From contig CAWEEQ010000004.1 of assembly GCA_963808235.1 (NCBI GenBank), forward strand, positions 1,728,001 through 1,792,000: DNA of 64,000 nt. Reading direction: 5' to 3'. The notes below the pieces were generated by a model, which was not told the origin of the DNA, made no database searches, and was given only the letters and a program-made list of their open reading frames with translations. Source of the DNA: an uncultured delta proteobacterium. Its GTDB lineage: Bacteria; Desulfobacterota; Binatia; Binatales; Binataceae. Shown here piece after piece: positions 1 through 64,000 of the stretch; the first letter of the stretch is position 1; each line of letters starts with the position of its first letter. The position numbers and the translations under genes are program-made.

Positions 1-1205
<1,205 letters not shown>

Positions 1206-1255
1206 GCTACAGAAAAAGTATCATGCCCGTTCACACGCACGCAACGAGGTGCGTG

Positions 1256-2650
1256 CTAGACCGCGATTTCACGCGCCTCAACGCGCAGTATAATTTCCGA
1301 TGCTTCCGTGACCAGCGCGGCGCTCCCACGCACGAGCCCCGGCAGCCACGCGACCTCGCCGCCAATCGTAACGATTGGAAAGCGTGCCCGGCTTGCGCGC
1401 GGCAGCTTCCGATCGATAAACACATCCTTAACCTTGCGCTCGCCAACCATTCCAAGCGGCGTCACCCGATCGCCGCGAATAAAGTTGCGGACGACGATCC
1501 CGGAGCCTCGAGTCTCCGCCGCATCGAACCGCGCAACCCGCAAATCATCCGGCGCCGACAGGCCGCCGGCCGCGATTGTCGACGCCTCGAAGCGGTAGCC
1601 CGCCGCTTCGACAGTCGTGATTCCGTCGAGACTCAGGCGCACCGAGAACGCCTCGGCATTCGCGGGCGTCGTGTTAACGACGCGGAGAAAATTGTACTCG
1701 CGCTCGGCACGCCATCCATTTGGGAGGTTGATTGAGTCGCTCGGACCGCCTTCGAGAACCAGACGCCGGATCGCCTCTAGATGCGCCCGCGTGATTCGCC
1801 GCAGCGACACCATCCGCTCGTTAAGATAAAGACGCAGCACGGTCATCTGCAGCGCGGGTGCAAGCGATGCGAATCGCGTCACGTCGACCGCGCCGTCATC
1901 GCAACGCATCGCGCCAAGTTCAATCGATCCAGCGGCGACCATGAAGTCATCGACCGAGCGCATCTCAGCCGCGACTTCGGAGAGCCTTCGCGCAACGCTC
2001 GGCGCGTACTCGCGCTCGAGCATCGGAATCAGCTCGTGGCGAATCCGATTGCGCAAAATCGCCGACGACCGATTACTCGAGTCCTCGACGAACTCAATTG
2101 CGCGCTCAGCCAGGTACGCGAGAATCTCCTCGCGAGAAAGCGCAAGCATCGGCCGAAGCAGCCGACCCGGCCCACGCGCAGCCATCGCTGACAACCCCGC
2201 GATTCCTGCGCCGCGGAACATCCGCATCAGCACGGTCTCAGCCTGATCGTCCCCATGATGAGCCAGCGCAATAAAGTCAGCGCCAACATCGTCGGCAGCA
2301 CGATTCAAAAAGCGATACCGCTCCTCGCGCGCCCGCTCCTCGAGATTCGCCGAGCCAGCCTCGAGCCCTTGGGCACGCTCCACGACCAGCACAACCGCAA
2401 GCCGCGCACACGTCTCGCGCACGAAAGCCTCGTCACGATCAGACTCAGCGCCGCGAATCCGATGGTTCAAATGTGCGGCCGCAACTTGCATCTCGAAACG
2501 CTCCCGAAGCGCAAGCAATACGTGAGTAAGCGCGACGGAATCCGCCCCACCCGAGAGCCCAATCAGGATCTTCGCCCCACGCGGAATCCGAGCCCGCTCA
2601 AGTGCCGCCGCAACCGCATCCAGCACTGCTTTTTCGGCATCACGAGACAT
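1256..2650 (-). CDS. tilS: tRNA(Ile)-lysidine synthetase
   Basis: PP-loop SGGADS, HLNHRIRG, AHHGDDQAET, EDSSN..RNRIRH, and a C-terminal TilS domain. Start set at MSRDAEK (2650). Confidence 0.95.
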   Translation of the reverse strand: MSRDAEKAVLDAVAAALERARIPRGAKILIGLSGGADSVALTHVLLALRERFEMQVAAAHLNHRIRGAESDRDEAFVRETCARLAVVLVVERAQGLEAGSANLEERAREERYRFLNRAADDVGADFIALAHHGDDQAETVLMRMFRGAGIAGLSAMAARGPGRLLRPMLALSREEILAYLAERAIEFVEDSSNRSSAILRNRIRHELIPMLEREYAPSVARRLSEVAAEMRSVDDFMVAAGSIELGAMRCDDGAVDVTRFASLAPALQMTVLRLYLNERMVSLRRITRAHLEAIRRLVLEGGPSDSINLPNGWRAEREYNFLRVVNTTPANAEAFSVRLSLDGITTVEAAGYRFEASTIAAGGLSAPDDLRVARFDAAETRGSGIVVRNFIRGDRVTPLGMVGERKVKDVFIDRKLPRASRARFPIVTIGGEVAWLPGLVRGSAALVTEASEIILRVEAREIAV

Positions 2651-2698
2651 AGCGATGAGGTTATCCCCGCCCCAAAACCGCATCAACGGCCATCCTCC

Positions 2699-3025
2699 TC
2701 ACCGCGCCATCCGATCGAGCAGATTCAATATCACTCCGATACCCGGGATATTCACCTCGAGCTCCTCACTGAGCGTACGAATCACTCGCACCCTATGAAG
2801 CGCATCGCGATCGTACAGCGGCTCCACGCGATGCTCCCGCTGCTCGATTCGCGCCGGCGCGAGAAGATCCTCCTGCTCCCAAATTGAGAGCTGCCGCTCG
2901 CTGATTCCGCACATCGAGCAAAACACGCTCCGGCTCACCAGCACGACTTCGCCGCGAGCGCCGCGACTACGTTTGCGTAGCAGCTTGGATACCGCCGAGC
3001 TTGAGGATGAACTTCGCCTCGCCAT
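2699..3025 (-). CDS. MerR-like chaperone modulator (CbpM/HspR-like)
   Basis: MerR-type HTH and the L..ELEVNIPGIGVILNLLDRM motif; directly downstream of a DnaJ/CbpA gene. Confidence 0.8.
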   Translation of the reverse strand: MARRSSSSSSAVSKLLRKRSRGARGEVVLVSRSVFCSMCGISERQLSIWEQEDLLAPARIEQREHRVEPLYDRDALHRVRVIRTLSEELEVNIPGIGVILNLLDRMAR

Positions 3026-3060
3026 GTGTTCGCGTCAGGTCCGCTTCACTTCGTAGTCAT

Positions 3061-4179
3061 TCATTTTGTAGCCATCATGTCGGCGCGAGGATCCGGAACT
3101 CCGCGTGCCTTCAGATGCTCCGCGAGCTGTTCCATCAGCGCGCGCTCTTCGGCAGTCAGGTTGGTCGGCGCGAGCACTTTCAGTTCGTAGAGCAGGTCTC
3201 CGGCCGGTTCCTTTCCGCGCGCAGGCAGGCCTCGCCCACGCAGGCGCATCACGCGGCCGGTCTGGCTTCCCGCGGGAATTTTGAGCGATACGCGGCCGTC
3301 AACGGTGGGTGCGGTGATCTCGGCGCCGAGCGAGGCTTCGTAATCCCAGACGGGCAACTGCACGCGGATATCGCGCCCCGCGATCGCGAAGACGGGATTT
3401 GGCTCGATACGAACGGTGAGGAACAGGTCGCCATTTTCCTCCGGACGCGGCGCGCGACCGCCCTGCCCCTTCAGCCGAAGCTGGGTGCCGTCCGCCGACC
3501 CAGCAGGTATCGACACCTCCAGAGTCCGCCGATTTCGCACCACTCCATTTCCGCCACAGGTCGGACACGGCTCGGCCGAGCGAATCACCCGGGTCTTGCC
3601 GTGGCGCTCCTCGCGCGCGACCATCCCGCTGCCGCCGCAGGTAGAGCACTCATCTTCGGCGATCAGATCGAGGCGTTGTTTGGCGCCTTTGATCGCGTCG
3701 GCGAGCGGAATTTTCACTTCCGCGCGGAGATCGGGCGCGCGCGGGGGCTCCGAGGCGAACTCGAATCCTTCAAATCCGCGCGACGCGCCGCCGCGGGAAC
3801 GGCTCGGGCCGCGCCGCGCGCCGCCGCCAAAAAACTGGCCGAAAAAATCGCTGAAATCTCCGAAGTCGGCGCCCCCGCCGCTGCGCGCTCCTCCGCCGCC
3901 AGCGGCCGATTGTTGACGCGCGTAGCGGCGCATCATCTCTTCCTGCGACACGCCATGCTCCCAATCGGCGCCCAGCTCGTCGTATTTTTTGCGCTTTTCG
4001 GGGTCGCCGATTACCTGGTACGCCTCGTTGATTTCCTTGAACTTGACCTCGGCGTCCTTGTTGTTGGGATTGACGTCCGGATGATGCTTCCGGGCGAGCT
4101 TCCGATACGCACTCTTAATCTCAGCCTCGCTGGCAGTGCGCGGAACTCCGAGTGTTTTGTAGTAATCGCGAAATTCCAT
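3061..4179 (-). CDS. DnaJ/CbpA-class co-chaperone
   Basis: J domain (DYYKTLGV...HHPD), G/F-rich region, two CxxCxGxG motifs and a DnaJ C-terminal domain. Confidence 0.93.
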   Translation of the reverse strand: MEFRDYYKTLGVPRTASEAEIKSAYRKLARKHHPDVNPNNKDAEVKFKEINEAYQVIGDPEKRKKYDELGADWEHGVSQEEMMRRYARQQSAAGGGGARSGGGADFGDFSDFFGQFFGGGARRGPSRSRGGASRGFEGFEFASEPPRAPDLRAEVKIPLADAIKGAKQRLDLIAEDECSTCGGSGMVAREERHGKTRVIRSAEPCPTCGGNGVVRNRRTLEVSIPAGSADGTQLRLKGQGGRAPRPEENGDLFLTVRIEPNPVFAIAGRDIRVQLPVWDYEASLGAEITAPTVDGRVSLKIPAGSQTGRVMRLRGRGLPARGKEPAGDLLYELKVLAPTNLTAEERALMEQLAEHLKARGVPDPRADMMATK

Positions 4180-4246
4180 CTGGAATAATCAGTAGCTATA
4201 GTTAGTCGGTATCTATCGAAACATACTCAGTTACGCGCCCTGCACC

Positions 4247-4301
4247 TTCCGGTTCCGCTTCCCCTAAGGGAAGCGGAGAAAGTTCTGGGGGCATAAGTTC
4301 G
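4247..4301. repeat. REP-like palindrome, family B (CTTCCCCT[A/C]AGGGAAG core)
   Basis: Hairpin ccgcttccc-ctaa-gggaagcgg; related copy at 44087-44142 shares the core and the downstream GGGGG..AAGTTCG. Confidence 0.55.
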
Positions 4302-4308
4302 CCCCACT

Positions 4309-4512
4309 TCACAACTGCGGTGGAGAATCGTCCCGCATCTCGGCCTTAGACTCCCCTGCCTTCTCCGCAAGCGCTCTGAGCCGTGCCTCGAGCCGCCCGA
4401 CCTCCGCGTCCAGCGCCAACTGCCGCCGCCATATAAATACCACGTACAAAAAAATCACCGCGAAAATAATACTATACGCAGCAAACAGGTACCCGAAGTG
4501 ATCCATGCTCAA
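4309..4512 (-). CDS. ccmD: Heme exporter protein D (CcmD family)
   Basis: 67 aa, single TM segment (YLFAAYSIIFAVIFLYV) and charged tail, last gene after ccmC. Confidence 0.8.
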   Translation of the reverse strand: MSMDHFGYLFAAYSIIFAVIFLYVVFIWRRQLALDAEVGRLEARLRALAEKAGESKAEMRDDSPPQL

Positions 4513-4521
4513 TCCATTACC

Positions 4522-5244
4522 CTATCGGTCGCCCGCCGCTGCAAACGCAAATGCTATTTGCGTAGCCACTCGATTAAGGCGAGTCCGGGTCCTCATCTGC
4601 GCAAACCGGAGCATCAGGAGCCATGCCCATAGCGCGGTCATCGCGGTCAGAGAGACCAGCAGCGTCGCAATCATCCGCGGATCCTCGAGCCCATGACCGC
4701 CCTGCCTGGTGACCAGCACCGCCGGATGTATCGTCCTCCACAACCTTACCGAGACGATCACGATCGGCACGTCGAGCGCCGCGACGATTCCGATCACCGC
4801 CGCAAACCGCGCAACCTGGGAGCTCTCCTCGGCGCTCGCCCGCATCAACAAGTACCCGCAATACATCAACCACAGGATAAAGGTGGTCGTGAGCCGCGAA
4901 TCCCAAGTCCACCATACACCCCAAATCGGCCGCGCCCAGATCGAACCCGTGACCAGCATCAATGTGCAGAAGATCATCCCGGTCTCCGCCGCCGCGTATC
5001 CAAGATCGTCCCAGATCTGATCGCCGAGCCACAGATAAAGCGCCCCCGCCACAGCAACCAGCCCAAACGCCGCGAACGCAACCCACGCACATGGCACATG
5101 AAAATAAAAAATCCGCTGCACGATCCCCTGGTCTGCTTCAGTAGGCACGTAGTCGAAGATCATGAACAGCGATGCGATCATCAGTGCGAGCGTGGCAAGG
5201 CCAAACCAGTTTCGAGTCGAGGTGTTCACAAAATCAATCCTCAC
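4522..5244 (-). CDS. ccmC: Heme exporter protein C
   Basis: RIFYFHVP, WWD motif GSIWARPIWGVWWTWDSRLT, and RTIHP. Confidence 0.95.
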   Translation of the reverse strand: MRIDFVNTSTRNWFGLATLALMIASLFMIFDYVPTEADQGIVQRIFYFHVPCAWVAFAAFGLVAVAGALYLWLGDQIWDDLGYAAAETGMIFCTLMLVTGSIWARPIWGVWWTWDSRLTTTFILWLMYCGYLLMRASAEESSQVARFAAVIGIVAALDVPIVIVSVRLWRTIHPAVLVTRQGGHGLEDPRMIATLLVSLTAMTALWAWLLMLRFAQMRTRTRLNRVATQIAFAFAAAGDR

Positions 5245-5905
5245 CTACCACATGCTCGAACAGCAGGTAACCGGCGGTGACGAATAGTACGTCGAATGCG
5301 ATCATTATCTTGAGCCAGTCGCTCATGGACGCGAGCGGCGCGCCCGACAGCGCGGCGACACTCGCCTTGACTCCGGCTATCAGAGCCGGCGCGAATATAG
5401 GCACTGCGAGTATCGGCAGAATCATATCGCCTGTGCGCGTATGACCAGTCGCCGCGGAGAGCAGCGTCGCCAGCGCCGAAAATCCGAGCGCACCGAGCAT
5501 CAGTATCGGCGCAAGACGAATCAGCGCGGCGCTGAACTCAAGATTGAAGAACAACACCATCAGAATAACCGCGCCCGCCTCCGCCGCCGCCATGAAGGTA
5601 AACGCCACCGCTAGCTTGGCCGTGTAAAGCGTCCCCGGATCGAGTGGACTCAAGAGCAGGCCGCGGATAGCGCCGTTCTCGCGCTCGGCCGAAAGCGCGC
5701 GCGTCGCGCCGACCAGCCCGGAGAATACCATCGCGACCCAGAGCGCGCCCGCGGCCGTATCGACGCTCCGAACCCGCGCCGCATCGAGTGCGAATACCAG
5801 CACCACCAGCACCAGCATCGACATCGCGAGCAGCGCGAGCGTGCTATGCCCTCCGCGCGCTTCGAGCCTCAGATCCTTCCGAATCACGGCTGCAAAAGCT
5901 GACAC
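5234..5905 (-). CDS. ccmB: Heme exporter protein B
   Basis: KDLRLEAR, ERENGAIRGLLLSP, six TM segments; lies between ccmA and ccmC. Confidence 0.92.
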   Translation of the reverse strand: MSAFAAVIRKDLRLEARGGHSTLALLAMSMLVLVVLVFALDAARVRSVDTAAGALWVAMVFSGLVGATRALSAERENGAIRGLLLSPLDPGTLYTAKLAVAFTFMAAAEAGAVILMVLFFNLEFSAALIRLAPILMLGALGFSALATLLSAATGHTRTGDMILPILAVPIFAPALIAGVKASVAALSGAPLASMSDWLKIMIAFDVLFVTAGYLLFEHVVGED

Positions 5906-5914
5906 GATGCGCGC

Positions 5915-6622
5915 CTACCGGCCGAGCAGCGTGCGAAGCCGCATGCCGAGCCGGACCTCCTCTTTTTCTTCCTCGATGAGCGGCATCAAGCGGCCATGCT
6001 CGAGTTCGAACACTTCGAACTCCAGACCGCTGATTTCATGCACTGTGTGCGCGGTCGCGAGCACCGTTGCGCCACGATCGATCGCACTTGCAATCAGCGC
6101 CGTGACGGTGGACACACCTCCAGCGTCGAGCGCCGCCAACGGCTCGTCGAGCAGCAGCAGAATCGGGTCGGCGAGCATCGCGCGCGCGGCCGAGAGGCGC
6201 TGCTCCATGCCGCGCGAGAAGACGCGGATTCGCTCATCGGCAAATTCGGCCAGCCCTACACGCTCGAGCCACTGCGCGGCGAGCGCGACTGGATCGGCGA
6301 GCGAATACAACTCCGCATAGAACTCCAGATTCTCGCGCGCGGTCAGGTTCGGATACAAAAAACTCTGATGCGCCATCAGGCCGATTCGCCGCCGGTAACG
6401 CGCGCCCAACTTCCGTGTGTCCTGCCCGAAGACGATCGCGCTCCCTTTACTCGGCGCTTCAAGCCCGGCAAGGATTCGCAGCAAGGTGGATTTGCCCGCG
6501 CCATTGCCGCCTATTACAAACGCGCCGCGGCCCGGCAGCAGCCGGATATCCACGTCGCGCAGCACGGGCGCAAGCCGGTAAGTCTTCGCAAGTCCGTGCG
6601 TCTCGACGACCGGCGCCGCCAT
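5915..6622 (-). CDS. ccmA: Heme ABC exporter ATP-binding protein
   Basis: GGNGAGKST, LTARENL, FSRGMEQR, LLLDEP; ATG at 6622 overlaps the upstream TGA. Confidence 0.93.
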   Translation of the reverse strand: MAAPVVETHGLAKTYRLAPVLRDVDIRLLPGRGAFVIGGNGAGKSTLLRILAGLEAPSKGSAIVFGQDTRKLGARYRRRIGLMAHQSFLYPNLTARENLEFYAELYSLADPVALAAQWLERVGLAEFADERIRVFSRGMEQRLSAARAMLADPILLLLDEPLAALDAGGVSTVTALIASAIDRGATVLATAHTVHEISGLEFEVFELEHGRLMPLIEEEKEEVRLGMRLRTLLGR

Positions 6623-7146
6623 CACTCGGTCCAGTTGGTCGCGCGGGCCGGGGTCTGCTTGATTGCGGCCCCACACTCGGCGCAGAAGTTCGAGTCGGGC
6701 GCGCTGCGCGTGCCGCATTGCGGGCAAAAGCGAATCTTGCGCGACGATGACGGCCGCGGGACCTCATGATGCACCACCAGGGTCGGAACCGTGTCGGTGC
6801 GGCGCGGCAGCGGCGTCTTGCGCGTCGCGTCGGCGAGCGCAACTACCGACGCCTGCTTTTTCGCCGCCTCGGCGCGAAGCCGTTCGACCTCGGTCATCGC
6901 CGTCAAGGCGCGATTTTCGAGCGCGGAATGCATCGAGTTGTAATCGTCGTCTGACAGCTTGCCCATCTCGCGGTCGAACTCGAGTTCGTGCAGCCCCTGC
7001 ACCGCAAGCGAGCGCTGATGCTCACAGCGCTCGACTTGAAGCTCGCCCGCACTCTTGGACCGCTCGCGGCTAAGTCCGATCCCGAGCGGCGCCGCAACGA
7101 ACAGCGCAACTCCGGCGACAATCAACGCGGCGGCGACGATAAACAC
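6622..7146 (-). CDS. CcmI N-terminal-like membrane protein with C-terminal zinc ribbon
   Basis: N-terminal TM, ELEFDREMGKLSDDDY motif, and FCPQCG...FCAECG; inside the ccm operon. Confidence 0.75.
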   Translation of the reverse strand: MFIVAAALIVAGVALFVAAPLGIGLSRERSKSAGELQVERCEHQRSLAVQGLHELEFDREMGKLSDDDYNSMHSALENRALTAMTEVERLRAEAAKKQASVVALADATRKTPLPRRTDTVPTLVVHHEVPRPSSSRKIRFCPQCGTRSAPDSNFCAECGAAIKQTPARATNWTE

Positions 7147-7150
7147 TCCG

Positions 7151-7675
7151 CTACCTTTGCTCCTTGAGCTCCTTTTCCAGTTTGCGCCTAAGTTCGGGAG
7201 CGAATGAAGTGGGCGGCGTCACCGGAATCGAGCCCGCCGGAAGCGAATCTGACGCAGAGCGCCATCGCCCGAATGCGAATACGATCAGTCCGCCGCCGAC
7301 AAAGAGTGCGATAAACGGCATCGTCCACGCGAGCAGGTTGAAGCCCTCCGCGGTCGGCGCCGACAAAACTTTCTCGCCATACTTATGCCGATAGAAGGCG
7401 ATTATCTGCGCGCGTCCCATCCCCTTGCCGATCATCTGATCTATCTCGCCGCGCATCGGCACCGAGAATCCGCAAGTCGGCATGTTGCAATTGGCAACCG
7501 TCAAACCGCATCCGCATTGGCAGGTCAGACTCTGAGAAACCTCGGCATTCGTCGTCTTTTCCGCCGCAAATGTTTCACGTGAAACGTAACTCAGTTCAGG
7601 AGAAAGAAAAGCGAAGGCTGACAAAGTCGCAATCATTGTCAGGAAGAGCCGCATCGTGATTCGACGCCGGTTCAT
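7151..7675 (-). CDS. ccmH: Cytochrome c biogenesis protein CcmH/CcmL-like
   Basis: Signal peptide, LTCQCGC...C...C, KYGEKVLSAP..GFNLLAW motif; ATG overlaps the ccmF stop. Confidence 0.85.
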   Translation of the reverse strand: MNRRRITMRLFLTMIATLSAFAFLSPELSYVSRETFAAEKTTNAEVSQSLTCQCGCGLTVANCNMPTCGFSVPMRGEIDQMIGKGMGRAQIIAFYRHKYGEKVLSAPTAEGFNLLAWTMPFIALFVGGGLIVFAFGRWRSASDSLPAGSIPVTPPTSFAPELRRKLEKELKEQR

Positions 7676-9715
7676 CAGTCGCCTCCCGGCGCCGCGTCGC
7701 CGACCGCCGTATCCGTAGCCGGTGCGCGCTCTCCGGCACCGCTGAGAGCGGCGGCAATCGCTGCGCGCTCGCGTACGTTCGGCCACATCACGATGACCGT
7801 GCCGAGGACCATCAGCAGACCGCCAGCCCATAGCCAGAAGACCAGCGGGGTCAGAAACACCTCGAAGGTCGCGGTCTGTCCGGTGTCGTCGATTCCCGCG
7901 AGCACGACGTACAGGTCGGCGATCGGCGTCGAACGGATTGCGACTTTAGTCGCTGGCTGCTGCGGGCGTTTGTAGAAGAGCTTGGCCGGTTCCATCACGG
8001 TAACTTCGCGACCGTCGGCGCGGAGCACCTCGACGCGCGCGGTCGCGCTCTCGAGATGCGCCGTTTCGATTTGACTCGAGACCTAGAAAGCGGAGCGTGA
8101 ACGATCCGATCGTGAAGCTCTGGCCGGGATGCACACTCTTCTTCACGTCGGTGCGGAAGAACGACGAGCCGACAATTCCGACGAATGCGACGATCACGCC
8201 GACGTGGATTATGTAGCCGCCGTAGCGCCGATTATTTTTCGCGACCAGGTTGATAATCGCTTTGGCGCGCGGCTCGGAAACCATATGCCGGCGCGCGTTC
8301 ATCCCGCGGCGGAACTCGACGATTATCGTGCCCATCACGAATGCGGCCAGCGACAGCGCGGTCAGCACGTACCATTGTCGAAGGCCGGACGCGGCCGCCA
8401 CTACCCCGGTCGAGACGCCGAGGATTACCGGCGCGGCAAAACTTTTGAGCAGGTTGTCGGCGGTGGTGCGCCGCCATGCGATCAGCGGGCCGACTCCCAT
8501 CAGAAATACCAGGCCCAGCGCGAGCGGTCCGTTGACGCGATTGAAGAACGGCGGTCCGACCGTGATCTTCACGCCGCGCACCGCTTCCGAGAGCACCGGG
8601 AAAATCGTTCCCCAGAAAACCGCGAATGCGATCCCAACCAGGAACAAGTTGTTGAACAGGAACGCCGCCTCGCGCGACAAGTACGATTCGAAATCGGCGG
8701 GACTGCGCAATTGATTGGAACGGAAGATCAAAAGCGCGCTATACGCCAGCGTCACGACTATGAGGAAGCTGAGGAAGTATGGACCGAGTCCTGATTGGGT
8801 GAACGAATGGACCGACGAGATGACGCCGCTGCGGGTGATAAAGGTGCCAAAGAGCGTCAGTCCGAATGCGAGTCCGATCAGCGACAGATTCCAGATCTTC
8901 AGCATGTCCTTGCGTTCCTGGATCATCACTGAATGAAGGTACGCGGTCATCACGAGCCACGGCATGAAGGCGGCGTTCTCGACCGGATCCCACGCCCAGT
9001 AGCCGCCCCATCCGAGAACTTCATAGGCCCAGCGCGCGCCGAACATGTTGCCAAGGGTCAGGAAGAACCAGGAAAAAATCGCCCAGCGCCGAGTGGTACG
9101 AATCCACGCGTCGTCGAGCTTGCCAGTCATCAGTGCGGCGGCGCCGAACGCAAACGGCACAGTGGCACTGACGTAACCGGTGTAGAGCGACGGCGGATGA
9201 ATCGCCATCCAATAGTTCTGCAAGAGCGGATTTAAGTCGGACCCTTCGGCCGGAATCGTTGCCAGGAGATCGAACGGCCGGGTCACGAAATTCAGCATCC
9301 CGAGAAAAAAGATCGCGACTCCGGCCATGACCGCGAGTGCGTAGGGCGCGATATCGGGATTGCGACGCCGATTCTGGAACGCCGCAATCGAAGTGAAAAT
9401 CGAGAGCAGCCACGTCCAGAACAACAACGAGCCTTGCTGCCCGCCCCATAACGACGTGAACTTGTAGACCGTCGGAAGCGTGGTGCTGGAATATGCAGCG
9501 ACGTACTCAAGCGAGAAGTCGCTGCGCAGCAAGCCGGTCCACAGCGCGATGACCGCGATCGTGACCATCGCGCACATCGCCCACAATGCGTGACGGGCGC
9601 TCACCACGAAGTCGGGCGCATCGCGGCGCACTCCGTAGATATTCGCGATAATCGAATAGACGGCGAGGATCAGCGCAATCGCGAGCGCAAGTTTGCCAAG
9701 TTCCGGCATCAACAA
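7675..9715 (-). CDS. ccmF: Heme lyase CcmF/NrfE, frameshifted near 8070
   Basis: LWGGQQGSLLFW, IHPP, WGGYWAWDPVENAAFMPWL, SVHSF. The C-terminal part (IETAHLESATARVEV...DLYVVL...PLVFWLW) is in another frame; one extra base near 8070 explains the shift. Confidence 0.92.
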
Positions 9716-9725
9716 AAACCCGCGA

Positions 9726-10178
9726 CTATTGTGATTGCTTGGGCTGGTACTTGGAAGGGCAACTCGTCATCACTTGGCTCGCGATGATGACGCCGCCGGC
9801 GCCGAGTTTGCCCTCGACTATAACGTCGCGGCCGGGCGCGAGCATATCGGGTTTCGGCTGTCCGGCGCAGTAAACGGCGAACGAAACGGGATCGGTCGCA
9901 TTGACGCTGACCGGCCGCACGGGCTCAGTCGAGGCAGGGTCGGGGATCGGTACGATCACGAATTTCAAAGTGAGGGTATTCGGCTCCCAGCTGATAGTGC
10001 CGGCCTTGACCCGGCCGGCGACGCGAATGGGCTCGCTGCCGAGCTCGGCCCGGCGCGCGCCGACTTCATCTACGGTGAGGTAGTACTCGGACGTGCTGCG
10101 AATCGCGCTTACGATCAAGTAAGCGATCGCAAGGACGATCAGGGCACCGCCGATGTAGAATCGAGGCCGCATCCGCAT
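9726..10178 (-). CDS. ccmE: Heme chaperone CcmE, CxxxY variant
   Basis: N-terminal anchor, YYLTVDE, IRVAGRV, PDML...VIVEG, and terminal SCPSKY in place of HxxxY. Confidence 0.92.
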   Translation of the reverse strand: MRMRPRFYIGGALIVLAIAYLIVSAIRSTSEYYLTVDEVGARRAELGSEPIRVAGRVKAGTISWEPNTLTLKFVIVPIPDPASTEPVRPVSVNATDPVSFAVYCAGQPKPDMLAPGRDVIVEGKLGAGGVIIASQVMTSCPSKYQPKQSQ

Positions 10179-10496
10179 TGCATAACTATATTCGAGATTT
10201 CAGCGGAGTGCATTCGTCGGCGGTCGCGGCATTTTAAGCGCCACCCTCACCTGCGCTCTTCCGTAAAAGTAGAACGTCGATACTATTCGTTGCTAAGGGC
10301 CTTCGCCGGCGGCTGCCCGGATCCCCGGTAGTGCGGCCAACTACTCGCTGGCCGGCTGGCGACGAAGGTCTCGAGCGACGCCAGCGCCGGCCCGATGCCA
10401 TCTCGAAACATCTGGGGATAGCCGGAGTCCTCGCCAAAATTGCGAAGGTCTCGGCGCGGCCTCTGCCTGCCAGGGCGAGGCTATTCAGAAATGACC

Positions 10497-10527
10497 GGGC
10501 GCCGAGCGAGGTTATCGCTCGGCGCCC
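10497..10527 (-). terminator. Hairpin downstream of His-Pro repeat gene 1
   Basis: GGGCGCCGAGCGA-N5-TCGCTCGGCGCCC; near-identical hairpin at 11588-11617 downstream of the paralogue. Confidence 0.6.
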
Positions 10528-10545
10528 TTCCGACAAACTAAGTGC

Positions 10546-11307
10546 TTAGTGCTTCTGATCGTAGTGGCGTTCGGCGGCCATGTACTTGTACGGATGCGAC
10601 TTCCAGTCGCGACGAGCTACCGGATGCGTCTGCAGGTACTCATGCAGGCCCGGGTGATTCTCGACGTAGGTGTGATTGTCCACCAGCCCCGGATTCTTCT
10701 CCAGTTGCTGTGAGACTTCGGGATGCGAGTCCATGTACTTGTCGGTTGTCGCTAAGGGATGCGGACCGTTCCACTCGGTGTGGTTGTCGTAGTAGTGCTC
10801 ACGAGCCATGAAACGGTCCGGGTGATTCTGGAGCTCGCCTCGGACCTCCGGATGATTCTTGAAGTACTCGTCGAGTCCCGGATGAGTAGCCAGGAACTGC
10901 GGGTTGTCGACCAGCCGCGGGTCACGACCTAGCTGCGCTGCTACTTCGGGATGCTCGTCCAGGTAGCCATTGTCGAACCGGCCGACTTCGCCGCGCGTGA
11001 TTCCGTAGCCGCGCTCGCCGAAGTGGTCATGGCGCCATTCGTCGCTCATAAACCGGTATGGATGCTGCTGTAGGTCCTGTCTGACCTCCGGATGATTCTT
11101 GAAGTACTCATCGAGTCCCGGATGAGTAGCCAGGAACTGCGGGTTGTCGACCAGCCGCGGGTCACGACCTAGCTGCGCTGCTACTTCGGGATGCTCGTCC
11201 AGGTAGCCGTTGTCGAAACGAGCTATCGGACCAGCAGCCGCGATCGACACCGTGCCGATTGCGCCGGCTAAGATTAACGTTCCGAAAGTTTTTACGTACC
11301 GTTTCAT
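10546..11307 (-). CDS. Secreted His-Pro repeat protein 1 (three modules), unknown function
   Basis: Signal peptide MKRYVKTFGTLILAGAIG..., GGAG RBS, and repeated YLDxHPEV..QL..DP.LVDNP.F...HPGL.EYF..HPEVR..L..HP.RFM. Confidence 0.85.
   Translation of the reverse strand: MKRYVKTFGTLILAGAIGTVSIAAAGPIARFDNGYLDEHPEVAAQLGRDPRLVDNPQFLATHPGLDEYFKNHPEVRQDLQQHPYRFMSDEWRHDHFGERGYGITRGEVGRFDNGYLDEHPEVAAQLGRDPRLVDNPQFLATHPGLDEYFKNHPEVRGELQNHPDRFMAREHYYDNHTEWNGPHPLATTDKYMDSHPEVSQQLEKNPGLVDNHTYVENHPGLHEYLQTHPVARRDWKSHPYKYMAAERHYDQKH
10843..11217. repeat. Intragenic duplication, ~135 bp at 240-bp period
   Basis: 10843-10977 and 11083-11217 differ at only 2 positions. Confidence 0.9.
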
Positions 11308-11394
11308 GACTCGTCTCCTCTGCTGAATGCCGCGGCCTGTCATCCGCGAGTTATCTTCCCGATTCATCGGTAGTCTTCGCTTACTCGATGTTAG

Positions 11395-11421
11395 GACGGA
11401 GCTCGGGCCGGGTTCGTTTAC
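11395..11421 (-). promoter_or_regulatory. Putative ECF promoter GTAAAC-N17-CGTC
   Basis: Reverse strand GTAAACGAACCCGGCCCGAGCTCCGTC; the -35 half is duplicated 22 bp upstream. Confidence 0.7.
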
Positions 11422-11587
11422 TTCGCGAAGCAGGTTCGTTTACTTAGTTCAGGTGGATGAGTGAGAGCGGTCTTCTGGGGAGGAATGTTTTCCTTGCTTC
11501 GCTCGGATGACACAGGGTGTCCGCGACAATTCGCGCTCGTTGCTCGAAGAAGCAGGGATTGGTAGGGAGCTAGCTGCAGAAATGCGA

Positions 11588-11617
11588 CGGCGCCGAGCGA
11601 GGTGTCGCTCGGCGCCG
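11588..11617 (-). terminator. Hairpin downstream of His-Pro repeat gene 2
   Basis: CGGCGCCGAGCGA-N4-TCGCTCGGCGCCG. Confidence 0.6.
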
Positions 11618-11648
11618 CTCTGATCGCCGACGTGCGCGGTCCTATACT

Positions 11649-12158
11649 TTAGTGATGCTGTTGGTAGGTCTTTTCGGCCGACATGTATTTGTTGGGATGC
11701 TCCTTCCAATCGCGCCGCGCGGTCGGATGACTCTGAAGGTAGTCATGCAGTCCCGGATGACTCGCCACGAATTCGGGATTATCGACCAGTCCCGGATTCC
11801 TCTCGAGCTTCGCTGCGACATCAGGATGATTGTCCAGGTAGCGATCGCTAGTCGCTAGCGGATGGGACCCGCCGTGGCCAAAGTACCCCTGCTCGTGAGC
11901 CATGAAGCGGTCGGGATGCTCCTTGATCTCGCGGCGGACTTCCGGATGTGACTGGAAGTACTCGTGGAGACCCGGATGATTCGCGATGAAATTCGGGTTG
12001 TCCACCAAGCCCGGATCTTTCTGCAGGCGTTGCGCGACTTCGGGATGGCTGTCCAGGTATCCCCAGTCGAAATTACTGACCGGGTTTTGGGCGAATGCCG
12101 CCGTGCTCATGGCGCTCGCCAAAATCAGGGCTCCGAAACCTATTGCGTACCTTTTCAT
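11649..12158 (-). CDS. Secreted His-Pro repeat protein 2 (two modules), paralogue of 10546-11307
   Basis: Signal peptide MKRYAIGFGALILASAMSTAAFA-Q and the same HPEV/HPGL module. Confidence 0.85.
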   Translation of the reverse strand: MKRYAIGFGALILASAMSTAAFAQNPVSNFDWGYLDSHPEVAQRLQKDPGLVDNPNFIANHPGLHEYFQSHPEVRREIKEHPDRFMAHEQGYFGHGGSHPLATSDRYLDNHPDVAAKLERNPGLVDNPEFVASHPGLHDYLQSHPTARRDWKEHPNKYMSAEKTYQQHH

Positions 12159-12251
12159 CACCTGTCTCCTTTGCTGCCTCGGCGTCGCCGCCGATCTGTT
12201 TCCCGATCTCACTTTTCACGTCTTCGGGATTGCCCTCGCTGTCGATACTTA

Positions 12252-12277
12252 GACGCAGCGCGGGCGGGTTCGTTTCA
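12252..12277 (-). promoter_or_regulatory. Putative ECF promoter TGAAAC-N16-CGTC
   Basis: Reverse strand TGAAACGAACCCGCCCGCGCTGCGTC; fits the AAC/CGT ECF promoter pattern. Confidence 0.7.
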
Positions 12278-12316
12278 CCCACTTTTCGTAAAAAAGAGTT
12301 TATTTCATGGAGGCAA

Positions 12317-12343
12317 GTAAACGAAGACCCCCCGGTTTTCGTC
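12317..12343 (+). promoter_or_regulatory. Putative autoregulatory ECF promoter GTAAAC-N17-CGTC
   Basis: GTAAACGAAGACCCCCCGGTTTTCGTC upstream of the sigma gene. Confidence 0.72.
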
Positions 12344-12462
12344 AAATAGGTAGGGAAAATGTAACATCGGTCCCCAGGCTGATACGAAATTGCCGGCCGC
12401 GGACCGAAGATTCAGTCTGGTCCGTAGCCGCCACAAAGGCTTAAAGCGGCAGACTGACCCAG

Positions 12463-13029
12463 GTGGAGCCTTCCGATGAGGAGTTGTGCAGGAGAATCGC
12501 CGAGCGCGATGCACAAGCATTCGAGCTCATGGTGGACCGCCACCAGGCGCGCGCGTACCGGCTCGCATCGTCGATCCTTGGCAACGAGGCCGACGCGCGC
12601 GATGTCTCCCAGGACGCGTTCATCCGGCTTTACGAATCGGCGGGCAGTTTCGACGGCCGTTCGCGCTTTTCGACCTGGTTCTACCGGATCCTGGTCAATT
12701 TGTGCATCGATAATCAACGGCGTAATCGATGGTGGCGGCGGCTGGTACCGCTGGCGAGTTCCGGCGATGATCCCACGGAGCCGAGCTTCGATCCGCCGTC
12801 GGGTGAAGCTGGCCCAGAGGGGTCGGCGATGCTGAGCGAATCGATAAGCCGGCTTCGGCCGGCACTCAAAAGACTCTCACCGCAGCAGCGAGCCGCGGTG
12901 CTGTTACAGACGCAGGAAGGTTTCACGAGCCGCGAAATCGCGGCGGTGCTGAAGTGCTCGGAAAACACGGCGCGCGTGCATGTGCATCGCGCGATCGCGC
13001 AGCTAAGAAAGCTGCTGCAAAACGACTGA
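12463..13029 (+). CDS. ECF sigma-70 factor
   Basis: Region 2 (DARDVSQDAF..FSTWFYRILVNLCID) and region 4 (LSPQQRAAVLL...EIAAVL...TARVHVHRA). Confidence 0.95.
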   Translation: MEPSDEELCRRIAERDAQAFELMVDRHQARAYRLASSILGNEADARDVSQDAFIRLYESAGSFDGRSRFSTWFYRILVNLCIDNQRRNRWWRRLVPLASSGDDPTEPSFDPPSGEAGPEGSAMLSESISRLRPALKRLSPQQRAAVLLQTQEGFTSREIAAVLKCSENTARVHVHRAIAQLRKLLQND

Positions 13030-13052
13030 ACTGAAGCGACCAGTTATCGAAA

Positions 13053-13616
13053 ATGGCTGCCACCGATCATCCCGACTTCGACCTGGTGCCGTATATCCGC
13101 GGCGAGTTGAGCGCGGACGAACGTGTGCAGGTCGAGCGCCATCTCGAACACTGCGCGGATTGCCGCGAGTCGGCGGCGGCGTCGGCGGCGATTCTCGCGC
13201 AGGTGTCGCGCGCGATCGATGAAGTCCACTCGCCCGATTGGAGCGAGTATCGCGCCGAGTTGCATCGCAAGCTTGCCGATAGGCAATCCGGTGGCCCGGC
13301 GGCTCAGCGATGGTGGCCATCTCAACTTCGCGTGCCGTCAATCAAATGGCCGGCGATGGCGCTGGCGGGTGCGGTAACGGCGATACTCGCGGTTGCAATC
13401 GTGACGCATCGCGGCACCGGTCTGGAAGCGCCGGGAGTCGAAGAGCTCGCGATGGATCAGGAGATGAGCGGTGCGGACATGAATGACGCCGATGTTGGCT
13501 TGCTGGCCAACTATCGCGTCGTCGAGCATCTTGACCTGCTCGAGAACTATGAGCTGATCGAGCATCTGGACGAGCTCGGGCCCGGGGATCGCCAGAACCA
13601 TGAAACTTCATCGTAA
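13053..13616 (+). CDS. Zinc-finger (zf-HC2) transmembrane anti-sigma factor
   Basis: HLEHCADC (HxxxCxxC), one TM segment, acidic C-terminal LDLLENYELIEHLD; follows the sigma gene. Confidence 0.88.
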   Translation: MAATDHPDFDLVPYIRGELSADERVQVERHLEHCADCRESAAASAAILAQVSRAIDEVHSPDWSEYRAELHRKLADRQSGGPAAQRWWPSQLRVPSIKWPAMALAGAVTAILAVAIVTHRGTGLEAPGVEELAMDQEMSGADMNDADVGLLANYRVVEHLDLLENYELIEHLDELGPGDRQNHETSS

Positions 13617-13962
13617 AGTGGTTGCGATCATGATTCTGACGACCACCCTGATCATCGTCGAAACCCATCAAGCGTCGGCGCAAGACGCTCCGCCCGATCT
13701 TAACATGTTGATGAACCTAGACTTGTTCGCATCACGCTCGAAGGCGCGCAACGATGCGCCCGGCACAGGAACGCCGGGAATAGCGGATGCTGCCGCGCCT
13801 GGGGCGGACGATTCGATGTTCGCGCAGATACGCGCGCTGAGCGCGATGGGCTATCTCGGCGACAACGCCGATTCGGCAAGAGCCGCGGCGCCTGGGAACG
13901 CGAACGGCGATGTCGCGCCGTCGAGCCTGCCGACCAAGGGCGTCGAGGATCAGCAGCGATGA
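13600..13962 (+). CDS. Exported hypothetical protein
   Basis: Signal peptide ending ASA-Q; overlaps both neighbours. Confidence 0.7.
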   Translation: MKLHRKVVAIMILTTTLIIVETHQASAQDAPPDLNMLMNLDLFASRSKARNDAPGTGTPGIADAAAPGADDSMFAQIRALSAMGYLGDNADSARAAAPGNANGDVAPSSLPTKGVEDQQR

Positions 13963-14546
13963 CAGCTCGAATCCGAAGAGTCAGTGTATTCATGCTCGCG
14001 ATGTTACTATTCGCCGGCTTCCCACTGACGAATGCCGCGCGTGCGCAAATGACTCCAGATGTGGAGCCGTCGACGGACGCGGAACGCGCGCTGGTCGCGC
14101 AGCATCCGAAAGAATGGGCACGACTCGGTCCCGAACAGCGCCGCCGGGTGCTCGAGAATTATCAGCGGTGGCAGCAGATGCGGCCCGAAGAGCGTCAAGC
14201 GGCGCAGCGGAACTTCCAGGAATTTCGCAATCTCCCGCCCGAAGAACGCCGGCGCGTGATGGAAGGGCTGCACAGGTGGCGCGCGCTTCCCCAGGCGCGC
14301 CGCGACGAATTGCAGCAGGATTACGCGCGTTACCGGCGCCTGCCTCCCGACGAGCGCGACAAGGTGATGCAGCGATACCGCCAATTCGAGCAGCTTCCTC
14401 CCGCGCAGCGAGAGCGGGTGCTCGCGAACTATCGTCGCTGGCAACAGATGACGCCGCAGCAGCGGATCGAGGCTCGGCGCCGATTCGGCCAGCGGCGGCG
14501 TCCCTATCAAGCGCCTCGCGCACAGCCTCACGAACAGACCGAATAG
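13959..14546 (+). CDS. DUF3106-like exported helical repeat protein
   Basis: Signal peptide then ~18-aa repeats W..L.PEQR.R...NY.RW; this family often accompanies ECF/anti-sigma pairs. Confidence 0.75.
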   Translation: MTARIRRVSVFMLAMLLFAGFPLTNAARAQMTPDVEPSTDAERALVAQHPKEWARLGPEQRRRVLENYQRWQQMRPEERQAAQRNFQEFRNLPPEERRRVMEGLHRWRALPQARRDELQQDYARYRRLPPDERDKVMQRYRQFEQLPPAQRERVLANYRRWQQMTPQQRIEARRRFGQRRRPYQAPRAQPHEQTE

Positions 14547-14623
14547 ACCAATCGCATCTGTCTCATAAGACGCGACTGCGCGCGCGAGATCGCACCGCTC
14601 TCGCCGAATTATTCCGATCGCTT

Positions 14624-14650
14624 GTAAACGAGCTTGAGCCCGGGCGCGTC
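14624..14650 (+). promoter_or_regulatory. Putative ECF promoter GTAAAC-N17-CGTC
   Basis: GTAAACGAGCTTGAGCCCGGGCGCGTC, ~75 bp before the ATG at 14724. Confidence 0.7.
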
Positions 14651-14723
14651 CTACACTCCGATCGCACATTTATTCAACTCGATTGCGCGGGCAATCGACC
14701 TGGAGTCGAGGAGGAAGACTTTT

Positions 14724-15896
14724 ATGTTTGGAACATCACGATTGAAATGGCCTGCCGCATTGATGGCCGCGCCTGTCGCGCTACTGCTCGCATCGGGAGT
14801 GGCGCGCGCGCAAACGTTCAGCGCCGCACTTGTTCAATGCAGGGCGGTTGCAAAGCCGGCGACAATTGCGGGCTGTGCCGGAGTCAATGATCCACTCAAG
14901 CGAGGCATCGCTACGATCAACGACATGGGTGACGTTACCGTCGCAGTCGATGGTGCCGCGACCAACACCACCTACGCCGTCGCATTCGTTTCCGGCGATG
15001 GCACTCAATCCACTTCGCTCGGCAACCTGATGACCGGCCCCAAGGGCGACGGCGCGATCAGGCACGACGCATTCTTCAAATTCGGAACCGTGGGCGCGGG
15101 CAACGTGGTGCTTAGCACCGCCGCCGGCGAGGAGTTCGTGACCGGGATAACAATCTCCTCCGACGGGCTCGAATCGAGTCCCGACTTCCAGCCCGGCCTG
15201 GTCCGCTGCGCGGACGTGACCGTGCCCGGGATTCTTTCATCGTGCGGAAACGATCCTTTGACCAGCGGCCGTGTCAACGTCGAAAACGACGACGGCGCGC
15301 TCTTGATCCGTGTCAATGGCGCCCGGCCCAGTACCAGTTACACGGCCATCCTGCGCTCGACGGGAGGCACCACGATCGCTCTTGGAACGGTGGGCCCGAC
15401 CAACAGCCATGGCTATGCCACCCTGACCGTACCGACTGAATTTGCCGCGAGCACGATCGCGTCCGGATCTATCGTGCTCCAGAACGGTACCACCGACGAG
15501 TTCCTGTCCGGATTCAAGGTGGATCAGAAGTTCGTGCGGCCGAAGGTCGCAGTCTCGAACCTGGTGCGATGCGCCGACGTGACCGATCCGACGGGCCTCG
15601 TATGCGGGAGCGATCCACTTGATAGCGGCGCCTACGAGGTGAACAGGACCGGCCAAATCGGCGTGTTCGTGACCGGTGCGGAACCGAGCACGAACTACGA
15701 AGTGTTCTTCCGCCCGCTCGACAATTCCGGTGACGTGGATACCGGCCTTGCACTGCCGACCAACACCGATGGCAACGCCGTGGCGGGTCCGCATGGGTTC
15801 TTCCCCGCAGATACGGTTGCCTCGGGAACCCTGGTCGTGAAGCGGCAGGGAGTTGGGCAACCCGATGAGTTCGTAGCTGGCTTTACAATCCGCTAA
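14724..15896 (+). CDS. Secreted protein with three Cys-containing beta-rich repeats
   Basis: GAGGAGG RBS, signal peptide ending ARA-Q, three repeats of LV(Q/R)C...C..DPL..G...V.GA...T.Y. Confidence 0.85.
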   Translation: MFGTSRLKWPAALMAAPVALLLASGVARAQTFSAALVQCRAVAKPATIAGCAGVNDPLKRGIATINDMGDVTVAVDGAATNTTYAVAFVSGDGTQSTSLGNLMTGPKGDGAIRHDAFFKFGTVGAGNVVLSTAAGEEFVTGITISSDGLESSPDFQPGLVRCADVTVPGILSSCGNDPLTSGRVNVENDDGALLIRVNGARPSTSYTAILRSTGGTTIALGTVGPTNSHGYATLTVPTEFAASTIASGSIVLQNGTTDEFLSGFKVDQKFVRPKVAVSNLVRCADVTDPTGLVCGSDPLDSGAYEVNRTGQIGVFVTGAEPSTNYEVFFRPLDNSGDVDTGLALPTNTDGNAVAGPHGFFPADTVASGTLVVKRQGVGQPDEFVAGFTIR

Positions 15897-15919
15897 AGCG
15901 TGCCTTGCACGGATCTATC

Positions 15920-15951
15920 GGCGGGCGGCTCGTTGAATCGGGCCGCCCGCC
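15920..15951. terminator. Hairpin between convergent genes
   Basis: ggcgggcggctcg...cgggccgcccgcc stem. Confidence 0.55.
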
Positions 15952-15976
15952 TCGTTGCCTAAGAATAGTTGACGGT

Positions 15977-16822
15977 TCAGCCGTCGGAGTCGTCGTCGGA
16001 ATCGGGGTGGCGATCGTCGAGAGGTCCAAAGGCGACACCGCGCTTCGATGCGCGGATGAAATCTACCATCTCGACAACTTCGGGACAGGCGAGCGCGTCG
16101 GCCGACTTCGCGAAGCGCTCGATGGCGAGCTTCAAATTCTGCCGCGCGCCGAACAGCGCCGTGAACGCATGGCGGAGCGCGTGAATTGACTTCGACGGAA
16201 CGCCCGCGCGCTTCAATCCGATCACATTGATCCCGCGCAGCGTGTGCGTGCCGTCCATGATGCAGAAAGGCGGCACGTCGCGGCTGGTCCGCGACAGCCC
16301 GCGCATCATCGCGAGCCGCCCGATTCGGGTGTACTGATGAACGACGCAGTTGCCCGAGACCAGGACCCGGTCGCCGACTTCGACCCATCCCGCGAGCAGC
16401 GCGCCGCCGGCGATGATCGTCGAGTTGCCGATCCGGCAGTCATGGGCGACGTGAGAATTCTGCATCATGAAGTTGTCGTCACCCATTGTGGTGATGTCGC
16501 CGCGCTCGCTGCCGCGATGCACCGTCGAGTATTCGCGGAACACGTTCCGATTGCCGATTTTTACCCGGCGCGCCACCCCGGTGTAGGTCAGATCCTGCGG
16601 CTCATCGCCGATCACGACGCCCGGGTGAAGAACGTTTTCGGCGCCGAGTTCGGTGATGCCCAGAATTGTGACGTGACCTATCAGGCGAGTGCCCGCGCCG
16701 AGGCTGATTTTCCCATCGAGCAGGCATAACGGGCCCACCTCGACGCCGGGAGCCAGTTCGACTTCGGGACCGACGACCGAGCTCGGATGAATCCGCGGCG
16801 GCGCAGTCGCCGTGCCACTCAA
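15977..16822 (-). CDS. lpxA: Acyl-ACP--UDP-N-acetylglucosamine O-acyltransferase
   Basis: Hexapeptide repeats, IGDEPQDL, REYSTVHRG, HVAHDCRIG, DVPPF, GINVIGLKRAG. Confidence 0.92.
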   Translation of the reverse strand: MSGTATAPPRIHPSSVVGPEVELAPGVEVGPLCLLDGKISLGAGTRLIGHVTILGITELGAENVLHPGVVIGDEPQDLTYTGVARRVKIGNRNVFREYSTVHRGSERGDITTMGDDNFMMQNSHVAHDCRIGNSTIIAGGALLAGWVEVGDRVLVSGNCVVHQYTRIGRLAMMRGLSRTSRDVPPFCIMDGTHTLRGINVIGLKRAGVPSKSIHALRHAFTALFGARQNLKLAIERFAKSADALACPEVVEMVDFIRASKRGVAFGPLDDRHPDSDDDSDG

Positions 16823-17019
16823 TTGAGGAGCCTGCGCTTTTTCAAGACATCGGGATCGTCGTCGGGATGCTGGTGGTCGGCGGGCTCCGGCTCATCGGTC
16901 TCGTAGTCGCCGGAGACCCAGGTGCCGAGATCGATCAACTGGCATCGCTCGGAACAAAAGGGGCGAAAGCGATTCGCCTGCGACATGTCAGCCGGTTTTT
17001 TGCAATTGGGACAGGCCAT
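16819..17019 (-). CDS. yacG: DNA gyrase inhibitor YacG
   Basis: CPNC...RPFCSERCQLIDLGTW. Confidence 0.93.
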   Translation of the reverse strand: MACPNCKKPADMSQANRFRPFCSERCQLIDLGTWVSGDYETDEPEPADHQHPDDDPDVLKKRRLLN

Positions 17020-17152
17020 CGTACTTCGACCCGCAATGCAATCTGCTAGTCCAGCTACGCCGAGAATTGCCAGATGAACGCACGCAGCGCAAATGCGATC
17101 GGCGCGAGGAGTATCGCCGACTCCTCGCGCCGCAGCCGACCACTGCCTTTGC

Positions 17153-17467
17153 TTACGGGTGCGAGCCGCGCATAACGAAGACGCTGCCCTTTGGTCCGAT
17201 GCGTATGCAGTTGACGTCGGTGCGATTAAACTCTGGCGTGCACATCGGCTGATCGACCGCCGGGCACTTGTACAGGTTCGCTTCGAGCTGCTGGCACTTT
17301 GACAGATCGAAGTTCACTGCGATGGGCGCTTCGGTCGGCTGAGCCGCGTTCTGGTCCGAGCATCCGCCGAGCGCGAGCATCCCGAGCGATGCGGCCAGCG
17401 CCGCCGCCGATATGATTCCGCGCCTTCGCGCGCGCGCTTTCGAGACAAGGTCTTTTCCGGTCTGCAT
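17153..17467 (-). CDS. Small Cys-rich lipoprotein
   Basis: GAAGGAG RBS, lipobox LGGC, four further Cys. Confidence 0.7.
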   Translation of the reverse strand: MQTGKDLVSKARARRRGIISAAALAASLGMLALGGCSDQNAAQPTEAPIAVNFDLSKCQQLEANLYKCPAVDQPMCTPEFNRTDVNCIRIGPKGSVFVMRGSHP

Positions 17468-17662
17468 CGAGTTCTCCTTCCGTTCCAGTTGATAGGGTCA
17501 TCCCCGTTCGCAACCCTCAAACCTAGCCGCCTCGGCGTCTGAACTCGCGCCGCTGATACTCTGACGGATTCTAATACACCATAGGCGGGCTGCCCAAAAG
17601 AGGGGCTGAAGGCGGGAATTCCGTACATTGCGCGCGCTTACGTTGCGCGTCAGGCGGGCTGG

Positions 17663-19870
17663 CTACCTGAACGGTACGGCAAACCAGATCACCGCTAACG
17701 GGGGCATCTCGATTGCGATCGAATATGGGAGTCCTTGCCATGGAATCGCGGCTGCTTCCACGCCGCCCATGTTGCCGACGTTAGATCCGCCGTACGCTGA
17801 CGAGTCCGTATTGAGTATCTCGCGATACCATCCGGGACTCGGCACACCGACGCGCAAGCGGCTGCGGGTCACTGGCGAGAAGTTGCAAACGCAAATGACG
17901 CGGCGGCCGCTCGCGGGCGCAATCCGCATGAACGCAATCAGGTTGCTGTCGGCGTCATCCGCTTCGATCCATCTGAAGCCCGCGGGATCGGTGTCGGCCT
18001 CCCACAGTGCCGGCTCGTCGCGATAGATGCGATTCAAGTCGCGCACCAGGAGTTGGATCTCGCGATGGTCGGGATAATCGAGCAGGTTCCAGTCGAGGCT
18101 CGAGTCGTGATCCCACTCTTTCCACTGGCCGATCTCTTCACCCATGAAAATAAGTTTCTTGCCCGAGCGCGCCCACATGTAAGCAAACAGCGCGCGCTGA
18201 TTTGCGAACTGGCGCCATCGGTCGCCGGGCATCTTCGAGAGCAGCGCGCGCTTGCCGTGCACGACCTCGTCATGCGACAGCGGCAGCACGAAGTTTTCAC
18301 TCCACGCGTAGAGGAGGCCGAAAGTGAGATCGCGATGATGAAATTTGCGATAGATCGGATCGAGCGAGAAATACTCCAGCGTGTCGTGCATCCATCCCAT
18401 GTCCCACTTGAAGCCGAATCCCAGCCCGCCCATGAATACCGGTCGGCTGACTCCAGACCACGCGGTGGATTCCTCGGCGATCATCATGATGCCCGGATTC
18501 AGGCGATACACGTCCTGGTTGAGCTTTTTGATAAACGAGATCGCTTCGATATTTTCGCGTCCGCCAAAGACGTTCGGAATCCACTGGCCCTCGCGCCGCG
18601 CGTAGTCGAGATAGATCATCGAGGCGACTGCGTCCACGCGCAGCCCGTCGGCGTGGAACTCGCCCAGCCAGTAGAGCGCGCTGGCAGTCAGGAAATTGCG
18701 CACCTCGGCGCGCCCGTAGTTGAAAATGTAGGTGCCCCACTCAGGATGATCGCCCTGGCGCGGATCCGCGTGCTCGAAGAGCGCGGTTCCGTCAAAACGT
18801 CCAAGGCTGAATTCGTCCTTTGGAAAGTGCGCCGGGACCCAGTCGAGAATCACCCCGATGCCGCGCCGATGCATCTCGTCGATCAGGTAGCGCAAGTCGT
18901 CGGGGCTGCCGTAGCGAGCCGTCGGCGCGAAGTAACCGCTGACCTGGTAACCCCACGAGCCGCTGAACGGATGCTCCATAATCGGCATGAACTCGACGTG
19001 AGTGAATCCCATTCGGGTCACGTAGTCGCCGAGGATCGGCGCCATCTCGCGATACGAGAGCGGCCGATGATTCTCCTCTGGCACGCGGCGCCAGGAGCCA
19101 AGATGAACCTCGTAAATCGAGATGGGAGCTTTGATCCATTCGCGGCGCGCCCGCTCTGCGAGCCAGTCCGCGTCGTGAAACTGGTAGCTTGATTTGTACA
19201 CGACCGCGGCCGTCGCCGGCGGCGCTTCCATCGACTGCGCGAACGGATCGCTCTTCAGCAGAAGCCCGCCGTCGCGGGTGCGTATTTCGTATTTGTATTT
19301 GAATCCCGCGCCGACCCCGGGAATGAACAGCTCCCAGACCCCGGTGCTTCCGAGCGTGCGCATCATGTGGATCCGGCCGTCCCATTGGTTGAAGTCGCCG
19401 ACCACGCTGACTCCGCGCGCGTTGGGCGCCCAGACCGCGAATGACACGCCGGAGATCCCTTCGACCTGGCGCAAGTGCGAGCCCAGCTTGTCGTAAACGC
19501 GATCGTCCTTCTGTTCGCCCCACAGATAAATATCCAGATCGCCCAGCGTCGGCATGAACGAATAAGGATCGTGGATCGTGATCGATGCGCCGTCGGGATA
19601 GTGAATCGTAAGCTGATAGGGGAAGACTTTCGTGCGTCCATCGACCACCCCTTCGAACAGCCCGGCCGGGTCGCTCATCCGCATCGGTCGCGGCGGTTCA
19701 CCCTCGATCAGCAGCTCAATCCGCGAGGCCGCGGGCCGAAACGCACGCACCACAACGCGCTTGCCCTCGGGATGCGCGCCGAGAAGCGAATGAGGATCGT
19801 GATGCTGCAGCGCGAGCAGGCGTTCCAGGTCTCCGCGCGGCGCTGGTGATGAGCGAGTTTCCGCCTTCAT
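17663..19870 (-). CDS. glgB: 1,4-alpha-glucan branching enzyme
   Basis: FAVWAPNA, IYEVHLGSW, WGYQ, DGLRVDAVASM, AEEST, LSHDEVVHGK. Confidence 0.97.
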   Translation of the reverse strand: MKAETRSSPAPRGDLERLLALQHHDPHSLLGAHPEGKRVVVRAFRPAASRIELLIEGEPPRPMRMSDPAGLFEGVVDGRTKVFPYQLTIHYPDGASITIHDPYSFMPTLGDLDIYLWGEQKDDRVYDKLGSHLRQVEGISGVSFAVWAPNARGVSVVGDFNQWDGRIHMMRTLGSTGVWELFIPGVGAGFKYKYEIRTRDGGLLLKSDPFAQSMEAPPATAAVVYKSSYQFHDADWLAERARREWIKAPISIYEVHLGSWRRVPEENHRPLSYREMAPILGDYVTRMGFTHVEFMPIMEHPFSGSWGYQVSGYFAPTARYGSPDDLRYLIDEMHRRGIGVILDWVPAHFPKDEFSLGRFDGTALFEHADPRQGDHPEWGTYIFNYGRAEVRNFLTASALYWLGEFHADGLRVDAVASMIYLDYARREGQWIPNVFGGRENIEAISFIKKLNQDVYRLNPGIMMIAEESTAWSGVSRPVFMGGLGFGFKWDMGWMHDTLEYFSLDPIYRKFHHRDLTFGLLYAWSENFVLPLSHDEVVHGKRALLSKMPGDRWRQFANQRALFAYMWARSGKKLIFMGEEIGQWKEWDHDSSLDWNLLDYPDHREIQLLVRDLNRIYRDEPALWEADTDPAGFRWIEADDADSNLIAFMRIAPASGRRVICVCNFSPVTRSRLRVGVPSPGWYREILNTDSSAYGGSNVGNMGGVEAAAIPWQGLPYSIAIEMPPLAVIWFAVPFR

Positions 19871-19923
19871 TTCCTACTTCAAAGTCTAAACGATAGATTC
19901 AATCCGCGCGAACCGATCCTCTT

Positions 19924-19951
19924 TAGTGGCACGGGCGTCCCTGCCCGTGAT
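19924..19951. repeat. REP-like palindrome, family C
   Basis: tagtggcacgggcgtccctgcccgtgat, identical 28-mer at 30020-30047. Confidence 0.8.
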
Positions 19952-19963
19952 AAATGCGAACAC

Positions 19964-21206
19964 GATGGCATCGACGCCGAACCAATCTCCAGCGAACGCA
20001 ATAATCGATCCATTAATGGGCCAGCTCGAGGTGCTCGAGCCGGGAATCGCGATGTTTCACGGATTTGCGAATGTCGCGTTCGCGTACGGGCGCGGCGAGA
20101 TGATCGTCGTCGATACCAGTTCGCGGCAGATGGGCCCAATCGCGGTGCGCGCGATTCGCGAGGTCAGCCAGGAACCGTTCGCGTTCCTGGTCTATACGCA
20201 TGGGCATGGCGATCACGCTTTCGGCACCGAGGCGTTTATCACCGACGCGCTCTCGCGCGGCCATGCGCGGCCCAGAATCTGGGCGCACGAGGACGTGACC
20301 GCTCGCTTCAGGCGCTACGCGCTCACCCGCCAATGGCAGGCGCATATCAACCGCCTCCAGTTCGGCACGATGTTGCGGCTCGACGATATGTTCAGCGAGA
20401 AGTCATTCAGTTATCCAGACCTCGTATATCGCAACACGCAATTTCTTGACCTGCTCGGCGAGCCGGTGGAATTGCATCACGCGATGGGCGAGACGGACGA
20501 TGCGACGTGGGTCTGGATGCCGACCCGGAAACTCGCGATGGTCGGCGATCTGATCGTCTCTTCGATGCCGAACACTGGCAATCCGAACAAGGTGCAACGC
20601 TACACGCTCGAGTGGGCGCAAGCGCTCGAAGCGATCGCTAAATGCGCTCCACGCATTGTGCTGCCGGGACACGGGCCGGCATATCGCGGTGAAGAGCTAT
20701 GCGACGAAGTGCTCCGCGAAACGGCGCGCGCGCTCAGAATCATCCACGACGAAGTCGTGCGACGCCTAAACGCCGGCGAATGGCCGGTAGATATAATTGA
20801 AGCCGATATTTCGTTACCCGCCGATCTCGCCGCGAAACCATACCTGCGGCCAATCTACGGATGCGTCCCGTTCGTAGTGCGCGACGTTATCCGACGCTAC
20901 GCAGGATGGTGGTCCGGCGAGCCGTCGCAGATGTTTCCGGCATCGCGCAAGGATCACGGCGGTGACTTGGTCGCGCTATGCGGCCGCGACGCGATGCTCG
21001 CAAAGGCCCGCGCGCTGAAGGACGAAGGCCAGTTGAAGCGCGCGCTAGCGATCGCGGAGATCGCGCTGGACGCTGATTCATCCGACAAGGATGCGGCGGT
21101 TCTAAACGCAGAAATCCTCGAAGCGATGGCGTCAGCCGAGCAATCGTTCATCGCCCGCAACTTCTTCGCAGGCGCAGCCCGCCAACTCAGAGAGCGTACG
21201 AAATAG
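19964..21206 (+). CDS. Alkyl sulfatase-like metallo-beta-lactamase
   Basis: YTHGHGDH, GETDDATWVW, PNTGNPNKVQRY, LPGHG and a dimerisation-type C-terminus. Confidence 0.88.
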
Positions 21207-21235
21207 CTCAAGCTACATTTCTGGCGCGTCTTTAA

Positions 21236-21741
21236 TCATTGTGTCATCCCGAGCGAAGCCGAGGGACCCCGGATCTTTCTCGACGCCGATCACTTCGACC
21301 CCGCTTAAGGCGCGCGGAGCCGAGCAGCTCCGAATCCGTTGCGTCACTCGGAGCTCAAACCAGCCCATGCCGGATTCATCGATTCGATCAGTAATTTCTG
21401 CCGCTTCTTTTCATTGTGTCATCCCGAGCGAAGCCGAGGGACCCCGAATCTTTCTCGACGCCGATCACTTCGACCCCGCTTAGGGCCCGCGGAGCCGAGC
21501 AGCTCCGAATCCGTTGCGTCACTCGGAGCTCAAATCATCCCACTCGGGATTCATCGATTCGATCAGTAATTTCTGCCGCTTCTTTTCATTGTGTCATCCC
21601 GAGCGAAGCCGAGGGACCCCGAATCTTTCTCGACGCCGATCACTTCGACCCCGCTTAAGGCGCGCGGAGCCGAGCAGCTCCGAATCCGTTGCGTCACTCG
21701 GAGCTCAAATCATCCCACTCGGGATTCATCGATTCGATCAG
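21236..21741. repeat. Tandem array of 175-bp units x3 (left end of GIY-YIG element plus last 16 codons of the gene)
   Basis: Units start at 21236, 21411 and 21586; the third runs into the intact gene. Confidence 0.95.
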
Positions 21742-22076
21742 CTTGATTTTCTTCGCACGCGTCCAATTCTTCAGTTGCTTTTCGCGCGAGATAGCTGCGG
21801 ATGCATCCGCGAATTCTTCGAACCAGACTAGCCGAGAAATGTTGTAGGTGGCGGTGAACCCAGGCGTCACCTTGATCCGATGCTCATTCATGCGCCGGGC
21901 CAGATCGTTCGTTACTCCGATGTAGATGGTGCGCGATGGGCTCGCGGCGATGTATACGAAGAAGGAGGAGCGTGCTTTGCCCATAGGCAGCTCGGCTCAG
22001 CGTGCCCCAAGCGAGGCCGAGGTGGCCGGCGTCGAGAAAGATCCGGGGTCCCTCGGCTGCGCTCGGGATGACACAA
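21589..22076 (-). mobile_element. Putative GIY-YIG mini-element with terminal inverted repeats
   Basis: 21589-21638 is the reverse complement of 22027-22076 (2 mismatches) and the similarity continues imperfectly ~40 bp inward; the sole cargo is a GIY-YIG gene. Confidence 0.7.
21694..21984 (-). CDS. Stand-alone GIY-YIG nuclease (96 aa)
   Basis: VYIAAS...IYIGVTNDLARRMNEH, GFT..YN..RLVWFE, AISREKQLKNW.R.KK..LIE..NPEWDDL. Confidence 0.93.
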   Translation of the reverse strand: MGKARSSFFVYIAASPSRTIYIGVTNDLARRMNEHRIKVTPGFTATYNISRLVWFEEFADASAAISREKQLKNWTRAKKIKLIESMNPEWDDLSSE

Positions 22077-22497
22077 AGAAATGACACCGAAATAATGCGA
22101 TGCGCCGGGCTAGATCGTTCGTAACTCCGATGTAGATGGTACGCGATGGGCTCGCGGCGATGTATACGAAGAAGGAGGAGCGTGCTTTACCCATAGGCAG
22201 CTCGGCTCAGCGTGCCCCAAGCGAGGCCGAGGTGGCCGGCGTCGAGAAAGATCCGGGGTCCCTCGGCTGCGCTCGGGATGACACAAAGAAATGACACCGA
22301 AATAACGCGATGCGCCGCGCCAAATCGTTCGTTACTCCGATGTAGATGGTGCGCGATGGGCTCGCGGCAATGTATACGAAGAAGGAGGAGCGTGCTTTAC
22401 CCATAGGCAGCTCGGCTCAGCGTGCCCCAAGCGAGGCCGAGGTGGCCGGCGTCGAGAAAGATCCGGGGTCCCTCGGCTTCGCTCGGGATGACACAAA
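21890..22497. repeat. Tandem array of 210-bp units x3 (first ~31 codons of the gene plus right end of element)
   Basis: Units start at 21890, 22100 and 22310; they generate truncated ORFs 21997-22194 and 22207-22404. Confidence 0.95.
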
Positions 22498-22593
22498 AAT
22501 AACTCGGGATGATACAAAGATGAGATGACACAAAGATCAAATGACACAAAGATGAAGTGATACACAAAGATGAAGTGGCACGGAAATAACGCG
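22487..22593. repeat. Degenerate 17-21 bp microrepeats of the element tip (ATGACACAAAGA)
   Basis: gatgacacaaaaat, gatgatacaaagat, gatgacacaaagat, aatgacacaaagat, tgatacacaaagat. Confidence 0.8.
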
Positions 22594-22617
22594 CGCGTGA
22601 GAAACAACGGAAAAAAT

Positions 22618-24885
<2,268 letters not shown>

Positions 24886-24968
24886 GATGAGCTACCCATC
24901 TTACCAGCTTTTGATTTCGTGCCGAATGCCCACGGTCTTGCGCTCATTTTGTGGGCTCCGTAGATGCC

Positions 24969-25024
24969 TGTGGATAAGTGTATCTGGCAGCCGAAGTCCG
25001 ACACTTCAACCCTACTTATCCACA
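24969..25024. promoter_or_regulatory. Two inverted perfect DnaA boxes upstream of uvrB
   Basis: TGTGGATAA at 24969-24977 and TTATCCACA at 25016-25024. Confidence 0.7.
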
Positions 25025-25235
25025 AGCATGCTGCTCCCGATGGTCAAAGATGACCATCCAAGGGGCTAAAAAATCTCGCATTTTCCGGTCCCGACGTGTT
25101 GCATTCTCGTTACAAATATAACTATATTTCCCCGTCAATTGGGTGGGGATCGTAGATTATCCGGCCGCCATTGTGTTCTGGGGGCATTTAGAGGGGTTCG
25201 TACGCGCAGACACGCACTTGGGTGAGGAGGAGTCC

Positions 25236-25949
25236 ATGAGCTGGAAATCAAGGTTTGTAAGGTCGATCGCGGGCCTTTTAGGCATCGCACTGCTCGCGGT
25301 CAATATGACCGGATGCGCCTGGGTCGAGAGGCCGCGCCATTGGGATGGATGCGCCATTGGGGGCGCCCTGCTCGGCGCAGGTATCGGCGCCGCCTCGGGT
25401 ATCGTCATCGTCGACAACACCCGCGGCCATACTGAAACTGCCAAGAGCGCCAAAGTCTATGCTGGCGTAGGCGGCGCTCTTGCCGGTGCGTTGATCGGCG
25501 GCGTCGCGGGCCATTTGATCTGCGATCCTCTGATCCCGCCACCACCGCCTCCTGCACCGCCACCACCTCCTCCGCCGCCGCCACCTCCGCCACCGCCGCC
25601 ACCGGCTCCGGTGAAGTTGATCCTGCGCGGCGTACACTTCGACTTCAACAAGTCGAAGATCAGGCCGGGTGATGCCGCCGTTCTGGATGAGGCCGCGTCC
25701 ACGCTGAAGGCCAATCCGAACGTCACGGTGAACGTTAACGGTTACTGCGACGCGATCGGCGGGGTTGACTACAACCTCAGACTTTCCGATCGGCGTTCCA
25801 ACGCGGTCGTGGATTACCTGGTGAACGCGGGCATTCCCGCCAGCCGGCTGATTCCGCATGGCTACGGCAAGAGCGACTTCGTAGCCACCAATGATACGGC
25901 CGAGGGCCGCGCTCAGAACCGTCGCGTCGAACTGGTGCCCAACCAGTAA
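25236..25949 (+). CDS. OmpA-family lipoprotein with glycine zipper and poly-Pro linker
   Basis: GAGGAGG RBS, lipobox MTGC, VHFDFNKS, YNLRLSDRR, GRAQNRRVE. Confidence 0.93.
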   Translation: MSWKSRFVRSIAGLLGIALLAVNMTGCAWVERPRHWDGCAIGGALLGAGIGAASGIVIVDNTRGHTETAKSAKVYAGVGGALAGALIGGVAGHLICDPLIPPPPPPAPPPPPPPPPPPPPPPPAPVKLILRGVHFDFNKSKIRPGDAAVLDEAASTLKANPNVTVNVNGYCDAIGGVDYNLRLSDRRSNAVVDYLVNAGIPASRLIPHGYGKSDFVATNDTAEGRAQNRRVELVPNQ

Positions 25950-25976
25950 GTTCGAGTCAAGTCTGGATCTGTGAAA

Positions 25977-26018
25977 GCGGCCGTAGTCCCATAAAATGGG
26001 GCTGCGGCCGTCTTTTTT
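25977..26018 (+). terminator. Rho-independent terminator
   Basis: cggccgtagtccca-taaaa-tggggctgcggccg followed by a T-tract. Confidence 0.75.
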
Positions 26019-26063
26019 CCGGCTCGGGTCGCTAGAGGTTCTGTTCGCCTCGTAGGAGCATTT

Positions 26064-26708
26064 ATGTACATGCTGACGACAGGGCGCACTTCTGATGTGG
26101 GGAGCATCATTATGACGACCATAAAGCTAAGGGGAACAAGAGCCATCTTCGCCGCACTGACGGTCTCGGCGGTTATTCTCATGATGCCGTCGCATGGCCG
26201 GTCGCAAGTCGCGGAGCCCGCGATCGCGGCCGCCGACGCGCAGGCGGCAATCGCGCCGCAGAGCGAGAGCGCCGCCACCACCGGCAGCACGTCTCCGTCA
26301 GGGCGCAAGACACTGCGTCAGCGGGTCAAGTCGCTGGTCGAGCGGCTGACGCCCGAGCGCATCAAGCTCAATCGCGACTTCAAAGTCGCATCTGCCGAGT
26401 TCCCGGACTTCTGCAAGCACTGGGAGCAGAATCTGCACGACCGCGAGGTGAACAACCTCAACAAGCTGAACTTCAGCCCGAAGGACGGTTTCGAGACCGC
26501 CACTTACACTGGCTACGGCAAGATCTCCGCATGCGAGTCGCATCAGTCAAAGGACGGTTACTCGATCGGCAAGCTCTCGTACGAGGAGTTCGTCTACTAC
26601 GTCGTCGGCAAAACCAGGGAAGAGGCGCGCAGCGCCACTCCCAAAACGATCAGCGACACGCACACGACTGAGATCTTTCGCTGGGAAAAAAACAAGTGGT
26701 TCTACTAG
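26064..26708 (+). CDS. Exported hypothetical protein
   Basis: Signal-like hydrophobic stretch and coding-like codon usage; start uncertain. Confidence 0.7.
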   Translation: MYMLTTGRTSDVGSIIMTTIKLRGTRAIFAALTVSAVILMMPSHGRSQVAEPAIAAADAQAAIAPQSESAATTGSTSPSGRKTLRQRVKSLVERLTPERIKLNRDFKVASAEFPDFCKHWEQNLHDREVNNLNKLNFSPKDGFETATYTGYGKISACESHQSKDGYSIGKLSYEEFVYYVVGKTREEARSATPKTISDTHTTEIFRWEKNKWFY

Positions 26709-26799
26709 GCCGCGGCAGCGCCTGAATCAAATCGGCCTGCACAGTTCCCGGACCCGATAAATCCGCCTTCGCTGATCGTCAGATCGATCGGGGTTCTCG

Positions 26800-26838
26800 C
26801 GTCACCTATGCATTCCTACCGTCACCTATGCATTCCTA
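26800..26838. repeat. 20-bp tandem direct repeat
   Basis: cgtcacctatgcattccta twice at a 20-bp period, just before TTGACG at 26842. Confidence 0.8.
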
Positions 26839-26995
26839 TCGTTGACGATCAGAACTACCGGTGCTAATAGCCTCCCCAGATCGTAGCAGGTCGCTGCTAC
26901 GGACTTTGTACTTCTTGGTCGTCTAACTCCATTTTCGCGGACGCGACCGGACAACTTCGGAGGACTCGCGGCCCGCTTTTCGGGGGTGACATTCG

Positions 26996-28663
26996 ATGAA
27001 AGTTTCGTGCGCAGAGAACCCGCGCGTCGGGCTGCTTATCGGCCTGCTCGCAATCACCTTCCTATTGATCGCGCAGCCGGCGTTCGCCACACCGGCATGC
27101 ACCGTCACGGCGCTGCAGGCGCTATTCCCACCTGCGACTGACACGACGATCACTTCAGCAACCCTGTCGGGAGCAAATTGCATCGTGAAGGGCGCGATCG
27201 CGACGACCTCCGGCACCCAGACCGGCAAAGTGCTCTTCGCAGTCGGACTGCCTGCGCCGGCAGCGTGGAACGGCCGTTTCGTGTTTGTCGGGGGTGGAGG
27301 TTTTCAGGGCAGCCTGCCCTCACCAACTGCACTGCTCCCGTTCGGTTTTGCGGAAGCCGTGACCGATACCGGTCATGAATCGATCTTTGGTCCCGCCGCA
27401 TCGCTTGACGGCAGCTTCGCCCTTATCGAGCCCGGCAATATTCCGAACATGGCCGCGATCGAGGATTTCGCGTATCGCGCTGTTCATCTCAGCACCGTCG
27501 CGGGTCAGAGCCTGACCAACCAGTACTACGGCTCGCCGATGTTCTCGTATTTCGACGGATGCTCGACGGGTGGACGCCAGGCGCTGGTCGAGGCGCAGAA
27601 ATTCCCAGACGACTTCAACGGGATCGTCGCCGGCGACCCGGCAATCAGCGATCCGATCGCAGGATTTAACTGGAACGATCTGGCCCTGCTCACAGACTCC
27701 ACCGGTGACAGCTGGCTGCCGCCCGCCCAGATCGCTGTGCTCGATGCGGCCGTGACCGCCGCCTGCGACGGCTCTGACGGCGTGATCGACGGCTTGATCG
27801 AAGATCCGCGCCTGTGCAAGTTCGATCCGGCGTCGATCCAATGCAGCAAAAAGCTCACCTCCAACTGCCTCACCGCGGCGCAGGTCGCGACAGTCAAGAA
27901 GATTTATGCCGGCGCGACGACTCCCGACGGTACGCAGCTCTATCCCGGCTATTCGGCCAGCAACCCGGGCGGCAACGACGGATGGGAGCTGTGGATTACC
28001 GGATTTGCGCAACCGCCCGACGGATTCGGGGTCGACAATCCGTACGGCGTCGTTCCCGCATCGTTCGGCGCCGCGCCGCTCCAGTTCTCGTTCCAGGACC
28101 AGTTCATGAAGTACTTCGTCTTCGATGACCCGTTGTACAATTCGCTCACTTTCGATTTCACCGATCCAACCCAGGTCGCGCTGCTCAACACGGTCATCAC
28201 GAATTTCAACTCCAACGGCGAGGACACCGACCTTTCGCCGTTCTTCGGCGCCGGCGGCAAGCTGGTCATGTACCACGGATGGAGCGATCCGGCGCTGACG
28301 CCGTTCGTCAGCGTGGACTACTACTCAGCAGTGGCCAAGACGCTCGGCGGCGGCTTCAAGCATCTGCAAGACAACGCGCGCCTGTTCATGGTGCCTGGGA
28401 TGCATCACTGCTCCGGCGGTCCTGGCCCCTACAACTTCGACCCGCTGTCTCCGCTCATCGCATGGGTTGAGACTGGGACCGCGCCCGACAGCATAATTGG
28501 CGAGGTACCGGCAGGCCCGCAGGCAGGTCGCACTTTCCCGCTCTGCCCGTTTCCGAGTCTCGCGGTCTTTCAAGGCGGCAACGTGAACGACGCGGCGAAC
28601 TGGGTGTGCAAGGCGCACACCAACCAACGCTTCGGCCATGGCAAAGGCCATCATCATGGATGA
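26996..28663 (+). CDS. Secreted tannase/feruloyl esterase family hydrolase
   Basis: WNGRF..GGGG, TDTGH, GCSTGGRQ, YHGWSD, LFMVPGMHHC, PLCPFP. Confidence 0.93.
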   Translation: MKVSCAENPRVGLLIGLLAITFLLIAQPAFATPACTVTALQALFPPATDTTITSATLSGANCIVKGAIATTSGTQTGKVLFAVGLPAPAAWNGRFVFVGGGGFQGSLPSPTALLPFGFAEAVTDTGHESIFGPAASLDGSFALIEPGNIPNMAAIEDFAYRAVHLSTVAGQSLTNQYYGSPMFSYFDGCSTGGRQALVEAQKFPDDFNGIVAGDPAISDPIAGFNWNDLALLTDSTGDSWLPPAQIAVLDAAVTAACDGSDGVIDGLIEDPRLCKFDPASIQCSKKLTSNCLTAAQVATVKKIYAGATTPDGTQLYPGYSASNPGGNDGWELWITGFAQPPDGFGVDNPYGVVPASFGAAPLQFSFQDQFMKYFVFDDPLYNSLTFDFTDPTQVALLNTVITNFNSNGEDTDLSPFFGAGGKLVMYHGWSDPALTPFVSVDYYSAVAKTLGGGFKHLQDNARLFMVPGMHHCSGGPGPYNFDPLSPLIAWVETGTAPDSIIGEVPAGPQAGRTFPLCPFPSLAVFQGGNVNDAANWVCKAHTNQRFGHGKGHHHG

Positions 28664-28699
28664 GCCCTGAGCCAGTCCTGCGGCCAACGACAACGATGC

Positions 28700-28728
28700 G
28701 CCCCGCCGAGCGTAATGCTCGACGGGGC
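28700..28728. terminator. Hairpin between convergent genes
   Basis: gccccgccgagc-gtaat-gctcgacggggc. Confidence 0.5.
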
Positions 28729-28750
28729 GCGTCCGTAAAATAGTAAAATC

Positions 28751-29991
28751 CTAATTCAGCTCCTTGCTGCTGTAGCCGAGGATTCGGCGCGCGACGATTA
28801 TCATGTTGATCTGCTGGGTGCCCTCGAAGATGTCGTTGATCTTCGCGTCGCGCATCCACTTCTCCACCAGCAACTTGCGCGAGTAGCCGAGCGGCCCCAG
28901 AATCTCCACCGCCTTCTGCGTGATCAACGTGACCGCGAGACCGGCCTTCGCCTTGGCCATCGAAGCTTCGAGGCTGTTGCGCTTGCCCATGTCGAGCATC
29001 CATGCCGCCCGCCAGGTGAGCAGCCGCGCCGCCTGCAGTTGCACTTCCATCTCCATGAAATCGCGTTCGACGGCGGTCAGATGCCGCGGTGAGATTCCGT
29101 AGCGGACCGCGACGTTCTGTTCCTTGAGGAAATCGCGCACGAAGTCGAGCGCCGCGCGCCCTACTCCCAGAGCCATCGCCGCGACGATCGGCCGGGTCGC
29201 GTCGAAGGTCGCCATCACGTCCTTGAATCCGCCCTCGCGCTGGACTTCGGGGCTGCCGAGAATCGAGTCGAACGGGATCCGGCAGTTGTCGAAGACGATC
29301 GCGGCGGTGTCCGACGCGCGGATACCGAGTTTGTTTTCAACCCGGACCACCGTCATGCCCGGCGTGTTATGCTCGACCACGAACGGCTTGATCCCCGGGC
29401 GTCCGGCGCTCTTGTCGACCGTCGCCCAGACCACGACGAAGCCTTCGGACTTCTCCGCCGCCATCTGGCCCGCGGTGCAGAAAATCTTGGTGCCGTTGAT
29501 CACCCAGTGATCGCCGTCGCGAGTCGCGGTAGTCGTGACCGCCGACGAATCGGACCCGAATCCCGGCTCCGTGATAGCCATCGCGCCCCACTTGGGCTTG
29601 CCGTCGCGAAAGCGTTTGAGAAAGCGCTCCTTCTGCTCGGGAGTTCCCGCCGCCATCACGGCCGCGCCGCCTAGTCCCGAGTTTGGAGTGGACAGGAACA
29701 GGCCCGCGTCGCCCCAGCACAGTTCCTCGGTGCTCAGCACCGTGTATAGATTGCGCAGCGCCGGACGGGCCGCGCCGCCGGCTTTGTCGCTGATTTTTTC
29801 TCGGCCTTGTTGTCTCCGACCTGCACGTCGGACATCGCCGACGCCTGCCACATCATTTCGAAAAATTGGGTCGGCTTTTCGTGCTCACGCTCGTCGTACT
29901 CGCGCGAGATCGGACGCATCATATGCTCCGACACTCCGTGATACATCTTGAGCCGGTTGATTACGGTAGGTTCGAGTTCGAAATCGATCAT
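28751..29991 (-). CDS. Acyl-CoA dehydrogenase, frameshifted at an A-run near 29795
   Basis: N-terminus MIDFELEP..MRPISREYDEREHEKP in one frame; EELCWGD, AITEPGFGSD, INGTKIF, RDAKINDIFEGTQQI in another. One extra A restores the frame. Confidence 0.88.
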
Positions 29992-30019
29992 CGTGATTTC
30001 TCCGCCGAGTTTCTTCTTC

Positions 30020-30047
30020 TAGTGGCACGGGCGTCCCTGCCCGTGAT
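30020..30047. repeat. REP-like palindrome, family C (second copy)
   Basis: Identical to 19924-19951. Confidence 0.8.
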
Positions 30048-30049
30048 CC

Positions 30050-31160
30050 TCATACCGTTGCGATACCGTCAATCGCCGCAAATCCGCGCGCGTTCCGGAG
30101 CCACATCTCGACCGGATGCTCGCGGATATAGCCGTGGCCGCCGAGCACCTGGACCGCATTGTCGGTGACCTTGAGCGCGCTCGCCGCGACGTAATTCTTC
30201 GCGAGGTAGCTCTCCCGCAGCGCGTCGCCGCCCTTATCGAGATGCGACGCCGCTTCCCAGACCAGCAGGCGCGCCGCGTCGGTCTCGATCGCCATGTCGG
30301 CGAGGATAAACGCGATCGCCTGCTTGGTCGCGATCGGTACGCCGAACGCCTTGCGCTCTTTCGCGTAGTCGCGGGCGTATTCATACGCGGCGTTCATCAC
30401 CCCGACTCCCATCGCGGCAAACGCGACCCGCGACTCGCTCATCAGGCGCGAAAAGTTGATTCCCTTGTCGCCGCCGAGACGAGCATCTGCGCCGACGCGG
30501 CAGTCTTTCAAAGTAAGTTCGTAAGTCGCGAGACCCTTGAGTCCCATGTTCTTCTCGCGCTCGGAAATCGTGAGTCCGGCAGTCGCGCGGGGAACGATGA
30601 ATGCGCTGACGCCGGCGAGCCCCGCACTCGCGTCGGTCGCCGCGTATAAGAGGATCGTTTCCGACTCGGCTGCGACCGGCACGATGCATTTGGCGCCGTT
30701 CAGGATGAAGCCGCCGCCGTCTTTCCTGGCGGTAACTTGCAGCCCGGTCAGATCGAAATCGAATCGCGGTTCCATCACCGCCGCGGTGGCCGCGACCGGG
30801 TCTGCGCCGGTGAACGCTTTGAGGTACTTTGCGCGCTGATCGTCAGTGCCCATCTCGATTATCGGAAACGCAAGCAGCCGCGGCGCGAGCACGTGCAGAG
30901 CGATCGACAAATCGCCGAAGCCGAGTTCCTCGGCGACGATCGCCCCGGTCACCGCCGAGCGCGCATCGCCACCGCCGCCGAACTTTTCCGGGACCGGCCC
31001 GCTGACGAGCCCGAGTTGCCACGCCTTCGCGACCAGCGCGCGCAGGAATCTTGCCGCTCTCATCTGCCGGACGCGCAGCGGGACGAATCTCCTCGCGCGC
31101 AAACGCCCCCACGCTGTCGCGAATCATCTGTTGTTCTTCACTGAGTTCGAAGTCGATCAT
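30050..31160 (-). CDS. Acyl-CoA dehydrogenase, frameshifted near 31042
   Basis: MIDFELSEEQQMIRD..FA.EEIRP in one frame; EELGFGD, LNGAK, YAKERKAFGVPI, VQVLGGHGYIREHPVE in another. Confidence 0.88.
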
Positions 31161-31490
31161 GAATTTCGGCGGTATCCTCCCGCTGAATTTAGTAATTGAG
31201 AGTACGCACTTTACGCAATTTCCCCAAGTCCCGCATCAGCGCCACTACGCCGAGAGTCCCGCACCACCCGCGACGATTCGGAGCACCCTTGATGACATCG
31301 TCCCCGTCCGTTGCCATCGAGCTCGGATTTCCGTTTTCTAAGCCACCTACGAATTTGATAAAATGACGCAAGCCCTTGATAGACATGGCTTTGGATGCGA
31401 CCACCTCAGCACGGAGGTGGAGCGGCGGTGGTATCGGACAAACATCCTGCAATGCGCCTCGCGGTTGTGAACTAGAGGAGAATCGCGTCA

Positions 31491-32999
31491 ATGCCTGATG
31501 GAAAGTCGGCTGAGTCCGCTGGCAAATCCCCCCACGAACCGGCGCCATCTGCACCGACGCCGGAGGCCGATGCGCCAATCGCGCGAGCCCCAACCGGGAA
31601 GCAGCCTCAAAGGCGGCCACTGTGGATGTGGATCGCCGGCGGTGTGCTTCTCCTTCTGGCGCTATACGAGGCCATCCCGTGGGCCATCACTGCCGTCAGA
31701 ACAGAGTCGACAGACGACGCCTACGTTAACGGACACGTCACGTTCGTGGCGCCGCGGGTGCCTGGTCAAGTCGTGCGTGTGCTGGTGGACGACAACAATC
31801 GGGTGCGGAAGGGCGACCTACTCGTGCAGCTAGACAAAGAGCCGTACCAGGTCAAGGTCGAAATCGCGCAAGCTGCGCTGTCGGTTGCACAGGTCGGCAT
31901 TGTGACAGCACAAGCAAAAGTTCGGAGCCTTGAGAGTTTGGCGCGCAGCCAACGGTTCGATCTGGCAAATGCTGCGCAGAACCTCAACAACCAAGTCGCC
32001 GACCTGCACTCGAAGGTGGACGCTCTTCAAGCCGCGAATGCCACCCTCATCAAGGCCCGGGCCGACTACGGGCGGGAGCAGCAGCTGTACCAACAGCAGG
32101 TTATAGCAAAACAGGAGTTCGATTCGTTCCAGCAAGCCTTTTCGGTAGCTCAGGCACAGCAGCAGGAGGCTCAGCACGATGTCGGAATGGTTCGTGCCCA
32201 ACTTGGGCTGCCATCCACACCTAAGAACGGCAATCAGCTGAGCGGCATCCCCGCGAATCTCGACCAAACTTATTCAGAGGTCAAGGTTGCCCAGGAGCGA
32301 CTCATGCAGACCGCGGCCGAGCTCGGGGTTTTTCATAAATTCAAGGAGACTCCCGACGAGATGCTCGCAGAGTTCTACAAGCGCGACCCGTCCGGCAATA
32401 TCGATGTGATCTACGATGAGATTGCCAAGAATGCACCCGACACGAAACAGGCTGAGGCCAAGTTGAAGGAGGCCCAAGCCAATCTCGATCAAGCCAAGCT
32501 GAACCTTTCCTATTGCGATGTCGTGGCCGTGATTGACGGTGTCGTGACGCGTCGCAACGTCAACCCAGGCGATCAGGTCATCGCCGGTCAGGGGCTGATG
32601 GCGTTGCGATCTCTCACCGACATTTGGATCGACGCCAACTTCAAGGAGACGCAACTAAGGAATCTGCGCATCGGACAACCGGCGGATCTCGACGTCGACA
32701 TGTATGGCAGTCATCGGCATTTTCAGGGGCGCGTTTCCGGATTCACGATGGGAACCGGATCTACGCTGGCGCTATTGCCGGCCGAGAATGCGACCGGAAA
32801 CTTCGTCAAGGTTGTGCAGCGGCTGCCGGTGCGAATCGATTTGACCAACTACGATCCTGACGTAGCTCCACTGTTCATCGGCCTATCGGTCACTCCGTAC
32901 GTGTACATCCACGAGACGCCTACCGGTCCGAACGCCGGCAAGATGCTTCAAGCCTCCGTATCCGGGACTGGTCCCGTTTCCGCGCCCGCCCCTCAATGA
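31491..32999 (+). CDS. HlyD/EmrA-type membrane fusion protein
   Basis: ESTDDAYV, WIDANFKETQL, LLPAENATGNFVKVVQRLPVRI. Confidence 0.93.
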   Translation: MPDGKSAESAGKSPHEPAPSAPTPEADAPIARAPTGKQPQRRPLWMWIAGGVLLLLALYEAIPWAITAVRTESTDDAYVNGHVTFVAPRVPGQVVRVLVDDNNRVRKGDLLVQLDKEPYQVKVEIAQAALSVAQVGIVTAQAKVRSLESLARSQRFDLANAAQNLNNQVADLHSKVDALQAANATLIKARADYGREQQLYQQQVIAKQEFDSFQQAFSVAQAQQQEAQHDVGMVRAQLGLPSTPKNGNQLSGIPANLDQTYSEVKVAQERLMQTAAELGVFHKFKETPDEMLAEFYKRDPSGNIDVIYDEIAKNAPDTKQAEAKLKEAQANLDQAKLNLSYCDVVAVIDGVVTRRNVNPGDQVIAGQGLMALRSLTDIWIDANFKETQLRNLRIGQPADLDVDMYGSHRHFQGRVSGFTMGTGSTLALLPAENATGNFVKVVQRLPVRIDLTNYDPDVAPLFIGLSVTPYVYIHETPTGPNAGKMLQASVSGTGPVSAPAPQ

Positions 33000-34603
33000 G
33001 TGCCGCAACGCTCCAGGTTCCGCTCGCCAGGCGATCGGTCAATCCGTGGCTGATAGCGATCGCCGTGGTGATCCCGACCTTCATGGAGGTCCTGGATACC
33101 ACCATCGCGAATGTTTCCTTGCGTTACATTGCCGGCGGCTTGTCGGCTGCCAATGTCGACAGCGAATGGGTCATCACCGCTTACCTCGCCTCCAATGCGA
33201 TCGTTCTGCCGATTTCCGGATCGCTCGCGCTGCGGCTGGGCAGGCGAAATTATTTCCTGCTCTCGATAGCCATCTTCACGTTGGCGTCTGCTTTGTGCGG
33301 AATGGCCGGAAGCCTTGGTTTCATAATCGCATGTCGAGCGCTTCAGGGTATGGCCGGAGGTGGTCTCCAACCCTCGAGCCAGGCCGTGCTCCTGGATGCG
33401 TTCCCGCAAGAGAAGCAGGGTCAGGCGATGACGATCTTTGGCATGGCGGCACTGCTCGCGCCGGTCGTCGGGCCAACGCTCGGCGGCTATATCACCGACA
33501 CCTACGGCTGGCGTTGGATCTTCTACCTGAACGTGCCGATCGGCGTGTTGGCCTTTTTCATGTGCCGCGCCCTGGTCGAAGATCCGGAATATCTACAAGT
33601 TGAACGGGCAGAGAATCGGAATCGACGGGAACCCTTCGATGTGCTCGGCCTCTGTCTGCTGGCTGTGACCATGGTTTGCTGGGAGGTCATGCTGAGCAAG
33701 GGGCAGCAGTGGGACTGGCTCGGCGACCCGTTCTATCGCGTGCAGACGCTGTTGATCCTGTTCATGCTCGGCCTGGGCGGCTTGATCTATCGCGAATTGC
33801 ACCTGCGCAATCCACTAGTCGCGCTTCGGACGATCGCCGACCGGAACTTTGGCATCTGCTGCCTCATTATTTTCTGCGCTTACGGAGTGCTCTACGCCAA
33901 CACCATTTCGCTTCCCGCTTTGCTGCAGTCACTTTTCGGCTACGACGCAACCACCTCCGGTTTGGTGCTTTCGCCGGCGGGAATCTTTTCGATCGTCATG
34001 CTCGTTATCGTCGGCGCTCTGCTATCTCGCGGCATGGATGCCCGATACCTGATGGCGGGCGCACTACTCACGATGGCGGTGGGAAACTACTGGATGGCAC
34101 TTCTCAACCTGGAGATCGGTCCGTGGCAGGTGGTTTGGCCGCGGGTGGTGCTCATCGCCGGACTTTCGATGCTATTCGCCCCACTTAACGTGGCGGCGTT
34201 CATCTACCTTCCGAAGGAAATTCGCGGCGCTGCCGTGGGATTGCTGGCTCTGCTACGCAACGAGGGTGGCAGTGTGGGGACCTCTGTCGCCCAAATCATT
34301 CAGGAACGGCGCGAGCAGTTTCATACCCTGCGGCTGAATGAAAGCCTCTATCCCCTGAACCCTCCGGTCAACACTCTCCTGGCGCACGGCCAGACCTATT
34401 TTCTGCAGAACAACGGCGATGCTGTATTGTCACATCAAATGGCGTTGGGCGTTCTCGGCCAGATGCGAGAGCAACAGGCGTCGTCATTGGCTTACTTTGA
34501 CGTGTTCTCGTTTTCAGCTGCAGTTGCGGTTCTGTTGGTGGCGTTCGTTCTGCTCATGCGCCGCTCGGTAGCGGAGAAGGGAGCCCATATCGGCGGCGAG
34601 TAA
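32996..34603 (+). CDS. DHA2/EmrB-type MFS efflux permease
   Basis: FMEVLDTTIANV, WVITAYL, APVVGPTLGG, WRWIFYLNVPIG. Confidence 0.94.
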   Translation: MSAATLQVPLARRSVNPWLIAIAVVIPTFMEVLDTTIANVSLRYIAGGLSAANVDSEWVITAYLASNAIVLPISGSLALRLGRRNYFLLSIAIFTLASALCGMAGSLGFIIACRALQGMAGGGLQPSSQAVLLDAFPQEKQGQAMTIFGMAALLAPVVGPTLGGYITDTYGWRWIFYLNVPIGVLAFFMCRALVEDPEYLQVERAENRNRREPFDVLGLCLLAVTMVCWEVMLSKGQQWDWLGDPFYRVQTLLILFMLGLGGLIYRELHLRNPLVALRTIADRNFGICCLIIFCAYGVLYANTISLPALLQSLFGYDATTSGLVLSPAGIFSIVMLVIVGALLSRGMDARYLMAGALLTMAVGNYWMALLNLEIGPWQVVWPRVVLIAGLSMLFAPLNVAAFIYLPKEIRGAAVGLLALLRNEGGSVGTSVAQIIQERREQFHTLRLNESLYPLNPPVNTLLAHGQTYFLQNNGDAVLSHQMALGVLGQMREQQASSLAYFDVFSFSAAVAVLLVAFVLLMRRSVAEKGAHIGGE

Positions 34604-34920
34604 GCCGGACTGCATCAGGCGCCGTCTGAACTCACGTGATTGCCCGCCGCCCCGCTTTGACGAGCCTTACGAAATCCAAAGCGCGGAAGCCACGCCTAAC
34701 AACACCGAGGCTACTGCCATCAAGACGGTCGCGGCTTTGTATAAAAATCGATCGTCCATATCGCAATTGTTTCCTTCAGATATTGCCGCTGCCTCTCTCT
34801 GCGGCACATCGAACTCGAGGCTGGAAAAAGCATTTCGTGTGCCGGACTCTTCACCCATCACAGAGCGTGAAAAGTCACCGCACAAATTGTGCGCGATAGC
34901 GATCGCGGCCTGTTAGGGCG

Positions 34921-36036
34921 TTACCGGCCTGAATTTTTTACCTGGACTGGGGTCCCGCTTCGCGCGGACTGGTAGGCTGCTTCGACCAGGCGCTGCGCCG
35001 CGACACCTGCCTCAAACGGCGGGTCCGGTTGGCAGACGCCTTTCAGCGCGGCAACGAAGATCGCGTCTTCGATTGCGTACGGAATCGCGAAGTAGTCTTT
35101 GATCGGGGCGAGGTACGGCCGCTCGCGCAGAATCTTTTCAGTGAATCGCGCCATCACTTCGGTGTCGCTGATCGTTTCCTCGTTGGCGCTCGATCCACGT
35201 TGAAGAATTATCGGACCCAGGGTGTCGAAATCAGACGCCGCGAAGAGATTCTCCGCGAAGATCTCCAGCCGCCGATTGCTCGCGCGTCCGATCATCCGAT
35301 GCCAGATCGAAGTGAGCTGGCCGTGGAAGCCGGCGGCGAATTCAAACTCGGTCGCGCCGAAATCCTCGACTCCGTCGGCGCCGTTCAGATTTCGGACCCG
35401 GCAGAAGAGACTCGCGACCGGCCCGAACATGAAGGTCATCAAGTCGAAATCGTGGACGCTGTGCTCGATCAGCGTGCCGCCCGCGGTCAGCGACGGATCG
35501 TTGCGCCATGCACTGGCGTGAACGCCGCGAGTCGGAAAGTCCTGGTCGTCGCGCATCGTGGCCGAGAGCATCCGGCCGGCGCCGGGCTCGCGGAACATCT
35601 CTGCCATCACGTTGTAGATCGGCGAGAACCGCAGCACGAGGCCGACCTGGCTCGTAACGCCCGACGCTTCGATCGCGGCGGACATCGCAGCAGCGTCCGC
35701 GGCGGACATCGCGAGCGGCTTCTCGCAGAAGATATGCTTGCCCGCGCGCGCGGCGGCGATACAGATCTGCCGATGCATGGCGGTCGGCGTGCATATCCAG
35801 ACCGCGTCGATCGAAGGGTCGGCGATTATTTCCTCGGCCGATTCGAGCGCGCGCGCATCGGGCCATCGCGCCGCGAGTTGCTCTGCCGCGGCATGCGACA
35901 GGTCGGCGACCGAGACCACGCGAACGCTCTGCTCGGTGCGGCTCGCGACGTAGCGGAGCATCATCGAATGCGTCTGGCCGATGAGGCCGGCACCGATTAT
36001 TCCAACCCGAATCTGTCCGCTTACTGCAGCCGCCAT
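34921..36036 (-). CDS. Gfo/Idh/MocA oxidoreductase
   Basis: GIIGAGLIG, ICTPT..H, AGKHIFCEKP, GGTLIEHSVHDFD. Confidence 0.93.
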   Translation of the reverse strand: MAAAVSGQIRVGIIGAGLIGQTHSMMLRYVASRTEQSVRVVSVADLSHAAAEQLAARWPDARALESAEEIIADPSIDAVWICTPTAMHRQICIAAARAGKHIFCEKPLAMSAADAAAMSAAIEASGVTSQVGLVLRFSPIYNVMAEMFREPGAGRMLSATMRDDQDFPTRGVHASAWRNDPSLTAGGTLIEHSVHDFDLMTFMFGPVASLFCRVRNLNGADGVEDFGATEFEFAAGFHGQLTSIWHRMIGRASNRRLEIFAENLFAASDFDTLGPIILQRGSSANEETISDTEVMARFTEKILRERPYLAPIKDYFAIPYAIEDAIFVAALKGVCQPDPPFEAGVAAQRLVEAAYQSARSGTPVQVKNSGR

Positions 36037-36197
36037 CAGGAGTTCCCGGATTTTTCTTCGCGGCGAAGTTTTTCCAACTCGCGTTCGCGTTTGTATTTGG
36101 TCGGGTCTTCGATCACGCGCGACGGCGGCGCCATCGGCTTGCGGATTTTGGAGATCAGCCCGCGGGGCTTGCGCGGTTTTGTCGGTCGCTTCGCCAT
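36036..36197 (-). CDS. Small basic protein, 53 aa (not in ORF track)
   Basis: MAKRPTKPRKPRGLISKIRKPMAPPSRVIEDPTKYKRERELEKLRREEKSGNS; fills the gap after pip and its TGA overlaps the next ATG. Confidence 0.7.
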   Translation of the reverse strand: MAKRPTKPRKPRGLISKIRKPMAPPSRVIEDPTKYKRERELEKLRREEKSGNS

Positions 36198-36202
36198 CGT
36201 GA

Positions 36203-37168
36203 TCACTTCGATGCCGCGTATTGATCGGTTGCGCGGATCAATTCTCGCGTGATGCTCGCGTTGGATGCATCGTGCCCCGCATCGTCAACGATCACAAGGT
36301 TGGCGCGCGGCCACGCTCTGCTTAAGTCCCAGGCCCACGCGATCGGCGATTGAAAGTCAAAACGCCCATTGACGATGACGCCCGGAATGTCCGCGAGGCG
36401 ACCCGCGCCGCGCAGCAAGCTTCCGTCTTCGATCCAGGCGTCGTGCAAGACGTAGTGAGTGACGATCCTCGCGAAGCACATCCTGAAAGCGGGATCCTCG
36501 AACCGCGGCGACAATCCGTGCCTCGGCGGCCACGCCGGCGTCGCGGACTCCCAAGTGCACCACGCCATCGCGGCTCGCTCGCGGACCGCGGGGTCGGAGT
36601 CGTGCAACAGTCGATGGACCGCCTCGACTACGTCGGCATCTCGGTCGGCAGTAAGCACTGCTGCGCGCAAACGCTCCCACTCTTCGGGAAACAGGATCGA
36701 GATGCCGCCGCGGAATAGCCAATCGAATTCCTCGCGGCGGCCGGTCGCGACGCCGAACAAAATCAGCTCGCCGACTCGCTCGGGATATTTTTCCGCGTAG
36801 GCGAGCGCGAGCACGCTGCCCCACGATCCGCCGAAGACCATCCATCGATCAATCTCGAGGTGGTGGCGGAGTCGCTCGATGTCCGCGATCAGGTTCGCCG
36901 TGTTGTTGCTCGCGAGATCGGTGTCGGGTGCGCTCGCGTGCGGCGTGCTCCGTCCGCAGTTGCGCTGATCGAAAAGCACCAATAGATACCTGGCTGGATC
37001 AAACAGCCTGCGATGCCACGTCGTGCATCCGGAACCAGGACCCCCGTGGATGACGACGGCGGGCTTACCGTGCGGATTGCCGCAGGTCTCCCAGTACAGG
37101 TGGTTGCCGTCGCCGACCTCGAGCATGCCGTGTCGATAAGGCGCGATCTCTGGATACAGAGACGTCAT
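36203..37168 (-). CDS. pip: Proline iminopeptidase
   Basis: GNPHGKP..HGGPGSG, FDQRNCGRSTP, FGGSWGS, GRFD, AGH. Confidence 0.93.
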   Translation of the reverse strand: MTSLYPEIAPYRHGMLEVGDGNHLYWETCGNPHGKPAVVIHGGPGSGCTTWHRRLFDPARYLLVLFDQRNCGRSTPHASAPDTDLASNNTANLIADIERLRHHLEIDRWMVFGGSWGSVLALAYAEKYPERVGELILFGVATGRREEFDWLFRGGISILFPEEWERLRAAVLTADRDADVVEAVHRLLHDSDPAVRERAAMAWCTWESATPAWPPRHGLSPRFEDPAFRMCFARIVTHYVLHDAWIEDGSLLRGAGRLADIPGVIVNGRFDFQSPIAWAWDLSRAWPRANLVIVDDAGHDASNASITRELIRATDQYAASK

Positions 37169-37169
37169 G

Positions 37170-38000
37170 CTAGTCGGTAAAGCCTACGAAGCTCATCTGC
37201 AGGCCGGTGGTCTGGCCGCGAGCGGCACGGCGTGAAAAAAATCGATCGGAGGCGCATCGAGTGCACGGGCCCACCTTGCCGATAGTTGCCGAAATTTCAA
37301 CATTTTCTGCCTTGCCGATAGTTGCCACTAATCCGGCGCGGACGAGCTGGTCGCTCACGATGCCGCGGAGATCGAGGTAGGCCTTGCCGGGCTTCCCCGC
37401 CCGGGTATGATTGCGCGCGCCGACGACTTCGGCGGCGAAGCGGTCGGCGAGGGCGGTATCGACTTCGAAACAGCAAGGTCCGATCGATGGGCCTAGCGCG
37501 ACGTGAAGATCGGAGGCGTGAGCGCCGAGCTTAGTCATCGCGGCGACGCCGGCGGTGGCGATATCGGCGACGATGCCGCGCCATCCGGCGTGGAATGCGC
37601 CTGCGATCTTGCGTTTCGGATCGATCATCAAAATTGGCACGCAGTCGGCGCTGAAGATGCCGAGGATAACGCCCGGCTCCGCGGTGACCATCCCGTCGCC
37701 GCGCGGGCGATCAGCGACGGTCTCGTGAGTGACGACGTGGATTTCATTGCCGTGGACCTGGTTCATGCGTCCAACTGCTCCGAGTTTCAGCGCCGGCACT
37801 TTGCGACGTAGGCGTTCCCAGTTGGAATCGACGCAGGCGGAGTCGTCGCCGACCCAATACGAGAGATTCAGCGAAGCGAACGGACCGCGGCTAACGCCGC
37901 CGGTGCGTCCGAGGAATCCGTGGCATATGGATGCATCGGGGAATGCGCGAAGGATTTCGATCGGGTTCGAGTCGGGTGCTGATTCTGTGTGGAATGCCAA
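37170..38000 (-). CDS. pgeF: YfiH/PgeF family protein
   Basis: GGVS..PFASLNL, QVHG, ADCVPIL, HAGWRG, GPSIGPCCFEV, FFS.R. Confidence 0.92.
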   Translation of the reverse strand: MAFHTESAPDSNPIEILRAFPDASICHGFLGRTGGVSRGPFASLNLSYWVGDDSACVDSNWERLRRKVPALKLGAVGRMNQVHGNEIHVVTHETVADRPRGDGMVTAEPGVILGIFSADCVPILMIDPKRKIAGAFHAGWRGIVADIATAGVAAMTKLGAHASDLHVALGPSIGPCCFEVDTALADRFAAEVVGARNHTRAGKPGKAYLDLRGIVSDQLVRAGLVATIGKAENVEISATIGKVGPCTRCASDRFFSRRAARGQTTGLQMSFVGFTD

Positions 38001-38084
38001 GCCAGATAGTCCCGCAGCTAATGTGCGGGTTGTTTCACTGAGTCCAGTATATCCGATGGTTCAGGGCTTTGAAATATGGGGAAG

Positions 38085-38177
38085 TAGGAATCTTAGTCAC
38101 GCCGGCGCGGCTGGCGGCAGGGGTGACCCCTGCACCCAGTGTGAGGACAACGCGAAATGCCGCGGCGGCATTTCGCG
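38085..38177. repeat. Two-hairpin dispersed repeat, family D (copy 1)
   Basis: First 53 bp match 40190-40242 with 2 mismatches and include the palindrome GCAGGGGTGACCCCTGC. Confidence 0.85.
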
Positions 38178-38271
38178 GGGTTTTTACGCTGGTCTAGCTT
38201 TGTCTGCCGCACGCGACGCGCCTATGAGCTGAAATCCCTCGGCGTCTGAAATTCAGCCGGAACCCAGATGA

Positions 38272-38324
38272 CAAAAAAAGGCACGCGCTGGTTTCACCAT
38301 GAGGGCATCTGATCGCGCGTGCCT
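38272..38324 (-). terminator. Terminator-like hairpin for a minus-strand transcript
   Basis: aaggcacgcgc...gcgcgtgcctt stem with an A7 run (U-tract on the minus strand). Confidence 0.5.
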
Positions 38325-39128
38325 TCGGCTTTCTCGGGGGAGTGAGTAGCCGACGATGGTTGCGTAGTACTCGTGCGCAGTTGGCGCCATTGTCAGTGCG
38401 TTACGAGCGGAACGATTCTGGACGTTAATCGTGCAGGCGATCCGCATCGCGGGGCCGAAAATCCCTGACTAGCTGAAATTCTCTTCGAGCGAGACCAAGG
38501 TCGCCGTATGCGGATCGCCTGCACTGGGAAAAACCTTAAGGCTCGGGGGATTCGCGGCGTCTGACCATCAAACGGACGAAGGTTTCATGCGTCCGCGGGC
38601 AGTGGGTCAGTTCGGCTTTTCGACGATGGTAAGTCTCGCCGCCGTAGCCGCTTTCTCCAAGGCGGCTGCTTGCTCTGATTTCTTCGCGGTCACCTCGGTC
38701 TGTCCGTAATGTGCTTTCATCCAGTCCTCGCCTTCGGGACGCTTGTATCAATGATCTTCCGATCCCCGAATCGGAGCGTAAGTACCATTGGCCGCTCGGG
38801 CGTCGCCCGGACGACCATCCGGGGTTGAGCGATCTCGGGTTGTAAAAATTTCTAGCTTCCGAAATTTTGGCTTCTAACCTACGATCGAGCATGAAACCTC
38901 TGCCTGACCCTCTCCTTGGACCCTTGCATAACCCTAGCGCGGCTTTCGGAGCAGAGCAGAGTCTTGAATCGCGCGCCAAAAAACGCGCTGTATAAGGTCC
39001 CTCACCTTCAATCCTCTCCCATCGGGAGAGGGGAAGATGGCTCGACCAGTTATGCAAAGCCTTCTTGAACATGGAGAGGGAGTCAGACTGGGATGGTCGG
39101 GTTAGCGAACGGATGGCGTGGTGTTGTT

Positions 39129-39177
39129 GGCGTAGAGAAAGATCCGGGGTCCCTCGGCTTCGCTCGGGATGACACAA
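39129..39177. repeat. Solo copy of the GIY-YIG element terminal repeat (family A)
   Basis: ggcgtagagaaagatccggggtccctcggcttcgctcgggatgacacaa, 1 mismatch to 22448-22496. Confidence 0.9.
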
Positions 39178-39239
39178 GGAAAAAGCGGGGAAGAGATCCG
39201 GAGGCGAGGCGAGAAAATCGGTTTCATATCCCCGATTCG

Positions 39240-40031
39240 TTACGGGGCTTTGTAGTTGATCTTTTGCCCGAGGAGCTTGCCCTTGGCGCTGTGGACAGTC
39301 AGGGTCGGGCCCGAGGTTGAAATTATCAGGTTCAGCTTCCCGCCGGCGCCATCGAGCGCGATCTTGGAGGTGTCGGCGCTCGAATCGTAACTGCCACTGA
39401 CCGTAAAATCCGCGGTCGCGCCAGTCGAAGTATCGATCGTCGCCGTGCCCGAGTACTTGTCGCCGTTGGGAGTCAAATCCATCGAGAGCATCCACCCTCC
39501 CGTCGAGTCGGTAGGCAGGTGCAAGACCGGTATCGCACTGCGTTTAAACGTTCCACTTTGGCTGAGGGTCTGCCCGGTCGAAAGGATTGTTATCGTCTCC
39601 GTCCCGGATCCGGTGCCATGGTCCAAATCGGCGGCGGCGCTATCCAGATCGTAATGCAGGTTCGCCGACACGCTCACCTTCACCCCCTTTCCATCCACCG
39701 TTCCTTTGCCCGACATCTTGAGGTTCAATCCGACATGCGGGTCGGCGGATGATCCTTTCACGCTGCCGCCAATACTGGTGATAGCGCCGTCGAGGCCCGA
39801 GACACTGAAATTACCATTGCCAGTCAGCTTGCCGGAGGGTTGTTCAGTGATAGAGAAATTAAGAGCGAAATTGGCAAGGTCGCCCGAATAGCTCCCCGAA
39901 ATATCCCAAAGCGGAACGAGACCGGTGAAATCAAACGAGTAGCTGCCATTGGCCTGGTCCGCGTAGGCCGCCCCCGAGCCCACAACCAGAACAACCGCGG
40001 CCACAAAGGCAACGATCTTAATCGACCTCAT
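39240..40031 (-). CDS. Secreted Gly/Ser/Thr-rich beta protein
   Basis: Signal peptide MRSIKIVAFVAAVVLVVGSGAAYA-D; no family recognised. Confidence 0.8.
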   Translation of the reverse strand: MRSIKIVAFVAAVVLVVGSGAAYADQANGSYSFDFTGLVPLWDISGSYSGDLANFALNFSITEQPSGKLTGNGNFSVSGLDGAITSIGGSVKGSSADPHVGLNLKMSGKGTVDGKGVKVSVSANLHYDLDSAAADLDHGTGSGTETITILSTGQTLSQSGTFKRSAIPVLHLPTDSTGGWMLSMDLTPNGDKYSGTATIDTSTGATADFTVSGSYDSSADTSKIALDGAGGKLNLIISTSGPTLTVHSAKGKLLGQKINYKAP

Positions 40032-40189
40032 CGCGATCTCTTTTGAACCCCCCAACCGATTCTTTTGCAATTCCAGAATCGGCGTTCCAAGCAGGCGTCG
40101 GCGCACGATACTCTCGGCTGCCTAACAAGGCAACCGCTGTCAGCTAACAAGCGGTCACTTAAAGATGGGGGGACGCACGAACAGGAGCT

Positions 40190-40282
40190 TAGGAATCTTA
40201 GCCACGCCTGCGCGGCTGGCGGCAGGGGTGACCCCTGCACCCGGGTTAAGACGAGAAACGACGCGCAGCGCGGCGTTTCTCG
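40190..40282. repeat. Two-hairpin dispersed repeat, family D (copy 2)
   Basis: Matches 38085-38177; the second hairpin shows compensatory changes. Confidence 0.85.
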
Positions 40283-40355
40283 GGTTAGCGTTGTGGGAAA
40301 GGTGAAGCCTTGCAAAGGTTTCATGGATCGAGTTCAGTTCCTTCCTTTTTCGCGG

Positions 40356-40570
40356 GTCGGCTTCGCGTGTCCCAAGTGAAGTCGAAGTGTTTTGCGCCGA
40401 GAAAGATCCAGGATCTTCGCTTCGCTCAGAACGACACAAAAAAAGAGCGGGCTGGCAAGAGAGAGCATCGCTTCGTCCTTCGAGAATACTCAGGACAGGC
40501 TCCGGTTCCTTCGGCAGGGCTCAGGACAGGCTCTTCGACTCCGGCGGCCTTCGCTCAGGACGACAGAAAA
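40356..40570. repeat. Cluster of degenerate family A and CTCAGGACAGGC repeats
   Basis: 40356-40440 aligns with the element right end; ctcaggacaggctc occurs twice, then ttcgctcaggacgaca. Confidence 0.65.
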
Positions 40571-40679
40571 AACGCTCGGGACGACATACGGAAATTCGCG
40601 GTCGGGGAGATTCGGTTGTTCGGTTGGCGCCGGATGACCTATAATTCTGATCTTTGAATTGCGAGGTTTTGGAGCGCCT

Positions 40680-40883
40680 ATGAATGGGTATCAATACCTG
40701 ATCGAGCGGAACCGGCTGATGATCAAGCTCGACGATGAGCTTGGGCGGCTGGTGGCGATGCCGGAGGCGGAGCGGCTGGCGCAGACGCGGCGGCTGCAGG
40801 CCAAGTTCGATGATGCGCTGGCCGCATTGTATGGGCAGGTGGCGGACGAGTATCCGGGGGAGCGCAAGAAGAAAGTTGTTTAG
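40680..40883 (+). CDS. Small helical hypothetical protein
   Basis: GGAG RBS, GC-rich third codon positions, TATAAT about 35 bp upstream. Confidence 0.7.
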   Translation: MNGYQYLIERNRLMIKLDDELGRLVAMPEAERLAQTRRLQAKFDDALAALYGQVADEYPGERKKKVV

Positions 40884-40983
40884 ATGACGTGCATCACGGC
40901 GCGCGTGCTTCACATGACGCACATCACGCTGCTTATTTTCAGATCGGTGACTTTTAACTTTTAACTTTTTAACTGAGAAAAAC

Positions 40984-43881
40984 TTGGACCGCTCAATCCG
41001 TATCTCGGGCGCACGCACTCACAACCTGGCCGATATCTCGCTCGAAATTCCTCGCGACAAGCTGACCGTGGTGACCGGCGTGTCGGGGTCGGGCAAGTCG
41101 AGCCTGGTTTTCGACACGCTCTACGCCGAAGGGCAGCGGCGCTACGTGCAGAGTCTGTCGACCTACGCGCGCTTGTTTCTGCAGCGGATGGAGCGGCCGG
41201 ACGTCGATTCGATTTCAGATATCCCGCCGGCGCTCGCGCTGCGGCAGAAAAACACAATCAAGAACGCGCGCTCCACGGTCGGGACGGTCACAGAAATCAG
41301 CGATTATCTGAGGCTGCTCTACGCAACGGTCGGGCGGACGATTTGCCCGCGATGCGGCCAGCAGGTCAGCCGCGACAGCGTCGAGAGTGCAGCGGTGCGA
41401 ATCCTCGGGGAGCCGGGACTCTACATTGTGCTGGCGCCGTTCGAGGCGGGCTCGCGCACGATGCTCGACGCGGCAAATTACCTGATTCAGAACGGGTACC
41501 ATCGTCTGTTCGCCGACGACGCGATTACCGAGACCGCGGAATTTGCGGCGCGCGCAGGCGCTGCGGACGCGCGTCCGGAAGGCGCGATGATGGTAGTCGT
41601 CGATCGCGTGTCGGTCACCGGCGAGGCGGAAGTCGAGCGCGTCCGCGAGGCGCTCGAGAAGGCATTTTACCTGGGCGGCGGACGAGCGCGATGCGTTCGC
41701 GTCGAGCGCGATAACGGCGACACCCGCACCGCGGCGACACTCGATTTCGATCGGCGCTTCAACTGCTCGAATTGTGCAATCCCGTTCGCGGAGCCGACCA
41801 CGGCGCTCTTTTCGTCGAACAGTCCAATCGGCGCATGTCCCGAATGCGAAGGGTTCGGGCGAACGGTGGAACTCGATCTCGACAAAGTGATTCCGAATCC
41901 GAGCCTGTCACTTCGGCAGGGTTTAATCGCGACGTGGCGGACGCCGGCTTATCGCGAGATGAACGACTGGATGATCAAACTCGCGCGGCGCAGAAAAATT
42001 CGCACCTCGGCGCCGTATCGCGAGATGAGCGAAGAGGAGCGCACCTGGCTGCTCGACGGCGACCCGGGTCCGCGCGAAAAAAAGTGGGACGACGACGTGT
42101 GGCCGGGAGTGCATGGATTCTTCAAGTGGCTCGAGGGCCGGCGCTACAAGACTCACGTGCGAATCCTGCTCGCGAAGTATCGGCGCTTCGTGACCTGTCC
42201 GGTATGCAATGGTGCGAAGCTCAAGCGCGAGGCGCTCAACGTAGTCGTGGACGGCAACTCGATCGCGGATATCGGCAAGCTCGCGATCGGCGATTTGATC
42301 GCATGGCTCGACAAGCTTGCGGCGGTTCCTGAAATTGCGACGCGTGCCGCGGTCGTGATGCGCGAGCTGCGCAATCGCGTCAGCTACCTGGTCGAAGTGG
42401 GCCTCGGCTACCTGACCGTCGAGCGGCAGGCGCGCACGCTGTCGGGCGGCGAGGCGCAGCGGATTCATCTGGCGAGTGCGCTCGGCAGCCTGCTGGTCGG
42501 GACATTGTATGCACTCGACGAGCCGACTGTCGGACTGCATGCGTCCGATGCGAGGCGATTGCTCGCGGTACTGCACCATCTGCGGGACTTCGGCAACACG
42601 GTGGTCGTCGTCGAGCACGATCCCGCGATGATCGCGGGCGCGGACTACGTGGTCGAGCTGGGGCCGGGCGGCGGCAGCGAGGGCGGGCGTCTGACCTACG
42701 CAGGATCGGCGGCAAAGGCGGACCTCGACAGCATGGAGACGTCGCCGGGGCGGGTGATGCTGATGCGTGCGATCTCGAAGCGGCGCAAATTTACCCGGCA
42801 CGATCCGGGAATTCGGATCGTAGGCGCGCGCGAGCACAATCTCGCCAATATCGACGTTGCGATTCCGGCCGGGCGGATGGTGTGCGTCACGGGAGTTTCG
42901 GGATCGGGAAAATCGAGCCTGGTCGAGGACGTGCTCTACAACAACTATCTGCGCCGCGGTGGCGACACGTCGGTAGAATTGGGCGCGTGCGATCGGATCG
43001 AAGGCTTCGAGCTGATCGGCGACATGGTGCACATGGGGCAGGAGTTGCCGACGCGATCGATGCGCTCGAATCCCGCGACCTATCTGAAAATCTACGACGA
43101 GATCCGCAAACTGTTCGCCGCCACCGCCGAAGCGCGGCGGCTGGGCGTGACGGCGCGGCAGTTTTCGTTCAACGTCACCGGCGGGCGATGCGAGAAATGC
43201 AGCGGCACCGGCACCGTGACGATCGAGATGCATTTCATGGCGGACCTCGAAGTGAAATGCGAGGCGTGCGATGGGCGCCGCTTCCAGAGCCATATTCTCG
43301 CGATTCCACTCGGTGGTCTGAATATCAATGGAGTGCTGGATTTGACCGTCGAGGACGCGCGCGCGTTTTTCATTCGGCATCCTGCGATTGTGAAGAGGCT
43401 CGACGCGTTGATCGCGGTCGGGCTCGGGTACTTGCGCGTGGGGCAGACGACCTCGACGCTGTCGGGCGGAGAGGCGCAGCGCCTGAAGCTCGCGCGCTTT
43501 CTACTCGTCGATCTTGAGCCTGCGCCAGTCGGGCCAGACGGCAAGCCTCTGCCGCGGATGTTTCTGCTCGACGAGCCGACCACTGGACTCAGCTCGACTG
43601 ATATCCGGCGGCTGATCAAGGTGCTCACGCGGCTGGTGACGGAGGGCAACACGCTGGTGGTGATCGAGCACAACATGGAGTTTATCGCGCACGCCGATTA
43701 TGTAATCGATCTCGGACCGGGTGGCGGCGACGATGGCGGGCGAGTGGTGGCGGCGGGCTCGCCGCTGGATATCGCGGCGTGTGAAAAATCGGAAACCGGG
43801 CGCGAACTGAGGCGGCTGTTTGGATTGCCGGAGCGCGGGCGGCAGGTTCGCTCGGCGCTGCGGCTCGCGGCGGGGGCGTAA
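40984..43881 (+). CDS. uvrA: UvrA family ATPase (probably a class II paralogue)
   Basis: GARTHNL, two GVSGSGKSSL motifs, two TLSGGEAQR motifs, zinc fingers, and YRRFVTCPVCNG. Confidence 0.92.
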   Translation: MDRSIRISGARTHNLADISLEIPRDKLTVVTGVSGSGKSSLVFDTLYAEGQRRYVQSLSTYARLFLQRMERPDVDSISDIPPALALRQKNTIKNARSTVGTVTEISDYLRLLYATVGRTICPRCGQQVSRDSVESAAVRILGEPGLYIVLAPFEAGSRTMLDAANYLIQNGYHRLFADDAITETAEFAARAGAADARPEGAMMVVVDRVSVTGEAEVERVREALEKAFYLGGGRARCVRVERDNGDTRTAATLDFDRRFNCSNCAIPFAEPTTALFSSNSPIGACPECEGFGRTVELDLDKVIPNPSLSLRQGLIATWRTPAYREMNDWMIKLARRRKIRTSAPYREMSEEERTWLLDGDPGPREKKWDDDVWPGVHGFFKWLEGRRYKTHVRILLAKYRRFVTCPVCNGAKLKREALNVVVDGNSIADIGKLAIGDLIAWLDKLAAVPEIATRAAVVMRELRNRVSYLVEVGLGYLTVERQARTLSGGEAQRIHLASALGSLLVGTLYALDEPTVGLHASDARRLLAVLHHLRDFGNTVVVVEHDPAMIAGADYVVELGPGGGSEGGRLTYAGSAAKADLDSMETSPGRVMLMRAISKRRKFTRHDPGIRIVGAREHNLANIDVAIPAGRMVCVTGVSGSGKSSLVEDVLYNNYLRRGGDTSVELGACDRIEGFELIGDMVHMGQELPTRSMRSNPATYLKIYDEIRKLFAATAEARRLGVTARQFSFNVTGGRCEKCSGTGTVTIEMHFMADLEVKCEACDGRRFQSHILAIPLGGLNINGVLDLTVEDARAFFIRHPAIVKRLDALIAVGLGYLRVGQTTSTLSGGEAQRLKLARFLLVDLEPAPVGPDGKPLPRMFLLDEPTTGLSSTDIRRLIKVLTRLVTEGNTLVVIEHNMEFIAHADYVIDLGPGGGDDGGRVVAAGSPLDIAACEKSETGRELRRLFGLPERGRQVRSALRLAAGA

Positions 43882-43894
43882 CCCAAGAGGTAGG

Positions 43895-44068
43895 ATGCAC
43901 AGATTGAAACGATTCGCACGCGGCGCAACGCAGCTTGGGTTCGTCGACGTACTGACGGCGGTGATACTGCTTGGGATTCTGCTCTACGTCGCGACGCTGC
44001 AGTTTGCGGTGTACAAGGTGGCTCCGGCGGTGCCGGCGTCGACGAGCAGCGCGTCGGGTGCGCACTGA
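43895..44068 (+). CDS. Small single-TM protein
   Basis: GAGG RBS; MHRLKRFARGATQLGFVDVLTAVILLGILLYVATLQF... Confidence 0.6.
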   Translation: MHRLKRFARGATQLGFVDVLTAVILLGILLYVATLQFAVYKVAPAVPASTSSASGAH

Positions 44069-44086
44069 CCGCAACCTAACCCATAA

Positions 44087-44142
44087 CCCCTAGCCCCTTC
44101 CCCTCAGGGAAGGGGAACAAAATTGGGGGAATCTGAAGTTCG
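44087..44142. repeat. REP-like palindrome, family B (second copy)
   Basis: cccctagccccttccc-ctca-gggaagggg. Confidence 0.65.
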
Positions 44143-44168
44143 AACCGTTGCCCTCGTTGCCGTTACCA

Positions 44169-45047
44169 ATGAATATCTACCTGCTTGACCGAGCCGTCTT
44201 ACTTATTTTGCCGATTGTATATCTCGTCTACGTCGTCGGCGTGATGAAAACGGCTGTCCCCAGGAGGATTCGGCGGCTCTATCCATATCGGGTCAACTGG
44301 CTGTCGATCGTGCCGTTCAGTACTCGGTGGCAGAAGCGAATCGCTCCTGAGCATGTAGACGCTTATCGAAAGCAGCGCAAGTGGGTTTTTGCGGGGTTAA
44401 TGACCATTTTGACCGTGACGCTCTTGAAGGGCATGTACTTCGAGTTCTTTTTCATGCGACTCCATGGCTTCGACGTCATCGAAAAAAATTCGTCGCTGCA
44501 CAGAGCGTACACGGCCCTGCGGCCCGAGAATGACGCCGACAAAGCGCGCGCCGCGATCCTGGTTAGAGATCTTCAGCATGCGCTGGCGAAATACGAGGAC
44601 TATCACGTCGCTGAGGCGGACGGCTTCCATCCGTTGACACCCAAAATCAAAGTTCCTATCGAGTATTTCGAGAAGGATTTAACGAAGTGCCGTAAAGGCG
44701 TCAGCGCACCGTTCACGTTCAGCGACCCGGATTCATTGCTGTACGAGCGCACGCCAGGCGGCAGCTACAAGCTGATCGGCGCGATGTATACCGATCGCAC
44801 GGATGCCGGCGAGGATAAGCTCAACGAGCGTGTACCGCTGAGCGTCGCGCGATGGCATCGGTACATCAATCTGTGCGGTCCGAGTTGGGGCGCCGACATA
44901 AAGACCGTGGATTGGTCGAAGTTCGAGTCGATCGCAACCAAGCAAGCCTGCGACGCAGCCGGTGGCAGGTTTGAAGCTCAGTTGCCCGGCTGGACGCTCC
45001 AGGTTCATCCTTGGGAGCAGAATCCCAAACTGGTCTGGGCGCAGTAG
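44169..45047 (+). CDS. Membrane-anchored hypothetical protein
   Basis: Two N-terminal TM segments and a soluble domain with PDSLLY, LIGAMYT, RVPLSVARWH; lower GC than neighbours. Confidence 0.7.
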   Translation: MNIYLLDRAVLLILPIVYLVYVVGVMKTAVPRRIRRLYPYRVNWLSIVPFSTRWQKRIAPEHVDAYRKQRKWVFAGLMTILTVTLLKGMYFEFFFMRLHGFDVIEKNSSLHRAYTALRPENDADKARAAILVRDLQHALAKYEDYHVAEADGFHPLTPKIKVPIEYFEKDLTKCRKGVSAPFTFSDPDSLLYERTPGGSYKLIGAMYTDRTDAGEDKLNERVPLSVARWHRYINLCGPSWGADIKTVDWSKFESIATKQACDAAGGRFEAQLPGWTLQVHPWEQNPKLVWAQ

Positions 45048-45056
45048 AAGGCATAC

Positions 45057-45950
45057 GTGGCGGAAATAGTTAGAGAGCGGCTGGACCATTACCTGGTGCG
45101 GGTCGGATTTGCGACGTCGCGGCGGGTTGCGCAGGAGCTTGTCGAGCGCGGGATGGTGCGGATCAACGGCCGACGCTCGAGGAAGAGCGAGATTGTCGGC
45201 GCCGATGACGTCGTTGAAGTTGCGCCGATACAGAAGTACTCGGCGATCGAGGCGAATCGCGATCTTACGATTGTCGTGCTGCATGAAGATGCGGCGGTTA
45301 TCGTCGTGAATAAGCCGGGTGGGATTCCTTGTCATCCGCTGAAGCCTGGGGAGCGCGGTACCGTGATGAACGCAGTGGTTGCGCGATTTCCGGATACGGC
45401 GAGCGCCGGTGACAAGCCGCTCGAAGGCGGACTGGTGCATCGATTGGACAACGGCACCTCGGGCGCGCTGCTGATTGCGCGCAATCGTGCGACGTTCGAA
45501 AAATTGCGCGAGTCGATCCGCGCGGGACGAATCGCGCGGCGTTACGAAGCGCTGGTCGCGGGTGCGCTCGATGAGAAGATCGAGATCGATGTACCGATCG
45601 CGCATCATGCGAAGAATCCGCGCAAGATGGTCGCCGGCGATCGTGAGAGCGCCAACCCCAGGCGCGCCGGCCGGGCCGCGATGACGATGGTCGAGCCGCT
45701 GCGTCGCGTCGGGGCATTCACTCTGGTATCGGTGGTGCCGAAAACCGGCAGCCGGCATCAGATTCGCGTGCACCTGGCGGACGCGGGTTATCCGATCGTT
45801 GGCGACACGCTATATGGCGGTCCCGCGAACGAGTCGCTCACGCACGGACGCTTCTGGTTGCATCTATGCGACATAGCGTTCGACTCGCCGGCGGTGGGGC
45901 ACGTCAAGGTGACGGCGCCGATCGCTGCGGACTTGCAGAAACTTCTTTAA
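45057..45950 (+). CDS. RluA/RluD family pseudouridine synthase
   Basis: S4 domain, VNKPGG, VHRLDNGTSG, TGSRHQIRVH, PIVGDTLYG. Confidence 0.94.
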   Translation: MAEIVRERLDHYLVRVGFATSRRVAQELVERGMVRINGRRSRKSEIVGADDVVEVAPIQKYSAIEANRDLTIVVLHEDAAVIVVNKPGGIPCHPLKPGERGTVMNAVVARFPDTASAGDKPLEGGLVHRLDNGTSGALLIARNRATFEKLRESIRAGRIARRYEALVAGALDEKIEIDVPIAHHAKNPRKMVAGDRESANPRRAGRAAMTMVEPLRRVGAFTLVSVVPKTGSRHQIRVHLADAGYPIVGDTLYGGPANESLTHGRFWLHLCDIAFDSPAVGHVKVTAPIAADLQKLL

Positions 45951-46171
45951 TTTTAACCAGTACGTCGTCGGCAACGGCTCAGTTGCAGGCGCACTGGAGG
46001 GAACACTCCATGCGTTCGCTAGTTCGCACGCAGATTTTGTGCGATAAGGCCCGCAGTGTGACAAAACGGCCCGCAGATAACTGAAGTGACAGGCCAATCC
46101 TCGTCTATGCGCCGGTAGCTGAGGCACGGATGAGAGTGGTGGTCCCTAGCCGAGGCAGTTCAGAAGCAACT

Positions 46172-47329
46172 ATGAAAAAAAGGTTGGCACGCCGGCTCAG
46201 TTTTGCTCAGTTCATCGGGCTCGCTTTGGTGCTGCCCGTAGGCTCCGCAGCGATCGTTGGATGCGGTCACAAAGCGCCTGCCGCGAGAGATTCGATTCCC
46301 GTTACGGTACAGACCGTCGGGTTGGCGAGTGGTGATGCCGGCGGCGCCTATTCGGCCCATATCATTGCCGACACGCAGGTGGATGTTGCCTTCAAAGTCA
46401 ACGGCTACGTGCAGTCGATCCTCCAGGTGAAGGGCGCGGACGGCAAGCTGCGCAATGTGCAGGCGGGGGATCGCGTCGCGACGGGCGCGGTGCTCGCGAT
46501 CGTCAAGGATGACACCTACCGCCACAGCGTGACCAAAGCTCAAGCAGATTTGCAAAACTCGCGCGCATCGCTAAGCAAGGCGAAGGCGGATTTCGCCCGC
46601 TACACGCATCTGCTCGAGCAGCGCGTCGTGGCGAGGGCCGACTATGACGCGGTAAAGCAGCAATACGAATCCGCGCAGGCGGCGGTTGGCGCCTCGCAGG
46701 CGGCCGTACAGCAGGCGCAGGTCGATCTCGACGACTGCAAGCTCAAGTCGCCGATAAGCGCGCTGGTGCTTGATCGCAAGATCGAGGTCGGCACGCTGGT
46801 GTCGCCCAACACCACCGGCTTTCAAATTGGCGATACCGGAAAGGTCAAGGTCGTGTTCGGCGTGCCGGGCACAATTGTCGGCGAGTTGAAACCTGGGGCA
46901 GAGGTCTCGGCCACCGTCGACGCATTCCCCGGCCAGACGTTCAAGGGCACGATTTCCAAAGTCGCGGCAGTCGCCGATCCCAACACTCGGGTATTCGATA
47001 TCGAGGCGACGATTCCCAACCCTGACGCCCGCCTCCGAGTCGGCATGATTGCCGCGCTCCATCTGCCGGTCAACGCACAAGCCAAGAACATGCTCGCGGT
47101 GCCGACGCGGGCAATCGTGCGGCCGCCCGACGATCCCAGCGGATACGCGGTGTACGTCGCGGAGAAGAACGCCGACGGCAAGATGGTCGCGACGCTCAAG
47201 AAGGTCGAGATAGGTCCTGTGGTCGGCGACCAGGTGTCAGTCGAGTCGGGCCTGGATGCGGGTGCGCAAGTGATTGTCAGGGGCGCGGACGTCGTGTTCA
47301 ACGGCGCCGATATCAACGTAGTTCCCTAG
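46172..47329 (+). CDS. RND efflux periplasmic adaptor
   Basis: Lipobox IVGC, FKVNGYV, LKSPIS, ADPNTRVF, LRVGM. Confidence 0.92.
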   Translation: MKKRLARRLSFAQFIGLALVLPVGSAAIVGCGHKAPAARDSIPVTVQTVGLASGDAGGAYSAHIIADTQVDVAFKVNGYVQSILQVKGADGKLRNVQAGDRVATGAVLAIVKDDTYRHSVTKAQADLQNSRASLSKAKADFARYTHLLEQRVVARADYDAVKQQYESAQAAVGASQAAVQQAQVDLDDCKLKSPISALVLDRKIEVGTLVSPNTTGFQIGDTGKVKVVFGVPGTIVGELKPGAEVSATVDAFPGQTFKGTISKVAAVADPNTRVFDIEATIPNPDARLRVGMIAALHLPVNAQAKNMLAVPTRAIVRPPDDPSGYAVYVAEKNADGKMVATLKKVEIGPVVGDQVSVESGLDAGAQVIVRGADVVFNGADINVVP

Positions 47330-47339
47330 GCGCAATCCA

Positions 47340-51017
<3,678 letters not shown>

Positions 51018-51132
51018 TCCCCGGAATCGTCGTCGTATTACCCGGCTTGCCCTTGAACCATAACGCGAAGGAGTAGTGGCTTGCGATCCGCGCACCGCTG
51101 TGAGGGACCCCGCTTGCAAGCTCGCCGGCGCC

Positions 51133-51696
51133 TCAGTTGCAGGCGCATTGCGAGCATTGAGTCGTTAGCGGGGTTGTCTGCGAGCGTTGCAGGAGTCCCG
51201 ATTGTCCCACCGAGGTCGAGACCTGGGCGCGCTGCGAGAACGCGGTGCCATTGTAGATCGTTGGCCGTTGCGAACCGAGTGTGTTGCCCGACGTTTGCGG
51301 TAGGTACGACGACGGCGCGTTCGCGTTCAGCAAATAGTTGGCGCACTGACCGCGCGCAGACTGCCGCGCGAGAATATAGCTCGATGACGAAACGATTCCC
51401 GCCCACTCGGTCCAGGTTCCCGGCGCCGAACAGGTGCATCGGAACGATCGCGGAGTTGGCAGCGGGGTGGCAGCGGCCGCGATCGAGCTTCCCGGCGCCG
51501 GAGCGAGCGCCGGCAGCGCACCGATCGTCGAGAATGGCTGCGGCTGACCGGGAGCGGCTGGTGCAGTCAGTGGCACCGGCCCCGGCGCCGCGGTAACTTG
51601 CGCGAATGGCTGCCGCGCGAGTCTCGAGTCGCTGAGCGCAAGCATGAGGATCGGAGAAAGTACGAGCAATATGATCGTCAGTCTGAGAGCACGCAT
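51133..51696 (-). CDS. Exported Pro/Cys-rich hypothetical protein
   Basis: Signal peptide, Pro-rich linker, FRCTC...QC...QCSQCACN. Confidence 0.65.
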   Translation of the reverse strand: MRALRLTIILLVLSPILMLALSDSRLARQPFAQVTAAPGPVPLTAPAAPGQPQPFSTIGALPALAPAPGSSIAAAATPLPTPRSFRCTCSAPGTWTEWAGIVSSSSYILARQSARGQCANYLLNANAPSSYLPQTSGNTLGSQRPTIYNGTAFSQRAQVSTSVGQSGLLQRSQTTPLTTQCSQCACN

Positions 51697-51929
51697 GCGA
51701 TCTCCATCGGCGTTTCGAAATGATCCGCGCCCGACCACACGACGGCAAGACAAGGCGTGCGGCCTTGGCTATAATCGCGACCTGATTGGCGCCGCGCAAG
51801 CGCTCCGTTCCCGATACGGCGCCAGCGGAATCATCCCTCTGCTGAATGCAACGCGCAATCTTGAACGACGTACCAGAGTGCTGCGGCCGTCGACGCCGCA
51901 ACCGACAGGGACAAGGAGGTTCCATCCAG

Positions 51930-53846
51930 ATGTCGAGCAAGAAATCGGTTTTTACTGCGATAGTATTTTTTTCGCTGCTGATGCTCGGCGCTTCGATCGG
52001 CGGCGCCCAGAATAACCCCAATCCGTTCGCGGTCACCGGCTCGATCCCCAAGACGCCGCTGCCTCCGCCGGCTACCACCGGACCGATCCAGCTGCAGTCG
52101 GTGCCGGTGTCGCCGCAGGAGCCGCCGCAGACGAGCGTGCCGCCGAGCGCGTCAAACCAGTTCGAGCATCATGACGACATATTGAATCTGCCGCGAATCT
52201 TCGCGCATCAGTGGTCGATGACGCGGGAAATTTCGCCCGATGACATTATCAGCGAACGTTACCTGCGCTCGGAAGATCCCAATGCGCGCGGGGTGACGCT
52301 GAAGGAAGCGATCTACATCTCGCTGCGGAACAACCCGGCGCTGAAAGCGGCGGAGCTCGATCCGGTCGCGTCGATGGAAACGGTCAGGGAGGCGAACGGA
52401 ACTTTCGATCCGAATCTGACCGCGCAGGGCGATATCGAAAAGAACGTCATTCCAGTCACGAACGCGCTGCAGACCGCCGGCGCCACCTCATTCGTGCAGA
52501 AGTTTTACGACTGGAACTTCGGGATCAACAAAGTATCAGCGATCACCAATGGCACCTGGGGCGTGACCTTCAACAACGATCGCTCGTTTTCCAATTCGAC
52601 CTTCGCGGGCGTCAATCCGGCATATTCGCCGACCCTCGCACTGTCGCTCTCACAGCCATTGCTGCAGAACTTCGGCTGGCAGTTCGCGACTATCAACGTG
52701 CAGATTGCCGAGTCGGGCCAGAAGCAGGCGCAATGGACTTACGGGCAGGCGCTGCAGGATTTCGTGCAGCGGATCGGCGGCGAGTACTGGAACGTCGTGC
52801 TCTCTGAGGAAAACCTTGACGTGGCGCGTGCGGCGCTGAAATTCAACCTGGACCTGGTGCGGCAGAACGCAATCAGCGTGAAGGTCGGAACGCTGGCGCC
52901 GATCGACTTGCAGGAAGCGCAGTCGGCGGCCGCAACCTCCGAGGCCAACGTTTACACGGCGGAGGCCAACCTGAAGAATTCCCGCACCCAGCTTCGCCAG
53001 GACGTGATGCTGAATCCGTACGGCACGTTCCTGCCCGAAGAGCTTCAGCCGCTCACGAGGACCAATCCGCAGGAACGCATCGTCGTCGATGAGGAACGCG
53101 CGCTCGAGCTTGCGGTGCAGTATCGGCCGTCACTCGGCAGCATGCGCGAGGCGATTCGCGACGCGCTACTACAGGTGAAGTTCTCCGAGAACCAGGTCCT
53201 GCCGCAGCTGAACTTCGGCGGGCAATTTGGCTTGACTTCGAGCGCAGGACATACGCCTTGCTCGCCTTTGAGCGTCTTAAGCACATCGAGTCCGAACTGC
53301 ACAGCCATTACGTCCACCGGGCCCACCCCGGGCACCATGTTGCCGTTCGGCGGGCAGTACGGCGACGCGCTCAATCGTTTGTGGGGATTCACTTATTACA
53401 GTTACGCCGCGGTGCTGACGTTTCAGATGCCGCTCGACAATGCGGTCCCGCGCGCGGCGCTCGCGCAGGCTCGGGTGCAGTATGAGCAGCAGCGGATGCT
53501 CTATCGCGCGGCGCTGTCGCAGGCGGTCATCGACGTGCAGAGCGCGCTTGCCAATCTATATGCAGATCAGAAGCGAGCCTATGCGACTGCGTCGGCGACT
53601 TACTATGCTCGCCAATCGCTTCACGATGAGCAAGTGAGGTTCCGAGTAGGTCTGGCAACGACACACGATCTGCTGCAATTCCAGGAAGAGGAAGTGAGCG
53701 CGGAGGGCAACCAGGTGCAAGCTGAAGTCGATCTCGAGAATGCCAAGCTCGCGCTCGGCCACGCCGACGGCACCCTGCTGCAAGCATTCAACATTGACTG
53801 GCAAGTGCTGAATCCGCACGAAGTGCCTTGGTACGCGGCCTTTTAG
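51930..53846 (+). CDS. TolC-family outer membrane efflux protein
   Basis: AAGGAGG RBS, TLKEAI..SL.NNP, LSQPLLQNFG, RFRVGLATTHDLL. Confidence 0.9.
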   Translation: MSSKKSVFTAIVFFSLLMLGASIGGAQNNPNPFAVTGSIPKTPLPPPATTGPIQLQSVPVSPQEPPQTSVPPSASNQFEHHDDILNLPRIFAHQWSMTREISPDDIISERYLRSEDPNARGVTLKEAIYISLRNNPALKAAELDPVASMETVREANGTFDPNLTAQGDIEKNVIPVTNALQTAGATSFVQKFYDWNFGINKVSAITNGTWGVTFNNDRSFSNSTFAGVNPAYSPTLALSLSQPLLQNFGWQFATINVQIAESGQKQAQWTYGQALQDFVQRIGGEYWNVVLSEENLDVARAALKFNLDLVRQNAISVKVGTLAPIDLQEAQSAAATSEANVYTAEANLKNSRTQLRQDVMLNPYGTFLPEELQPLTRTNPQERIVVDEERALELAVQYRPSLGSMREAIRDALLQVKFSENQVLPQLNFGGQFGLTSSAGHTPCSPLSVLSTSSPNCTAITSTGPTPGTMLPFGGQYGDALNRLWGFTYYSYAAVLTFQMPLDNAVPRAALAQARVQYEQQRMLYRAALSQAVIDVQSALANLYADQKRAYATASATYYARQSLHDEQVRFRVGLATTHDLLQFQEEEVSAEGNQVQAEVDLENAKLALGHADGTLLQAFNIDWQVLNPHEVPWYAAF

Positions 53847-53863
53847 CCTAACCGCAAGACGAC

Positions 53864-53909
53864 GATGCGGCGCCGGATCGGATCCCGATTCGGCGCCGCA
53901 TCATTTTTT
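53864..53909. terminator. Terminator between convergent genes
   Basis: gatgcggcgccggatcg...cgattcggcgccgcatc followed by a T-tract. Confidence 0.75.
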
Positions 53910-53924
53910 CGAGCAGCTAACAGC

Positions 53925-54335
53925 TCAGTGGTGGCCGAGGATAGTCACTTGCCGGCCCGCAAACCGCCATCCAGCCGGGGTTTTGCGGAGCCGGTCAGTG
54001 TAGTAGCCAACCGTACATTGCTGAACTCGTCCTTCCTTGCAGTGATAGTAATTCAAGTAGGCGGTGCCGGTGCCGGAATCGCCGTCGAGGTCGAAGGCCG
54101 GATTGGCGACGACATGAAGCACATTCGCGCCGCCGAGCGATTCTTTGTAGAGCGCGGTGAACCGCCTGAGTCCGTCGCGGCCGCTATGCTTGCCGAAGCG
54201 CGGACTTTCGAAAACGCCGTCCTCGGTGAAGCAGTCGACCCACTCGTCGTAGCGCGCGGTATCGATCGTCAGGCAATAGCGCGCGTGCAAGGTTCGAACT
54301 TCCTCGCGGTCTTCGATACTTCCTGAAATCGCCAT
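53925..54335 (-). CDS. SnoaL/NTF2-like protein
   Basis: EDREEVRTLHARYC..ID, CFTEDG, YTDRLRK...GWRF..R. Confidence 0.88.
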   Translation of the reverse strand: MAISGSIEDREEVRTLHARYCLTIDTARYDEWVDCFTEDGVFESPRFGKHSGRDGLRRFTALYKESLGGANVLHVVANPAFDLDGDSGTGTAYLNYYHCKEGRVQQCTVGYYTDRLRKTPAGWRFAGRQVTILGHH

Positions 54336-54355
54336 CGCGATTACCTCCCCTACAC

Positions 54356-55570
54356 TCAGATTACGTTCGTCTCGCGCAGCCGCGCGATATCTTCCCACGA
54401 GTAGCCGAGCATCTCGGTCAGCAGCAGTTCGGTATGCTCGCCGAGTTCGGGTGCGTGGCCCCGCGGATTGCCCGGCGTCGCACTCAATTTTACCGGCATC
54501 CCGAGCAGCGTCATGTTGCCCAGCTCAGGATGCTCATAGTCGACGACATATTCGTTCGCTTTGACCTGCGGATCGTCGGGCAGATCGGACACCGAGTTCA
54601 CAATGGTATAGATAAAGTCGCCACCCCTCTTGAGGATTCGCATCCACTCGTCGCGCGGGCGGGCAGCGAACACGGCATCGAAAATCTCGATCAGGGACGC
54701 GGCGTTCTTGCCGCGCGACCGGGTTTCGGCGAAGCGCGAATCTTCGATGAGTTCCGATTTTCCGATCACGGCGCAGAAATCTTTCCAGTAACGATCCGGC
54801 TGGAGCATCGCGAGCGAGATCCATTTGTCGTCGGCGCATCGATAATGATTCCAGAGCGGATTGAATGCGTTGGCGCGGGTGTTGCGCGGAAATTCCTTGC
54901 CCATGATGGTACGCGCCGCAACGTTCAACCCCTGCAGCGCCATCATCGAGCCCAGATGCGAGGCGTCGACTTCCTGGCCGAGACCGGTGCGCTCGCGCGC
55001 GAAGAGCGCCGCCAGAACTCCGTATGCGAGCATGATCGCGCCCATCTGATCGGCGATTCCGCCAAAGACGTAGGTCGGCGTCGTGGTCCCGGTGCCGACC
55101 GCGTTCATGATTCCAGAGCGCGCCTGCCCAAGGTAATCGAACGACGGCTCGCCGCTGTCTGGGCCGTGGGGGCCGTAGCCGGACGCGCTGGCATAGATGA
55201 TTCGCGGATTGTGCGCGACCAGGTCGGCGTAGCCGAGGCCGAGCCGCGACGCGACGCCCTTGCGAAAATTTTGTACGAAGACGTCGCTTTTGGCGGCGAG
55301 GCGGTGCACGATTTCGCGCGCGCCGGGCCCCTTCAAATCGAGCGCGATGCTTTTCTTGTGCTTGTTGTTCGCCTCGAAATAATAGTTACGGCCGCGCTTG
55401 ACGGTTGCGCTGCCGGCAATCGCCGTAATGCCGCGTCCGGGGTCGCCGCGCTCGCGCTCTTCGATCTTGATGACCTCAGCACCGAGGTCGGCGAGCATCT
55501 GGGTAGCGACCGGGCCCTGCTGCCAGATCGTCCAGTCAATAATTCGAATTCCGTCCAGCGGTCCATTCAT
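54356..55570 (-). CDS. CaiB/BaiF class III CoA transferase
   Basis: GPLDGIRIID, LADLGAEVIKIE, NKHKKSIALDLK, DVFVQNFR, APELGEHT. Confidence 0.94.
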   Translation of the reverse strand: MNGPLDGIRIIDWTIWQQGPVATQMLADLGAEVIKIEERERGDPGRGITAIAGSATVKRGRNYYFEANNKHKKSIALDLKGPGAREIVHRLAAKSDVFVQNFRKGVASRLGLGYADLVAHNPRIIYASASGYGPHGPDSGEPSFDYLGQARSGIMNAVGTGTTTPTYVFGGIADQMGAIMLAYGVLAALFARERTGLGQEVDASHLGSMMALQGLNVAARTIMGKEFPRNTRANAFNPLWNHYRCADDKWISLAMLQPDRYWKDFCAVIGKSELIEDSRFAETRSRGKNAASLIEIFDAVFAARPRDEWMRILKRGGDFIYTIVNSVSDLPDDPQVKANEYVVDYEHPELGNMTLLGMPVKLSATPGNPRGHAPELGEHTELLLTEMLGYSWEDIARLRETNVI

Positions 55571-55671
55571 GGCTTTTCTATACCACAACCCCGGCCCTTT
55601 GGATTCCGGCACAGCGGCCGCTTGAGTTTTGTCTGCCGCGGGACTGATCATATCAAGACCGATCGATAGAG

Positions 55672-56406
55672 ATGGCTGCTTTCGCACAGGTCCTGGACTT
55701 TCTGTATCCGCCGCGATGCGCTGGGTGCGGCGAAAGGTTCGCACTGCGCGACGGTCATCGCGTGTGTGGCCGATGCGTCGCGAGAGTCGAGCGGATGCCG
55801 GCTGCGCGCTGCGAGATCTGCGGCGGGCCGCTGGAATCGATAGAGAGCGGTACAACGCGATGCGCCCGATGCCTCGCGCAGCGCCCGCATTACCGGGTCG
55901 CGCGCACGATCGCGCGCTATCGCACCACCGGCGAGGACGAACCGGGAAGTCTGCCCGCGCTGATTCGTCGCCACAAATACGGACTCGATCAATCGGTCGG
56001 GCGCGCACTCGCGGAATTTTTAGGCGACGAGTTGCCGCTCGAAGCCGGCGATTACGATGTGGTGATTCCGGTGCCGTTGCATTGGCGGCGGCTCTGGTGG
56101 CGCGGATTCAACCAGGCGGCGCTGCTCGCGGCCGAAGTCGCGGCGCGGCTCGACTTGCCGCTCGATACCACGTCGATGACTCGACAGCGCCGAACCGCGC
56201 CGCAGACCGCGCGCCATCATGACGAGCGGATCAAGAATGTCCGCCGCGCGTTTGCGGTGAGCAATCCAGCGCGGGTCAAAGGCCGCCGCGTTCTAATCGT
56301 GGACGACGTGATGACGACCGGCGCGACCGTCGATGAGTGTGCGCGAGTTCTAATCAGGGCCGGCGCCGTGAGCGTCGACGTCTTCACGCTCGCACGGGTG
56401 TTATGA
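55672..56406 (+). CDS. comF: ComF family protein
   Basis: Double zinc ribbon, PVPLH..R...RGFNQA, VDDVMTTGAT. Confidence 0.9.
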   Translation: MAAFAQVLDFLYPPRCAGCGERFALRDGHRVCGRCVARVERMPAARCEICGGPLESIESGTTRCARCLAQRPHYRVARTIARYRTTGEDEPGSLPALIRRHKYGLDQSVGRALAEFLGDELPLEAGDYDVVIPVPLHWRRLWWRGFNQAALLAAEVAARLDLPLDTTSMTRQRRTAPQTARHHDERIKNVRRAFAVSNPARVKGRRVLIVDDVMTTGATVDECARVLIRAGAVSVDVFTLARVL

Positions 56407-56978
56407 GTGAGTCGGGTCGCGCGGCATGGAACGAGCGTCATCGCGGGCATCCGATTGGCGAGGCGGAGCCATTCCTGGTCGAGATGATGGCGCGGATACC
56501 GCGCGGCATCGTGCTCGATGTCGCGGCGGGACGCGGGCGCAATGCGCTCGCGATGGCGCGCGCGGGGATCCGCGTTGTCGCAGTCGATTGGTCAGCATCC
56601 GCGATGCTGGCTCTGAGAGAGGCCGCGCGAACCGAGAGCCTCGCGGTATGGCCCGTGGTCGCAAACTTGGATAACTTTCATCTCAGAGACGAATCGTTCG
56701 ATGCAATCGTGAATGTAAACTTTCTCGACCGCGCGCTGTTTCCGCAATTTTCGCGCGCGCTCAGGCCCGGAGGAGTTCTGCTCGCCGAGACGTTTCTGAT
56801 CGATCAAGCGAGCATCGGTCATCCACACGACCCGCGCTTCCTGCTCGGTCACGGCGAGCTTGGAGAGTTGGTGGCAGGTCTGGAAATTGAGAACTACCGC
56901 GAGGGGCTGGTGAATTATCCCGATGGAACGCGGGCGTTTCGCGCGTCGGTGGTGGCGAGGAGGAGGGTTTCGATCTGA
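56403..56978 (+). CDS. Class I SAM methyltransferase (TehB-like)
   Basis: LDVAAGRGRNA, NFLDR, LRPGG, PRFLL..GEL. Confidence 0.85.
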   Translation: MSESGRAAWNERHRGHPIGEAEPFLVEMMARIPRGIVLDVAAGRGRNALAMARAGIRVVAVDWSASAMLALREAARTESLAVWPVVANLDNFHLRDESFDAIVNVNFLDRALFPQFSRALRPGGVLLAETFLIDQASIGHPHDPRFLLGHGELGELVAGLEIENYREGLVNYPDGTRAFRASVVARRRVSI

Positions 56979-58015
56979 TGCCGCCGCGGATGACTTACAA
57001 GGATGCAGGCGTCGATATCGCGCTGAAGCAGCGGCTGATTCCGCTCTTTGGCTCGATAGCGAGGTCCACGTCGGGCGCCGAGGTGCTGGCCGGTGTTGGT
57101 GGATTCGGCGCGCTGGTGGGTCTGAATGGCGCGCGCAAGATGCGCGAGCCGGTGCTGGTCGCGGGCACCGACGGCGTTGGCACCAAGCTGATGATCGCAT
57201 TCAAGACCGGCCGCCACGACACGATCGGCATCGACTGCGTCGCGATGTGCGTGAACGACATCATCTGCCACGCGGCGCGGCCGCTATTTTTTCTCGACTA
57301 CATAGGGTCGGGCAAGCTGCAAGAAAAAGTCGCGCTTGAAATCGTGACCGGCATCGCGCGCGGCTGCAACGAAGCTGGCATGAGCCTGGTCGGCGGTGAA
57401 ACCGCGCAACTCAGCGGACTCTACAAGCCCGGCGAATACGACCTCGCAGGCTTCGCGGTTGGAATCGTCGATCGCGCCGATATCCCCCAGCCGTCGAAAG
57501 TCCGCGCGGGTGACGTGATCGTCGGCATTGCGTCCAGCGGCCTGCACTCCAACGGCTTCTCGCTGGTCCGTAAAGTTTTGCTCGAACGCGCGAAATTCAA
57601 ACTCAATGCACGACTTCCCGGTTTCGAATGGACGCTCGGCGAGGAACTGCTGCGCCCGACGACCATCTACGCGCGCGCCATCGTCGAGATGTTCGATAAG
57701 TTCAAGGTGAACGGGCTGGCCAACATCACCGGCGGCGGCGTGCTCGAAAACGTACCGCGCGTGATGCCGATAGACACCCGCGCCGTGTTCGAGCGCGGCA
57801 GCTGGCCGACGCCGCCCATCTTCAACGTCATACAGCGCGCCGGCAAGATCAGCCGCCTCGAAATGGATCGGACCTTCAACAACGGACTCGGGATGGTAGC
57901 TATTGCGCCGGCGCGCGAGGCCGATCGCATAATCGATCATTTGCGCCGCCGTAATCACGCAGCTTATGTTGTCGGCGAAGTGCGGCGCGGCAAGCGCGGC
58001 GTGACTATTCTCTGA
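56978..58015 (+). CDS. purM: Phosphoribosylformylglycinamidine cyclo-ligase
   Basis: YKDAGVD, TDGVGTK, AMCVND, GGETA, SSGLHSNGFSL. Confidence 0.97.
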   Translation: MPPRMTYKDAGVDIALKQRLIPLFGSIARSTSGAEVLAGVGGFGALVGLNGARKMREPVLVAGTDGVGTKLMIAFKTGRHDTIGIDCVAMCVNDIICHAARPLFFLDYIGSGKLQEKVALEIVTGIARGCNEAGMSLVGGETAQLSGLYKPGEYDLAGFAVGIVDRADIPQPSKVRAGDVIVGIASSGLHSNGFSLVRKVLLERAKFKLNARLPGFEWTLGEELLRPTTIYARAIVEMFDKFKVNGLANITGGGVLENVPRVMPIDTRAVFERGSWPTPPIFNVIQRAGKISRLEMDRTFNNGLGMVAIAPAREADRIIDHLRRRNHAAYVVGEVRRGKRGVTIL

Positions 58016-58045
58016 GGCAGCATTTGCCGCTGAGCGGCATTTGAG

Positions 58046-58714
58046 ATGAGCGATAACCCGCCAATCAAACTTGGCGTCCTGATTTCCGGCACGGGCACCA
58101 ACCTGCAGGCGATCATCGATGCGATTCTGCGCGGCGATCTGAAAGCCGAGATTCGCATCGTCATTTCGAATCGTCCCGAAGCGAATGGACTCGAACGGGC
58201 GCGGCGCCACGGAATCGCGACCGCGGTGATCGAGCATCGCAAGTTCCCTTCGCGCGAGGATTTCGATCGCGCGGTGCTGGCCGCACTTCGTGAGCGCGGC
58301 GTCGAGCTGGTCGCGCTGGCTGGATTCATGCGGCTGTTTTCATCGGTGATGATCGACGCGTTCCCCGGCCGCATCATGAATATCCACAACAGTCTGCTGC
58401 CGTCGTTTCCGGGAATTCACGGACCCAAGGATGCGATCGAGTCCGGCGTCAAGATTGCGGGATGCAGCGTTTTCTTCGTCACGCCCGGCGTCGATACCGG
58501 CCCGATAATCGTCCAAGCCGCGGTGCCGGTCCTGCCCGGTGACGATGAGCAGCGCCTGGCAGCGAGAATCCTTCAGCAGGAGCATCGAATCTTTCCGTAC
58601 GCGATTCGACTCTTCCAGGAAAGACGTCTCGAAATTGATGGCCGCAAGGTAAACATCAAGGGCGATTCGAGCGGGCCGCATTCGGGACCGTTGTTAAATC
58701 CTTCGACGGATTAG
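58046..58714 (+). CDS. purN: Phosphoribosylglycinamide formyltransferase
   Basis: LISGTGTNLQA, LAGFMR, NIH.SLLP.FPG, DTGPII.Q. Confidence 0.97.
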   Translation: MSDNPPIKLGVLISGTGTNLQAIIDAILRGDLKAEIRIVISNRPEANGLERARRHGIATAVIEHRKFPSREDFDRAVLAALRERGVELVALAGFMRLFSSVMIDAFPGRIMNIHNSLLPSFPGIHGPKDAIESGVKIAGCSVFFVTPGVDTGPIIVQAAVPVLPGDDEQRLAARILQQEHRIFPYAIRLFQERRLEIDGRKVNIKGDSSGPHSGPLLNPSTD

Positions 58715-58813
58715 AGAGCTCGGGACTGAACAAGGGGTCTTCAAACAGGGCTGTAAGCAAATCCGAACGGCGGATAATGCCGCGTCCTTGGTCGCGAGAG
58801 GGAGGTTGGAAGC

Positions 58814-59635
58814 ATGGATCGTGTCGATGGGAAGACCGCATTCATAACTGGAGGAGCGCGCGGGATCGGACTGGGTATCGCTCGCGCCTTAGCTCGAGCT
58901 GGCGCGAAATTGGCGCTCGCGGATATCGATCAATCCTCGCTGGCCGCAGCAAAATCCGAGCTCTCGGACTTAACCACGGTCGAGACGTTCCTGCTCGACG
59001 TCCGCGACCGCTCAGCTTATGCGCGAGTCGCCGACGAAACGGAATCTCGACTCGGTCCAGTGTCAATTCTGTGCAACAACGCCGGAGTGGCCGGAGACGC
59101 GCACGTTGCGCGCCTGACTTACGAATATTGGGACTGGGTAATCGGAATTAATCTGAATGGCGTGATCAATGGAGTCCAGACCTTTCTGCCTCGGATGCTC
59201 CAACGGGGCGGTGGCGGGCATATAGTCAACACAGCTTCGGGCGCGGGACTCGCCGCCACCTCCAGCGGTCTCTTATATACAACCTCGAAATTCGCGGTGG
59301 TGGGTCTTTCGGAATCCCTACGGCTCGAGCTCGAACCGTTCAAGATTGGCGTCAGCGTATTGTGCCCGGGCCCCGTCAATACGAAGATCATATCGAACAG
59401 CAACGCCACCCGGCCCTCATCGTCGGCGACCGTCGAGGGAACGAAAATGCGGGAAACCGCAATCATGCGAGCCAACGCCATTCTAGCCGCGGGCGCCGAT
59501 CCAAACGAGGTTGGCGAAATGGTCCTCGCCGCCGTAAAGACCGATCGCCTCTATATCCATACCGATCGAATCATGGCAGGACTGATCGAGGCGCGAGCCA
59601 AGGCCCTGCTCGATGCAATGCCACCATGGAAATAG
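58814..59635 (+). CDS. Short-chain dehydrogenase/reductase
   Basis: TGGARGIG, NNAG, YTTSK. Confidence 0.93.
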   Translation: MDRVDGKTAFITGGARGIGLGIARALARAGAKLALADIDQSSLAAAKSELSDLTTVETFLLDVRDRSAYARVADETESRLGPVSILCNNAGVAGDAHVARLTYEYWDWVIGINLNGVINGVQTFLPRMLQRGGGGHIVNTASGAGLAATSSGLLYTTSKFAVVGLSESLRLELEPFKIGVSVLCPGPVNTKIISNSNATRPSSSATVEGTKMRETAIMRANAILAAGADPNEVGEMVLAAVKTDRLYIHTDRIMAGLIEARAKALLDAMPPWK

Positions 59636-59638
59636 CGA

Positions 59639-60322
59639 TTGAAAACTCTTTCGATAATTGTGCCGATGCTCGATGAGGCGGAGGCGATCTCGCGCACGCT
59701 CATCGCGCTGCGGCGCGGAGCTCCCGAAGCCGAGATAATCGTCGTTGACGGCGGCAGCGCCGATGCGTCGGTCGCAATTGCCGAACCGCTCTGCGATCGG
59801 GTAGTCGCAGCTTCTCGGGGGCGCGCGCGGCAGATGAATGCAGGCGCGAAGCTCGCGCAGACAGACGCGCTCGCATTCGTTCACGCCGATACGATAGTGC
59901 CGGCGAGCTTCGGCGGAGACATCACATCCGCTTTGGCGAATCCGGCGATCGTCGGTGGAAGGTTCGACGTCGAACTCGACGCGAGCGCCATTCCTTATCG
60001 AATAATTGGCGCGATGATCAGCATGCGCTCGCGGCTGAGCCGGACCGGTACCGGCGATCAGGCGATCTTTGTCCGCCGCGAGGTGTTCGAGCGGCTCGGC
60101 GGTTTTCCCGAGCTCGACGTGTGCGAGGATCTCGAATTCTCGCGGCGTCTCAAGCGCGCGGGCACGGTCGCGTGCCTGCGCTCGCGAGTGACCACGTCGG
60201 CCCGGCGCTGGAATCGCGACGGACTCGCGCGCACGGTGATTCGGATGTGGATGATTCGCGCGATGTACCTGATGGGCATCTCACCCGCGCGGCTCAAGCG
60301 CATGTACGCGGACACTAGATAG
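59639..60322 (+). CDS. GT2 glycosyltransferase (TIGR04283-like)
   Basis: VDGGS.D, GRARQMNAGA, FVHADT, GDQAIF, ED, TSARRW. Confidence 0.88.
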   Translation: MKTLSIIVPMLDEAEAISRTLIALRRGAPEAEIIVVDGGSADASVAIAEPLCDRVVAASRGRARQMNAGAKLAQTDALAFVHADTIVPASFGGDITSALANPAIVGGRFDVELDASAIPYRIIGAMISMRSRLSRTGTGDQAIFVRREVFERLGGFPELDVCEDLEFSRRLKRAGTVACLRSRVTTSARRWNRDGLARTVIRMWMIRAMYLMGISPARLKRMYADTR

Positions 60323-60393
60323 ACGGCATTTTGCGATAGCCACTGGACAGGCATTTGCGCGCAGATGAGAATGTGAGAATCGAGGTTTGCGCT

Positions 60394-60663
60394 GTGGCGA
60401 AAGTCGAACTCTACACAACCACCTACTGTCCGTTCTGCACGCGGGCCAAGAACCTGCTCAAGAGCAAGGGCGTGGCTTTCGAAGAAATCGATGTGACCGA
60501 CGACGATGAGCTGCGCGAGAAGATGATCGAAATGTCCGGCGGGCGGCGCACCGTCCCGGAAATATTCATCAACGGCAAGATTATCGGCGGCTTCGACGAA
60601 TTGAAGGCACTCGATGCCGAAGGCAAGCTCGACGGTCTGCTCGCTGCCGACGCGCACGCCTGA
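60394..60663 (+). CDS. grxC: Glutaredoxin 3
   Basis: CPFC, TVP.IFING..IGGFDEL.ALD..GKLD. Confidence 0.9.
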   Translation: MAKVELYTTTYCPFCTRAKNLLKSKGVAFEEIDVTDDDELREKMIEMSGGRRTVPEIFINGKIIGGFDELKALDAEGKLDGLLAADAHA

Positions 60664-60785
60664 GAAAGCTTCTTCCCGCTAAAAAAATAGGCGCCCCGCG
60701 GATTAATCCCGCTAGGCGCCCATTTCTTCTCAAGGCGCGACACCGGAGCCGCCTCCTGACTCAAGTGCAGGAGCCGGCGCCTGCT

Positions 60786-61233
60786 ACTGATTGTTGCTGG
60801 GTGACGCGACCATCCCTTCGTTCATGTGATGCAGAGCGGCGCGATCGACCGTCGAGTCGTAGGCAATCGCTTTTCCGGTGACGGTGATCGTCCCGCCGTC
60901 GGCGGAAATCGTCTGGTTCTCGTCGACGATCGCGTCGATGGTGTCGGGCCACTTCTCAAACGCCATCTTCTTCAGCTTGTCGCTGATTTTTGCCTCGTCG
61001 ATAGCATCGGGTGAGAACGGCTCCGTATAGGTCACGTCGCCGAGCGTGCTGTACGGTTTCCCCGCCGGCGGCGCTTCGGTAGTCACCCAGATGTGCGCCA
61101 TGTCCATCCGATGGATGGTCTCCTGCTGCTTCGTCGCCTCAGCGTTACGTTGCGCCTCGACCGCAGCGCAAGCGGAGAGTCCGAGCGCCAGCCCGAGAGC
61201 TATCACCAAGCCAAGAATTTTCGATGAACGCAT
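60786..61233 (-). CDS. Lipoprotein of unknown function
   Basis: Lipobox LSAC after a signal peptide; GGGGAAG RBS. Confidence 0.8.
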
Positions 61234-61410
61234 TTTCTTCCCCGTGAACTAATTCGCGTTTGATTTTCAATTCAATTATAGCCGCGCCCACGCAGATGTC
61301 TAATACGTTCGATGCGTGCTGCTAACTCTTATTTCACCGAATGGCACGTGCGGGCAAGTGAGCCACGGCGGGGTCTGTCGGGGCGCGTCCGTGACCGATA
61401 GTATTCCCGC

Positions 61411-62247
61411 GTGACCAGATTTGCCGCCTGCTTCATCCTGGTGTTCGGAGAACTCGCCTGGGGTGGAATCTTCGCGCTTTCGATTCCGCCCTTCTTCAAC
61501 GTCGAGCGAGGTTTTTACAAATCGAGCGCGTCAGTGTACCTGGCGGCGGCGCTTACGACCGCGATCGGGCTGGGATTTCTGGCTGCTCGCGGCGGGCCTC
61601 CCAATGGACCGGGTGCGGCGGCTCTATGGAGCGCAGCGTCATTGTGGGCCGCCTCGAGCCTGACTTTCGCAGCCTATCTTTACACGCTGTGGACTGAAAA
61701 CGGGCTTCTCCGCGCGCGCCTTTATCTCGCGAGCCTGCTGCTCGGCCTGGTTGCGGTGATCGCCAACGTGATGCTGCTGATGCCGCGCGATTATGGCGCG
61801 ATCGCCGCGGTCACCTACGCGCTTACCGCGATTACCTCCGCACTGATGCTGGGCCTCGTGAGCGGCGCGATGCTGTTCGGTCATTGGTACCTGATCGACC
61901 TCGAGATGCCGGTCGACTACCTGCGTTCGTTCGTGCGGATGCTCGGGGTAGTGCTGATCGCGGACCTCGTGGCGCTCGGACTTGCAGTCGCGCTTCCGGC
62001 GTTGATCGGTGGCGCGGCCGGTATCGCAGCCGTACGCGAGCTGTTCGCATCTCACCTGGAATTGCTGGCGGTTCGAATACTGCTCGGCCCGATCGCCACG
62101 ATCGTGCTGGTCTGGATGTGCTGGCAGACGCTCAAAATTCCGCAGACCATGGCGGCGACCGGCCTGCTCTACATCGCGGTGATGTCGGTGCTGGTGGGCG
62201 AGATGCTGGGCCGGTTTATTTTGTTTCGCACCGCCGTGCCTCTCTGA
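61411..62247 (+). CDS. Polytopic membrane protein
   Basis: About 8 TM segments with AMLFGHWYL and TMAATGLLY motifs; function not assigned. Confidence 0.8.
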   Translation: MTRFAACFILVFGELAWGGIFALSIPPFFNVERGFYKSSASVYLAAALTTAIGLGFLAARGGPPNGPGAAALWSAASLWAASSLTFAAYLYTLWTENGLLRARLYLASLLLGLVAVIANVMLLMPRDYGAIAAVTYALTAITSALMLGLVSGAMLFGHWYLIDLEMPVDYLRSFVRMLGVVLIADLVALGLAVALPALIGGAAGIAAVRELFASHLELLAVRILLGPIATIVLVWMCWQTLKIPQTMAATGLLYIAVMSVLVGEMLGRFILFRTAVPL

Positions 62248-62405
62248 ACTTCAACGTCTTCATAGATATCTTAATAGATGTCTTTGGTAAGCGGTTCAGG
62301 CTTGTCATTGGCGGATATTTCGGGTTAATTTCGAAACTTCCTGTTCTCAAAAATTTTGATCGCGAGGCAATGTTTACGGTTGCAGCGTTCGATTAGTTCA
62401 GCGTC

Positions 62406-64000
62406 GTGAAGACCCGAAAGAATTCCGCCCGCGAGTTGCCCAAAACTCCGACCGGCATTCGCGGCCTTGACGACATCACCTACGGAGGGCTCCCCACGGG
62501 ACGGCCGACGCTCGTCTGCGGCGGCGCTGGATGCGGCAAAACGCTACTGGGACTGGAGTTTTTGATCAATGGCGCCCGGAATTATTCGGAACCGGGCGTT
62601 TTCATAGCCTTTGAAGAGACTCCGGAGGAGTTGGTCGCAAACGTCTCCTCTCTTGGCTTCGAACTCAACCGGCTGATTGACAAACGAATGATCGCGCTCG
62701 ACCACTTGCGTATCGAGCGCAGCGAGATCGAAGAAACCGGCGAATACGATCTCGAGGGACTTTTCATCCGTCTCCAATATGCGATCGATTTGGTCGGCGC
62801 AAAAAGGGTGGTGCTCGATACCCTGGAATCTCTGTTCGCCGGATTCTCCAACGCATCGATCCTGCGCTCCGAGCTTCGCCGGCTTTTTCAATGGCTCAAG
62901 TCAAAAGGCGTCACCGCGGTGGTCACAGCCGAGCGCGGCGATGGCACCCTGACCCGCCAGGGCCTCGAGGAGTACGTAGCGGATTGCGTGATCCTGCTCG
63001 ATCACCGGGTCATCGATCAGATCTCGACCCGGCGTTTGCGGATCATCAAGTATCGCGGCTCGGCGCATGGGAGCAATGAATTTCCCTTCCTTATCGACGA
63101 GGGTGGATTTTCGGTCCTGCCGATCACTTCGCTCAGCCTCGATCATCAGGTCTCCGGCGAGATCGTGCCGTCGGGTGTTCGAGACCTCGATGAGATGCTC
63201 GGGGTGGGCGGCTACTTCAAGGGCAGCAGCGTGCTGGTCTCGGGAACCGCGGGTACTGGTAAATCGACGCTGGCCGCATCGCTATGCCGCGCGACATGCA
63301 GCGCGGGCGGGCGCTGTCTGTACTTTTCATTTGAAGAATCACCCAGTCAGATCGTCCGAAACATGCGTTCGGTCGGAATCGATCTGCGGCCCTTCGTAAA
63401 TAAAGGATTGCTGCAAATTATCGCGAACCGGCCGGCCATATATGGCTTGGAAAGGCACCTGGTTTCAATCCATAAGCAGATTAGCGCGTTTCGGCCCGCC
63501 GTAGTCGTCATCGATCCCATCTCGAGCTTGATCTCGTCCGCCGACCGCGGCGACGTGCTTGCGATGACGACGCGGCTGATCGACTTCCTTAAGGCCGGGC
63601 AGATTACCGGTTTCTTCATCAGCCTCTCGAATGTCGACGGAAACCTCGAAAAGACCGAAATAAGCATTTCCTCGCTGATGGATACTTGGCTGCTGCTGCG
63701 CGATATAGAGATCAACGGCGAGCGCAATCGTGGCATGTACGTTCTGAAGTCACGTGGTATGGCTCATTCCAATCAGATTCGCGAATTTGTGCTGACCAAC
63801 AAAGGTATTAGACTCTTGAAAGTCTATCTCGGGAGCGAAGGGGTCCTGACCGGTTCGGCTCGGGTGGCGCAGGAAGCGAAAGAAAAAGAGGCGGCTCTGG
63901 AGCGTTCGCAGCGGAGCGAGCTGGCTGCGGCCGAACTCGAACGTAAACGAAAATCCATGGAGGCCCGGATTACCGCGATGCGCGCGGAATTCGAAGCGGA
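62406..64000 (+). CDS. kaiC: Circadian-type ATPase/kinase KaiC (KaiC2-like), runs off window end
   Basis: Manual translation from GTG 62406: KTPTGIRGLDDIT.GGLP.GRPTLVCGGAGCGKT, FEE, EEYVADCV, KYRGS.H, SGTAGTGKS, ISSLMDTWLLLRD, KSRGMAHSNQIREF, GVLTGSAR and a coiled-coil tail. Confidence 0.95.
   Translation, partial: MKTRKNSARELPKTPTGIRGLDDITYGGLPTGRPTLVCGGAGCGKTLLGLEFLINGARNYSEPGVFIAFEETPEELVANVSSLGFELNRLIDKRMIALDHLRIERSEIEETGEYDLEGLFIRLQYAIDLVGAKRVVLDTLESLFAGFSNASILRSELRRLFQWLKSKGVTAVVTAERGDGTLTRQGLEEYVADCVILLDHRVIDQISTRRLRIIKYRGSAHGSNEFPFLIDEGGFSVLPITSLSLDHQVSGEIVPSGVRDLDEMLGVGGYFKGSSVLVSGTAGTGKSTLAASLCRATCSAGGRCLYFSFEESPSQIVRNMRSVGIDLRPFVNKGLLQIIANRPAIYGLERHLVSIHKQISAFRPAVVVIDPISSLISSADRGDVLAMTTRLIDFLKAGQITGFFISLSNVDGNLEKTEISISSLMDTWLLLRDIEINGERNRGMYVLKSRGMAHSNQIREFVLTNKGIRLLKVYLGSEGVLTGSARVAQEAKEKEAALERSQRSELAAAELERKRKSMEARITAMRAEFEA

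Follow-up and report, generated by a model that had tools for sequence, protein, structure and literature searches.

The question raised by this locus is how a gene for a 96-aa nuclease came to be enclosed by inverted repeats of which both ends, each with a piece of the gene, are present three times in tandem. Our analysis of the window (the whole stretch of 64,000 nucleotides) points to an answer in which both cassette ends were apparently duplicated, from points just outside the expected cut sites of the encoded enzyme onward, out of gene versions brought in by inter-strain recombination. For the gene product, GIY-YIG (PF01541, E 1.5e-14) was the sole Pfam family matched. The gene is enclosed by inverted arms of 90-98 nt with 86-89% complementarity and 3 mismatches in the outer 54 nt, and the cassette measures 482 bp from tag to tag (21592-22073), or about 488 bp with the TTGTG lead-in. 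This architecture had been described in an earlier note made from the sequence alone, which gave a near-perfect outer 50 bp and a total of 488 bp, and it was borne out. The same holds for the triplication of the left end in units of 175 nt (at 21236, 21411 and 21586) and of the right end in units of 210 nt (at 21890, 22100 and 22310; 96% matches in TRF). Left units include the last 15 codons and the stop, counted before as 16 codons, and right units the first 95 nt, that is 31 codons. The flanks had been put at about 20 and 23 bp; measured on the inner flanks up to the G of GTCAT, they are 26 nt long on the left and 27 nt on the right. Array copies differ by 2-8 substitutions per pair; left copy 1 is the most diverged left copy, with 6 differences from copy 3 and 8 from copy 2. 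In the inner left repeat, whose 5′ end points outward, the SRM is followed by an imperfect extension of about 55 nt. Absent from the earlier description was an array of truncated SRM 5′ halves with one 21-bp unit and then four 16-bp units at 22509-22574.

Table 1. Coordinates of the cassette, its amplified ends and the neighbouring genes in the window.
Feature	Position	Strand	Remarks
ssn gene, 96-aa single-domain GIY-YIG nuclease	21694..21984	-	Y11, Y21, E68 = SsnA Y6, Y17, E64
Inner left inverted repeat	21592..21678	+	SRM (TGTCAT tag, G at 21593, hairpin, tail)
Inner right inverted repeat	21987..22073	-	SRM (G at 22072) + extension; 5′ end outward
Left copy 1 (outermost)	21217..21391	+	outer flank, SRM arm, last 15 codons + stop
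Left copy 2	21392..21566	+	26-nt inner flank, SRM arm, gene-identical last 15 codons + stop
Inner left flank	21567..21591	+	precedes intact left SRM
Inner right flank, junction J1	22074..22099	-	one truncated GTCAT half-site inside
Right copy 2	22100..22309	-	flank, SRM arm, first 31 codons; 4 synonymous differences vs gene
Right copy 3 (outermost)	22310..22497	-	SRM arm, first 31 codons; 4 synonymous differences
Truncated SRM 5′ half array	22498..22593	-	cut side of outermost right SRM
Host neighbour: alkyl-sulfatase-like metallo-beta-lactamase-fold protein	19926..21206	+	convergent with uvrB
Host neighbour: uvrB	22618..24885	-	

The core of the locus is the known SRM-ssnA-SRM system (Chenal et al. 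2025, PMC11893778); taken by itself, the cassette is a new but unremarkable representative of this published family. Ssn proteins have been described as single-domain GIY-YIG proteins flanked by hairpin repeats that cut ssDNA a few nucleotides 5′ of the repeat, which was shown for four homologues; SsnA cuts transforming DNA in vivo, and a role of Ssn in repeat expansion was put forward there as a hypothesis only (PMC11893778). From NTS75 the enzyme frees a 20-nt fragment (PMC11893778), a cut that lies 5 nt before the G when counted by us on the published oligo. The window protein agrees with the family in size (96 aa, family limit <150 aa), in carrying PF01541 alone and in its conserved catalytic residues (Table 1), the three that were mutated in PMC11893778. 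With the 94-aa SsnA orthologue of N. gonorrhoeae (L341, NTS on both sides), which served for the comparison rather than the N. meningitidis sequence itself, it shares 43 of 85 residues (51%), at E values of 8e-19 (tblastn) and 2e-28 (pairwise) and with more than 75% cover, the family cut-off being E < 1e-10 and >75% cover. The published SRM pattern had no exact match among the six focal repeats and matched all six when one mismatch was allowed; their orientation is inward, as expected. In a tree of 53 rows a clade of 31 rows (98/99) is accompanied by GTCATCCCG-type repeats and a separate clade of nine rows (98/96) by GTCATTC-type repeats. Judged from these sequences, the repeat variant appears to track the protein subfamily, which is to be read as an association only, as kin share labels. 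The flanking of homologues by cognate repeats, as expected in the earlier note, was recovered. The same note had proposed a selfish unit comparable to RAYT and REP, a reading that was upheld in part; both the pairing of enzyme and repeat and the analogy, namely an IS-like NTS-ssnA-NTS layout and a likeness to REP-associated transposases, were already in print (PMC11893778).

Among the nearest homologues with a name are Candidatus Binatus records. A PDB sequence search with the nuclease returned weak UPF0213 matches only (best E 0.006), and NCBIfam had no family matching it. Phage and plasmid collections yielded 3 and 37 records, several of the plasmid records being chromosome-sized, and there is therefore no sign of a phage- or plasmid-borne lifestyle in these collections. 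The genome of the window (G000) encodes four full-length ssn genes, each with its own repeat variant, and contains 113 repeat copies at E<0.01. Its three other ssn genes (C4:1803789-1804600, 2935100-2936300 and 658600-659200) have 57-69% protein identity to the window gene and are accompanied by SRM variants of their own and by local arrays or half-site runs. The longest half-site array of the genome (C4:3121830-3121998) consists of nine truncated SRM 5′ halves of 17-19 bp right before an intact SRM. Within the window, more SRM-like copies were found at 39173, 40435, 40564 and 40585 (all on the minus strand), one with the arm extension. A 20-bp direct repeat at 26800-26842 (2.2 copies, 95% match), upstream of a 555-aa ORF at 26996, is unrelated to the SRMs and possibly a regulator site.

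Evidence that the repeats are duplicated from one side comes from 225 SRMs (of 230 distinct contexts) in 15 genomes of the genus and G000, all of which are kin. A tandem copy extends across the 5′ (cut-side) edge in 31 of them and across the mirrored 3′ position in 3; the tandem search is unbiased, and block shuffles of the flanks gave 0-2 (5′) and 0 (3′). Partial tags near SRMs are likewise more frequent upstream (22) than downstream (4), with 2.9 in shuffles (n=133). The short units are mostly 12-18 bp long, and most end before the 3′ arm of the hairpin. In simple two-copy cases the match spans the G, from about 3-13 nt upstream of it to 2-10 nt downstream, and in the two focal arrays strict identity stops at -7 and -5. 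The long focal units begin 26-27 nt before the G, which is farther out than the published cut. Among tandem arrays of the genome, 8 of 53 with a period of at least 40 contain an SRM, compared with 0.75 at random, as do all four with a period of at least 100 and at least 96% matches. Long SRM tandem arrays in relatives are few and mostly degenerate, and the boundaries of long units rest on a handful of arrays. More distant taxa gave 13 (5′) versus 6 (3′) of 138, five of the six being tandems of the whole repeat, and carry the same truncated units, for example in Planktothrix (L343). The asymmetry is weak for Neisseria NTS (4 versus 1 of 54), and a pattern search in five distant genomes found one match in total. 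The Planktothrix agardhii cassette, on plasmid NZ_LR882964.1, lies between an MmeI-type gene and DISARM drmA and carries half-site arrays of 23 and 32 bp. Single-orientation clusters were found on the predicted leading strand in 21 of 59 cases (P 0.036), a figure to be read with a weak GC skew and a contig that is perhaps not the whole chromosome. The two focal ends are on opposite strands, which limits a reading by replication-strand bias.

The copies themselves give an indication of where the duplicated DNA came from. The three right copies differ at seven coding sites, and every one of these differences is synonymous, against an expectation of 27-32% per site (P 1e-4 to 4e-4, for seven sites in non-independent copies). 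When the sister locus L375 (90% identical) is taken as outgroup, codons 2, 28 and 29 of the outermost right copy prove to have the ancestral base, so that it was the functional lineage that gained three synonymous changes after the split; three other synonymous changes are private to the middle copy. For a dead copy as old as the outermost one, a hand calculation gives about 7 expected amino-acid changes, and none was observed. Furthermore, the inner flanks match the flanks of L375 better than the outer flanks of the locus do: the flank at junction J1 can be aligned gap-free with the proximal flank of L375, and the inner left flank keeps a stretch that is present in L375 and lost from the outer flank of the locus. 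Since the differences are synonymous only and the inner flanks sister-like, the arrays look like composites of different functional alleles. Left copy 1 blurs this: of its three amino-acid changes, one is ancestral-like (Ala89, in 9 of 12 homologues). The other two do not resemble an allele (all 12 of 12 homologues have GAT for D92), and some decay therefore occurred in this copy. Elsewhere in the genome a 283-bp unit containing an SRM head-to-head dimer is repeated 2.7 times (C4:1002040-1002900, array C4:1002088). Its units include the in-frame and clearly diverged last 18 or so codons plus stop of the upstream gene, together with a diverged spacer, which suggests that this array was likewise built from another allele. 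The allele data need inter-strain recombination, and they fit a first junction made from donor DNA as well as one made within the chromosome.

The explanation we prefer, to which we would give about an even chance, is that Ssn-cut ends, probably of incoming donor DNA, were joined additively and then expanded by unequal recombination. Starting from the cassette in the convergent uvrB/sulfatase junction, the enzyme would bind its own hairpin on ssDNA and, by analogy with its studied homologues, cut a few nucleotides 5′ of GTCAT, and the cuts would fall just outside each cassette end on opposite strands. Each cut would yield a fragment beginning at the repeat. Such a fragment from a related strain would pair by homology over the gene and beyond, and its cut 5′ end would be joined illegitimately to a point farther inside the resident copy, so that the new allele would come to lie inside and a truncated remnant of the old one outside. 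One such event would have taken place at each cassette end, and the third copy at the same junction would stem from unequal recombination with another duplicated allele. Half-site arrays of 12-35 bp would represent a small-scale version of the same cut-side event, and the arrays as a whole would be scars rather than working parts. Precedents exist for both steps: in homology-facilitated illegitimate recombination one end of the donor DNA is joined by homology and the opposite end illegitimately (PMC3240628), and unequal crossing-over during transformation gives tandem duplications (PMC3784515). The genome encodes comEC and dprA, yet 10 of 14 control genomes also have both above the cut-off, and the two genes carry little weight.

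The cut could also have been made in the chromosome. Here Ssn would nick a transiently single-stranded repeat, the 3′-OH would prime strand-displacement synthesis and the displaced 5′ flap would be re-ligated; DNA would be duplicated from the cut inward, and the allelic differences would enter later, by homologous recombination into separate copies. The nick-and-repair part of this idea was already contained in the earlier note and is close to the BIME amplification model. It accounts for the same 5′ polarity and for each array having the same junction twice, and a related primer-extension scheme has been published for TnpA-REP (PMC3333891). The nicking near its own termini on which it builds agrees with the reported cleavage 5′ of the repeat in this family (PMC11893778) and with duplications that start on the cut side. 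However, simple nick and repair of the resident ends is insufficient because the copies differ like functional alleles, and a second, independent process is needed for the synonymous-only differences and the sister-like inner flanks. GIY-YIG enzymes act on DNA by hydrolysis and are not known to link to it covalently through a tyrosine, and ligation of the flap by the host must therefore be assumed as well. Taken jointly with later allele exchange, we consider this route rather unlikely to be the actual one.

Both of these routes depend on the enzyme, whereas replication slippage and unequal crossing-over at the T-rich flank beside the hairpin would make ssn a bystander. A loose microhomology between left flank and gene is seen at the junction, and tandem REP clusters with flanking DNA have been described as common (PMC3733652). 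Against this, the effect is nearly absent from the controls: T-rich orphan tags have such copies in 3 of 255 cases, and other hairpin families in 0/94, 0/94, 1/106, 0/12 and 0/12 (0-1%). The early end of most short units, before the 3′ arm, does not fit either, and the synonymous-only pattern is left unexplained. GCGNAGC forms a very stable DNA mini-hairpin; calculated with ViennaRNA DNA parameters, the stability of the hairpin is ordinary (z about +1), which also speaks against slippage. We regard slippage as decidedly improbable.

A further possibility is that the assembled array partly merges co-occurring strains, say two strains that each have two copies, a mixture that would supply exactly such functional alleles, or that truncated 65-aa frames are kept by purifying selection. 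The array was compared with Logan contigs from 4 of 12 listed runs. In run X1, which may be the source sample, short-read contigs 22066-22189 and 22276-22399 bridge both right junctions with 0 differences, have 34 nt on the short side of each junction and contain the copy-specific bases. Since these bases are linked to both right junctions with 0 differences, the right junction with its variant allele exists in DNA, which counts against a mixture of strains. On the left, a contig of run X3 from another study (21537-21741, 1 difference) reaches 30 nt beyond the junction, one nucleotide short of the bridging rule. No single contig among those compared spans the whole array, as a strain mixture would predict, and three copies per molecule were not directly seen. 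Parts of the locus without read cover carry no weight either way. As to selection on the fragments, two 65-aa ORFs do open with Ssn residues 1-31, but the catalytic Glu is missing from them. Either variant would surprise us greatly.

The uvrB site was compared across the genus: the uvrB 3′ end had a match in 44 of 47 genomes, G000 among them, and 30 loci were retrieved. A sulfatase gene lies at most 1.5 kb from uvrB in 15 of the 30. Three of these 15 junctions are empty with the genes abutting, in line with the empty site anticipated before; one contains a solo SRM, one an SRM pair without gene, three contain ssn (the focal locus included), three other hairpin repeats and four other cargo. Genes for Ssn were also found at the uvrB site in L005, L375, L380, L384 and L391. 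Occupancy on the uvrB tree is patchy, and repeated gain and repeated loss are not separable by this tree; within the genus, the same protein clade occurs in several different gene contexts. Across genomes the uvrB/sulfatase junction (L032-L060) is an insertion hotspot that has taken up other cargo genes and three or more other families of hairpin repeats, among the inserts a small two-gene unit that has the appearance of a putative toxin-antitoxin pair. Two loci that are sisters on the uvrB tree share the same outer repeats: L037 (G013) has SRM-SRM-ssn-SRM with a frameshifting insertion in ssn, and in L039 (G007) the gene is missing. This difference is likely to be a route from cassette to gene-less repeat cluster.

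Amplified ends with gene fragments were found at one of 110 genome loci, the focal one; one other match was a whole second gene 2.5 kb away, and 110 slightly overstates the independent loci as L002-L006 recur among L061-L066. None was found at 80 metagenome loci, of which 50 extend for 400 nt or more to each side. Assemblies from short reads may collapse arrays of this kind. On these counts the amplified ends are a rare local outcome and not element design, contrary to the earlier note, which had taken them as a feature of the element. No consistent direct repeat surrounds 39 dimers, the longest being 0-7 nt and scattered, and with neither target-site duplications nor near-identical dispersed copies the cassette does not qualify as an IS or MITE with terminal inverted repeats. 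It is extremely unlikely that the 488-bp unit is an autonomous miniature transposon with termini amplified during its cycle: the several gene contexts of one protein clade, the three empty uvrB sites and an arm extension common to 13 of the 39 gene-less head-to-head dimers would suit it, but there is no second near-identical copy in the genome, target-site duplications are not consistent around the dimers, end amplification is confined to one locus, and the patchy occupancy fits losses as well as gains.

What these observations bear on is the transposase-free multiplication of CGTC/SRM repeats, Neisseria dRS3 included, for which Di Nocera et al. 2013 (PMC3733652) arrived at no enzyme and Chenal et al. 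2025 (PMC11893778) at a nuclease. One-sided duplications near the cut site together with allele-like copies offer a concrete and testable route via cut donor DNA, and the duplications predict the cut position for this Ssn subfamily. Neither the one-sided duplication at SRMs nor the allele-like synonymous differences of the right copies were found in print, in a search that included terms in PMC11893778 and had subscription papers and bioRxiv supplements outside its scope. Tentatively, and with more doubt than confidence, we suggest that Ssn acts beyond restriction, in that transforming strands cut 5′ of a hairpin integrate additively and duplicate the repeat per uptake. A cassette end or the end of a neighbouring gene would then sometimes be duplicated along with the repeat, the CGTC/SRM repeats would multiply by transformation without a transposase, and arrays would be ordered records of alleles with the oldest outside. 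This locus is an unusually legible scar pointing to a testable route for repeat multiplication.

Among known systems the locus is closest to the Ssn family (SsnA, CDD cd10448), with which it shares a gene of about 95 aa for a single-domain GIY-YIG protein between inward-pointing HGTCAT-tagged hairpins, the catalytic residues, dispersed repeat copies and subfamily-specific repeat variants. It differs in a repeat with a GAGCGNAGC-core stem, one base off the published pattern, in arms that reach about 90 bp, and in the tandem end duplications and 5′ half-site arrays, which find no mention in PMC11893778; the word "tandem" has 0 occurrences in its main text and 14 supplements. RAYT/TnpA-REP REPtrons likewise have an enzyme gene between cognate ssDNA hairpins and a proposed local tandem (BIME) amplification from an enzyme-made 3′-OH (Ton-Hoang et al. 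2012, PMC3333891). TnpA-REP is, however, an HUH/Y1 enzyme with strand transfer (PMC3333891), whereas for the GIY-YIG kind of nuclease at this locus cleavage alone is reported; identity with a REPtron was rejected, as GIY-YIG was the sole family matched, with no HUH/Y1 match, and the tag is TGTC/CGTC and not GTAG. CGTC-tagged REPs resemble the focal repeats in their CGTC/TGTC tag, short stem-loop and mostly head-to-head dimers (Di Nocera et al. 2013, PMC3733652), but a dedicated transposase was judged absent for them, and the portion of that paper concerned names no GIY-YIG partner. Compared with the recombination systems of PMC3240628 and PMC3784515, the illegitimate end would here be set by a site-specific ssDNA nuclease, with units of 12-300 bp.
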